DNA of 64,000 nt, taken from the NCBI RefSeq assembly GCF_041956535.1, contig NW_027192199.1, positions 458,213 through 522,212 on the forward strand, written 5' to 3'. Shown here one piece after another: positions 1 to 64,000 of the stretch; position 1 is the stretch's first letter, and every line of letters starts with the position of its first letter. The stretch is from Calcarisporiella thermophila CBS 279.70 (lineage: Eukaryota; Fungi; Calcarisporiellomycota). Under the pieces are notes generated by a model that made no database searches, had not been told where the DNA came from, and saw nothing but the letters and a program-made list of their open reading frames with translations. Position numbers and translations under genes: made by a program.

Positions 1-108
1 AATAACTTAATGAATAAGTATTAAAGCGTATGGGATAATGAGAAATATATGTATAAAATTTCATTGAAGTCTTCTCTCCAACATCGCTACTTACATCCTC
101 AGAGTTCC

Positions 109-3100
109 TTATGATATGCGTTTCAGCACATAGATCAAATCCGATGCTTTCAATACGATTCCCCCTAGCGGATTCGTATACACGAATGGATAATCATTTG
201 CCAGCATGCATTTATCCACATCGCGATAGAGCCCGATTGGGATCATCCCCTGGTTCAAACATAACTCCATGAACAAATCTGCATAGGTCTTTCCCACCAT
301 AGCAGGAGGCATCTCGAGGGTGCATAAATAGGAGGGATCTACCCCAAGCTCTGAGTCAAGCTCAACGGACCCCTGGTAACGTACTCCACACAGTAGTCGT
401 ACCACTTCGACCACGGCTGGTTTATGGAATGCTTGGAAGAGCAAGTGATCCAACAGGCTTCCCGAAAATGCTCCACCCGAGGCGTAGATTGTGGAATGAA
501 AGATATCGCATGGGATGCGCTGGCGCTCCATCAAATGCAAGAACCGAATGCTGGTCGGGTCCAGTAGATCTACCATTACACGTTTATTGGCTTGGAATAG
601 AGAAGTAGGAGGCATGTCAATGCCTTCCATATTCAAAGTCGCCGATTGGGTATTCTCAAAGGAGGCTCCAAGCGCTATAATTTGCTCCACTAAATGCCCA
701 ATCATAATTGCACTGCTGTCCGCGTATACATCCTTCGTCTGACCAGAACTAAACTGGGCCATGACCACTATCTCTCTCGCGCCTATCGCCCCCGCTCTTA
801 CCAAGTCGCTCTTTTTCCTGCAGTCGCCAACAACCCAGAAAACTCTGGGGAACATATGAAGATGCATGAACTCTTCTTCAGATGGCGGAGTGGATCGGAG
901 TACAACCACGTCATAGAATTCATTCGCAATAAGATGTCGTGAGCGCAAAGTGCATACGAAGCGAAACAATTCACCCTCTCCCGCACACACTGTGATGTGA
1001 TCACGCATTTCGCTCGCGCTCTCGATCACAATCATCTCCACTGAGAGGGGCGGATTTTTTAACAAGTAGCACAAGGGGACTTTCGCGTCAACATAAGGTG
1101 GAACAGGAAGTCCTATGTACATATCCTCAGAGGAAAAATTGCTTGCGTATGACAATGTCTTGGGAATGGGCTCTAGGGGATCAGAATATACTGTCTGCTG
1201 AGGTTTTGGGGAGTCACTCTGGAGGCCAAGGAAAGGCTGCAAGAGTGGACTGCGAAGTATTGTCTTGTTGCGGCCTAATCCGCTCATGTCGGGCCGTGAC
1301 CCTTGCCCGGAATATCTCCGGAGATGATTGACTTGTTGTTGGAGGGATGCATAACTAGGGTTAGAATTGACGGATTGTTCAAATTGCAAAGTATCCTAAT
1401 TAATAAAAAAAGGGAAAGATTTTTATCCACCAGTATCTATGATTAAGGTGTAAAAAAAATGATCCTACCAACTCGGCAATATAGTCGATTTCTCGAGGGC
1501 AATGGGCAATATAGATTAGCTCATCCCCGCTTTGCAGCTTATATTTGTCACCAGGATTGAGTACGAGATGATAGCCGTCATAGCGCTCCATGAAAATATT
1601 AGCTGCAATAAGGATCACCTGAAATTCATTATAGATATACTGGAATAGAAAGTAAGATATTAGTACTAAGACCTCTAGGATGTGATGTTATGAACAGTTT
1701 TGTTCATTTACCCATGAAATTTGCGAAAAGGTAAGCCCAACAAACACGGGATTGACAGGTCCTACATAAATCTCGTTTCCAAAACCATCACCTAATAGAA
1801 ACAGCAAGTGATTGTATTTGAGACCTCACTAGTTATTTGAAATTTACTCTTATGCCCTCTTCTCTTACCATATTGCGCTTCCCACGGCTCTCTAATTTTG
1901 CCCGTCGAATCATTTTGATACAACAAATTCACAAGCAGGGTTGCCGATCCACGGTACAAACAATTGTACGCTAGGAGCACCTGCTTGTATTCTTCCACGC
2001 ACAGTACTTCTCGTGCCATTTTTTGGAAAGCTTCGGTCGAGGGTCGAAGGTTGTACGTATAAATTGGGGCGGAGGAATGCACGTGAAAAGCCCAAGTCCT
2101 TAGTGTGTTGTGCTCGTCCTCTTCTACAGGGTTTTGAGCATTTGTATCCGCAATGATGAAGATAGCCTGGGCATACTTTGCGTTGGCACGTCGTAAGTCG
2201 TTTTCGTCTAGGGCCGAACCATGGAGAAAAGTGACCCGGCTACGGTACAGAGGAGTTTCTGCTAAACTTTTAATCTCCTTTGAGGGCTTATTGCGGAGCA
2301 TAAATACAACACGTAGGTCGTTCACTGTGTACTCTGAATGTAGGAACCCTTTGAGAACGTCAACTACAGATTGGAGGTCATTAAACGCTCCGCAGACAAT
2401 CACATATGGGTTGCGACCACGGGCATATGCTCCGCCACCCTCTGTTGGTTTAGAGATTAGATTAATTTTTTTTTTGGATGCGAATAAAGAGTGCACCGTC
2501 AACTGACCTTTTCGTTGCCTAAAAGCGTCTACAGTGGACCCAATCAGCCCGGGGAGCACTGAGAGCACGATGACAATCATAAGCATAATCACGACTTTGG
2601 CTGGTGAGGATTTTGGAGCATAATCGCCATATCCCACTGTTGAAATGGTAATCATGATAATATATCTACCCCGTACATATAATCACAAATTAGTTTCCTG
2701 CACACTAAATTTAGCAGAGAAATATCCTACAGAGAATCCAACAAGGTATACGGTATTGGAGGATCTGCGAATACCAGCTCGCAGTATTGAAACGCGCAGA
2801 GACCACTATATATAATGGCGGCAATATTGGTGATAAGAGTGATCAAATTACCAGTAGCGGAATCAATAAAATTGGTGGACGCTATTCATTGGGATATCGA
2901 GTGAGCCCTCATCTTTCAATGTTAAATTTACAACGAATCATACATGCGTTCTCGATATCCATTCGTAGAGACAGTGCCTTTTGAAGTCTTGAAACAACAA
3001 CCCAACTTCGAATCCAATAGGGTACTGTAATATAAAAACGTGGAAAATGTTCATCCTTATTCGTGATCAAGCCAACAATAGTTACACTTACCATAAAGAA

Positions 3101-4557
3101 ATTCCCCATTGATGACGAAGAGTGATACAATAAAGGGAACAATGGTAATAATATCAATAAGTAAATAAATACTTAAAATTTTTTTCCACCGATTATCACT
3201 AAACATGATGCCTTTTAGAATGAAGATTATTAGTAGAAAACACAAGCGCCAAAAAGAAAAAAAAGATATTTACGGGTGATAAGGGACAGGAGGTTCCAGA
3301 AGCTCATCGCCACTGCAATAATCCTATAGATTGAAAGAAAAATAAGATTAGAGCTTAAGAAAGGAGAGGACATATCCATTACCAGAAGAATCTAGGGCGA
3401 TCAATAAAGAGAAATGTGGGGTTGAGGTTTTGAGTTGGTTTGCGGAAAGCGATCTCAACCAAATACAAGATACTAAATACATGAATGATCAACCAAAGTG
3501 GGCTTAACATCTTGAGAGAAAACGCCACAGGCTTACCAAAAGATCAAATCGACGAGGAGATCAATTATAACCTATTCGAAGAGGGTAAGGGAATAGAATA
3601 TTAATGGTATCGGGAATATGGTCGTTACTTACAAACATAATAATTCGCTCTTTGCTTTGGAGGAGTTCGCTCAGTTTGGTACGGTACATATCAAAGTCGA
3701 ACATGAGAGAAACCCAGGAGAGAAAGGTATTAAAGTTGCCGCCCTTTTCACTTTATGAACAATAAGGGATTAGGGGAGGGGAGGATATGGAGAGCGGTAT
3801 TTAATTAGTCTTACGGCAACCGCTGCTCCAACTTGTGCAACTGATACGCTTTGCGCACTTGATCAAATGATTTTACGTTCGTGTCCCAATATTTCTTTAG
3901 TGGCCCTATTTTCCTACTTAGCTGCGCAACCATTTTATCTTCAGAGCTAGATACAACAAAGGTTGACATAAGTCGCAAAAACGAGATGCCCCATGATAGA
4001 TTTTTTCACTTCAATAATACTCGTGTGTTATGTACAATAAAAACAAAAACCTACTTTTCATCGATCGCCTCCATGATATATTCGCCAACTTTCGACCTAT
4101 TTTCCCCTAATGTTCGCAACCTAACCAGCGGGTTTGGCTTCCTATGTTGGATGTTTCGTTCCGTCGGGGATCTCTGAAATGACCGTGGCAGGATTGAATC
4201 TTCCGGGGTCACATTCCCGATAGATATTCTCCCTAACGAGGCACGGCGTGAAACAGAGCTTATCATGCTCTGTCTTCTTAGGTCATCGTTACTGGTTGAA
4301 ATGAGGGGACCAGATGGATGATGAGAGGCATAATTGTTATAAATGTTGCCATTAGAGAACTCAGAGGATGAGCTACGCCTTCTCCGAGCTTGCAGCGATG
4401 TGACTCTAGAGTGATCCACATCGGTTTGTGAATAGCGGGAAGACGGTAGCGAAAAGGGAGCGGAAACGGAGTCTTCCAGAGGATGTGTAATTGAAACATT
4501 GGGGCGAGAACTATCAGAGTCAACAGAAATAGTCATATCATCGCTCCGATGAGCCAT
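109..4557 (-). CDS. Slo/BK-family potassium channel with two RCK domains (Slo2/KCNT-like), multi-exon
   Basis: Selectivity filter TISTVGYGD (ORF 1792..2655). RCK1 motifs FLHGSALDENDLRRA and VLCVEEYKQVLLAYNC. C-terminal RCK2 end GMIPIGLYR...FVYTNP...DLIYVL (ORF 109..1389). Short GT-AG introns join the TM exons. Confidence 0.9.
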
Positions 4558-4849
4558 GGTGCAGAAATTGATCTATCGCCGGGCGAGAAGGCCGTGGTAT
4601 GCTAAATATACATTTCAAGATACCCTTGAGTTTATAACTACTCGTTCTAGATACATATCGGACTCTGAAATTCCCATTACACTAAATTTCCACTCCTATA
4701 ATTCCAAGCAGATCGCATTTGATAAAGTTTTATATACACTAAATAAAGATTAGCCCAAACAAACACAAAGGGAGAAGGGCTCTGTGAAAGAAGCCAAAAT
4801 GGAGAAACAACAATAAAGCCGAATGACGTGGGATCCGGCGGCCCTCGCA

Positions 4850-5790
4850 TTAGAGGGGCTTGTGGGCCCGCCGCTTTTCCCATCCATAGGGAGGAGTTGC
4901 CCGGTTGGAGAAGCCGTCGAATTTTGGCATGTGCCATTTGAGTTGCACCCCGAGACCTATCAAGAACATGATCGCAACGCCCACAAGAATGCCATACACA
5001 CGTCCACCCGAGAATTCAAATTTCCCACCAGTGAGGAACGAGTGGACTGCGTCTGCAAAACCTGTGCGCGCAAAGAAATCCACACCAAGGAAAAACGCGA
5101 AAGCGCCAAGGAAGGCGGTCGCCGTGGCAACGACCGGCCGTTCGAGGAAGATTACAAGTAAGATCCCGGCCAGAACAAACACGGCGATAAAGATGCCTCG
5201 ACCAGTGGAAGACTCTATTAGTCCGTTGGCTTTAAAGGCGAGCAGATACATTGCGACAGTATACCCGGCCAAGCCTCCCAGCACATACACTCCAAAATGC
5301 CTTGGGAAAAAAAGTAAGTCATCAAATAGTCTCCCGATTAAAGAACATCCAGTATTTACCAGCAGCAGCACAGTATAAGCCCGGCAATAGCTCCGACAAT
5401 CAGGGATACTGCCAGAATAAGCGATGGATTTCCAGCCGCCGGACTATTTAATAGCCCAATGGCAGCTAGATTAGACACCGTGTACAACCCGATCATGAAC
5501 TAAATTTCCCATAAAGAATTAACCAAAATAAGCGAGCAAATGGACTGCGAGAAATGTACCATTGTCAGCTTGAAGAATCGATAACCAAAGAAGCAAAGAT
5601 AAATCCCCACGCATATTAAGACTACACCACCAATGCCAATGGGAACCGGCAAGGGACTATTGTTGCCAGTGAGAACTGGTGGTGGTTGCTGTTGCTGTTG
5701 CTGGCGCTTGTCTAATGGATGACCCATAATCTGCAAAAATAGCAACAACATCACAAATATTCTTAGCCAGCGAGATGGAAATGTAGACAT
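4850..5790 (-). CDS. DUF4203/TMEM198-TM7SF3-like multi-pass membrane protein with signal peptide
   Basis: Signal peptide, poly-Q, then GIYLCFFGYRFFKLTM and Gly-rich TM helices with TAFLGAFAFFLGVDFF. One intron at about 5470-5560. Confidence 0.75.
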
Positions 5791-6060
5791 TTTAAAATCT
5801 GGCAGGAAAGGAATGGGTTAGGAGAATTGAAATGGCAAGAAGGAAGAAATGATGTGTAGATGTGAGGTATGGGCCAAGGTATATTGAGTATGAAATTAAT
5901 TTTTGCTTAACTATTTAATTTAGAATAAGGAAAAGTGGGTGGAGCTTTTTTCTTATTTGCCTGTAATTCGTGTATCACTCTATCAGTCTTGGCCTGATTC
6001 GAAATGAAACCCTCTCTTTATTGGATGCTTGGGAAGAGTATACAAAAGTACAAAAAGACT

Positions 6061-7331
6061 CTAAACAACGGGCGGTGTGTCGCCAGCTTGGGGTGGGATG
6101 TACGTGGTATCCGGGGACGCCTCCGCATCTGATGGCACCATAAAATCCTTGGACTCGTACATATAGTGTTTCAGTAGCGCATCTTTGGCAGCCTTTGAAA
6201 ACAGAGAAATTGAGCATATTACACATTAAATCCAACCCATGGAATTCCATATATTACCCGAAACTCTGCCATTTTGATGGAAGATCCATATCCTTCACCA
6301 ATCTTCTCATTTCCTGAAAAGACGCCTACGATGAATACTGGGGAATTGGAGAGACGACCTGTTTCTTTGAGAATTCTATCCAAGTACTAAGGGTCAGCAA
6401 CGTGAGGAATCAATTAGTGTGCCGGTATTTGCCTATATACCTTGATACAGGACTCTGCCTATTTTGTCGTTTCATAAGCGTAGAAAGATATCGTTTCGGC
6501 TCTTTGATTTCAATCAAAGAAGTGATGTCAAGTTCACGCGAGAGTATATATGAACGAATGAAATTGCGTGCGGCAATGGCTCCTTTGTCTTGGTAAATAG
6601 CTCCTATTAACGCGCGCACTGCCTGGGCCATGACAGTAGGCTGAATAAGTTTAACCGGTTCACTAGGCTAAACCATAACATCAAACGCAATTATATTAAT
6701 ATACATCACAGAGGTGGGAAATGCTTGACTAGAGTTTACTTCAGGTCGCGTCCATCGGATAATGTGCTGTAGTCCCACTTCTTCACCAAACTTGGTGAGA
6801 GATTGTCGGCCAATAAGCGTAAATATCGCGTTCTCTAGTGCGTCGTTAGGCAAATTGGGAAACCGCGAGTGCAAATGCTCCGCGACATATAGCTCAAGGA
6901 CTCGTGCACCTAATATTTCATGGGATTTCAATAAGTGTCAAGCGTAATTTTATCATGTAATTCAATAGACTACCAAGATATTGCAATCGTTCATTATGAG
7001 GTTCAGCTCCTTGCTCAAAAGATTTATGGGTCACGGCCTGCAGCAGAAGAGAGGGATCAGAGAATCGCAATCCAAGACGAGCGCTAGTGGCGACAAGCGT
7101 TGGATTAATCTCAATTTTTGCTGGCTGAACCTCAGTTTCAGCATTGAACAGTGTGCTTGTTGCATGATAAAGATGTCTTGATGATCTCGGGAATGCTCCT
7201 TGAAAATATTGGAGACACGTATTAAAGCTAAAGCCATCGGTATATTTCCCAAAATAAATCCTACCTCTCAAAGCAACCTGTGATAGAACACCCCGCACAC
7301 AAGTCAATCTACTTACTACCCTTGTCGCCAT
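6061..7331 (-). CDS. MRPL44: Mitochondrial large-subunit ribosomal protein mL44 (RNase III-like + dsRBD; yeast Mrpl3 homolog)
   Basis: Presequence, QAVTHKSF...[22 protein letters not shown], ds[42 protein letters not shown]. Stop TAG at 6061-6063. Confidence 0.88.
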
Positions 7332-7486
7332 TTACAAATCGACCGGTAAGAAGGTTATTCAAGAGTAAACACTTCACTCAATCTGAGTGACTGTTTCCCG
7401 AGAGAATAAATAATAATGCGCCACTTTCTTATTACTTCAATTGAAATTTAACAGTAGCCCTCTTTTGGATCGTAAAAACTGCCAGG

Positions 7487-8558
<1,072 letters not shown>

Positions 8559-9819
8559 AGTTGTCGAACTATTCTTATGTAATCCAGAGATTGATTGGTA
8601 TTTTGTAAAATTGAATAGGAATAAAGGAACTTTAGTATGGATGCGTGGATATAGATACATGGTGTATATTGCAAAATAACATAAGCTTGAGCGGAGTACT
8701 CAAAACAGTTAAATGACTTTTCAACGTTAGAGTTGTTTAATTTTATACCCATTCAATGGGATTTAATATCATAGTTATTGTAGGCACTAGCTTTTTCATT
8801 CAAACTTTTAAAACAAAACATGTACTTCGGCCTAGAAGGCGTGTTGTTTCTCATTCCATTTTCAGTGCAAGCAACTATCCTAGTTATAAGCTAATTCTGG
8901 GTAAGGATACAACCAACCTTTCATTAAATGTCACCTTAGCTTACTACCTTCTATATCGTACATTTTCCCGATACCACTCTTTTAATTTATAATATTTTCG
9001 ACAATACCCTTAGTTCTCAGTATGAAGGGTAGTCGATTTTTTTTCTAATGGACTTAGACGATGAGGTAGAATGCTTGTACGCTCTTAATAGCCCTTATAC
9101 TTGGATACAGAAACAGCACATCTAATATGTGAGGCTATAAATCGGGTGTAATGGGAAGAGAGATTGCCGGTAGTGAAAAGTATCAACAGCAAAGTAAAGG
9201 AGCTGAGTGAATGAATAGTTAATTACCTGGCAGTGTTTCCTAGTCTTTATACTCTGAGTCTTTTCGAACGCTGTAGTATTTTAAGCGTAAATTACAACCC
9301 CACATTATTTCACAGTAAATTTATCTAATCAGAATTTTCCCATTAAATTTGCCTTTGGATATAATCTTTCCGAGATTAACTAATGAAAATGCAAAAAATG
9401 AAAGCTCCCTAAACATGTTTCTCAATTGTTACAATAACATGTGAAAAACCAAACACTGTTGCGAAAAAATATAGAGACTCAGAGTTTCAATTAATCTTAT
9501 GAATAATGTAAAAATATGCTTCCCTCGGAGCATACTCAATACTGAGCGCACATTTAATTCTAGTAACACCTTTAAACCATGCTCTGCTTGGTTAGCCATA
9601 TTCGTTACCTGTGAATTTGAGCTCCGCTGTCAAATTAACTATATTGGTTGCATACAACACAAGAGGCGAGATGAGATCAAGTTACGATTGCACGTGTAAT
9701 TAATGTGTATGGATAAATTTGTCGTTAGAGGTTTCGAGCTCAAAAATATTTATTTTTCCACTAAAGTCTCGATTGAGACCCATTGACATAGGACACATAT
9801 TTTAAAATCTCTCAAAGTA

Positions 9820-10491
9820 ATGTTTTCCAAACTACTAGCAATTGCATTTCAAGCATGTCTTTTGTTGTACACGTTCAAAGAACCTGCTAAGAATAATCTG
9901 AGAGATCGTGTTAAATCTGAAGGGTTCCTCGGCTTCTTCTTCGTGAATATTCTACCTTACGCTGGCGTAATTTTTGTACTAGGAAATGTAAGTTGGTTTA
10001 TTGTGGCAATGGAACAAGAAAGAAAGATGTCTCCATTCATGAGGAACACGAGTAATTCGAATTTATCTCAATGGACTGGAAATGACGTTGCAAGTTTTCT
10101 ACTCTGTACTCTCGGTGCTGGGCTGCGCATTTGGTCGCTCCTTACCCTCAAGGATTTCCACTCATTTAGCCTGCGGATACGTCAGGGCCATAAGCTAATT
10201 CGCACTGGACCATACAAATATGTGCGGCATCCTTCTTATACAGGTTTAATCGCAAGCATATTGGGATTTTCTGTGTTTGTGTTCTATCGGCGGTTATTTT
10301 CTTGCTGCATTCCTACCTGGATTGTCCCAATTGCAAACAATCCTTTTGTATGGTTAGCTGGCTTCCTGTTTTCATTGATTTTTTTGAAGGCACGTGTAGT
10401 CAAAGAGGAAATAATGCTTGCGGAAAGCTTCCCTGATGATTGGAAGCAGTTCAGCGCTAGTCGAAAGAGGTTTATACCGTATATTATTTAG
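9820..10491 (+). CDS. ICMT/PEMT-family (isoprenylcysteine carboxyl methyltransferase-like) membrane protein, intronless
   Basis: HKLIRTGPYKYVRHPSYTG and C-terminal RVVKEEIML...RKRFIPYII motifs. Confidence 0.85.
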   Translation: MFSKLLAIAFQACLLLYTFKEPAKNNLRDRVKSEGFLGFFFVNILPYAGVIFVLGNVSWFIVAMEQERKMSPFMRNTSNSNLSQWTGNDVASFLLCTLGAGLRIWSLLTLKDFHSFSLRIRQGHKLIRTGPYKYVRHPSYTGLIASILGFSVFVFYRRLFSCCIPTWIVPIANNPFVWLAGFLFSLIFLKARVVKEEIMLAESFPDDWKQFSASRKRFIPYII

Positions 10492-10827
10492 TGACCCGAA
10501 TGGGCAATATCTAATTATAATAATTTAAGTGGATTAGTTAACTAGTGTGTTTATTTAGAATCGTTAGTTTCTTAAGTTGTTGTATTTTTTATTACAGTGT
10601 TATATCTTTGAATAAAAATTATATATTATTTATATTTGAAATCATGCTCAGTAATGTTGGTACTCAAAAATATCTTTTTACTCTAAACAACTAGTTTTTA
10701 CAGAATAGGAGTTAACAGTTCAAATAATAGAGGAGATTTTCTATTTCAAAATAACCAACAGTATTGTTCCAACTACACCAACTAAAAATGGACATAAATT
10801 TCTAGTCATTGCAACAACTTTATTTCA

Positions 10828-11080
10828 CTAGACTCTCTTTGCACTGCTATTATCGCTTTTATCGGTAATATATTTCACGTAGCCGAATTCTCGGTACGCT
10901 TGATAACAGGCTTTTTCAAAGTCTGAGAGTAAAGACACTAAGCCAGAGTTGGATGGTGTTTGGGCAGTCGAAGTTACCAATCGCACTGCCACATTTATTT
11001 CTCCTTTAGGACGCAAATATATATCGCCACTTGAAAATTTATCCAAGGGCAACCATTACTTCAACCAGCTACAACTGCTC
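10828..11080 (-). mobile_element. Possible highly decayed non-LTR reverse-transcriptase fragment
   Basis: Translation WLK*WLP...GEINVAVRLVTSTAQTPSNSGLVSLLSDFEKA resembles L1/Tx1 RT motifs 2a-3 (..LDxEKA). Contains an in-frame stop. Confidence 0.35.
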
Positions 11081-11149
11081 CTGACCTCTCAATGTATTAA
11101 TCTTCTCATAACAATATCGATGCCTATTTTTAGAATGTTCTAAGATAAA

Positions 11150-11167
11150 AAAATTATGGCTCAGGGG
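11150..11167. repeat. Left copy of 18-bp target-site duplication AAAATTATGGCTCAGGGG
   Basis: Exact direct repeat of 11579..11596. Confidence 0.9.
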
Positions 11168-11578
11168 GGGTTTTTTTTGATCAAAAGTGAGTCTTTATTG
11201 TTTAATAAAACTCTAAAATACAATCGTTACATTATTAAAAGTAATAAAATGAGAGAAAAGCTAGATATTAACGCGGTATTGCAATTCGGGATAAGTTGAT
11301 CATGACAAATTTTCTCCTCAAATGGGTAGATGAGAAATAAAACTCAACTAACTGTGGGTATAAGAGAACGACTTGATAGGTGATATGGAGAGAGAGATAT
11401 GAAGAAAGAGAAGGTCTAGTAGTAGGGGCTACTGCTTTCACCGCGCCCATTTTACACCACCTGCTTCGGAACTGTTCAATTTGTCGCTTTTTTCGGGCTC
11501 TTGTTAGTTCGGCTCCTATAGCCTCCTCAATATCCAGCTTGGCCCGATTGATGATGGTTTCGGATGAGGCTCGAGTGT
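11168..11578 (-). mobile_element. 5'-truncated non-LTR retrotransposon (L1/Tx1-like 3' end)
   Basis: Flanked by the 18-bp TSD. The minus strand encodes TRASSETIINRAKLDIEEAIGAELTRARKKRQIEQFRSRWCK (ORF2 C-terminus-like), followed by a 3' UTR, AATAAA (11194-11199) and an A8 tail (11171-11178). Confidence 0.8.
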
Positions 11579-11596
11579 AAAATTATGGCTCAGGGG
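11579..11596. repeat. Right copy of 18-bp target-site duplication
   Basis: Exact direct repeat of 11150..11167. Confidence 0.9.
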
Positions 11597-11600
11597 AAAC

Positions 11601-11608
11601 TGTGACTG
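11601..11608 (-). promoter_or_regulatory. HomolD-like box (TGTGACTG = CAGTCACA on minus strand) upstream of tRNA-Ser
   Basis: Exact match to the S. pombe HomolD octamer. Function here is inferred only. Confidence 0.3.
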
Positions 11609-11667
11609 CTTGTTAAAATGACTGATTGAAAATCTAAAATCAAGAGTCCAATCACAGATGGAAATTG

Positions 11668-11749
11668 GACAGCTTGACCGAGTGGTTAAGGTGTATGACT
11701 CGAAATCATATGGGCTCTGCCCGCGCAGGTTCGAATCCTGCAGCTGTCG
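11668..11749 (+). tRNA. tRNA-Ser(CGA), intronless
   Basis: Cloverleaf with acceptor stem GACAGCT/AGCTGTC, anticodon arm TATGA-CT-CGA-AA-TCATA, long variable arm, T-loop GGTTCGAATCC and G73. A T-run Pol III terminator follows. Confidence 0.97.
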
Positions 11750-11985
11750 TTTTTGTCATATTTTAATTTAGGTAATAACTTAAATTTCTCACAGGGATAA
11801 ATTATTTTTGTTTATAAATTACTGTTATCAATTATTAGTTCTTTTTTCCGCTTTCCAATGATATCTAAACCATTTACTCGCTGGCTTTTTTTAAATAATT
11901 TCTAGACTATGTTGTATGTTGAGAATATTTTTCTCTCTATAACGGATATCTTTCTCTTAAATTGCTTTATTATTTACTCTTGAGA

Positions 11986-13271
11986 CTAAAGTCTATGTCC
12001 TTTCTATTATTGCGTAAAATCGTTGTTATTAATGGTCGTTCAAGCAAACAATATCCAGAGGTTCAAGCACTTACCGACTCTATTATACCAAGGGCTGACC
12101 GAGCAGCAAATGACATCAAATTTGAAATCTAAACAGGGCAAATCATTAGTAAATTCGCTAATAAAACTAGCATTTTATTATATCTATTACCTCATTGACC
12201 GATTTTCCAAGGATTGCCACATCTTCAAGTCGGCGGTCGAGGAAACGGAATGTCTCTTGGAAATCTGGAGAGCTATCTTGAGTCATGAATAGCTCTTTAT
12301 AAAAAGGTGAGATAAGGCGGTGTGGATTTTAAGGTATATTGCTTTACCTGTAGAGCTGTACACAGCCGCTAGGGTTGCTCTCTTACTATACCAATTCATC
12401 TGTTAAGAAGAGTTAGTGTTTGAATCTGAAAATTACAAATTTAGAGGTTTTACATCAGAGCTTTTATCTCCAGCTAGATACCACATGTCATCCACAAGCT
12501 TTTGCAAGTGGGTCAAAGAAGTGGCTGCTTGTGTTGGCTGTGCCATAATAGCCAGAGCCTAAACAAACGGAAGAGATTAATATATGTATTAAGGGAAATA
12601 GATGGTTGCTGAGTATACCTCTGGCCATTTTGTAATGTAAGGTCGCATCATATTGAGTCGCACCTGGCACATAAGTCGAATTTTTTCATGTGTGCGAAGC
12701 CTTAAAAAGAGATAGAGGATAATTAAAGCTGGGTTCGTCGAGATTTAGCTGTTTTACTAATGTTTTCTTACCCTTCAAGTTTTCCCTTTGCGTCCACATT
12801 CAAACGAATCCTACAGTCTTCAAGAAAATAGTTGACAAGATCGGCAGGACCTCCGGGGAACATACCGCGTGCTACCGATGGCAAACCCATACGCTCAACT
12901 GAGGTTGCCAGAGCATTTTCCCAGCCAAATTCTGGCACCAGTGAAAGAGCTGCTCTCAAAATTTCTGAAGGTTTATCATTGGGTGGGTTGATGTTCAGTT
13001 CAGAAAAACTAAAAATGTAACAAAAGTTATACTGCATTCAATTTAGTCGACAATAGCTTTACACTTAATACTTTATCTCTTCTGTCTTTTGAGCTTTTCT
13101 CTCGCTTTCCGAATTTATGGCACCACTCTCGGTGGTAGTCTGCAATTGTCTCTGCAAAAATAGTTTTTTCGATACCATAGGAAGAGGAACAATTGATCGC
13201 TTACACGCAGCAGATGAGAGCAGGAAACATCTGCTAAGTGGTCGAGAGTGAAGTGCACGGGATACTACCAT
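11986..13271 (-). CDS. COQ9: Ubiquinone biosynthesis protein COQ9
   Basis: Presequence, [69 protein letters not shown]. Confidence 0.93.
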
Positions 13272-13423
13272 TTCTTACAGAGTTAATGAGAGAAAAAGTA
13301 ATATTCGAAATGGTTTAATAATCTTGTATCTAAAAATCAGTCGACATCTGTAAATTTTCATTAACTGTGGCTTGCGAAGATTTTTTACTCTCTAATCTTT
13401 TTTGCAAAGAGAGATCTAGCCAG

Positions 13424-15232
13424 ATGGCAATGGAGCCTATATCCGTGACTCCTCAACTCGACCACCTTAAGAAGCTGGCCAAAAGTTGTGAACAACTGAG
13501 AAATGTCGCAGAATCACTTATTAATATCAAAAGACATGCATGTGAATTGGATGATGATTCAGAGGTAAGATCTAAATTGAATTTATGGCTGGGGATTGAG
13601 GTGACATTGTTGGTTTTATTTTTTGTAACAGACTGAAGCGAGTCTCTTGGAGAAAATCAAGCCGCTTGTTCAACAGACCCACATGATTCAAATGACTCTC
13701 AAGCGTTTGAATCGCAAAACATTTGTTCACACGCGTAGTTCTAAACTAAGTAGCGCGGAAAAGAAAGAGCGTCTTGAAGACTTGTTTCTACGGCTACATA
13801 ACTTACGATGTGAAAAGGCACATTACCGAACCGAGATATCGAGATATCAACAAGCAGAGTATGTGTTTATTCTAATATAATTGGCGCAGTTCTCTAAGCT
13901 GAAAGCTGCCCCTTAGATATCTTTATCATGAGGTCGCATTATTACCCGAGGAAGAATTTGCCGCAGTTGCTCCTCAAGAAATGCTTAAAGAAGAAGAATC
14001 GCACCAGAGATTTCTTAATCGTTTAAAATTTGAAATGGGAGAGAGAGAAAGGTATGTCCACACACTTTGACTAGTTGATATTTTTCACTCATATATCAAT
14101 ATTTAGGCTAATAGAAGAAGTAAATCGTCTCAAAGAAGCTAAAGAGACTTTGATGAAGGAAAATAAGCAGAAAAGAGCAGAGCTGAAAAACTTGGATGAT
14201 CAATTAGACGATTATTTAGCTGTAAGTACGATACAAATCCATACAACAATTATACATTCTCGATGTTTAATTTTTTTTCTAGAGATCAAAACCGCTACAG
14301 GATGCTTTGAAGATCCCGATTTCTGCGACTCGAAAACAGCGGGACAATTCAATGCTACTACCTCGCCCACTATATGTTTTATACCGTCAAGCAGTTGGTT
14401 TCTCGGATGCATTTGGTAAATTAGATAAGGATATACGCTATTCACTACCCTTTAGCTAGACCATATCTCCTTTAGAAAACTCTGTTCGTGTTGAAATCAC
14501 TGGCGATATCTCGGCTGCAGCATCTTATGCTGAGAATCAGAAGCGTCCCATCTCTACACCAGCTCCACAGGCACTTAACTCCTCATTTATGAGTAATCCA
14601 TCTTCAGTGGTTGTGCTTGATGAAGGAGAGGGAGAAGAGACTGAGGCAGGGAAGAGACATCATGGAAAGCATTCCTCACAGACAGATAAACAAGATATAT
14701 ATCGACGTCACCCTCTTGAAGTCGTGATTTCAATACGAGATGGAGGTAAAGCCCTATTTTGCAAATTTGTGAATATAACAAGAATCCTAATATTATTTAT
14801 TCAGACTCAAGTGAGAACAAATTCATCGCAACGCTTAAGTTTTCGTATCTTATCCAGTTGAACATTGTCGTTACTGCATTATTGGCAATGGAGGGATGGA
14901 ATCCGGCGGATGAGCCGTTATGTGATCTCTTTCCAGGAGATACTGGAAAAGATTCACCAAATCCCGCAAATGCGTATTTGTTTAAAGTTGGGTGAGTTTA
15001 TATTTGCCAATAATATCTGTCATTGAACCTCTCTCACAAATTTGCTTGCAGAGATCATTTCTTTAATCCAAAGGAGGCGGGTGGCTATGCTTTCAACTGG
15101 GCACAGCGGCTCTGTGGGAATGATTTTGCTCCGCAACAACAGCAGGTAGTTCACGAAGCAGTGATGGAGCGGCCATATTTTGCAAAAGTAGTGGAGATGA
15201 TCAGAGCATATGTGAAGGAACAAAAGAAATAG
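13424..15232 (+). CDS. THOC5: THO complex subunit 5 (FMIP) homolog
   Basis: LKRLNRKTF...LRLHNLRCEKAHYRTEI, LLPEEEF, HQRFLNRLKFEMGERERL, LLPRPLYVLY, RHPLEVVI, LFPGDTGKDSPNPAN, WAQRLCG. Confidence 0.88.
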
Positions 15233-15388
15233 AGTGAACAAAGAAGAGGGAACGAAAAAGAATAATTTTAAGAATTAAACTCCTTGATTTGTTAATAAAA
15301 TACAGTAGAACTGTTTTTGTATATTTAATCCAGTTGAAGCAAGGAAAACTTAAATTTAAAAAAAAACCCATTTAAATATATAGCAGCA

Positions 15389-17735
15389 CTAAAGAACCTC
15401 GTGCTTGTTGAACTGCTCAGCAAGATGTGATTTTTTGGGATGAGAGACGGATATACTCGAACGAAAGTCGTGCAAGATAATTATTTGCTCCATCTAAAAC
15501 AATACCCTATTAGTTAGAATTGCTTTGAATCCAATATTTTAAAACTATTCATATACTTTTTTCTCTATTCGATCTACAAGATCTTCGAGCTCTTCGACGA
15601 GCAAAGAACTTTTCAACTTGCTTCGACTTTTCAAAGTTTGATTCGTTTTGTATTCCTGAGTATAGTTATGTAACCTTTTGAGAAAAGTGAGCAAGAGATT
15701 TTTAAGCAACGGATAATTATGAATATACATTTTAAGCCGATATAATTCTTCTTCTAGTTGCCTAATAACGCGTCCGATGCCCAGATCCTCGGACTTAGTT
15801 GAGTAGTTAGTATTTCGAGGATCGACTATAATAGATAGAGATTAAAAAAGAAGATTAATATGAAAATGTATAAAAAAATATTTATGCTAGATTATACCCG
15901 AATTTCTATTTTTCCAGCCACAATTCGGGCATCTAGCTTGTTGAATAGTCTGCCTTCTAATTTTTCGTTCAAATGCAGGAATATTGAATCGTTCCTAAAC
16001 GATAAAGTTAAAAATATGAATTGTGAAAAGAAAAATATTAATCAATCTGATAAACACTTCATCAAGGGTGGGTTGTGTGAGTAACTTTTCATGAAATCGC
16101 TCCTTCTGTAATTCATCTTCAATCTCTGCTCTTCTTCGAGCACTTCGTTCTTTTGCCAGCGTATAACGAAGCTTCTAATTACAATATGTTCAGAAATTAA
16201 TAAATAGGCTTGAAGTATACCATGTAAGGATATGTAACTAACTCTCAGCGTGTGCTCCTTCTTTATTTCCCTCTGAAGCTTCTTGACCTAGAGTAAGAAT
16301 ACAATCATATTAGCGATGCCATTGTATAAACCAAAGCAATCACTATTAATTCACCTCTATCATATTCTTCCATGATTCATTCCCAGTATCATATTGATTT
16401 GTCTCTTTCCTCAGTTTCCCCATCCTACCTTCAGTCATCGCCATTTCATTATCGATTACCTGCGAATTGAGTTGCGAGTTATTTATGCCGACTGCAGGTG
16501 ATTGGTTCTGATATTCAATATAGTTTTTTCCAAAGGTTGCATGTCTAATGCCACTAGATGGTTCAGTACTCGGGTAAGGCTGATCTGGAATTCGAGAAAA
16601 GTATTTTCTCTCACTGGGTAGCCGACGATCAAGTTTTGAAAAGCCAATGGAATGGGAATCATGCAATGGCTCTTGATGTATACCCAACATAGAGCTCGCA
16701 TTTAATCGTGCGTTCAACTCAACTTTGTTCAATTGTCTACTTGGAATAGTTGTTTTGTCTTTAGCTTCTTCTGTGTGGATGTGCGCATGATACCAGCGTA
16801 ACTCCTGTTCAATCTCATTAATACGTTGTTGTGAAAGATGGAGTGACTCTTTCTCATACTCTAGCTCCTGCTTTTTGCGAAGAAGTTGCTGAACGAGAGC
16901 TTTGAAACTAGAGTGAATAATAGGTAACTCTAACATTTGTAAATCTGTACTTACACCCGGAGCCACCTATAATAGGTAGGTGTTCCCTGTCTGCAACAAC
17001 ACTCTTTTCGCTTTTCAGTGGAAGATGGTCTTGCTTTCTACTACTAGCCTCCTTATCTTCGGTATTTTGATAGGCGTCATTATTTTGAATATATTGTAGG
17101 CGTCGCGACATAGCCTCATAAAAGCTTTCACCTTTATATTTGCTATCTCCCTCATTTGAGTGAGCTACAATATCGTTACTGCAAATGCGATCAGAACTAT
17201 TGTTTTGTTCCAAATCTCCGCGCCTTGCGATTGCGATTGGGAGATGCAGCTGGGATTATAGAATAGAATTGAAAAGAAAAAAAATCATTTAATTATATAT
17301 CTTAAAATTCTCCAATTAACTAGCACTCACATAATTAGGTGTATTTTCAACAGATTGCCCTTGCTCCTCGAAGAACTCTCTAATGCTATTTCTTTTTTCC
17401 AATTCTTTAGTTTTCCGTTCTTGCGCTTTGGAATTCGTCCTCTCCATAATTTGCCGCATAAATCTAACTGTCCCATTTCTCCGTCCTATATTTTGCATAT
17501 TCCGATCTCGGCCAAGCGTTTCAGAAAGATATACTCCACTTGGTTCTGATGCACTTCGATCTGTCACTAATTGATTTTCTACGCGATCGGGATGTGAAGT
17601 AGACGTGAAAGTTTCAGATGGAGCTCGTACTAATTCCATGGTTTTATTATTATGAGAGGGATTTGCGCTAGTTATACTGATCTGTTGATAACGTTGAGGA
17701 AGAGATGTAACGTCAGATTGAAAAGTATTATTCAT
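15389..17735 (-). CDS. Hypothetical coiled-coil protein, multi-exon
   Basis: ORFs 17316..17735, 16908..17213 and 16346..16966 plus short downstream exons join via GT-AG introns. Charged heptad-like stretches. Stop at 15389. Confidence 0.6.
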
Positions 17736-18345
17736 TTTAAACGTTTTAAAAATGAGAGTCGAAAGTTACGCGACTATGCAGTTGATGATTAGCTGGGATT
17801 AATTTAATTTCATTGGAAATACTTTGGCATTTAATTCATACTCTGAAATCCAACTTATACTAACTACCCAAAAATCCTAATCCCGTCTTTCATAAAGCAA
17901 ACCCAACTTTTAAAAATTATAGTATTATAAAAAAGCTTATCTTCCTATTTGACCTTCATTTAGTAACATTATGAGAGGATAAGTGTTCGGATATAATATG
18001 CGATAAACATCTCTAAAAAGTAACTTGTAGAAATGATGTATGATTATAGAAATTAAATAGAATAGCGGTGGGAGTAACACCGTTACCAGTAGATTGCTAA
18101 TAAGCCTGAGAGCAGCTACTTTAGTTATAAAATAAAAGAGGAAGCTGAGTATCAGGATGATACCTTGGTATCAAGTTAATGTTAATTTTTATGATTTTTG
18201 TATTCAACTCGTTGAGAAAATGATATTGCAATTCTATACAAGTTAAATATAATATTTGTGAGATAAGTTAATGTACAGGCAAAACAGTGAAAATGTAACC
18301 ACTGAGAATAACTACAAAAATAAACTCGCATTAATATTTAGATAT

Positions 18346-19289
18346 TTAATAATATCCATTGTATCCATATACACGTTGAAGACCTAAAGCGTGATCCATC
18401 CGTCGCATCCTCTCCCTCCTTTCGCGCTGTATACGTAGTGCAGTATCAAGTGCAGCAATACGCTCTTGTCTAGTTTTGGGAGTGCTATTAGCAGTTGCAG
18501 GTTTCAAAGGAGCCATCGCCTCGGTCCGTTCATCTGCATCCAAATAACGTATATTCGCGCGACATCGTTTCTCTAGGCGTGGCGACGAAGCATCGCTTCC
18601 ATTTTCGGCCCCGTCGATAAATCGTGAAGTATCGGGGCGAGATTCTAAATATCTGAGGAGAAGGCTTTTAAGAAAATGGTAATCAGCAAGTGAATGTAAA
18701 AACTATACCTTTGGAATCCGCGTGTTTCCAATTTCTTTATAATTGACGTAAGTGATCTCCAGGGGAGTAGCCATTCCGCCAGTCGTTTTACAGCGATTTC
18801 ATAAGAGTCAGTGTTCTCATTCGGCTTCACTCTTTCCCCTAATAACAACAATGAAGGACCCTTTTATTAAATATACATATAAGATATTTCGTACTTAAAT
18901 GATAGAATTTGGCAAGAGCTCTCAACTCTTCCTCATCCCACGGCTCATTTTCCGGCTTAGTATTGTGATTGTATTTTCTGACAGAAAGAAGCATTAATGG
19001 CTCTCTGATGCTAGACTACAAAAAATGAAACCAATTAGTGAAAAAAGAATGAATCATTTTAGAAGAATGAAATAATTTACACCATCGCTATCTAATTTGC
19101 GGGATCCACTCTGAACAATGTGCCATTGTCCCGGACCTGCAGCTTCTATAAGAAATAATGTAGAACACTGAATGTTGATACTAATAGTGATCCCTACTCA
19201 CCCAGACTGCTAGATACCGGCATTAAATCTTGCGATTTAAAGTCCAGCAAAATTCCGAGGCCATCGCCATCATCTTCAGCTGTCGCCAT
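18346..19289 (-). CDS. Hypothetical protein with a possible Myb/SANT-like segment (PWDEEELRAL...LLPWRS)
   Basis: Five exons splice in frame from ATG 19289 to stop 18346. Divergent from centrin. Confidence 0.55.
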
Positions 19290-19325
19290 TTTTTTATAAT
19301 AAAATTAAATGTGAATAATAACCTT

Positions 19326-19352
19326 ACGCGAAAAAATTTACCTGTGACGCGT
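19326..19352 (+). promoter_or_regulatory. MCB/SCB-like cell-cycle boxes (ACGCGAAA, ACGCGT) in the centrin bidirectional promoter
   Basis: Two CGCG-core elements within a 140-bp AT-rich spacer. Confidence 0.4.
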
Positions 19353-19429
19353 AAAAAGCTCCGTGACTTTTCTGTCATTTTTATATTTCTTTCTATTCAA
19401 TTGAATCAAGAAATTCATTTAGCCAAAAT

Positions 19430-20126
19430 ATGAACTTATATACTACCCCACGATCAAAGGCACGTAGACCTCCGCCGAAAATTGAACTTACTGAGGATCA
19501 AAAAACGATGATTCGCGAGGCGTTTGAGTTGTTTGATGGGGATAAAGATGGCGCTCTCGATTATCATGAATTGAAGGTAATAAGTTTTATCGGTGTAAAT
19601 CAGGAAAATAACATTAAAACCTGAATACTCTATAGGTGGCAATGCGTGCACTCGGTTTTGACGTGAAGAAGTCAGAAGTGTTAAAACTACTACGGGAACA
19701 CGATAAAACAGGAATGAGTTTAATGGAATGGGACGATTTCAACAGAATAAGTTGGTTTATTTCTTTTGTCTTTGGATATGCTCACATCGTGCTTATAATT
19801 CTCAACTATATTAGTGACTGAGTGGATATTGGCGAGAGATCCACTCGATGAAATTCGACAAGCATTCCGACTCTTTGATGACGATAATACAGGAAAGATA
19901 TCCATCCGAAATTTACGCCGCGTTGCCAAGGAACTCGGCGAGAATATTGACGACGAAGAATTGCAAGCAATGATTGATGAATTTGATTTAGACGAGGACG
20001 GCGAAAGTAAGTGGATGTCCTGGTCATGTATCGGCCATTCATTCCCTATTTACATATCATTTCTTCACCTTCCAAATAGTTAACGAACAAGAGTTCATTG
20101 CAATAATGACAGACGACCGGACCTAG
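19430..20126 (+). CDS. CDC31: Centrin (Cdc31/centrin-3 type), EF-hand protein
   Basis: [83 protein letters not shown]. Confidence 0.95.
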
Positions 20127-20573
20127 CTACACTTGCTAGCATTTTTTATCAATTTGTTTTGTATATCCATACTCTAGTTTCCTGCAAAATAAGTAAAATG
20201 CTCTTAAATTAATTGGTAATCTAAAAATTAGCCACCTATGTGTCAATTATATTAAAGTTCTTTTCCATTCATCATTTTGCCACCTTATTTAACCACCTCA
20301 CCATTTTTTTCATTTGACAAAAATTTTCAAATTCTATAAACAATTCAGCATTGATAACTTTTGAGCATTCCTGGAAGAAAAGCTTCGTGAGATCTTTCTA
20401 AAGATTGTTTTTGATATACATTCTTTTATTGAATCTACTTTTGTTATATAATTAATGATATATTCTACAAAGGGTAAAAGCACCTCAGAAAAAAGACAGA
20501 AGCCGCATGCTGCTAATAATCTACAAGAATCGTTAAAACTTATTAAAGGCATGTCTCTTCTGCATTAAATGAT

Positions 20574-21780
20574 TTGTCACCACACTGGCACAGCGAAGGT
20601 TTATTCCTTCGACTATTATCTTTACTAGAGACATTCAATATTGAACCTTCGCTCGTCTCGTGCAGGTACTTTTTAATTGGTACTTGCAATCGGGGTGCAA
20701 AATGTCCTTTCTTACATGACAAGAGCATACGTGCTGAAAGTGTAATATGCCAATACTATCAAACTAATGAATGCCGCTACAGAGACCGTTGTATAGTTTG
20801 GCACACTAAATCGCCGGAGAGAACATTATCCATCAAAAATAGCTTCAATAATATAATAACTTAGAGCATGAAACCAGATCACTCTTTTCCTCTCCTGAAC
20901 TAGAAGCCAGTTAATGCTCCACTATATCCCAAATGAAGAGAAAATTTCAACCACACTCACCCAAAGCAACTTTTCTCTTGCCTTTTCCTCTTCGGTGGAT
21001 GTGGTAAAGGGAATATTTCCTGCATCTCTGACGTAGCTCTTGGATCTGGTAGAAGAGATAGAGATGGGAGATCCTGGTCTAGCCGGATCACTTTCTCCAC
21101 AATCAGAGGTCGACTTCGACTCTTATTCACATATCCTACAGATGTCGCTTAATTCATCCTTTGAAGGTGTAGTAAAGAATAAGGATCCTTGTAAACCGCA
21201 GTTGTCTAGCGACCTCTCTTCATTTGGTCAACAACTTAATAGTTCAATGCGTAATCCTCTCCCCTCTAATACAACTAGCAACATGTCTAATTCAATACTG
21301 CGCTATCACGATCAGCCATCACGATCAGCCATCACAAGAGCATTGCAAAACTAGTTTGGATGCAGCATTACTACTACTGATCCAGCTTTGATGAACTACA
21401 GCGGCTCTTATACGATGCCCTATGAGGTCCACTATTTCCATCCCGCTTCTCTATTTTACTTTGGTGCAATGTTGAATAGTGCCTTTCAAACTCCTAATTC
21501 CCCTATATCATCTGCCAAGTTTAACATGGAGGATACACTAACAAATACACTGGAGCAATATCAAATGTACTCAATTTTAGACTATTTTTACCAGGATACA
21601 TATCCACTCATGACCACCACCAACATTGCTTCTTCACAGCATAAAGACCATCAAATATACGATCTAGCCTTAGGTAGAGAATCTACATTTGTGCCTACAT
21701 CAACCACAGAGTTGCTGCTAAACAGTGCAAACTATGCTGCTGTAATTATGCTATCATTTTCAATGCATTTGCTTTATTAG
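20574..21780 (+). pseudogene. Degraded tandem CCCH zinc-finger (makorin-N-terminus-like) locus
   Basis: CRYFLIGTCNRGAKCPFLH and CQYYQTNECRYRDRCIVWH, followed by stops and fragmented S/N-rich ORFs. No clear ATG or introns rescue the frame. Confidence 0.5.
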
Positions 21781-22365
21781 ATTCCCGCTAACTGGTTTAC
21801 TCTACCATCAGCAAAAACGTTTCCCAGCAGATAGCCTATATAAAGTTCAACGAGAACTTTCACTCGAAAACGCATATTACTCATTTTGACGACCACAATT
21901 GATATAAGCAGATTTTCCTAATCGCCTTTCATTTATTCCCATGCCAATATGTTTAGACTATTCATGATATACAAAGCAATATGATTTATAATTTATTGGA
22001 ATGCTTTGACATTTTGCTTTACAATTGAATTAATTACTTAAATTCAAAGAGATAATTCCCTTGGCAAATTTGTGAATTTGCGGCTTCTAAACCCGGTCAC
22101 TAATTTTTTTTTTGCTTCCAAAATGCCATTTCAACCATCGGTTTATTCTATTCTCAGAAGAATCTAATGATATAGAGGAGAGTAAAGCTTCTCCCGGTAA
22201 AATAACAAAGAGGAAATTGATGTAATAAAAGGAGGCAAAATGAAAACGTAAAGCAAATAATCAAAGCGCGTAAACAAAAAAGAAATGCGAATATGCCTCA
22301 AAAAATATTTCTAATCAATACAGTTCGCAGATTTCAAAATAAAAATATGAAAGAACTCCGCATCA

Positions 22366-24366
22366 CTATCCCATGCTACTATCTAAATAACTAAATTCGC
22401 CCATCATCGCGGAAGCATAAAAGTCGTCAGTTTCCCTCCCGTATCCTTCCTCATAAGGTTCTGGGACAGCAAGTGATTCAAATCTATGACTTGCCGAATG
22501 CCTCTCTATTGAAAAAAATATATTGTATGAGACAAAAAAAAAAAAAGAGAGTAAGAATGCATTAAAACCATACCGTTTTCAAATCCTTTTCCTACGCACT
22601 CGTCGCACAGATCAACTTCTTCCCCACGCGGGCAATCCGAACATTTATATCTTATTCCAACAATAGGGTCACTTCCACACATATCGCAACAAAAACCATG
22701 GTGCACAATTAAGCCTTCTTCCTTTCCAACCAAAGCGGCAGTATCTGGTTGATTAGATATAGTAGAGGGAAATGGCATAGCTCGCTTTATCTCAGCGTCA
22801 TCGTCGTCATCGTCTTCCGGCATTAGCACTGAGGGAGCTGCCTGATAATTGTTATAATAAGTGCCCGAGATGCGAGTTTTAGGAGGACCACAAACTTGCA
22901 AGCGTGTGGTGCCTCGATTAGAATTTGAGGAAGTCTCAGGAGTGGAGGTTCGGGAAAGAGAGATAGAGCCATTAGAGCGAGCATGAGATTTAGAATTAGT
23001 GGGAGTTGAGGATGCTTTGTTTGGAGAGTTGGCCTAAGAAAAAAATAGTATAAATTATGGTTTCTTTGATATTGTTAGAAATAAATTACCGAGTGAATAT
23101 GTGAGGATTTCCCAGGAATCGGAAGTCCACGCTTCTCAAGTTTTGCAAAATATTTCTGTAACCAACTTGCCACCTTGTCAAAACATTACAAATCTAAATT
23201 TTAATACAATTTCATACGAATAAATATATTCATTTTTTTCATACCTGTCTTGGTGTTCTGGTTCCAAGTGCGGCAGAAATTTTATTATATCGGTGTTGCT
23301 GAACAGGCTCTTCAGGATATACTTCAAGTAGTTCAACTATCCGCCTCTGAATGGTTGAATGAAAAATAAAATCCAGATTAGATTATGTTATAAAATAAAG
23401 TAACACACCAACCTTTTCTTCCTCTGACCATGGAATAATATGCGTTGTTGTTTTAATGTTTCCATTCATTTTTTGCGAACGATTCTTATGTGATTCAGGT
23501 GATTTTCCCATACTTTGAAGAATGAATCCGCTGGTTAGTCTGGTGAGTATAAAACTATACAATATGAAAAATACCAACCCTCCTGAAACTGAGGATTCTA
23601 ATCTTTCATTAAAACCTCCATATGTTATATGATCTCCATTTACTTCTGGAATTTTCGGTGTGCCATAGTTAGCTCCGGTCGTACGGCTTGCTGGTGAAGA
23701 GAGTCCGGTGGAGGGCGGATAGAAACTAGGAGATGCGGGCGGAGGCATAGAAAGAATACTTTGCTAAAATTATAAGAAAGTTAATAATATCCCCTATAAA
23801 CGATACTAGAAAAACGGACTGACTCTATAGGGAGACTCGTACGGAGAATAGCGTAGTGTAGATTCAAGTCGTATCCGCCGTTCAGGTATATTAAGGTATT
23901 TTTCCCAGTTAATATTTGGGACCGCGATTACACTCTGTAATTTGGGTGGTTTCATGTTTTTCTAATAAAAAGAGTACATTATTAGCTGAATATCTCTAGT
24001 TGCAAGTTAATCGATAACATAACAAATAAATGTAAACCTTAGAGATGCTTACACCATGCCTAAGTCTCTCCACAAAATCAAACGGCTCCTCCAACGCTTC
24101 CTTCTTTAGAGATTTCAGTAGTTCCATATCTTTTTTCGCTTGCTCCAGCTGTCGTTGCAGTACATTTATGGCCCGATTTACCATTTGGTAGCTATATCCA
24201 TATATATATAGATAAGAATTAACCTTAAGTGTTTCCTTTGCAATTCAATTTACTCGTCATTCTTATTGAGCATTTGTTCCTCATTTTCTGGTAGAGAGGA
24301 TGGAGAAGATTGTGTGTTTATATCTTTCATATCTTGTCCCCGAATACTATATAAATCGGTTGCCAT
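22366..24366 (-). CDS. ZZZ3: ZZZ3-like protein (Myb/SANT + ZZ zinc finger)
   Basis: LKKEALEEPFDFVERL, PWSEEEK...[60 protein letters not shown]...DLCDEC. Confidence 0.85.
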
Positions 24367-24449
24367 GTCATGTTTTCTCTTAAAAGGATCTCTTTTATAA
24401 TTAAAAAAAAAACTTCGCACTTCGCTAGGGAAGTCATAAAATAGAAAGG

Positions 24450-24457
24450 CAGTCACA
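24450..24457 (+). promoter_or_regulatory. HomolD-like box CAGTCACA in ZZZ3/RPC4 bidirectional promoter
   Basis: Exact octamer in a 146-bp spacer. Confidence 0.4.
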
Positions 24458-24512
24458 ATTCAATAAAACAAATTCGTTATCCTGTTCCTTCAACTACAAT
24501 CAACTCAAGTAA

Positions 24513-26154
24513 ATGTCAGACAAAGATTCCACAAGGCGCAAACCGGAAAATAATGATCCAGCAAAACCAACGCTCGGAACCCTTCATAATGAACCACCTC
24601 CAGCTGGGAGATTAGGATCGTTGCGCGGGGGCTCAGCGATGGCGGGCGGACAACGAAAGGTAATTTCAACCAAATAGTTTTTTTTTACCGCGTCATTTAA
24701 AAGGAATTTCTGGTAGATGAAATTCACGCCTACAGTACCAGCAAGACGAGTTAAAAAGGAAGCGTATGTAGGATCTTTCGACCTGTCTTCAAATTTCAAT
24801 TAACTGAAATCACATTTAGAACTCCCTCGTTGCTGGAGGATGCTATGGCTAAATCAAAGACCGAAGAATCTGCTGGGCGGGGACGTGGTGAAGGTAGGGG
24901 ACGTGGGCGAGGCTCAGGACGTGGACGTGGACGTGGCAGGGGTAATTTTACAATTTATATAAGCTGGTTTTATTATTCCTGATTCATGCTTTTATTCGCC
25001 TTAGGCCGCGGCATAGAGCCAGAAGTGGTCGCATCAGGTCCTTTTTCAATGGGCCCAGCCGCTTCTACTACTGCTACTCGACGTGCTGGTGGTGGAAGTG
25101 GTGGTTTGGCTTCTTATATAGGTGGGACTGGACGGCAGAATGAAGACGAGGACGGCTCTGCAACTATTGGAAATGAGATGGATCCATGGGCCCCTGTTTC
25201 AATTAAAAAAGACCATGATATGCCAGTAAACAGTGAAATCAAATCAGAAATTATGGAAGTGGATGTCGCAGAAGGTAAGAGTTAGTTTGCAAAATCAATC
25301 ACTGCCTATATTTATCATGAAAAAATTCTTAAAATCCTTTAAAAATAGCCGAGAAAGCGGTGCCGGAGCTTGCACAAGATAAGCTGAACGAAGATAAAAA
25401 GAGTGGGCTAGATAATGTGACGGATGAGTTTGTGAAAGGCCTAGTTTCTTATCTCAATGAGGTTAGACACTTGTACTGTTTTATTTTAGCTATAGTGAAC
25501 TTATATTTCTATTGATCAATTAAGCAATCGGCAGCAGATGATCGTCTTCTATTTTTCCAATTCCCCTCTGTATTCCCGAACTTTGAGCACGCCCCCATAG
25601 ATGAAATTTCCACAAAAATCAAGCCAGATCCTGATGCTCTTGAACTGACTTCTCCAGACACAAGCGTATCTCCCCAGCCTGGAGAAGGCGAAGTTAAGGT
25701 TAAAAAGGAACCCATTGAAATAACGATTGATGATTTGACCAAAAAGGAAAAAGGCCTGGTGGCTGTGAAGAAGGAGCCCGGTTTAAGTGAGAACCAAGAA
25801 CGGAGTGATAAAGGTGAAGCAAATGAAGGATTGGTTGGAAAACTAGTAGTGTATGCATCGGGTAAAGTGAAGATGAAGTTTGGTGATATCATCCTGGATG
25901 TATGTAGTTCCTAGTGATCAATGTATATTTTCCTATATATATTTAATATTTTTGTATTTTGTATCATCTCTTAGGTTACGGATGGGGCAGATTGCTCATT
26001 CCTTCAGCACATTGTAGCACTTGATGCAAATAGCAAACAAGCATTTGTTGTGGGGTCCGTTGGAAAACGTTTTGTGTGTGTGCCTGATATTGACATGTTG
26101 TTGGTATCAGAGAATGAGAAGGAGCTTGATCAGGAAATGAAGGAGGAGCTTTAA
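24513..26154 (+). CDS. RPC4: RNA polymerase III subunit C4 (Rpc53)
   Basis: MKFTPTVPARR, GRG repeats, VASGPFSMGP, LLFFQFPSVFP, EGLVGKLVVYASGKVKMKFGDIILDVTDGADCSFLQ. Confidence 0.9.
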
Positions 26155-26272
26155 ATGATCTTGTGTATTGCCTTTTTTAAATATATTTTCCACTTGTAAG
26201 TTTTTTACAATTTAATTATAAACACTTTTTTCGCATAGAGTGGTATATAGATATAAAAAGTATTATATCAAT

Positions 26273-27362
26273 TTATTTCTCTGCAGCACTCTCTTTTGTG
26301 CTTTCATCGCGCCGATTACCATAAGTAGCTGTCAAGTACTGCTCCATTTCCTCCACACTTAGAGGCAAATTCCTTTGTGGTAACCTCAAATACAAACGTT
26401 TTAATCGAATTGCAATGACTTGCATGTCCTCTAAAGTTGTATCAAACACCTCCCACCAGGGAGGATTTGTGGGCAATTTTACTCCCAACTCTCTTGCAGC
26501 GAGCCAAATGACAGCACTAGCTATTGTCGGGGGCTGATAGCAAACATAGATATTCGTCCTGAGTCTAAAAGAGCAAAACTAAGCAAAAGGGAAAAAGGGA
26601 TACTGAAAAGGAGACCTACCCATCGTTCAGATAATTCCATGCTCGTTGTGGTAGTTCCTTGTGACTCTCGAGTTCAAGTACTTGGAGGTAATTGAACATA
26701 AGTCCATAAGGCAAGCGGACGTGAACGTCGAACCCAAGGCGCTTTAAAATATGCATCTCTGACACAATCATTGCATTTTTCATATCATAAAATATCTGAG
26801 AATTCATATAATGTTTCAGCAAACAGCATTCACGTCAGCGAAGATTAGGAGCTACCTGAGAGAATTGATCCATTGGCTCCACCGCTGGAACTTTTTTTAA
26901 TCTCCTTATTAAATAATAGTACACATTTATGAGATCGCGGATTCGCACCATACATTCCTCTATTTTCGAAGCAAGAAATAGCGACCCCATACCGATATCC
27001 TACTTCAAATTAGATTATTTGAGAATTAACTATTCACTGCAAACACGCGCTACCTTTATTCCGTACTTTCTCAATGACGCCATGTAAAAGAAACGCTGAA
27101 ACAAAACTTGTGCTGTTGCCATCGCAGCCTGTGGTCTACCGAAATCAATTAATTTTTATTTGTTTTCACGATAACAAATTAAACATCATTTCTCTTACAA
27201 TCTCAACAAGATCCCTGCCGACTGTATAAGTTCACATCCTATATTTCTTAAATCATCCTCAAGGTCCTCTGGGATATCGTCACGTCGTGAGGGCGTGATC
27301 TCGAGTTGCTCACGACTAACAATGGCATTCTGTTCTATGACTAGAACACGATCCCCTGCCAT
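26273..27362 (-). CDS. Cyclin L homolog
   Basis: [83 protein letters not shown]. Confidence 0.9.
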
Positions 27363-27424
27363 ATTCCTGCTAATTGGTCAATAGAACTAGATATCGGTAG
27401 AATCATAAAGGTCTTATGCAAAAA

Positions 27425-27432
27425 TGTGACTG
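27425..27432 (-). promoter_or_regulatory. HomolD-like box (TGTGACTG) in cyclin L/PDK bidirectional promoter
   Basis: Exact octamer in a 170-bp spacer. Confidence 0.4.
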
Positions 27433-27532
27433 GCAATTTTTTCTATTCATCTTTCCGTTCTCTCGGGAATTTTCGCTTGGAGCTCTCTTCCTTCTCCACA
27501 CTTTTACATTCCCTTACTAAAGATTAGACAAC

Positions 27533-29490
27533 ATGTTTCGGATAACCACAGAACTTTACGATAAAATCAAATATTTTGCCAAATTTCCTCAGATGGGTGT
27601 CTCATTGCGTCAAATGGTTATGTTTGGTAATGCGCTGCAATCAATTACGCCGGCAGCATGTTGCTCTTAACAATTTTGTCGTTTTTAGGACAAAATCCAT
27701 CTCAGGGAACATTGTTACGTGCAAGCATGTATTTACATGGTGCGTTATGACGGATTTATCCAATAAAATCAACTAAAATTAACCTACTATCTGCGCTGCC
27801 TATAGAAGAGCTCCCAGTCCGGCTTGCCCACCGGGTAAAAGAACTCGATGAATTGCCGCATGGGCTCTCCGAGATGCCTTCCATCAAAAAGGTTAAAAAT
27901 TGGTATGCACAATCTTTTCAGGTCAGTTTACTATATACCTACTGTATTAGCATGTTCAATTGAATTTTATTTCTGAAATCGTGCTCCTCTGCAGGATCTC
28001 ATTGAACTCCCTCCCCCTGAGCTCTCACAATCAGTCAAAGAAGTACTTAAGAGGGGAGCACCGAACGGAGATGGAGAAACAGTGCATTTACCTCCTAGCA
28101 TACCTAACCCTTCTATCAAACAGGGTACATGTAATGGATCTACCTCGAAGTCACTTTCTTATAAAAGAAGGTAAATGCAAGGTTGCTTGAAATATTTTTG
28201 TCGAAATTGCATCAACACATATTGGAATAGATATTACGCTAATGTGGAAGATTTTGACTGGCCACGCGAAGTTCATAACTATAATGATAAACTTACCAAA
28301 GTGATCGAGATCATTAAACGCCGACATGATCCTGTGGTAACTACAATGGTAATCGTTAATCCATACTTGAACACCATCAATCTCTAGTATCTAATCAAAG
28401 GCACATATTATAGGGTATTTGATTTTTCATATTACTGTTTCATTCTTTTTACCAATAATTTACCTTCAGCCCAGGGAATTCTCGAGTATAAAAAACATAA
28501 GGAGAAAGATAATATAGATACCGATATTCAGGCTTTCCTTGACCGCTTCTACATGTCACGTATTGGCATTCGCATGCTCATTGGTACGGGTCTCTATATT
28601 TTCATTCTAATGCTTTATTCATAATTTCAACCTCTCATCAAGGTCAACATGTGGCGCTTAACCGGGGTCCGCAACGCAAAAATTATGTCGGCATCATCTG
28701 CACAAACACAAATGTATCCGAAGTCGCACAAGAGGCGATAGAGAATGCCAAATTTATCTGTGAGGATTACTATGGACTCTTCAAGGCACCAGAAGTACAA
28801 CTCCATTGTCCCAGCGACCTTGAGTTCATGTATGTGCCGAGCCACTTGAGCCACATGCTTTTTGAGTTATTAAAAAATAGCATGCGCGCCATTGTGGAAT
28901 TACACGGAACAGACTGCGACGAGTACCCGGCAATCAAAATTATTGTTGCTGAAGGAAAAGAAGTAAAATGCTTTACAAATACGTAATATTTACGAGAAAA
29001 GTGAAATCATATTTGAATATGTTGTAGGATATTACGGTGAAAATTTCAGATGAAGGAGGAGGTATACCGCGATCTGGCATTCCACTCGTGTGGACCTATA
29101 TGGTAAGTAACGCAATTTTCTAATTGCCTTTATTCCACAATAATTATTTTTTCTTGCAGTATACTACCGCAGAGGCTCAAGATCTTGACCCTAATTTCAA
29201 CAAATCAGATTTCAAGGCTCCGATGGCTGGATTTGGCTACGGCTTACCTATTAGTAGATTGGTAAAGATACCTTTACTTCCTATGAATAGACAACATCTC
29301 TAATAGTTCTCACAACTTAGTATGCACGATATTTTGGTGGTGATCTCAAGCTAATCTCCATGGAAGGGTATAGATACAAATGTTATTTTTATCTCCACAC
29401 ATCCGCTAACAGTATTATGTAAATAGATATGGAACCGATGTATATCTTCATCTCAATCGACTGTCAAACAGCGATGAGCCACTACAATAA
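27533..29490 (+). CDS. Mitochondrial pyruvate dehydrogenase kinase / BCKD-kinase family (BCDHK_Adom3 + HATPase_c)
   Basis: [86 protein letters not shown]. Confidence 0.95.
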
Positions 29491-30450
29491 TAAGTAGGAT
29501 TGTTCATAGACGATACTATATATCTGTTTTGTTTTGTTTTTATTATTATTATTTCTTCTATTTCTTTTGTTATTTTGCCTTTTTTCTATAATCTGTATGA
29601 TAACGATGCCAAACAAAAGATTTAGATCTCCGCCTGGTTAACCTATTCATATGAAAACCTTGAGCAATTATGTAGCTTAATGTTTTTATTCTTCAGCTGA
29701 ACTGTGTATCAATAGATTTGGAATGAACTGCTTCTAGCTCACATTAATTCGGTAAATGTTCTTTGCATAAGCAATTAGTGCTTGTTCAATCTTTATCGAC
29801 TGAGTAATCATTTCAAGCTCCTCATAAAAAATTTATGTCAGATATACTGTACTCAAACACAATAGCATAAGCCAAACTAAGGCATTTCACTTCAGGAAGG
29901 ACAGTGCTATTCTCACACTGTGTCAAAGCCAAAGTCTGCGAAATTGAGGTGTGACCCACTACTGAGTGTGCAATATCCTTTCACCGAATTACTAAACTAC
30001 TGTAGCCTTCTCTTATCAAATGCTTGTAGTACAAAAGAGGTGAAAATCTAACATCTAGCACATTAAATTATTCCAACTCTCGAAAAAATTTCTCAAGTGC
30101 TTTGAAAACTGTCATGAAATATGGTATCGAGAAGAATATCTAAGGTACAAAATGACTGATAGTTGCAGTTTCCTAATACTACAGGCGTAAGCTAATTCCG
30201 CCCAAGCTTTTAGTACTAAGTATTAATAATTCTATGCAATAATCTTCTAAGCTAATCCTTATCTCTATCTTATCTTTAATTTGATTATGGTAATAGTCCA
30301 AGAAAGAAAATTATTGGACTTTATTGGAAAAATATAATTCACTGTGTCGCCGAAATCTTTAAATTTTTCAAGGGATAAGATAGAAATGTATAAGTTTTAG
30401 TATTTAGGTCAAATGAATTACCAAAGAGTTTTGAAAAGCAATATACACAA

Positions 30451-31699
30451 TTAGCCTGGTGGTAGCATAGTGGCATCCACCTCTGTCTCTTCATCACTGT
30501 AAGCATGCTCATCTTGTGGTTCATACCGGTCATGCACTGGAGTACGTGCCATTGCCATCATTCCACTGCGCGCGCATTCAAGAATACCGAAAGGCTTCAC
30601 TAGTTTTATGAAAGCATCCACACGAGAGGATTTGGCACATAGTTCTATTATCACGCAATCGGACGAGACATCGACAATGCGACCGTGGAAAAGGCGTGCG
30701 AGTTCAGTTAGTGCATGGAGATGAGATGAGACCTTTCGAAGGACATCGCTTGGGGCTTGCTCAGCCAATTCCTCGTGCCAAGTGGGATGCTTAAGAGTTA
30801 AAGTGTCAGTGAGCTGTGATCAATGGGTTTGAGTATGTTTATTTACCTCTTCCTTATGTTTTTGCCCGTCGACCTCCTCCTCAGAGAACAGGTGTCCATC
30901 AATCTGCTCTTGCAAGTGCTCAGGTCCAAGGACTGATACCTTGATTAGCAACAGCTCTCTTTCCACAAGCTTGGTTCGGCTGTAGTCCATGACTGCCCAA
31001 ACCGGGACCTACTCAGAGCAAAACAATTTTAGAGTTTTCAGGACTTATTTACAAAAGGAGATACTCACAAGATCTTCTAACTGTTTCCTTGCTTGCTCCA
31101 CTACACCTCCTTGTCCCTTAAGCACAATCGTCATTCTTCCCAAATCTTGTACATCGGTTTTGGATCCCACCATACTATCGATATTGAACCCGCGCCCCGC
31201 CAAAATTCCTGAGACTCGGGCAATCACACCCGATTCGTTATGCACCAAGCAATTTAACACATGTCGTGACTCCGGCTCGGTCGCGGTTGGAGTATTGTAG
31301 AGAATGTTCGTTACAGCTTCTTCAGCAGAAGGAGTTCGGCTCCATGCAGTTAAATGTGGAGCACGTTTTTGGCGTGCACGTCGTCGATTATAGAAAATGG
31401 TTTCGAGGGGTGCTCCCCTGGGTACATCCGATTTAGTTGTGGAGGGATTTTGCGTGTTTGAAGAATTGTCATGAGAACTGGATGAATGCGTAGAGTAAGA
31501 GGCAAGAAGAGGAGTGATAGGTGAGCGTCCGGGATACTGATTCGATATGGGCGCAATATCCTTATATCTGCTCTATTGTGATAGAAAAGAGTAGCAAAAA
31601 AGAAACTTAGGGATTAGCACTCAAATCCCACTAAACAATTGAATAACCTACCAACCCGACCAGCCTCCTTGGGAGGGACGAGCGCAGCGGGAACACCAT
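30451..31699 (-). CDS. ILV6: Acetolactate synthase small (regulatory) subunit
   Basis: AEEAVTNILYNTP, HVLNCLVHNESGVIARVSGILAGRGFNIDS, RMTIVL, VEQARKQLEDLVPVWAV, ERELLLIKVS, PFGILECARSGMMAM, C-terminal LPPG. Confidence 0.95.
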
Positions 31700-32557
31700 A
31701 TTGATGTCTTTTGGGAATTGATTTATCCTTAACAGAAAAGCGAAAACTTAAGAGAATCCTTATATCTCTAAAGTCCGCAGATAATCCAAAGCACGTGCTC
31801 ATTGAATTTTTGGTGTGTCAGTATGATAAAAAAATAATAAACAATTAACAGATCAATCGTCAATTTAGATTCCCTGTGGCTTCCCTGCTCCGAACGAAGC
31901 ACAGTTATCTGGCCGCATTCTGGATAACGTTTTTCCGCATGGTTGATGCGACCTTCTTTTAAGTTTCATTATTTAGAATTGCCCGAGAATATCCCGAGTT
32001 TACGTGTTCTCACATGAATCATCCTTCAAGAGCAAGCATCTAACCTCATCTTTGAGCATTTTCCTGTCGAGCTTCTCTCGTAATCATAATAGCACAATTT
32101 CAAGTTGAATGCAGACAAATGCTTCTTTCCTGGCTTTGATCGAGGATTTATCTAAACTCTATTTAAGCCTATGTTTTGTGTGTTTCGAGGACTCCAGGAA
32201 TGCGCGTATTTAGTAATACAGAAAAACAATGCCTTAGAGTTTATTTATCGTAATACCATTTTTCTAAGAGAATGGCCAGAAAGAGGCCAGTGCTAAGTTT
32301 CAATACAATTGATGGACTGTGATAACGATCTTTCATAAGGAGTATATCTCGGCAGTTTCATATATTTCAATTCTGGTCTCTGGGACATTAAAGCCTTTAT
32401 CGATTAACCCAATGCTTAGGGTTATAAGCATTCATTTATTCTCAATACTATTACAGCTTTATACTATTTGTCTTCGCTTTTATTGCTGACTGGATATAAA
32501 TAGTATATCAGTTTATATCAAGTTGAATCGGCTGGTGGCTTAGCGATCACATTTCCT

Positions 32558-32564
32558 TGACTCA
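32558..32564. promoter_or_regulatory. Gcn4/CpcA-type element TGACTCA between ILV6 and the LEU2 fusion
   Basis: Exact heptamer about 210 bp upstream of the fusion ATG, in the shared promoter of two amino-acid biosynthesis genes. Confidence 0.4.
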
Positions 32565-32771
32565 AAAAGATTTCATTTGCATCTTGTGAGCGAAATTGGC
32601 TTACTGGCTCCTGAGCTCGAATCTGTTAGGTGCTGGGGGCAAATAAAAAAACTGCGTTTCTAACACATTTCCTTTGTCTTCACTTTATCTTCAGTAAAAT
32701 ATTCTTTTTATCCCCACTCAATTCCCGCTTTTTCTTCTTCTTTCATCAAATAATTTTTGTGATTTTTTAAC

Positions 32772-35700
32772 ATGGTTTCATCAACTACCCGCACTGCCAA
32801 TATTGTAGTTTTGCCTGGTGATGGTGTCGGTCCTGAGGTGACTACCGAGGCCATTAAAGTGCTAAAATTGATCGCAGAACGAAGAGGGCAGAACCTCGGG
32901 CTAGACTTTCAGTTCGTTGAGGATAAAATTGGAGGTTGTGCGATTGATGCACATGGTATGTATACCACCTACTTAACAAAAATTTTGCCTTTATCTTACC
33001 TGCTCTTTCTACTCCTATTTAGGCTCCCCACTCTCAGATGTAACCCTTGAAAAATGCAAGCAGGCGGATGCCATCCTCCTAGGTGCTGTCGGTGGCCCAC
33101 AATGGCCGCGTCCTATCGATCCCTCGGATCCTTCTAAAGGTCTAACTCCGCGGCCTGAAGAAGGGCTCCTTAAGCTCCGAAAAGCTCTCGATCTCTACGC
33201 AAATCTTCGTCCAGTTTCTTTCGCAAGTGATGCTCTCCTACGTCTGTCACCCCTCAAGGAAAATGTGGTACAAGGCACAGAATTCGTCTTCGTCAGAGAG
33301 CTGGTAGGAGGAATATACTTTGGACAGCGCAAAGAAGGTGATGCAGATGGAAAAGCTTTTGATACACTCCCATACTCAACCGAGGAGATCCAGAGAGTCA
33401 CTCGACTCGCAGCATACTTGGCTCGAAAGCAAAGTCCTCCTGCAACCATTCATTCAGTAGATAAGGCCAATGTTTTGGCCACTTCAAGACTCTGGCGCAA
33501 AATAGTGACCGAAACCTTGCAGAGAGAATTTCCGGACGTGCCATTTGATCATATTCTCGTGGATGCTGCAGCAATGCACATGATTTCAAATCCTAAGAAG
33601 CTAAACGGCGTAGTGCTTACGGAGAATATGTTTGGAGATATCTTGAGCGACGAGGCGAGCGTCATCCCTGGAAGCTTGGGACTACTTCCGTCAGCTTCAC
33701 TAAGTGGTCTACCCACTGGCCGCGGCCCATGTGTCGGATTGTATGAACCAATCCATGGGTCTGCACCCGATATCGCTGGCAAGGGAATTGCGAATCCTAT
33801 CGGAACCATTCTTTCTGCCGCTCTGCTGCTTCGATATTCTCTTGGTCTCGAAGCAGAGGCAAAGGCTATAGAAGATGCCGTTCGTAAAGTGCTTGATGAT
33901 ACTGACTTTGGAGGGTATGGAATTCGCACAAAAGATTTGGGGGGAGAGGCAACAACGCAAGCGGTTGGTGACAAAATAGTCGAGGTACTGGACGCAATTC
34001 TTGAAGGGATCAATGCTGCTGAGCGAACAGGCACGCTAGTAAAGCGGCCTTTGCTAATGACTCGCCCCCCTGGCCGGCGCCCCATGACCCTATGTGAGAA
34101 AATTATTACGCATTCTGCAATCGGATTGCCGACGCCTGGACACGTCTCACCTGGTGACATGGTATGCGTGAAAGTGGACTGGACGTTGGCATCAGAACTG
34201 ACCTGGAAAGGTATGGAGAAGACTTACGATGAGATGAAACGTCCCGGCGTGTATCGTAATGACCGCTTTTGGCTCGCAATTGATCATACCGTGGATCCCC
34301 GAATCAACGACCAACCCAAGCCAAGAGAGTTGATCGCCGCGTCAGAGAGCTTTGCGAAGGAAGCAAAACTGCTTGATTTCCATCGTCCGAACTACTCGAT
34401 TTTGCACACTGAGTTCTACCGAGAACGAGCTCAGCCTGGTCAGATGATTATTGGAGCTGATTCACACAGCTGCTCGGCAGGTGGACTGGGTAATTTCGCT
34501 GTGGGTTTGGGTGCCGCTGATGTTGTGATGCCTCTTGTTACTGGCGAAACTTGGTTTAAAGTACCAGAAACAGTTGAGGTGAAGTTCGTCAACGCACCAC
34601 CATTTGGAATCGGAGGAAAAGACGTCATCCTTTATGTCCTCGGAGAGCTTAAACGCAACACTGTTGCATTTGAGCGAGCAGTAGAATATACAGGGCCTGG
34701 GCTCCGATACCTAAGCTGTGATGCACGCTTTGCAATTGCAAACATGACGACCGAATTTGGTGGAATTGCCGGAGTAGTCGAACCAGATGAACAGACTGCC
34801 GCGTTCATCGCAAAACGTAAAAACCCTGCTCACAAAAATTCTGCTCTGTATTTCAAAGCCGATCCCGATGCCCAATATGCCGAGTCACACGTAATAGATC
34901 TGTCGAAAGTGGACTCGCTAGTAGCCATTTACCCTTCGCCTGACAACGTTGTTCATGTGGATGAGGTTGCTGGAAAGATGAAGCTCGACGGTGTCTTTAT
35001 TGGCGCGTGTACTACTGCGGAAGAAGATCTAATTCTCGCAGCACTTGTTCTCGAACAGGGATTGAAACGTGGTATGGTGCCTTCCATCCACGGCAAACGC
35101 AAGGTCACCCCTGGCTCCGTTCCAATCATCGCTAAACTCCGTCGTCTCAATCTGCTTCAGATCTACGAGGCGGCTGGTTTCGAGATAGGTGCTCCTGGCT
35201 GCTCTTACTGCATTGCAGTGGCAGCAGACAAAGCTGATGAGGGTGAAGTTTGGCTATCGAGCCAGAACCGTAATTTCAAGAACCGGATGGGTAAGGGGGC
35301 AATTGGCAACCTTGCATCTGCAGCCACCGTTGCAGCGTCATCCTTTGAGATGAACGTGCGTAACCCCCGTGACTTGCTTGATGCCATTGATCGTAAGCGA
35401 TACGAGGAGATGCTCGAGATTTGGCTCGACAAGGCCGAGCCGGTGGTTTACTCTGAACCTAACCCTGTTCTTTCAAATCCGGCTGATTCGTCGCATGGCT
35501 CTGAAGTTGCAAACACAGTGGCTGCTGCCGCAGCCGATGAGGGCAGCAACTATCTTCCTGATGTGGTTTCGGGTAAAGTGCAGCTCTTTGGTGACCACAT
35601 CGACACCGATGCTATCATTCCTGCACCTTTCATGCCCGGGAAGGATGACGAGGACCTAGGGACTCACTGTTTCGAATTTTTCCGCCCAGAATTCCGGGAG

Positions 35701-36228
35701 AAGGTGAAGCAAGGCTTCGATATCGTAGTTGCAGGTGTTGGTAAGTGAAGAAAGATTTATTGATATATCCTTTGGTGTGTTAATGTACTAATTTAAAATT
35801 CTATTTTAGGATTTGGCTCTGGTTCCTCTCGTGAGGAAGCACCTCGTGCTCTCCGTGGTATCGGCTGTAAGGCAGTAATTGCTAGGTCATATGCTTACAT
35901 CTATGGTCGCAATCAGCCAAACATGGCTCTTCTTGGTATCACCGTCACCGATGACGAGTTTTATAAGCTTGCTCAGGAGGGCTCCTCGGTCACGATTAAT
36001 GTGCCGAAGCGCACCGTCTCAGTTGAAGGGCGCGAATTTCCCTTCCACCTCTCTCACATGGAGGAGCAGCTGATCCGTGGCGGCGGTGTAACGGCTATGT
36101 TCAAGAAGTATGGAAACAAGTTGTTCAGAGTTGCAACTGCTGGCGCGGCGGCCTCTGCGGGCGGAGGTGCGGGATGTGCAACCGCATGCGAAACGGGAGC
36201 AGAAGAGCAGAAGACGCTTGGCTGGTAA
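32772..36228 (+). CDS. LEU2: Fusion: 3-isopropylmalate dehydrogenase (Leu2/LeuB) + aconitase-family dehydratase large domain (LeuC2/HacA-like) + small swivel domain (LeuD-like), ~1106 aa
   Basis: Exons 32772-32955, 33023-35740 and 35810-36228 (3321 nt). IPMDH motifs: [56 protein letters not shown]. Aconitase motifs: [36 protein letters not shown]. Swivel motifs: [24 protein letters not shown]. Confidence 0.93.
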
Positions 36229-36453
36229 ACTCGGAACTTGAACTCCCCATTTCCATCAGATTCAACAAAAACAAATAGCCAAAATTTTAATGTGTTCATA
36301 CAAAAGGGTTTGTCCCAATTTTCGATTTTCAATAGTAGTTGGTAAAACTTTTTCATGTTCAAAATAAACTAGCATTTCTATATTTGATATTCAACTCACC
36401 ACCAAACAAGTTGCGAGAATATGGGGGAAAAAGAGTCTCCTTGGGTATCAGCA

Positions 36454-37451
36454 CTAGTGTTGCAGCGAGGGAGGCAACCAAATCCCCAGTTCTTTTCTCA
36501 ATTCCTCTATATTCTGTTCCATTCTTTCTTCGAAATAGACGCACAACAACGGCTTGCAGGCAGAACCGCATTCCACGGCCCAGGGCACATAGTGTTGAAA
36601 CAATCGCGAGAGCTCTTGTTGAGACAGCCGCAGCGGGCCAATAAGCGAGCTCATTAAGGTCATAGGAAGCCCGGTTTGAGTAAGCTCGAACCATTTCAGC
36701 GCTATCTCTCCCTCCACCGTAATGGGCAGTCCGGTAAGAGTGTGAGTGAAATCGTGGGTTTCACGGTAACGACGCATTACATACGCAAGCTCTTCGTTAT
36801 CCACATAGTGAACCTATCTCAGACTAAAGTATTAGCCCACTAGCCAGTGATCAAAATGGGTTCAAAATAGCCACCTTTGTCCTGGTGTCCGGCGATATTC
36901 CTTCCTCATCCATAAATCGCACATATTCTCTGCCGAATGTACCATCAGGAAGTTGCCGTAATCTATCAAGATTAATGGTCTGCGAATTGACAACTGGTCG
37001 CTCCCTCAATACCCGACGACTTGTAGTATCAGAAAGCATTTGGTCTCTTAGACGAGAAAGGAAGATGCCTCCTGCCGTGGTTTCTCCTAATGCAGCCACC
37101 ATGTCTGGAAAGAAAATTGTTCACTATATTGCAATAATGGAATGGAATAATCTTGATGCTGCCAACCTTGACGCGTAGGATCGAACAATGCAGCAAAACC
37201 GGCTTTTACCGCAAGTGCAGCCTTTTCGATTGTGGTTGTAGGGACATGTGTGTCATACAATTTGTCCAATGTTGATTTGGAAGGTGTCCTCATTTCTTCT
37301 TGACTTTGCCACCTCGCACCTAATGAGAATCGCAGCTAGATGATAGATAGTAAATTAAGCGAAGTGAGGCTAGATGAAAATTACCCAGGCTGCTAAACGC
37401 ACGTCGGGAGTGTTCAAACGCACAGCGCCTTTGTAAAATTAATCTTAGCAT
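36454..37451 (-). CDS. COQ4: Ubiquinone biosynthesis protein COQ4
   Basis: DMVAALGETT, RVLRERP, LPDGTFGREY, ISPDTR, YVMRRYRETHDFTHTLTG (HDxxH), EGEIALKWFELTQTGLPM. Confidence 0.96.
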
Positions 37452-37624
37452 AATGCCTAATATGTTTTATCACTTGAGCATCATTCAGAAACTTCCTCAG
37501 CAGCAACATTCGATTTGATTTGATTTGCAAATTTGATAGTCACAAAAAGTTGTTTACTCTCGATAATTTCATTACTCTACATTCCTCCTCTGCTACCTGT
37601 AAAATTCAGGAGTTTATACCGATC

Positions 37625-39890
37625 ATGACGGAACCATTAGGGGAGGGCTTTGCCGAGAAAGTGGATAGAGCAATTCAAGAAGAAATAGAAGAAGATTTGA
37701 ACCAGGAACTATCTGGTATATAGCCGGGCTATTTGCCTCAATTAAACAGGATCTAACTCTGACTATTCCGTTATCAATAGATAATGAGCTTTCTGGATCG
37801 GAGAGACATCCTGCTAATGACAAGCAAAAGAAGAAGAAGAAGAAAAAAGTTCCCATGCCCGAATCGGCCCCCAAGTACATGCGTGGTCAGCCGCAATCAT
37901 TGAAGGTATTTCTATAGCAGTCTATCATTTGATCAATTATTATGACTGATCTGTCGAACCTTGGATGAATCGAATAGGATATCAAAGATAAAAAGCTCAA
38001 AGGCAATTTAAAGCGCCTCGAAAAGCGGTATCGCGATGCGGCCTATAAAGCAGCGAGCTCTGAGCTACTTCTCACTGAAGAAGCTGGTTATCTTGAAGCC
38101 GAAGGAATGGAACGCACTTACAAGTTCACGCAACGGGAACTTGTCGAAAATCTGGACATAAATAGCGCAGGAAAATACTTCAATCTGAAGCTCGATACAT
38201 TTGGTCCCTATTCTTTGGATTATACCCGCAATGGAAGGTAAATTATTCAATCTTTAAATTACAAAAGCGATGTTTTTTTTCTTACAACACAGTGTATAGA
38301 CACTTGGCTATCGCAGGTAGAAAAGGTCACATTGCAACCTTTGATTGGCAGTCTGGGCGGCTGGGCTGCGAATTGCATCTAAAGGAGACAGCAAGGGATA
38401 TTAAGTAAGCATTAGTGCGATGAATATATATTCCGGTATTTTTCAGAGCTAACTGTTCTTTTTACAATTAAAAATATAAACAACTTAAAGATGGCTACAT
38501 AATGAAACATTATTCGCGGTTGCGCAAAAGAAATACACATATATCTACGATCATACCGGGCTTGAAGTCCATTGTCTAAAAAAGCACATTGAAGTGAATC
38601 GCCTCGAGTTTCTCCCCTACCATTTCCTCTTAGTGTCCGTGGTATGTGTGCGGTTACATTTGCTTTCATTGCTCAAATTCTGTTTAATAATTCACTAAAT
38701 TAATTCCTCTTCAGGGTAATGCTGGCTACTTAAAATACCAAGATACATCTACTGGACAATTGGTTGCCGAGCTGCGAACAAAACTCGGCCGCTGCGATGC
38801 AATGACTCAAAATCCGTACAATGCAATCATCAATCTTGGACATGCAAATGGAACAGTGACAATGTGGAGTCCAACCATGTCGGAGCCACTTGTGAAGATG
38901 CTCTGCCACAAGGGACCCGTACTCTCACTGGCAGTGGATAATGGGGGACGGTAAGTACTGATTTAACTATTGTTTCCATAACAATGCAATTAGAGTTGGG
39001 TATTTTTTTTGTCCATACTTTCTTACTAGCTATTTAGCAACCTCGGGCCTGGACGGGCGCCTCAAGATCTGGGACATTCGCACCTATAAACCACTTCAAG
39101 ACTACTATATTCCAACCCCAGCACAGTCACTCTCTATCTCTCAGCGGGGGCTTCTTGGCGTTGGGTGGGGCCCGCATGTCAGCGTATGGAAGGATGCATT
39201 TGTGTCCAAACAACCTGGGCCATACATGACACATCTACAGCCGAGTACACAGATACAGGATCTGCACTTTTGTCCGTACGAGGATGCTCTCGGATTTGGT
39301 CACAGCGGGGGGATTACGAGTATTGTTGTCCCTGGAGCTGGAGAACCTAACTTCGATGCGTTAGAAGCAAATCCATTCCAGAACAAGAAGCAGCGGCAAG
39401 AAGCCGAAGTTCACAGTCTTTTGGACAAGGTATACTCTACTCTGCTAGTGTTCTCGACACCAGCCTAAGTTAACCTGCTTCTTTTACAGATACAACCTGA
39501 GATGATCATGCTGGACCCCAACTTTATTGGCACCCTACATCGCGATCGCCCAGCTAGTCGCCAGAAAGGTGAAGCAGAGGAAGAGAAGCCTAAGGAAAAG
39601 CTTGAGATTCGTTCACGCACGAGAGGGAAAAATTCGTCGTTGCGACGCTACCTCCGAAAGAAACAGAAGAATGTGATTGATGCGAAGAAGGTAAACAGGC
39701 AGCTTCTTCTTGGCTAACTAAAAGCATATGCATTGATTTACTGATATCATTCCTGATTTTTTAGATGATGGTTCAAGAGCGGCTGCAAAAAGAGAAAGAG
39801 GAGCGCCAAAAGCGCGTTCGAGGAGAGATGGAGAAAGATGACAAACCTTTTACAGCGCTTGATCGATTTACAAAAAAGCAGAAAGCTTGA
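37625..39890 (+). CDS. UTP7: SSU processome component Utp7 (WDR46/BING4)
   Basis: [71 protein letters not shown]4[42 protein letters not shown]. Confidence 0.96.
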
Positions 39891-40271
39891 ATTTTTTTCC
39901 GATTATGTCCATTTGACTCTCTTTTTATTGTTTAATTTAAACACATCGGTTAATATTTCAACTGTTATCATCAAAAAGAGAGCTCGCCCAAATTGATGGC
40001 ATCCATTGGTAGAAAAGAACGAATATAGATTCTGATTTCTAAAAGGTAGCTCAACTCGGAAAGGGAATTGATATCAAGATTATATATTTCTGTTAGGGTG
40101 GCTAATAAATATATGTCCATCGTAAATACAGAGGGAGAGTTAAAAGGAAAAGGTGAAATATAACACAGAAGAAGCTCACTATTTGCACACATGCAAACAA
40201 ATATAACCACTCATTTTTGAGGAGGAAATCATTCGAACTATTGCATCAGTGATTTCAAAGGGGTGATTTGC

Positions 40272-40586
40272 CTACTGCGACTTAGCATTGCGCTCTTTCT
40301 CCACCAACTCTGAGCTCAACAATTGCGCAATATCCTCAATTCCTTCGAAAGTAAGATGCTCTTCATTGCGCTTGGCATCGAGCTCGCCCTGTAAGTTGAG
40401 CTCTACATCGCCTTCGAAGCTCGTTTTTGTTTGGCCACGCTCGGCCTTGAGGCGGTGCAAGGCAAAAGCCGTGCTGGCAAGCAGTGATTCTTGGTTGGAA
40501 TATGATGTGTGAGAATATGCGGTGGATTGAATGGGATGATAGTAACGAGAATGAGTGCGAAGGGAGTGACGGAAGGAGTTGAACAT
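40272..40586 (-). CDS. Small hypothetical protein (~104 aa); N-terminus resembles a mitochondrial presequence
   Basis: Open frame with coding-like GC in an AT-rich context. No family recognised. Confidence 0.4.
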   Translation of the reverse strand: MFNSFRHSLRTHSRYYHPIQSTAYSHTSYSNQESLLASTAFALHRLKAERGQTKTSFEGDVELNLQGELDAKRNEEHLTFEGIEDIAQLLSSELVEKERNAKSQ

Positions 40587-42907
40587 CTGCTGAAAGGCTC
40601 TGATAAAAAAGTAGATAGGGAAAAACACGCGTAAAGAGATAAAAGGGAAGGGAGATAGTGTGAGACCAGAACAGTGGGATAGAAAGAAGAAAAAGGCAGG
40701 ATGGGAGCTGGTTTACCGATAAATAGGCGAAATTTTAGAGTAGATAAGAATCCGGACCGATCCTATTGGCCGATAGCGATAGGTGAGGAGGGGTCATGTG
40801 CTATCCTGTTGGAGATTCACATGCTTCGAAGGAATTGTAGCCTACCTTATCTCTACCCTAATAAGGCAAGATGGACAACACAACTTGCCCTGACGCTATT
40901 GGATGCAATGTGACTCGCATCTCTCTAACTGATGCAACAGATTATCATTCCGCCCGCATCTGTCTTCTTTCTTGGTGTAGACCACGCAGTCCCATCTCCC
41001 CTGCCATATTGCAAGCTAGATTGCGTGCAGCGTGCCTTTCTTGCTTCTATAGTAAATGGCTCTGACAATTGCACTGCAATGTTTAAACCTGGACTTGAAT
41101 GTCTTGGCGAGGAGAAATAATGTCACAGGTGTAGGGATTAGAGGCAGATGCTCGAGAAAATGAGAAGAAATAAACTCAGACTACAAAGTGGTAGCATCAG
41201 CGGAGAATGTAATGGCCTATTCTATGTAGATGGGTCGAATCTAGTCAAAGAAGTAATAGATCTTGGCTCCAGCTTTATTATGTATGAGATACTGCATGTT
41301 TACATGGAATTAACTTCAGTCAGGATGCCGCTATTTACGCGAGAGTAATAAAAAAACTTACTCGAAATTAGGCCAAGGCGGACAGATCCAAAAGGATATC
41401 GAAGTAAGAGATAAAAAGGATTAATAGCCTTTATGCAGATTTCAGCTGCATCATGATGCATTTGTTGTTTATCAAGGATTAAGTTTTTTTTATAGATTAG
41501 GTTCCCTAATAGTTAGAGTCCAGTAAAAACTGCTTAGAAAACTTTAGCTTCAGGTTAGATTTGTAAAGAATGCAAGCCGTTTTCCCTTGTCAATCATGGG
41601 TTTCCTATCAATATAGCTTCATTTATACAAATAATCCTATTAATTTAATGACTTGCATATAATTATTACTATGGGCAACTGTGTGGGTTATTTTTTCTGC
41701 CTCAAAAGATAAATCTTGACAGATCTCTTTAGCAATAATGTAGAATGGCTTCTTTCCTCACCTGAGACACGTATTCCAACGTCCACTTGGCAGCTTAATC
41801 TGGAAGGAATGAATGTAGAGATTATGACTACGTCATAATCGCCCAGCTAATGCTTGACAGTATTCTATACCCCATTAGTTTCCTAGTTAGGTGAAGGTAA
41901 CCTATTTTAGTAGACACTATAATTGTTAATAAATAATTACTAAATTTCTATTTTATTGAATCCTTGACGTGAGACAGTAATAAGGGCAAGATATCCACTA
42001 TAGCCGTGTTGAAATAAGGTGTTTTCTCATACATTATATCTCTTAACCTTTCCCATTGATTAAAGGGTAACTGAGTTGTAATCATTTAAACCGTCTAATC
42101 GAACCGTTGTCCTTGTCAAGCAAAACCGTGTCTGTAATAACCGTTTCTCATCAAGTTCGTCTTCGAAAACGTTACTATCTCTTTGACGAGTTTTTGAACA
42201 AATTTGATAGGCCATCCGCAGGATTTCCAATTCTCCTGTACTGTTTCGTGGTGAAATATTACGGTAAGAGGAAGATACTTCGTCTAAACTTCTTCTTGCT
42301 GGGTACCCTGAGTGTAAAAACATCCTCAGCAAGGTCGAGTGTTCATTGCCAGCTGTTCCAGATCGGTATTCACGTTTTTACTTTTCGACCCTTTCCGTCC
42401 TGGCTATCTTACGTTTTACTTTCACTACTCGTCCATCCTTGCTCTACTATCGCTCCTAACCCATCACCACTTGTATCTGTAAACTTCACATCGACGGCTC
42501 CCTTCCATCGTATTGCTCTTTAGTACCAGCTCCGCTCCGCATCCGATCAACTCTTCCTGACAGTGCTACTCATCGTAGTCTCTAGAGTTTGCGGTTCCAT
42601 TCGGTACCCTTCAAGCAGCTAATTCAGGGCGTAGATCATACACGAAGAAATAGATCCTCATTTTCCCCTGAATGCCCAATTCCCGAACGTTTAATCCATG
42701 ACGCTACCCTCCACTTTACCTTCCAAACTCCCGAGTTGCACTCTTTTGAGACTCCTCACAGAGTTTTGCCCAGGTGCCCACTTTTGACTCGTTACGTTGC
42801 TTACCAAGTTGCTGCATTCCAACAACGATCCCACAACATTGCAAGCGACTTCTTCTGACCAACTTTGGCTAGTGTTTTACTTGATTTAAAACCTCGCAGC
42901 CAACTCA

Positions 42908-43832
42908 NNNNNNNNNNNNNNNNNNNNNNNNNNNNNNNNNNNNNNNNNNNNNNNNNNNNNNNNNNNNNNNNNNNNNNNNNNNNNNNNNNNNNNNNNNNNN
43001 NNNNNNNNNNNNNNNNNNNNNNNNNNNNNNNNNNNNNNNNNNNNNNNNNNNNNNNNNNNNNNNNNNNNNNNNNNNNNNNNNNNNNNNNNNNNNNNNNNNN
43101 NNNNNNNNNNNNNNNNNNNNNNNNNNNNNNNNNNNNNNNNNNNNNNNNNNNNNNNNNNNNNNNNNNNNNNNNNNNNNNNNNNNNNNNNNNNNNNNNNNNN
43201 NNNNNNNNNNNNNNNNNNNNNNNNNNNNNNNNNNNNNNNNNNNNNNNNNNNNNNNNNNNNNNNNNNNNNNNNNNNNNNNNNNNNNNNNNNNNNNNNNNNN
43301 NNNNNNNNNNNNNNNNNNNNNNNNNNNNNNNNNNNNNNNNNNNNNNNNNNNNNNNNNNNNNNNNNNNNNNNNNNNNNNNNNNNNNNNNNNNNNNNNNNNN
43401 NNNNNNNNNNNNNNNNNNNNNNNNNNNNNNNNNNNNNNNNNNNNNNNNNNNNNNNNNNNNNNNNNNNNNNNNNNNNNNNNNNNNNNNNNNNNNNNNNNNN
43501 NNNNNNNNNNNNNNNNNNNNNNNNNNNNNNNNNNNNNNNNNNNNNNNNNNNNNNNNNNNNNNNNNNNNNNNNNNNNNNNNNNNNNNNNNNNNNNNNNNNN
43601 NNNNNNNNNNNNNNNNNNNNNNNNNNNNNNNNNNNNNNNNNNNNNNNNNNNNNNNNNNNNNNNNNNNNNNNNNNNNNNNNNNNNNNNNNNNNNNNNNNNN
43701 NNNNNNNNNNNNNNNNNNNNNNNNNNNNNNNNNNNNNNNNNNNNNNNNNNNNNNNNNNNNNNNNNNNNNNNNNNNNNNNNNNNNNNNNNNNNNNNNNNNN
43801 NNNNNNNNNNNNNNNNNNNNNNNNNNNNNNNN
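42908..43832. other. Assembly gap (925 N)
   Basis: Run of N. Confidence 1.
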
Positions 43833-43855
43833 CATAACACATCAGCCAATTCGAT

Positions 43856-43937
43856 GACAGCTTGACCGAGTGGTTAAGGTGTATGACTAGAAATCATATG
43901 GGCTCTGCCCGCGCAGGTTCGAATCCTGCAGCTGTCG
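43856..43937 (+). tRNA. tRNA-Ser(AGA), intronless
   Basis: Identical to 11668..11749 except the anticodon (CT-AGA-AA). A T-run terminator follows. Confidence 0.97.
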
Positions 43938-44221
43938 TGTTTTTGATTTTTTGACAATATGAGGGAACAATGAAAGTTTAAGAATGAATGAGGGTCTGAT
44001 TCCTGGTGTTGCCGAAGGGCTCTTAAACTTTTTGGTAAGCCGATTGAACCTGAGCTCGAACATGGAACTTATATTTAGTTTATTCAATTATATATATTTT
44101 TCATAGTTTAAGATCAAAGTAGAAGGTGCTAGGAAACTTGCATTATATATATATAATGAAACCAATAACCATCTGGGCAAGAGCTTCGACACAGGAGTGA
44201 ATTTCGTTCAGCAATACAATA

Positions 44222-46233
44222 TCATTTCGTATTTGATGAGGAAGAACCACTATGATTTGTAGAGCTCTGGAGTTGCCCGGAACGGGGCTGATCAGTGGTC
44301 GGATGTGGGTAGGAAAGACCAGCTCCAGACACGCGTCGCTGGGTTAGAGGCGCGGTCATACTTGGAGGGCGGGAGCGTTCACGGGACGCTATGGCGGCCA
44401 CAATTAAGTATTAAGTATCGAATTAAATTTTGAAAGGGTGTATGAAGATTTAAAACTCACTAGACCGCGAGCGTGGAAGAGAGCCAGGCGCTGGTGTTGG
44501 ATATCCGGTGCTTCCTAAAGAGTCTCCGAGGCTAAGACTCCCGCCAAATGGCGTGCCCAGTGGAATCGGGGTAATAGAGGGTGAAAGTGAGGTGTCAACG
44601 GATGAAATTGATCTTGAACTAGAAGTAGAGCGAGAACGACGCTATAAGAAGAAATGGGTAAGAAAAAGCCAAGTGTCCTATATTTAAAGATGTTTACAGT
44701 TTGCATTCGAGGAGATACGCTTGGCCTTACAACTGAAGGTAGACTATTGACAAATAAAGAGGATGACTTAATTACGCACTTTTATTTAGAAGTCTTCATC
44801 TAAACTTACCTCTCGTCTAATTGTATGTCACTGATAGGAAGACCCTGCTTTTTTCTCAGCTCTATCAACTCTGATTTCAGGCGATTACACTGATTGAACT
44901 TTGAGACATCTGTGCGATTCATAGATTAAATGTATCAAAACTATGATAGCAAAGCTAATATGTATATTACACTCTTTCTCCATTTGCTCCACTTTGGATC
45001 TTAGTCCATTGACTTCTGCCTTTAACATCTCGACCACACCTTGTGAGGGTCCCCCATAATCGGATATCGAAGCGGATGGGGAATGTGCGGGAATAAATTT
45101 CTTTTGCCTTTAGAGAAGAATGTGTAGTTAATCATTTGCCGAAGCAGAAGGGATTGGAGAATTCAAGTAAACTTACGAGGATGTTGGGGAGACACCAACG
45201 GAAGAACTTGCCCCTGTGACAGAGTGAGAAGACTGATGTTGGAGGCGGAGCGTTTCGAGCTGTTTTTGCAACCGATTGACAATATATTCTTGCTCTTGCT
45301 CTAGCGCATTCTCCATATCGACTTTTTCTTTTTGTAGCTAGAAATAAATATACCATCCATGAATATTCCTTAGATTCTACCGCAAAAGATAAGCAAAAAG
45401 GCTACAAACTTGATAAAGCTTCTTTTGTAGCATATTGGTTAAGTATTCCTCTTCTCTTTCCACTTGCACTAATAACTCGCCCTTTTCTCTTTTAAGGCCA
45501 GCAATGCTTTTCAGCAATTTATTGCATATATACTCTTCTTCTTGCTCGGCATGTGCGTGCTGTTTTAAATACTGTTAATAAAGTAAGAGCCTATTTTTAT
45601 AATGAGCCAAGATTACCATATCCACAGTCATTTGACGCAACATCTGATTGTCATGGCGAAGTATATTGACGTGACCAACCTCCATCTCAAGTTCAAATCT
45701 CAGCTTTTTAATTGCAAGCTCTTGGTCTTGTAGACACTGGTACGCTTGTCTCAATTTAGCTTTGATCTCTTCGATATCGTTAGATTTCATGAGCGCCTTT
45801 ATTTCTTCGCTCGTAATTGTGACATCGCTAATGTAATATGAACACGTTACGGAGAAAAACTAACATTATTGAATGAAATTAACGATCGACTTACCCAAGC
45901 TGGGCAGACTCTTTGAAAGTGGACGTGTCCAGCGAAGCTTCTAGCTCTGCTTTAGCTTGTCTTGCCTAGTTGGCACAAAGATAAGGCGGATGGTTAGAAG
46001 AGAGACAGAAATATAATGTGAAGCTACTTGTACCTGTCCTAATTGCAACTCTAGCGATTCTTTGAGTCTTTGTTCGTTCTGTTGGAGTTTTTGCAAGGCT
46101 TTTGCGCGTTCCTGTTAAGTCAAGAAAAAAAAATCTTGAGCAACTAGATGATGTAAAAAGTTTTCGAGGGTAATTATACAGAGAGGGTTGGTCGGTTTCC
46201 ATCTTCTGGAGGATTTGAAATTGGATCGGACAT
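44222..46233 (-). CDS. CCDC6 (DUF2046/H4)-family coiled-coil protein
   Basis: AEQEEEYICNKLLKSIAGLKREKGELLVQVEREEEYLTNMLQKKLYQLQKEKVDMENALEQEQEYIVNRLQKQL is the repeated EQEEExxxN signature of CCDC6. S/P-rich tail. Confidence 0.82.
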
Positions 46234-47679
46234 AACTGGGATCTGGCGTAGAAACAATTAGAAAGAGCGTATATGAGAAGAGGAGAGGAGCTCTCACATT
46301 GAGACGGAACTCTCCTCTCTCTGGATACAAAAATTTGATTGGTCACATGTATGTAATAGTAAGTGGATGAGAGATAAAATTATTCCCTCGGTCAAAGAAT
46401 AGTCAGAAAACCTATTTCTGGTTGGTGAGGCCAGTGTAAGGAACATACCTATTGTCGCTCTCTAGAGCTGAGCTTGTTTTGCCAATATCTTTGGCAAAAA
46501 TGCCAGCCTTAAGGTATTATTGACTTCTATCCGGGAGTCACCTCAGTGAATGAAAATCAGCGTCCCCAGGATAAGTTTCAATATGGTACTCTGAGGATTT
46601 CAAATAACATTATAATAAGACTTCTCTCCAGCATTAATTTGCCACTTAGTACTTTCTCGCTTGAACTTAAAAAAGTTAGGATACAGGGTAATGGCCGACA
46701 TATCCCGTTATTCCCATGGAATAGTTCTTTTGTAAGCTGGCTGATAGCAACTTAGCGCTATCATTTAATACTAAAGAGCACTAAATTTATATATCACTTC
46801 AATGTACAGAGTTGATAGTTTTGTATGTTTATTCGACTATCTGAATACTAATAAACTATGAGTCCTACCAACATTTGTCATTCGATGTTATTGTTTATCA
46901 TAGCCAGGATGTCACCCGTTTTCAATTCAAAATTCTACCCTTTCGTTTACCTTATTGTCAAACTCTTTTGCATACACGTGTATCCAAGATCACGAAAAAA
47001 CAGCTCCTATATACAAATTTTCAGGCTCCTAGTCTGAACTAATCATTGTTTTCTGACCACCTCCGCTCACAACCTGTATATTACGCAATTAAAATACCTA
47101 AGTTGCAATTTGTTGGTGGGTTAATGGTTCACCCGCGTGTCTAGAAACGACGTTTGAAACAAGCCTCTAAACCTGAAAGGAGGGAATATTCACTAGGCTT
47201 GGGAAATCAGAATTGCAAGATGGCATACACCTGGTCAACATTTGGGGTGAACATACGTAAAGCCATATAGCCACAATAATCTGCTTTATATTCATAGCAA
47301 TTTTGGCTCAATTCTTTTGACAATAATAGCGAGTTTTATATGGATTAGAGGACCCTTCATATGATAAATGCACTACTCGTGCGCTGGGCAATGCTGTCAT
47401 TGTGGGAATTTCTTTGCATGCCATCTGAACTCACAAGAGGAGGCCAGTTGAAACTAATTTAGGTTGCAAAGAGCCTCAATTGATATGTAAGCTACGCGCA
47501 CAAACTCAATTATGTCAGTGAACTTTTGTCATTTCTAGAATCGAATCAAATATCCTAACATGGATATTTATGTTATCCATTTTACCAAAATGTAAAATCA
47601 GATTCAGAAATAGAAGTAAAACATGAAATTCAAATTGTCAAAATCCGTGAAGATCGTGAAGATCTAGGAAATCCTATAA

Positions 47680-48605
47680 ATGACTTACCCTACGCTCACA
47701 ACGGCGCTTGCTTTTGATATTCCCCCAGCTGGTGCTCATATTGTTATTACTGATGAGCTAGAGGCCGAGGGTAATTTCTTATTACATCACTTCATCGCAC
47801 AATTTGTCAAATCACGAAAATCTGTTGTCATCGTGGGCTTTAGCCAAGTGCTAGTTCACTATGACCAGTGCCTAAGAAAAATGGTAATAAATAAAGCCCA
47901 CAGAGAGGGCTTAATGCGTTTCATTTTTAATTCTATGAACCAAAAAAACTAATGCATGATTTCGATGATCTAACGCAGGGAGTTAATTTGAAGGAAGCTC
48001 GCCAGTCAGGATACGTACATTTCGTCGATGGACTTACCTCACTTCACGCCACCCAACAAGAAGGGAGTGAACCTGCAACCTCTTCCGCAGATGCAACTCT
48101 TAGAGGGAGCTCTCTTAAGGATTTCTATGAGGTGATCAAGTCTTATATGGGGAACGGTGGTTTAATAGTAATAGACGATTTGTCGGCATTGCTTTACTCG
48201 GGCTGGAGTGTATTAGAAGTAAATCAGTGGTCAAAAGCACTTTTGCGGATGGCTGAAAAGGTGAGAGAGCATACTTTAATAAAAAAGACTCATGTATATT
48301 AATCCTTTTAAATTTAGACAGGAGGATGCGTAGTAACGCTAACACATGCCGATGATACCTTAGCGGGTGATATGGATCAGGAGGCTCTGTTAAATTCTCT
48401 TCTCCATAGCGCAGATTATGTTCTACAGACTAGAGCACTAAGCTCAGGACGGTCTCGAGATGTGCACGGACAATTGACACTTGCACGTGGACCACGATTC
48501 TGTACGAAGAGGCTTAGTGGATTCGAAGGCCGCACACTACAGTACAAACTGATGGATAATAATGTGCAATTTTTTGCTAAAGGATATTCTTCAGGGGTCT
48601 TATAA
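47680..48605 (+). CDS. ELP6: Elongator complex protein 6
   Basis: VITDELEAEGNFLLHHFI, HYDQCLRKMGVNL, FVDGL, IVIDDLSALLYSG, LSSGRSRDVHGQL, QYKLMDNNVQFFAKG. Confidence 0.9.
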
Positions 48606-49117
48606 AGGGGGAGAATAATATATATGTAGACGAAAGGGTTTTGTATGTGTATGAAAACCATCTAGTGGTCAAATTGTGATTCTGCAGAAGGCGGTCACTG
48701 CACAAATTCATGGTGGATATTAGAGTTTATTGCACCCATATAACGCAGAAACAATGGGTGGATTTGTAACCCCCCAAGAAATATAATCAGGAAGCCATAT
48801 TTAAGTTCCGTGGAAAAAACGCCGTTAATTGAAACCCCATTCCCAGCTGAAGATCGGGCTCTACCGGTCAATCTCTGCAGAGCCCACCCAAATTGCGGCC
48901 GGGCTTTGAAGCAACTCTATTTGTATTTGTCGAGCATAAACTAAGCCATGCCTTATAAGTTGTATTCACATTCTGATATTCAAGATATCACTATATATTA
49001 ACTCGGGAAACTCCGCATCAACTCTACCCTCTTATTCCTTCTTTCTCGGTTCACATAAATAGGAGATAACTTCTCTTTCCATCATTCACCATCATTTTCT
49101 AAATATACCAATTCACT

Positions 49118-50554
49118 ATGAGATCCCTAAATGTCATATTGAAAGTGTTACCGGGCTCACTCCTTGCAACCTTATGGGCAACCCTACTAACCTGTCTTTT
49201 TAAACTTGCTAAAGTTACTGATCTTGCCTTTCCTCCTACATTCATTACATCTGGTGAGTCCTGTTATTTATCTTTCAATCTTGAAAGTTCATGGAATCAA
49301 TAATGTTTTACTTTCCTACACTAGTCAGCATGGTCATATCTCTTATTCTCGTATTCCGTACCAAGTAAGCGAAATACTAGCACATATTTGGAATAGTGAT
49401 ATTCATATATCTCACAAAAATAGCACTGCTTATGACCGCTATTGGGAAGGACGTCGATTGTGGAGCACAGTGAATGTCTCCATTAGAAATTTCGCCCGTA
49501 TTGTCTGGGTGAATATTAAGGAGCCGACCCCTGAGGATGTTCTTCTTAAAAAAACCGTTCTGAATCTATTACTCGCATTCGCCGTTGCCACGAAACACTA
49601 TTTGCGGGAAGAATTTGGTATCGATTATGACGATTTGCGCCATCTTATCCATCATATTCCGAATTTTGATACACCTGCCGCCATAAAGGGACAACGCCCT
49701 CTGCTCAAGAAACGTTCGGGTTCAAGCTTCACGATCCTCTCGTCTTGGAAGAACTTCCACGAGGCTAAGCGCATGAATAAACTGATCACTGAGCATCTTC
49801 GCCATGAAGGTTTTTCCCAAGCAAGCAATCTTCCCTATGAGATTACTCTTTATTTGTCAAGCTATGTTCAGGATCAACGCAACCGTGATCTTGCCGATGT
49901 CCCGTCGACAACCAACCTGCACAATGCGCTTACTCAACTCACAGACTGTCTTACTGGTTTTGAACGTATTCGCCGTACACCTATCCCCCTTGCATATACC
50001 GTACACCTGACCATTTCTATCTGGGTGTTCGTATTCTTGCTTCCCTTCCAACTTTTAAGTAGCCTTGTATGGGCCACCATACCAATCACATTTGCAGCCT
50101 CCTTCATTCTGCTTGGTATCGAGAGTATTGGTGCTGAAATTGGTATGACTATAATGATAAATATTTCCTATACTTCAACTAAATTACTAATTTCCTATGT
50201 TTGGCGATTCCAGAAAATCCCTTCGGATATGATGATAACGATCTGCCACTAGACGAGTATTGTGATATTATCAAGCAAGAGCTTGATGCGATCTCTTCTC
50301 GCCCTCCTCCGACAAATCTTTATGAATGGGCTTTCTCCAAAGCCAATAAACTTTTCGAAACGTCTCCAACCAACGCTAAGGATCTCACAGGGGCCTCTAT
50401 GGAGCAAGTGCGTAGGATGCTGGAGGCAGAGGGACCCACTGCACGCAGAAATTCCGTTGCAAAGTATCCGCTTATAAATGGCAACGACGAAGAGGCGCGA
50501 GACCAAAGTGTGGCTTCTTCAACTACTGAAGAGTTCAAGATCAATATGAATTAG
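49118..50554 (+). CDS. Bestrophin-family (YneE/VCCN, UPF0187) anion channel
   Basis: ISLILVFRTNTAYDRYWEGRRLW, FAVATKHYLR, ERIRRTPIPLAY, LGIESIGAEIENPFGYDDNDLPLD. Confidence 0.92.
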
Positions 50555-51367
50555 TTGAAATTTATCGGGACTTTCTTATCCATCACCCATTTTGCATCTA
50601 TATTCGATATATATCATCTCATTTCCAAATTTTTTCAAGTTTCTTCTCTGACTTTGTTGATACTGTCTCAAAAGAACTTTTTATAGTGACCAAAATAACC
50701 CTATTTATTCTTCTCATTGTGGGATACTTGCTCTTCATAACACCATACTATATGCAAATATAGTTTATATTGTTAGATTACATTATGAAGATCACTGAAT
50801 TGCTTCAATTTCATTGACATTATAAAGCAAGCCTCTAAGCATCCATGTTTTTTTCTCTATTTTCCTCACCTTATTACCAAAAACGTATAACAGAAGCCTG
50901 GAAATTTAGCCCATTTTAAATAATAAAGTAATTTTGCAAGCGCCTTTAAATGAATGTATCATTCTCTACTGGCCTACGCTGACACCCTTGTCTTGATTCC
51001 CTTACAAATGTTTATGTGAGCCTGGCGCTGAATACTGAAGAAAAAACAATCAAATCGTAGTATTTCAACCATCCATAGATATTCTTTTGTGTTTCACGGT
51101 TATGTAAGTACATCACTCATTCTCAAACAATGAAAAATTATACATTTCAGAGTATGAGCGTATATGTTTAATATTATAAACTTAAATATCAGAATAAAAG
51201 TAGTTTTCACGCATCTGCTTATCATTGTTATAATAAAAGATTCTAATTGTATCTTTAATTATTTTATGCAGTAACAAAATTTTTTCGTTGCAGACTTTTT
51301 TCAAAAATGGGTTAAAAAGTGAAAATAGTTACAGTTAATATGTACACCAATAGCCCATACTAGTGCT

Positions 51368-53597
51368 TTATGCATCTAAAGTTTGAAATACCAAAGTAGG
51401 CGCAAAACAACCCTTTTCACCCCAAGAGTAAGCGGAAATTTCGAAATCTTCATCTATTGTATTGTCCATTGCATTTTTTTTGACACAGCCCCTGATATCC
51501 AAACTCAAACCATTCTTTAATACGTCAAGTCCATTTGTAGTGGTGAATAGGGGCGATATATCTGGGGAGACCCATATTTCGCCTGTTTCAAATTCGGATA
51601 GTGGAGCTTGGATTGATATGGTGAGTGTTCTCTCCGCTACTACCTCTTCCGCTGGTCGAACAGAAATGGACAAATGCACTGTCTTCTCACTCTTTATATG
51701 ATTCACGTGAGAGGATCCGGGAATAACTAATATTTGAAGGTGTGCGTTTTGGAGTCTTTTGGTTGAATATGCTGCCATTTCTTTTACGCCCTGAAATCGG
51801 AGGGTGACGTCCGAACCTCTAGTCAGGTTATTTTTTTCGTACGCTTCGTTATTGCAACTTTTGGCAATGGGAAAATAATCTGGGGCGGATTCTGCTATTT
51901 TAAACGATGTATTGTAGAGAGAATGGCGACTGGAGGCTTTTTTGACTATTTTTCGCCTTAGTGTCACATCGTCATGAGATGCGACTGGATATTCTCGATA
52001 ATGCGATTTAGGTTTGCGATGGAAGTCAGTAGGGGCAGGCTCTTTAGGGTGAGAGGTTATATCAAAGTCTAAATAGCAATGAAACGACACAGTTAGTTAA
52101 TAACAATTCTGGTTATTTGGAAATCTCTCAAGGCATTTACCATCCCATATTTTCCCATCAATATCCTGGAATTGACACTGCGCTTTATTTGGCTGACCAT
52201 TGATATGGAATTCGCAGAGCATCGCGCCGAATGAAATCCCATTCTATATTGACCGATTATGAATATGAAGATTATATATATGTACATTTATTACTGTAAA
52301 AATCCAATACTTACATCACTGCTTCCTGCAGCTGCCCACCATGGGTGGTTTTGCATACCATTTTGCCATGGTCTTGTTTCCTCGCCGCCAATTCCATTAA
52401 CAAACGCGAAGCTATGCCCAGGTCGCAGCTGGATGCTCGAATTCATCGACTCGATTTTTTGCGATTCGAAGTTAGACATTAGATGAGTACGTGAATAGGA
52501 GTGCTCATGAGCAGTAGCCACTAATGCTCCATATTTCCGACAGATTTCATATATTTCATAGCCGGTTTCGTCCCTCTTGTTACCTAAATAAACGATCTCA
52601 CTTAGAGAAAACTTGAAGTTTTGCGTAAATTTCTTTCATACCAGTCTGTAGCATCCGCTGATTCTTATGCCAATTGCTTGATAGAGAGAAATTTGATTAT
52701 ATTCATTAGATTGAGATCAGTAAACGTGTGGTTGTTAAGGATTACCATATTTTCCACGTGTTAGTACTCTTAGAAAGCGACTTTTCGGCAAACTCGGCAT
52801 GTCCTGTTCCTCTCGTTCCAACTCCAGAAAGTATTAAGTGCTACGATATTGTATATGATATTATATATTTAGTAAATAAAAGAAATATTTCTTAAGTCGT
52901 CATTTATTACCAAACCCTTAAAATTACATTCCATGTTGACTCCATAATCGCCGCGACAATTCTGATATAGCTTTGTACGATAAAGCCTGTCGATCATTAA
53001 ATGCTTATAACCATATTTTCCTTTCCATTTCACTAAATCGTGGTTCCCGATGGTAGCAAAGTAAGGAAAATTCGGCCCTAGAATCTCATCAATCTGAAAA
53101 AAATTCTTTTTTATATGATAATATATATAAGGTGATTATCTATATTCTACCTGTTGGACCCACAGCCGTGGAGAATCATTGTAATCAAAATCACCATTAT
53201 GGATGACTGCACTTGCTCCCCAATTTCGAATCATCTTCAATACGCGACGAGGATTCTCACCTAAGCCTTGATCAGCAAGAAAGGCAATTTTGAGATTAGG
53301 GGGTGTGTCTATGGGATTCGCGATGGATTTTTCCTTGATCTTATTTTTGGAAAAACTCTCCCACTTCTCCACATATTGTCTCCTGTATTCAAGTGGTCGC
53401 ATAAAGGCCAGTTGCCCCCATCTTATCCAATCTACTCCATTCAAAGGGCTTCTCTTCATATCAGCTGTATACCCATCGTTACCCCCAAGAAATTCAGATG
53501 GCTCATTCTCACACAGAGTTCCAAAAGAAAAGCTCTTTTGGACAAGGAGAAACAGCCATGCAACTGCGAAAACAGATCGACTTTTCTTTTTCAACAT
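51368..53597 (-). CDS. Secreted calcineurin-like metallophosphoesterase with uncharacterised C-terminal region
   Basis: Signal peptide and metal motifs AFLADQG, HNGDFDY, IGNHD, ICNWHKNQ, ATAHEHSYSRT. Confidence 0.85.
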
Positions 53598-54934
53598 AAT
53601 AAATAGCACCGTTTAATCGGTACAAAAAGTGCAATAGATATTACGAGAAAGAAAACAGCAAAGTTGATTGAAATTTATCACCAGTAGAGAAACTACTTGA
53701 AAACATTTTATACATTTTGTTTTCATATAGGCCAATTCCGTTGCTTCCTACTTTTCTGGAACGGTTATAGCCAAAAATGAAATTCTCCTACTCCATTTCA
53801 TAATTTCATATCATCTTGCGATTTACAACTCCGCAGATTTTTGAATTGGTGGCAAATCCAAGAAGGTAAATTTTTAAAATGAGCAACATAGCTAGTTATA
53901 TTCGTGATTATATGACTCAATAATTGGTAAAATATTCAAGTACAATATAATATCTCCTCCATAATTATAAACCTATAACGAACAAAAATTAGTGATAATA
54001 TTTTCATTTCAGCAATAACTTCCAGCTGTTGACAGAGGAGTAAGATGGGAGGAGGAGTTGCAACCTTTTCAATGTAAGAATAGATATGTTTAGAATGACT
54101 AGTAATTACGTCAACACTAAAAAGAATACATAGCTGAAGAAATGACTATTCCAATGTGACGTTTTCTTGGCAATTTAAATGATGCATTTGAATTTGTCTT
54201 GTTTTAGCTTTTATTTTATTAGATTTATCATTTCGCAGCACTGCTTATATATGAATGCTGCATCTAAAATTACATGGTAAAAGATCTGCTCGATAGACAT
54301 ATATTGATATACTAATCTTAATATACGTGATGTTTAAAGGTATATTTAAAATAGATATTAGTTCAAGCTGTTTTGAGATAAATTTCTGGTGGTATTTTCC
54401 GATAGGTATATAGCTTGAGTGACTTGGCAGAAGGTAAGGGATAAACAATATACACCAACACAAAGAGAGTAGTATTCTAGCAAAACTCATAAGATTACCG
54501 ATGCACCTTGTCTAGTGGTACTTTTTTATCGAAAATTGAATTCTCGCCATATTTTTATAAAGCTGCAAATATCCAAAATAAAAATGCAAATGGATTGCTT
54601 TCTCTATATAAGATTAGTAAGGCTAAAGACGTATTTATCGAATTTGCGTTACGGTACTTCGCTATTGCCATTGAGCATAGAATACTCAGCGGTGAAATGT
54701 ATTATTCGTAACTAAATTTTATTTAGATACGGGGCAATTATTGTTGCTATATAAGGAATAACTAGGTTGGCAACATCAGTTATCGAAGTCACGAGATCAG
54801 ACAATGGAGCTCCCTATCATTCGATTTTACTATCACTCCATATTTAAATTCTATCGAACTTGGAGCCTGAGTAATTATTTTATAAATCATTTCAACATAT
54901 TCCAATCTTTCCTCATTGCTTTATTTGTACAATA

Positions 54935-55465
54935 ATGTCCACGGCTCATAAATCGTTTCTTCATTTGAGACCTTTCTCACGCCAATTTACTTTTGGGGCG
55001 CGTATAAGCTTTCGTCTTCAGAGTGATCACCCTTCAACAACTACTCAAGAAATCAGAATTGAGAGTGATCAGGAATTCTATCGCATTAAACGCACTTTAG
55101 ACGAAGTCAAAATTAAACTTGGTGTCCCAAATACCTATGAGACTGTAATTCGCGGAGACGTACTCGAAAATTCATCTAACCGTGATATATCTCCTTCTGA
55201 TATTAACATAACAGAACTACGTAAAATTCATGCGCTTCTCACGAACACTGCGCAAGAAATTGCTTGGTTATTAGCTGATGTAAGAAGTGCGAAAATTAAT
55301 AGCAATGGTATTAGGCGTTTGTCAGTGAATCCCTCTACAGACACAATTTGGACCGAACCTATTCGTTGGGTCGTTTCTGGCGATTCTGAGGGAATGATAG
55401 ACATTAACAGAGAAATCAAAAACGCTCCAGATTCCATGGACAAGGCTAAGAAGTTGTATGAATGA
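54935..55465 (+). CDS. Hypothetical 176-aa protein, intronless, possible mitochondrial presequence
   Basis: Clean ORF with an Arg/Ser/Phe-rich N-terminus lacking acidic residues. No family recognised. Confidence 0.55.
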   Translation: MSTAHKSFLHLRPFSRQFTFGARISFRLQSDHPSTTTQEIRIESDQEFYRIKRTLDEVKIKLGVPNTYETVIRGDVLENSSNRDISPSDINITELRKIHALLTNTAQEIAWLLADVRSAKINSNGIRRLSVNPSTDTIWTEPIRWVVSGDSEGMIDINREIKNAPDSMDKAKKLYE

Positions 55466-55829
55466 TCAATACTCGCAGAACTTTTTAGTTAATATATATA
55501 TTTTTCATTAATGACTTTGCTTTTGTCTTTCGTTCAATGTCTTGATTTCTTTTGATCTCACTTGTGTAATAACACTAATTTATATTATGCTGCTTTTATG
55601 ATATTAAAGAGGAGATTACTAACTCAGCTAGTGAGGTATTGAAGGACTCTTATTCACCCACCATAAGAACTACCTATTCTTTGCTTGTACCAGAGAGTCT
55701 ATGAGAGGTATAAATATAATAAATTCTGATCGAAAGATTTAGCTATTAATTAAACAAGGTATTACAGAATTTCTCTCTGGGCGAAAAAGTCGAAATAAAT
55801 CAACGTAAGCATATTAAAAAAAACATCAC

Positions 55830-57393
55830 TCATAACTTTGAGTTAATTATCTCACTCCCTGCTATTGCATTCTCGGCAAGCATTCTTTGCAATTGCTTTG
55901 GAGAATAACCTATTTCGCGTAGGATTTCCATAGTATGCTGTCCTACTTCTAAAAACACAGAAGTATCCTCAATTTGGGGTTCAATAGCTGGGGATCTCGA
56001 AAGTTTCGGAGCTGGAGATGGATAATTACAGGCTGTAAAGTCAACTACTGGAGTGACGCATGCATCTGTTCCATTGAAAACCTTTAGCCAATGTTCAAGA
56101 GGTTGGGAAGCAAAAGTATCGGCAAATAGTCTTTGTAGTTCTGGCCAAGTGGATGGATCGTTCTGTGTGCTGAGATTGACAAGAGAAGATAAACCCATTC
56201 CTTTTATCAGCTCAGAATAAAACTGTGGCTCCAACGCACCGCTATTAGTATGAAGAGTTTGAAAATTGAAATAATATATTATAGCATTAATTCAATGCAT
56301 ATACTCACACCGATAGAAACTTTTCGTCGGATGTTTTGTAAACTATTGAGTAATAATGTGGAGATATTGCAAAGCTGTCTTAATGTGATAAGTCGGTGAC
56401 TTTACCTTCATAAAACGGTGCCCCTCCGTCTAATAAATTTGCACCACGCTCTTCTTGGAACTCAAACCCAAATTTCTTTAGGTTATAAAGAAAAGTACCG
56501 AGATAGGCGACTCCATTTGTCTATATGGAGAATATGTCATGAGAATATATCAATTTTTCATTATCTATATCGCTGAATCTCACCATGCTATTATCAATGA
56601 CCTGTCCAAGCCCAGATTGTTGTCGCTCGTAAAGTGCCATTAAAATGCCACAAACACACAAGAGCCCGCCTCCAGCAAAATCAGCTGTTTATAAATAAAG
56701 ATTAAACTATAAATCATATCAGACTATTATCCTATTTGTAAAACGATAGTTACCAAGCAGATTAATGGGGAAGTATGGTCTCTCACCCCTCCTACCCATC
56801 ATTGACAGTACACCTGACATACTTATATAGTTTATATCATGACCTGCAGCCTGGGATAATGAACCTTAGTTTGGCAAAATAAGTATTATGCTTTTGCTCC
56901 TTTCTTCTTCATAACCGAGGAGTTGCAAAAAATACCCTCTTGTCCATATCCAGTTAGACGCGCATATATGAGCCGAGGATTAATAGCACATAAGGCATCT
57001 GGTCCCAAATTGAGCTTTTCCATTATACCTGGCCGAAATGGATCAAGTAAAATGTCTACTCTCTTTGCGAGTTGCTTCACTACTTCAACGCCCGCAGGTT
57101 GCTTAAGGTTTACAGCAATTGACTTTTTGTTCCTATTTTATCAAATGTATCAAATCTGATATAAATTTTTCACCAGAAAGACAATGTATACCTGCAAAGA
57201 GTATCAACATTTGTAGTTCCTACACGGTCCACTCGAATAACATCAGCTCCAAAATCCGAGAGAATCATTCCTAGCCAAAAGACAGGTATAGATTTTTCAT
57301 AACGTCAAAGAATGAACATTTATTACCTGCAAAAGGTACGGGAGCTAGACCAGCTAGCTCCAAAACTCGAATTCCTTTGAGGGGTGGGGCCAT
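55830..57393 (-). CDS. AMACR: Alpha-methylacyl-CoA racemase (CoA-transferase family III); ends in SKL (PTS1)
   Basis: [92 protein letters not shown]-terminal SKL. Confidence 0.93.
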
Positions 57394-57539
57394 AATTTAT
57401 AAAATAATAAATTGGTTAATAGATCTAGTAAAAGTGGAGAGAACTGAAAACGCAAGAAATTTAATTAAAATCGTGCATGTGAATATTCATCATTCATAAG
57501 CCACTGTGGCTCGGCAGAAAATTCTCAACGCCCTTTTAA

Positions 57540-58357
57540 ATGAACCTTTTAGCCATCGTTCAAATGCAATTCCTTAACACTAAAATGTTTTCAAAATGTT
57601 GCATATGCTTCCCTCTTCGTGTTGGAACATTTCTTATTAGCTTCCTCTACCTCTGCGTGGGAGTGGCTGGTATTACCTTATTGATGTTGTATCGTTCTGT
57701 GGTTGATTCCTGGTTTACTACTTTCTACAATGCCTATTGGGCATGGTACTTGATGATTTCCGTCGCTGCTGTCCTTGGACTTGCCGGACTTTTGGGAATA
57801 TTGGGAACACTTGCGGTACTGACGCTCAAATTCATATACATATATTTGGAGAATTTAACTAGACATTTATTAACTACCATAGAGAGCATCTTTTCTGGTT
57901 ACAATATTTTCAATTGTTGCGTGGATTGCATCTTTATTATGGCTCGGCGGACTTCTTACTATTATCGTTATTCTTGTTATCAATCGTGACATGATAATGC
58001 AAGGATGTATTGCATTTAATGCCTACAACAACCAGAACCAGAAAGGTTTTAACGCTAACACCGGTATACCTCCTGCCGGTTCAGCGGAGTATAACCAACT
58101 GCAAGAGGGGTGTACAACTGGATTCCGAATTATTTTAATTGTCTTAGGGGTAGCATTAGGAGTAGGATTTTTGCTCATGGTAATTATCTCTATGCTTTGC
58201 ATATATATCTGAATAGCACTGTAATGTGCTTTGTATATTTTAGATGTATTTTGCTGCTGCCACATCTTCTTACGCAGGTAATCTGAGACGACGCGCCAAC
58301 TACAACCGACAAAATCAATGGGAAAATAAATACGAAATGGGGGATTATCGCATTTGA
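57540..58357 (+). CDS. Four-TM membrane protein (CCxCxPLR N-terminus; tetraspanin/LAPTM-like topology)
   Basis: KCCICFPLRVG, four hydrophobic helices, two Cys in the large loop, two introns. Start may be 57585. Confidence 0.7.
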
Positions 58358-58764
58358 ACTAGTTAAATTTTTACTCCTGTTGTATTCTTTATCTATATCC
58401 TCTCATTTTATTCTTAAATTTCAGCCAACTTCTAGCAGTATATATGTTTATATGTATCAATGTTATATGTCAATGATCTATTTTTCATTATTTAAAATTC
58501 TTACTGAAGTTCATTTCTTTCTGATTTTCTGAAATTTCTATAACTCGCTCTGCAAAAGGAATGGCCGAAAAAAAATCTGAAAAATATTGAACGTGCGGGG
58601 TGTTTATCTTCTTTCTACTCTAATCCCTTATGAATACCCCCTCTTGCTGTCTTTCTTTTATTCTTTTAATATTCGTGTTAAAACTAAACGCACACTCTTT
58701 TCACGAATTTCATGTTTGTATCTGTTTTTTTTTGAAGGTGTAGCAGAAATCAAAGCAATCGAAA

Positions 58765-61006
58765 ATGGCTTCAATTGATCATCCCTCTCGTTCTCAAAGT
58801 CCAACGGTATTTGCCAGAATCCGTGCACACATTTTTGATCTGTATTATAATCATTATCAATATTCTTTTAGCTCAACGAAAAAGGAGCTAGCTTCAAGAG
58901 AATACTAAGCTTTGGTAGGAGGTCAGCTGATAGCGCTAGCGTGTCTTCATCAACTTCCAGCACTTCATCGCGTCATACATCTTGTCCTCCAGGTTCACCA
59001 TCGGATCCTCGTCGATCAATGGAAGAAAGGATGAAAAAGCTCTTAGAACGGGCAAATCATTCTAATACTAAACGGGCTTCAAGAATCAACAATAAGCGTT
59101 TCAGTGCAAATAGTAATCTGATGAATCTGTCGATACCCCAATTGGAGAAAGTTAGTAGTCGTGCAAAATAATATACCTAAATGACCACTCAACATGTTTT
59201 TTTAGGATAACCGACCAGTTTATTCTGAAGAAGAAAATCGTCATCAAGTGCAACTTGCAGAGAGCTTGACTCGTATGAAACAGTTGGAATCACAAGTGGA
59301 GCGCCTTACCCTTCAAAATGTTAGATTACAACGCGCCAATCGTTTACTAAAAGTTGAACAAGAAAATAACACAAATTCTGCTAAAGCTGAGGCAGAGGAA
59401 CGCTGTCAAGTCCTTAAACTCCAAAATGTTCGGCTACAGCGGGCTAATCGTCTGCTGAAGCAAGAGCTTGATGAGAACATTCTAGAAATCCGACGCCTTC
59501 GCAGTGAAGCCCCTCTTAAAGAAATGGGTCCACAGTATGAATTTCTGGTTCAGCAAGTTGCGTTTTTACATCGGCAGGTAATCAAACCCAAATTTAACTA
59601 CTTTTGACGAGAACTTCAGTATTAATGAAACTTTTAATAGCTGGCAGGCAATCCTGCTTGTTCGACAACATGTTGTTTTACTGAAGAATCAATAAAACTA
59701 GGTACGGCTTCATCAGTAACATCCGGGACTAACGATGTTTCCCGACATGTTTGTCGACCAGTAATTCATTCTACGAACAAATCTGACAACAATCGATGGC
59801 TAGAAATAGAACAAAGAAAGATTGAGGTTACTATCTAGTTTAATATGTTTGCGTCATTTTATAATATATAGATACATTTATTTATTTCTATATAGTTGGA
59901 GAGCGCCTTGACTGAATTGGAAGCTTCCCTCAGTGAGGTACGGAAGCAGCGTGATGACGCCGAAATACTTTACAAAGAAACTTTAGCGTCAAAAGAGGAG
60001 TTAGGAAAACAATATACCGAGCTTAAGACAAGATATGATTCCCTTCAGGTTATTTTCGTTTTTTTCCTCGATAATCACAACAATATCTTTACCATATTTA
60101 TTATCTTAGAACGAAGAGCCTAAAATAACTGAGCCTCAAATATCCAATAATGATACATCTACAGTTACCTCATCAAATGCTCCCATGGATCTGCAGTTAA
60201 ATGAAGGATCCGTAAAGGTTGCCTCCCCTGTATCTGCTAGAAATTATCTAATAGACGAGCTAGATTTAGAGCAGGCATTTACGATGCTTTGGAGGGTACT
60301 AAGCACAAAACTGTCCAATCGTAAAAATTGGCAACAGCTCCAATCAACCCTTTTAAAATTTTCTGAGCGTCTTATTTCACTTATATACATGTTTAGTCGC
60401 CTATTTTACCAAGAGATTTGTCAAGTTATCCTAGCGTCTAATGAGCGAAGTCCAAGTATAGGTGAACAGGTTATTGGTGACAGTACAGTTGATAATTATC
60501 CGTGTATGCCTGGGTCACTTTCTGCATCATCTTCGCTATATTGCAGCAGTCAATTCATGCACCAAAATATAGTAGCATCAATATCCACTTGTCAGATATC
60601 ACAATATGAGGTTAACTTTCCCAATTGGCCAATGCTTGCACCGATTACCTATTTATTTCTCGCGGTAACAGAATTTTTCGGAATAACTGAAGACTGGACG
60701 GCTCCTCTCGTTCTGGCTGCCTGGGCCGGATATTATTTAGTTCTAGAAAATCAACTTCAGGCTCCGCCAACTTCTCCATTACCTAGTTCTCCTCTGTCTC
60801 CTCGCATACCGAGCATAGCGAATAATATATTCTTAGGTCCAAATCTTGGTGTATCATCAACGGTAATGCTGCAATCTTCGGGTGGAGTGGCTCGAAAAGT
60901 ATATGCATTTGATGGCGGCACAGCTGCTAATACCACTCGTCGCACTACTTATACCACAAGAGAAATCCGTGATTCAGGGATAGTGATGGATCTCAAGGAA
61001 TTGTAA
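58765..61006 (+). CDS. Hypothetical coiled-coil protein with duplicated LQNVRLQRANRLLK motif and C-terminal hydrophobic segment
   Basis: Six exons splice in frame from ATG 58765 to stop 61006. Confidence 0.7.
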
Positions 61007-61919
61007 TTTTCATTCCATCTTTTATAACCAGTTTCGTTCCCTATATATCCCTTGCTCCATATCCTCTAACTCTGTTTTTTTTTCATGTGGTGTAAATAAC
61101 TCAATTTTAGTTATTCAGTTTTCTTTTCTTTTAATTCTTTCCTCTGAATTGCATCATATAAAACAATGATAATTGTTCATATATTCTTGCTTGATGCACC
61201 TTTTTATCTGTTTATTCCATTTGATTCTTCACTAATTAAATAATAAATCTATTAAAGGAGTAGTAATAATTGTAGTAATTACGAGTTAAACAAATTTCTA
61301 TTAACACTATTGACATCTTTCTGATCACATAAATGTATTACGAAACTACTAGTAAATATCATTGATAGCCAGGAAAAACCCCGCGAACTCTAAGGATTTT
61401 TTTTTATTATTTAATATTAATTATTTATGAACCCTTTATTGAAATAAGTCTGATGTAGTTAAATGATAGGATAGCCTACTCCGCCAATATCATCCAGGTT
61501 TATTACGGATTTTTTTTACGAAACTTTATTATATATAATTGCTCCCAATATTAACGAGTTAATGTCAAAGAGCTCAACATAACGCGAAATCGGACCGTTT
61601 TTTGTGGTTTTTGCGAAAGACTATACTTTTTTATATAAAGTTTGGTCTTATTAATAAGTATAATAATCATAATTATAAAATATAAAAATATCCTCACCTA
61701 GGTAAAAATAGGAGATTGGTGAAGAACAATAAGTAAATATGGATGGGTTTATTTAAGTAAAAAAAATCGAAAGCGAAGTACGGGTGTAGCATTGGGTGCA
61801 AGTGCAATATTCGCGAGTATCATGACGAATATAGCGCAATATTACAACACGTACAACAATGGTTTCTACATGCTTAATATCTTCTCGCTTTCGTTATTTT
61901 TCTTATTTTTACGTAAAAC

Positions 61920-63815
61920 TTTTTTTGTATCCTTTTTCGTTAGTAGAGGAAATTGATAGATATAAGATATCAGAAAACAAGCAATACATGTAAGAAATGT
62001 AGAGAGGGTGCCTAATTTTCTTATTTTTCAAGGAGAGTGGTATACGAGAGAGGGAAGGGAAAAAAATAGGAAATTAGAATATGGATGGTAGAGTATTCGG
62101 AATAGTTGTATTGGAGCTAACTGTTTGGATGAAGGATATTTCGTCTCCTTGGACTTGTATCCAGCTCCTCTTTCACCAAAGCTCTTGGAGATCTTCTTTC
62201 TTATCCTTTATGGACGCTGACCACCATTTGGACCTCACAATTTTTTGTATTTCGTGTCCTAGTTGTTCAGCGAGCGTTATTTCGCTTGGTTGTGGGTTAT
62301 CCATTATTATCGATAATCTTGATCGATAGATGATCCAGATTGCTGCATCATGGACCGTTGACACTACTTCCCGTTGGTAGCCCATGGTATTGTAGTCTGC
62401 TCCAAATAGACTGTCTTCCTTGGTCGATTCGTGGGCTCTTACTCCAAGAATGCGGCAGACGTAACCGTCTACCGTTTGCCATAGCCGATTTATGCCTGGG
62501 CATTCCAGGTAAGCATGAATAATGGTTTCCACTGCGTTGGTTGTGCACCGCTTGTAAATATTAGGTTCTTCTGTCCACTTATTAGTGATGATATCTGTCA
62601 CCAATCTGTGTTTCAAGAGCCTCCATCTTAGCGCCCTACGCTTGGATTCACTCGGCCGCTTTTTCCAGCACATCCAAGCTATCTCCCATCTGATGGAATC
62701 GCTTGAGGTCTCTTTCCATTCTGGAGTGATATTCTCTCCTTTGCTTGTCTTATAGAACCTTCCGATTTTTGTACGGAAGTTTTTGATCTTTTTGCCAGTT
62801 AACACACATTTACCAAGCGGGAATGTGGATGGTCCTTCGATCAGTGGTATGCACTGTAGCAGGGCATCAGCCAGTTGTGGATTCAGTTGGATCTCTCGTT
62901 TCCTCCAGTGCTACTGAAGAATTATGTAGCTGTCTCTAAATCGGCTGAAATATTGGCTGGAATTTCTTGCTACATTCTCATGGACTTCTGGTTCTACCAT
63001 CGGTTTGTACAAGTTAGTCCTTCGGTTGAATTTAAAGAAGTCACCTAGTTTGACCAGTCCCACACTTTCGCCTTTCGATTTTAATGGACATCCGCCCATT
63101 GTGAAGTAAGAGCTGTTGTTTATGGGGAGAGAGAGCGTTGCTTCGATGTAGAATTTCTGGGTGAGATCCAATTTGCCGCTCAGACTTCTCCATACTCTCA
63201 GTAGGTGAGGCCAGATTCCATCTGTTCGGATGAGTTTGTGTTGTGTGTACTGCGTTGCCAGGATACCCATTCCCATTCCAGCTGGAGCGTAGAATCTTTC
63301 GAATATGTGTATAGTGAGTTGTATCCAAATTGGGCGGAGCCCAGTAGACATTGCTTCCGCCATTCTTTAAACCACGTGGCCAGTATCGCGTCAGTTTGAT
63401 ATTTCCGGTTAATGAGTCCCAGGCCTTGCCCTGGTGGTTGTTGGAGGATATCCATCGATATCTGTGGGCGCCTTCCCCTCCAGATAAAGTTTCTTATAAT
63501 ATTGTCCACGCTCTTTATGAATTTTGGCGGAGGAGGTGTAAGTTGAGATATATACCATAGTTTAGAGAGCAAGCTAGAGTTTACAAGGTGGACCTTTCCT
63601 ATCAGTGATACTGATCTCGTTTTCCCTGATTCGATGGACTTATGTAGCTTGGCTCTCAATTCTTCGAAATAGCTTTCCCTCAGGAAGATGCTCTTTGTGT
63701 TAAAGGGTATTCCCAAAAGTGTGAAAGATCCCTCTTCCTGTGTATATCGGCAGGGAGGTACTTCGCTCTCGATTTTTTTTCTCCCTTGGGATGTATTTTT
63801 TTTTTTTACATCCAC
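61920..63815 (-). mobile_element. Degenerate, apparently 5'-truncated L1/Tx1-like non-LTR retrotransposon (ORF2 C-terminal half)
   Basis: LLGIPF, SLIGKVHLVNSSLLSKLWY, IRNFIWRG..P...GLGLI, zf-RVT-like KRC...ETIIHAYLECP...W, AAIWIIYRSR. Frameshifts and stops present. T8 run at about 61920 is the putative tail. 5' boundary uncertain. Confidence 0.9.
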
Positions 63816-64000
63816 TTGATGATTTTTATCTGAAGGGAATGGAAGGGTAGACTTCTACGTCAAAATCACTCAGGTACTGCCCCTGGCCTCCCATTTTGTA
63901 GTTGGATTTCTCCTAAGGATTTTTGCTACCTAATTTTGTAGTCGCTTGATATTACCTGCTTGTTGCTATACTATTGATAGTGATTGAGACCTGAGCAAAA

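What the first reader, a model, noticed from the sequence alone, without database searches (positions are those of the whole stretch)
32772..36228. Three-domain leucine-pathway fusion: IPMDH joined to a non-canonical aconitase-family dehydratase
Seen: one reading frame runs from a complete LeuB/Leu2 (ends about 33990) through a short linker ([20 protein letters not shown]) into an aconitase large domain (from about 34080) and a LeuD-like swivel. No stop or intron lies at the junction. Known: Leu1 (isomerase) and Leu2 (dehydrogenase) catalyse consecutive steps and are separate genes in model fungi. Inference: a bifunctional isomerase-dehydrogenase that could channel 3-isopropylmalate, or a related 2-oxoacid chain-elongation module.
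Basis: partly seen in the sequence, partly recalled or inferred. Interest (0 to 1): 0.85.

Follow-up and report, generated by a model that had tools for sequence, protein, structure and literature searches.

The report
Fused leucine dehydrogenase–isomerase with unstudied isomerase
This fungus appears to do two consecutive steps of leucine synthesis with one fused protein, whose isomerase half belongs to a widespread eukaryotic enzyme family that I found no study of and that seems to stand in for the textbook Leu1 enzyme.

Summary
The fusion is real. It is a 3-exon gene (1106 aa, matching the NCBI record for Calcarisporiella thermophila), and the dehydrogenase–isomerase junction lies inside one 905-codon exon. 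It is neither rare nor an assembly error: about 100 homologues share the architecture, across early-diverging fungi, Neolecta and protist transcriptomes.

The IPMDH half passes the leuB cut-off with catalytic residues intact. The isomerase half keeps the three Fe-S cysteines and the core motifs, but forms its own mostly eukaryotic clade, 27% identical to E. coli LeuC.

Four lines favour a leucine role:
- The assembly has IPMS, no other LeuB and no canonical Leu1.
- The gene sits by ILV6 here, and in ILV2-ILV5-ILV6 clusters in Mortierella and Syncephalis.
- Rhizarian relatives also fuse IPMS.
- M. alpina, which has canonical Leu1, lacks the isomerase half at the same locus.

Activity is inferred, not shown, and channelling is untested. 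I found no paper describing the fusion, with limited coverage. Earlier scan notes cover only this same stretch.

The parts
32772..32955 (+). Exon 1: start codon and IPMDH N-terminus
   Evidence: Iso_dh profile 1-48, TIGR00169 E 2e-13; matches P0001 residues 1-61
32956..33022 (+). Intron 1 (67 nt, GT..AG)
33023..33987 (+). IPMDH (LeuB/Leu2) catalytic body in exon 2; substrate, metal and NAD-binding residues intact
   Evidence: TIGR00169 401.7 bits, cut-off 353.2; residue survey
33988..34083 (+). End of the IPMDH C-terminal helix and the in-frame linker (34024-34083); no intron, no stop
   Evidence: linker length varies among homologues
34084..35373 (+). Aconitase-family large domain of a distinct, mostly eukaryotic clade; Fe-S cysteines at about 35008, 35200 and 35209
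   Evidence: Foldseek TM 0.90-0.93 to M. jannaschii large subunits
35560..35740 (+). Start of the LeuD-like swivel, including the substrate-recognition loop FMPG (35629-35640)
   Evidence: aligned to 2pkp YLRT and 3vba YLVY; FMPG in 100 of 137 family members scored
35741..35809 (+). Intron 2 (69 nt, GT..AG)
35810..36228 (+). Exon 3: rest of the swivel with the GSSRE motif (35821-35835), flexible tail, C-terminal LGW and stop
   Evidence: Aconitase_C E 1.5e-12; LeuD models
30451..30768 (-). Neighbour ILV6 (acetolactate synthase small subunit), last exon; divergent from the fusion, and a neighbour in several relatives
   Evidence: TIGR00119 above cut-off; synteny

Best explanation
The gene encodes one cytosolic polypeptide that carries out steps 2 and 3 of leucine synthesis. 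The C-terminal [4Fe-4S] aconitase-family module (large domain plus swivel) isomerises 2-isopropylmalate to 3-isopropylmalate via isopropylmaleate. The N-terminal NAD-dependent IPMDH oxidatively decarboxylates 3-isopropylmalate towards ketoisocaproate. The isomerase comes from a distinct eukaryote-wide family, nearer archaeal/Firmicute-type LeuC/HacA than canonical Leu1, and does the Leu1 job where canonical Leu1 is absent. The fusion looks old; lineages that have canonical Leu1 appear to have lost or repurposed the isomerase half. SHOWN: gene structure, conservation, intact catalytic motifs, no canonical Leu1 or other LeuB in this assembly, synteny, IPMS triple fusions, and the missing half in M. 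alpina. INFERRED: the enzymatic activity and substrate, cytosolic location, and direction of evolution. NOT SHOWN: channelling; 1:1 co-expression is an adequate reason for the fusion.
For: (1) It is the only leuB-class gene in the genome; the other Iso_dh genes are IDH1/IDH2-type, NADP-IDH and a homoisocitrate-dehydrogenase-like gene. (2) The aconitase-family inventory is LYS4, three mitochondrial-type aconitases and this gene; leuC and leuD models and E. coli LeuC find no canonical Leu1, best E 7.5e-18 and on LYS4. An IPMS gene is present. (3) Synteny: ILV2-ILV5-(ECH)-ILV6-fusion in Mortierella sp., ILV2-ILV5-ILV6-fusion in Syncephalis, ILV6 adjacent here. (4) IPMS-IPMDH-isomerase-swivel single proteins occur in the Leptophrys vorax transcriptome and in metagenomic eukaryotes; their synthase scores best as LeuA, far above citramalate or homocitrate synthase. 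(5) At the same ILV5-ILV6-LeuB locus M. alpina has a standalone 381-aa LeuB, nested among fused Mortierellaceae (support 100), with no isomerase remnant. M. alpina has a canonical LEU1 homologue (E = 0) that leucine represses (PMC8880518). (6) The three Cys, DH, DSH, NRNF and GSSRE motifs are conserved. The specificity loop lacks the Arg of homoaconitase HacB, and this loop sets substrate preference (PMC7308503). (7) 88 of 90 full-length homologues end in W or F, like clients of cytosolic Fe-S assembly (bioRxiv 10.1101/2023.05.19.541488).
Against: No member of this isomerase clade was found biochemically characterised, and it is below every curated IPMI cut-off. It has family-wide changes near the active site: SEL where IPMIs have HEV or HD, and CTTAE where they have CTNSR or CTNGR. 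Close paralogues in Pezizomycotina coexist with canonical Leu1 (own knowledge) and sit in clusters with a PEP-mutase/isocitrate-lyase-family gene, so the family can do other chemistry. Absence of Leu1 rests on one draft assembly with gaps. I could not survey canonical Leu1 across the other fusion-bearing fungi (one search failed). The M. alpina locus and the paper come from different strains.
Confidence: 0.8

Rival explanations
1. The IPMDH half is the leucine enzyme, but the fused hydratase mainly handles smaller or different alkyl-maleates (citraconate/citramalate, maleate, 2,3-dimethylmaleate), feeding methylmalate or D-malate to the dehydrogenase. The 2-IPM isomerase step is then done by an unassembled Leu1 or by a side activity.
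For: Altered active-site motifs. The closest solved relatives include the dual isopropylmalate/citramalate isomerase. Pezizomycotina paralogues cluster with a PEP-mutase/ICL-family gene and an MFS transporter in two loci. Standalone family members occur in oomycetes and Scheffersomyces.
Against: There is no other IPMI candidate in the genome although IPMS and IPMDH are present. The triple fusions carry LeuA, not CimA. The isomerase half is missing in M. alpina, where canonical Leu1 exists. A side activity on small substrates is compatible with the best explanation.
Confidence: 0.14
2. The isomerase half is a homoaconitase-like enzyme for lysine or other tricarboxylate chain elongation.
For: Scores to hacA_fam (264 bits) are similar to those for IPMI_arch (267 bits); the top Foldseek hit is the M. 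jannaschii homoaconitase large subunit.
Against: Separate LYS4, an ACO2-like aconitase and a homocitrate synthase are present. The specificity loop lacks the HacB Arg. The partners are LeuB and LeuA. The conserved C-terminal W points to the cytosol, whereas these lysine steps are mitochondrial in fungi (own knowledge).
Confidence: 0.03
3. The fusion is an assembly or annotation artefact, or is spliced into two products.
Against: The junction lies within an open exon. About 100 independent genomes and several transcriptomes have the same architecture at 50-79% identity. Codon composition is continuous. The AlphaFold model is confident across the junction (pTM 0.87).
Confidence: 0.02

Closest known systems
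Fungal Leu2 / bacterial LeuB (3-isopropylmalate dehydrogenase, TIGR00169)
   Same: Above the curated cut-off; catalytic, metal and NAD-binding residues present; 66-77% identical to standalone Leu2 of Basidiobolus, Umbelopsis and Mucorales.
   Different: Carries a C-terminal isomerase of about 720 aa.
Fungal Leu1 / proteobacterial LeuC-LeuD isopropylmalate isomerase
   Same: Same fold family and large-then-swivel order in one chain, a C-terminal Trp tail, and the same inferred reaction.
   Different: Only 27% identical to E. coli LeuC; separate clade; 149 bits against a 560 cut-off for TIGR00170; different first active-site motif and specificity loop.
Archaeal-type IPMI/citramalate isomerase MJ0499-MJ1277 and homoaconitase MJ1003-MJ1271
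   Same: Closest solved structures (E about 1e-55; TM 0.90-0.93; about 31% identity).
   Different: Those are two-subunit prokaryotic enzymes. This one is below the IPMI_arch and hacA_fam cut-offs, has loop FMPG against YLVY or YLRT, and is fused to IPMDH.
Arabidopsis IPMI-IPMDH protein complexes (PMC7876033)
   Same: Physical association of the same two activities, proposed there to channel substrate.
   Different: Non-covalent, in plastids, and made of separate subunits; here the link is covalent.
Mortierella alpina LeuB1 (PMC8880518)
   Same: Apparent orthologue of the IPMDH half, in the same ILV5-ILV6-LeuB cluster.
   Different: Standalone 381 aa in the assembly examined; the isomerase half is absent and the species has canonical Leu1.

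Membership tests
LeuB/Leu2 IPMDH (TIGR00169) | Score above the equivalog cut-off | tested here: met
   401.7 against 353.2 bits on exon 2 alone
LeuB/Leu2 IPMDH (TIGR00169) | Substrate Arg triad, catalytic Tyr and Lys, metal-binding Asp residues, specificity-loop Glu, and the NAD-binding HGSAPD motif (residue roles from own knowledge of the T. thermophilus enzyme) | tested here: met
   E45, R52, R62, R91, Y98, K147, D180, D205, D209, E241, H244 in exon-2 numbering; conserved in non-Pezizomycotina homologues
LeuB/Leu2 IPMDH (TIGR00169) | NAD-dependent oxidative decarboxylation of 3-IPM | not testable with these tools
   Needs an assay
Aconitase superfamily [4Fe-4S] hydro-lyase | Three cluster Cys, DH, DSH, NRNF, swivel GSSRE, and the fold | tested here: met
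Canonical Leu1/LeuC (TIGR00170, TIGR00171) | Cut-off score, HEVTSP motif, grouping with proteobacterial LeuC | tested here: not met
   149 against 560 bits; SELTW motif; separate clade with support 99
Archaeal-type IPMI / hacA family (TIGR02086, TIGR01343, TIGR02083) | Cut-off score and grouping with prokaryotic members | tested here: not met
   267/410, 264/386 and 234/611 bits; long separate branch
Homoaconitase (Lys4 / HacAB) | TIGR00139 cut-off; Arg in the swivel specificity loop | tested here: not met
   177 against 530 bits; FMPG against YLRT; true LYS4 elsewhere in the genome
Isopropylmalate isomerase by function (EC 4.2.1.33) | 2-IPM to 3-IPM activity; leu1 complementation | not testable with these tools
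   Indirect genomic evidence only
CIA client with TCR signal | C-terminal [LIM]-[DES]-[WF] | tested here: inconclusive
   Ends in LGW, which does not match at the middle position. 88 of 90 homologues end in W or F, 27 match strictly, 43 end in LAW. The terminal aromatic residue is the key determinant in the cited preprint.

The most novel reading that the evidence does not exclude
This clade is a second, so far undescribed eukaryotic isopropylmalate isomerase family. It was the original leucine isomerase of fungi and many protists, fused to IPMDH and in some rhizarians also to IPMS, giving a one-chain leucine-elongation enzyme. Canonical Leu1 displaced it several times. After that the domain was deleted (M. 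alpina, and by inference other lineages with standalone Leu2) or repurposed, as in the Pezizomycotina paralogues whose dehydrogenase has lost its NAD site and which sit beside a lyase-family gene.
Probability: 0.5. Interest if true: 0.75.

Novelty: new variant of a known kind. Interest (0 to 1): 0.6.

Why it matters
If the reading holds, it identifies the missing leucine isomerase step in fungi that lack Leu1. That is shown here for one genome and is plausible for mycorrhizal fungi, Zoopagomycota, gut chytrids and several protists. These proteins are mostly annotated only as dehydrogenases or hypothetical proteins, so metabolic models may miss the step. It would revise the view that fungal leucine synthesis uses separate Leu1 and Leu2. 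It also offers natural two- and three-enzyme fusions for testing the open question of IPMI-IPMDH channelling, raised for plant complexes in PMC7876033, and for engineering 2-oxoacid chain elongation. The chemistry itself is known, so this is a new architecture and enzyme clade rather than a new kind of system.

Tried and rejected
- The joined spliced protein was not built or searched. Record P0001 came back as a hit; I used it to check each exon separately, and it is one of the 90 sequences in the C-terminus count.
- The roughly 907-aa two-domain hits were suspected to be bacterial. The two checked are exon-truncated calls on fungal-looking metagenome contigs.
- An alignment meant to pull out fungal Leu1 proteins and map their co-occurrence returned the fusion family instead. 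Co-occurrence is therefore known only for this genome and M. alpina.
- The GTDB scan found only relatives at 28-35% identity. A few nearer bacterial members exist (Schekmanbacteria, 51%), but that one has no leu genes beside it. No donor is claimed.
- Synteny with ILV genes is not universal: it is absent in Geosiphon, Synchytrium and Neolecta. In this genome the KARI and TPP-enzyme matches lie on other contigs.
- Ten literature searches found no description of the fusion. Leonard and Richards 2012 (fungal gene fusions) and Tang 2021 were not held, so prior mention cannot be excluded.
- The idea that HtyD/AMT8-type homologation aconitases belong to this clade is from memory and could not be tested.
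- Both trees are quick SH-aLRT trees, drawn with a midpoint root.

Full report
OBSERVATION. The sequence gives three exons: 32772-32955, 33023-35740 and 35810-36228, separated by GT-AG introns of 67 and 69 nt. Each exon translation, searched separately by reference, is found verbatim in the NCBI record VTP21DRAFT_11565 of Calcarisporiella thermophila, 1106 aa. The joined model was not built or searched. Exon 2 is an open frame of 905 codons containing Iso_dh, the linker, the Aconitase domain and the start of the swivel; exon 3 holds Aconitase_C. The junction has no stop and no strong splice donor. An AlphaFold model of exon 2 is confident throughout (pLDDT 90, pTM 0.87). It matches IPMDH structures and the M. 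jannaschii large subunits (TM 0.90-0.93).

DISTRIBUTION. About 100 of the best 120 hits share the architecture. They come from Glomeromycotina, Endogonales, most Mortierellaceae, Zoopagomycota, Synchytrium, Piromyces, Blastocladiomycota, Neolecta and Pezizomycotina. Protist records include Physarum, Salpingoeca urceolata, Amoeboradix and Petalomonas; several are transcriptomes, so the fusion exists as mRNA in relatives. The isomerase also occurs alone, in oomycetes, Vitrella, Syssomonas, Scheffersomyces and a few bacteria. In a quick tree the isomerase forms one long-branched clade (support 99), apart from canonical LeuC, Lys4 and prokaryotic LeuC/HacA. Most prokaryotic relatives are only 28-36% identical. 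Standalone Leu2 proteins (Mucorales, Umbelopsis, Basidiobolus, M. alpina, many chytrids, Basidiomycota) are interleaved with fused ones. The tree needs 7 changes, of which 3 are forced by strongly supported branches. This fits an old fusion with repeated loss of the isomerase half, but the direction is inferred. Some 830-860 aa ascomycete members keep a vestigial IPMDH tail (P0126, E 2.5e-6).

ANATOMY. The IPMDH half passes the leuB cut-off and keeps the substrate, metal and NAD-site residues. The isomerase keeps the three cluster cysteines and the DH, H, DSH, E, NRNF, R and GSSRE positions. It differs, family-wide, at the first motif (SEL against HEV or HD) and after the first Cys. The swivel specificity loop is FMPG in 100 of 137 members scored, aligned with YLRT of HacB and YLVY of LeuD. 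That loop determines substrate preference in IPMI and homoaconitase (PMC7308503). The missing Arg argues for a dicarboxylate alkylmalate rather than a tricarboxylate (inference). Of 90 full-length homologues, 88 end in W or F, as clients of cytosolic Fe-S assembly such as Leu1 do (bioRxiv 10.1101/2023.05.19.541488). This protein's LGW is not a strict match to that signal.

FUNCTION. Four lines point to leucine. First, genome inventory: this is the only LeuB; the other aconitase-family genes are LYS4 and three mitochondrial-type aconitases; no canonical Leu1 is found by leuC, leuD or E. coli LeuC; and an IPMS exists. The pathway therefore has a gap that only this domain can fill. Second, context: ILV6 is the divergent neighbour here, and ILV2-ILV5-ILV6-fusion clusters occur in Mortierella sp. 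and Syncephalis, though not in Geosiphon, Synchytrium or Neolecta. Third, larger fusions: Leptophrys vorax and metagenomic eukaryotes join IPMS, IPMDH, this isomerase and the swivel in 1470-1570 aa proteins whose synthase scores best as LeuA. Fourth, a natural comparison: M. alpina has the same ILV5-ILV6-LeuB cluster, but its LeuB stops at 381 aa with no isomerase remnant, and this species has a canonical LEU1 homologue that leucine represses (PMC8880518). The best explanation, at 0.8, is a cytosolic bifunctional isopropylmalate isomerase-dehydrogenase. Channelling is possible but nothing here shows it. Non-covalent IPMI-IPMDH complexes are reported in Arabidopsis (PMC7876033).

RIVALS. The isomerase could prefer smaller alkyl-maleates (0.14). 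The family is clearly flexible. In 39 Pezizomycotina-type paralogues the dehydrogenase has lost the HGSAPD NAD-site motif while nearly all keep the substrate residues. Two such loci sit beside a PEP-mutase/isocitrate-lyase-family gene and an MFS transporter, which suggests a derived catabolic role. A homoaconitase role (0.03) and an artefact (0.02) are disfavoured.

COMPARISON AND NOVELTY. The N-terminal half is a member of LeuB. The C-terminal half is an aconitase-superfamily member that probably works like Leu1 but fails membership of canonical LeuC/Leu1, archaeal IPMI and homoaconitase by score, motif and tree. Ten literature searches found no description of the fusion or of this clade. Two relevant papers were not held, so prior mention is possible, and the architecture is plainly visible in public domain annotations. 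Earlier scan notes concern only this same stretch.

VERDICT. Real, conserved and apparently uncharacterised; a new variant of a known kind. Interest 0.6.

Noticed in passing
P0295 (Leptophrys vorax); P0127 at L038:5710-10389; P0291, P0293, P0296: Single-chain IPMS-IPMDH-isomerase-swivel proteins of 1470-1570 aa: the whole leucine elongation cycle in one polypeptide, with the IPMS lacking its regulatory domain.
   Followed up: partly
L022:3823-10721; L207:8244-13399: Pezizomycotina paralogues with a degenerate NAD site in the IPMDH half, clustered with a PEP-mutase/ICL-family gene, an MFS transporter and a fungal transcription factor; possibly an unknown alkylmaleate catabolic pathway.
   Followed up: partly
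G000:C15:637261-638570 (L026): The genome's IPMS seems to end near residue 385, and no LeuA_dimer regulatory domain was found in the assembly; it may be a short IPMS without leucine feedback.
   Followed up: partly
L032:678-13433; L035:2971-13454; L209:1468-7236: A branched-chain amino acid gene cluster (ILV2-ILV5-ILV6-LEU2) conserved between Mortierellomycotina and Zoopagomycota.
   Followed up: partly
window:36454-37102 (-): A COQ4 gene lies immediately downstream, convergent with the fusion.
   Followed up: no
window:39202-39468 (+): An exon with the BING4CT domain (UTP7-like).
   Followed up: no
window:62173-63815 (-): Fragments of a non-LTR retroelement-like sequence (zf-RVT, below cut-off).
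   Followed up: no
window:about 42900-43830: An assembly gap (run of N), a reminder that gene absence in this assembly is not absolute.
   Followed up: no
P0287-P0289: Apparently bacterial LeuB joined to canonical LeuC (780-836 aa); either independent fusions or gene-calling artefacts.
   Followed up: no
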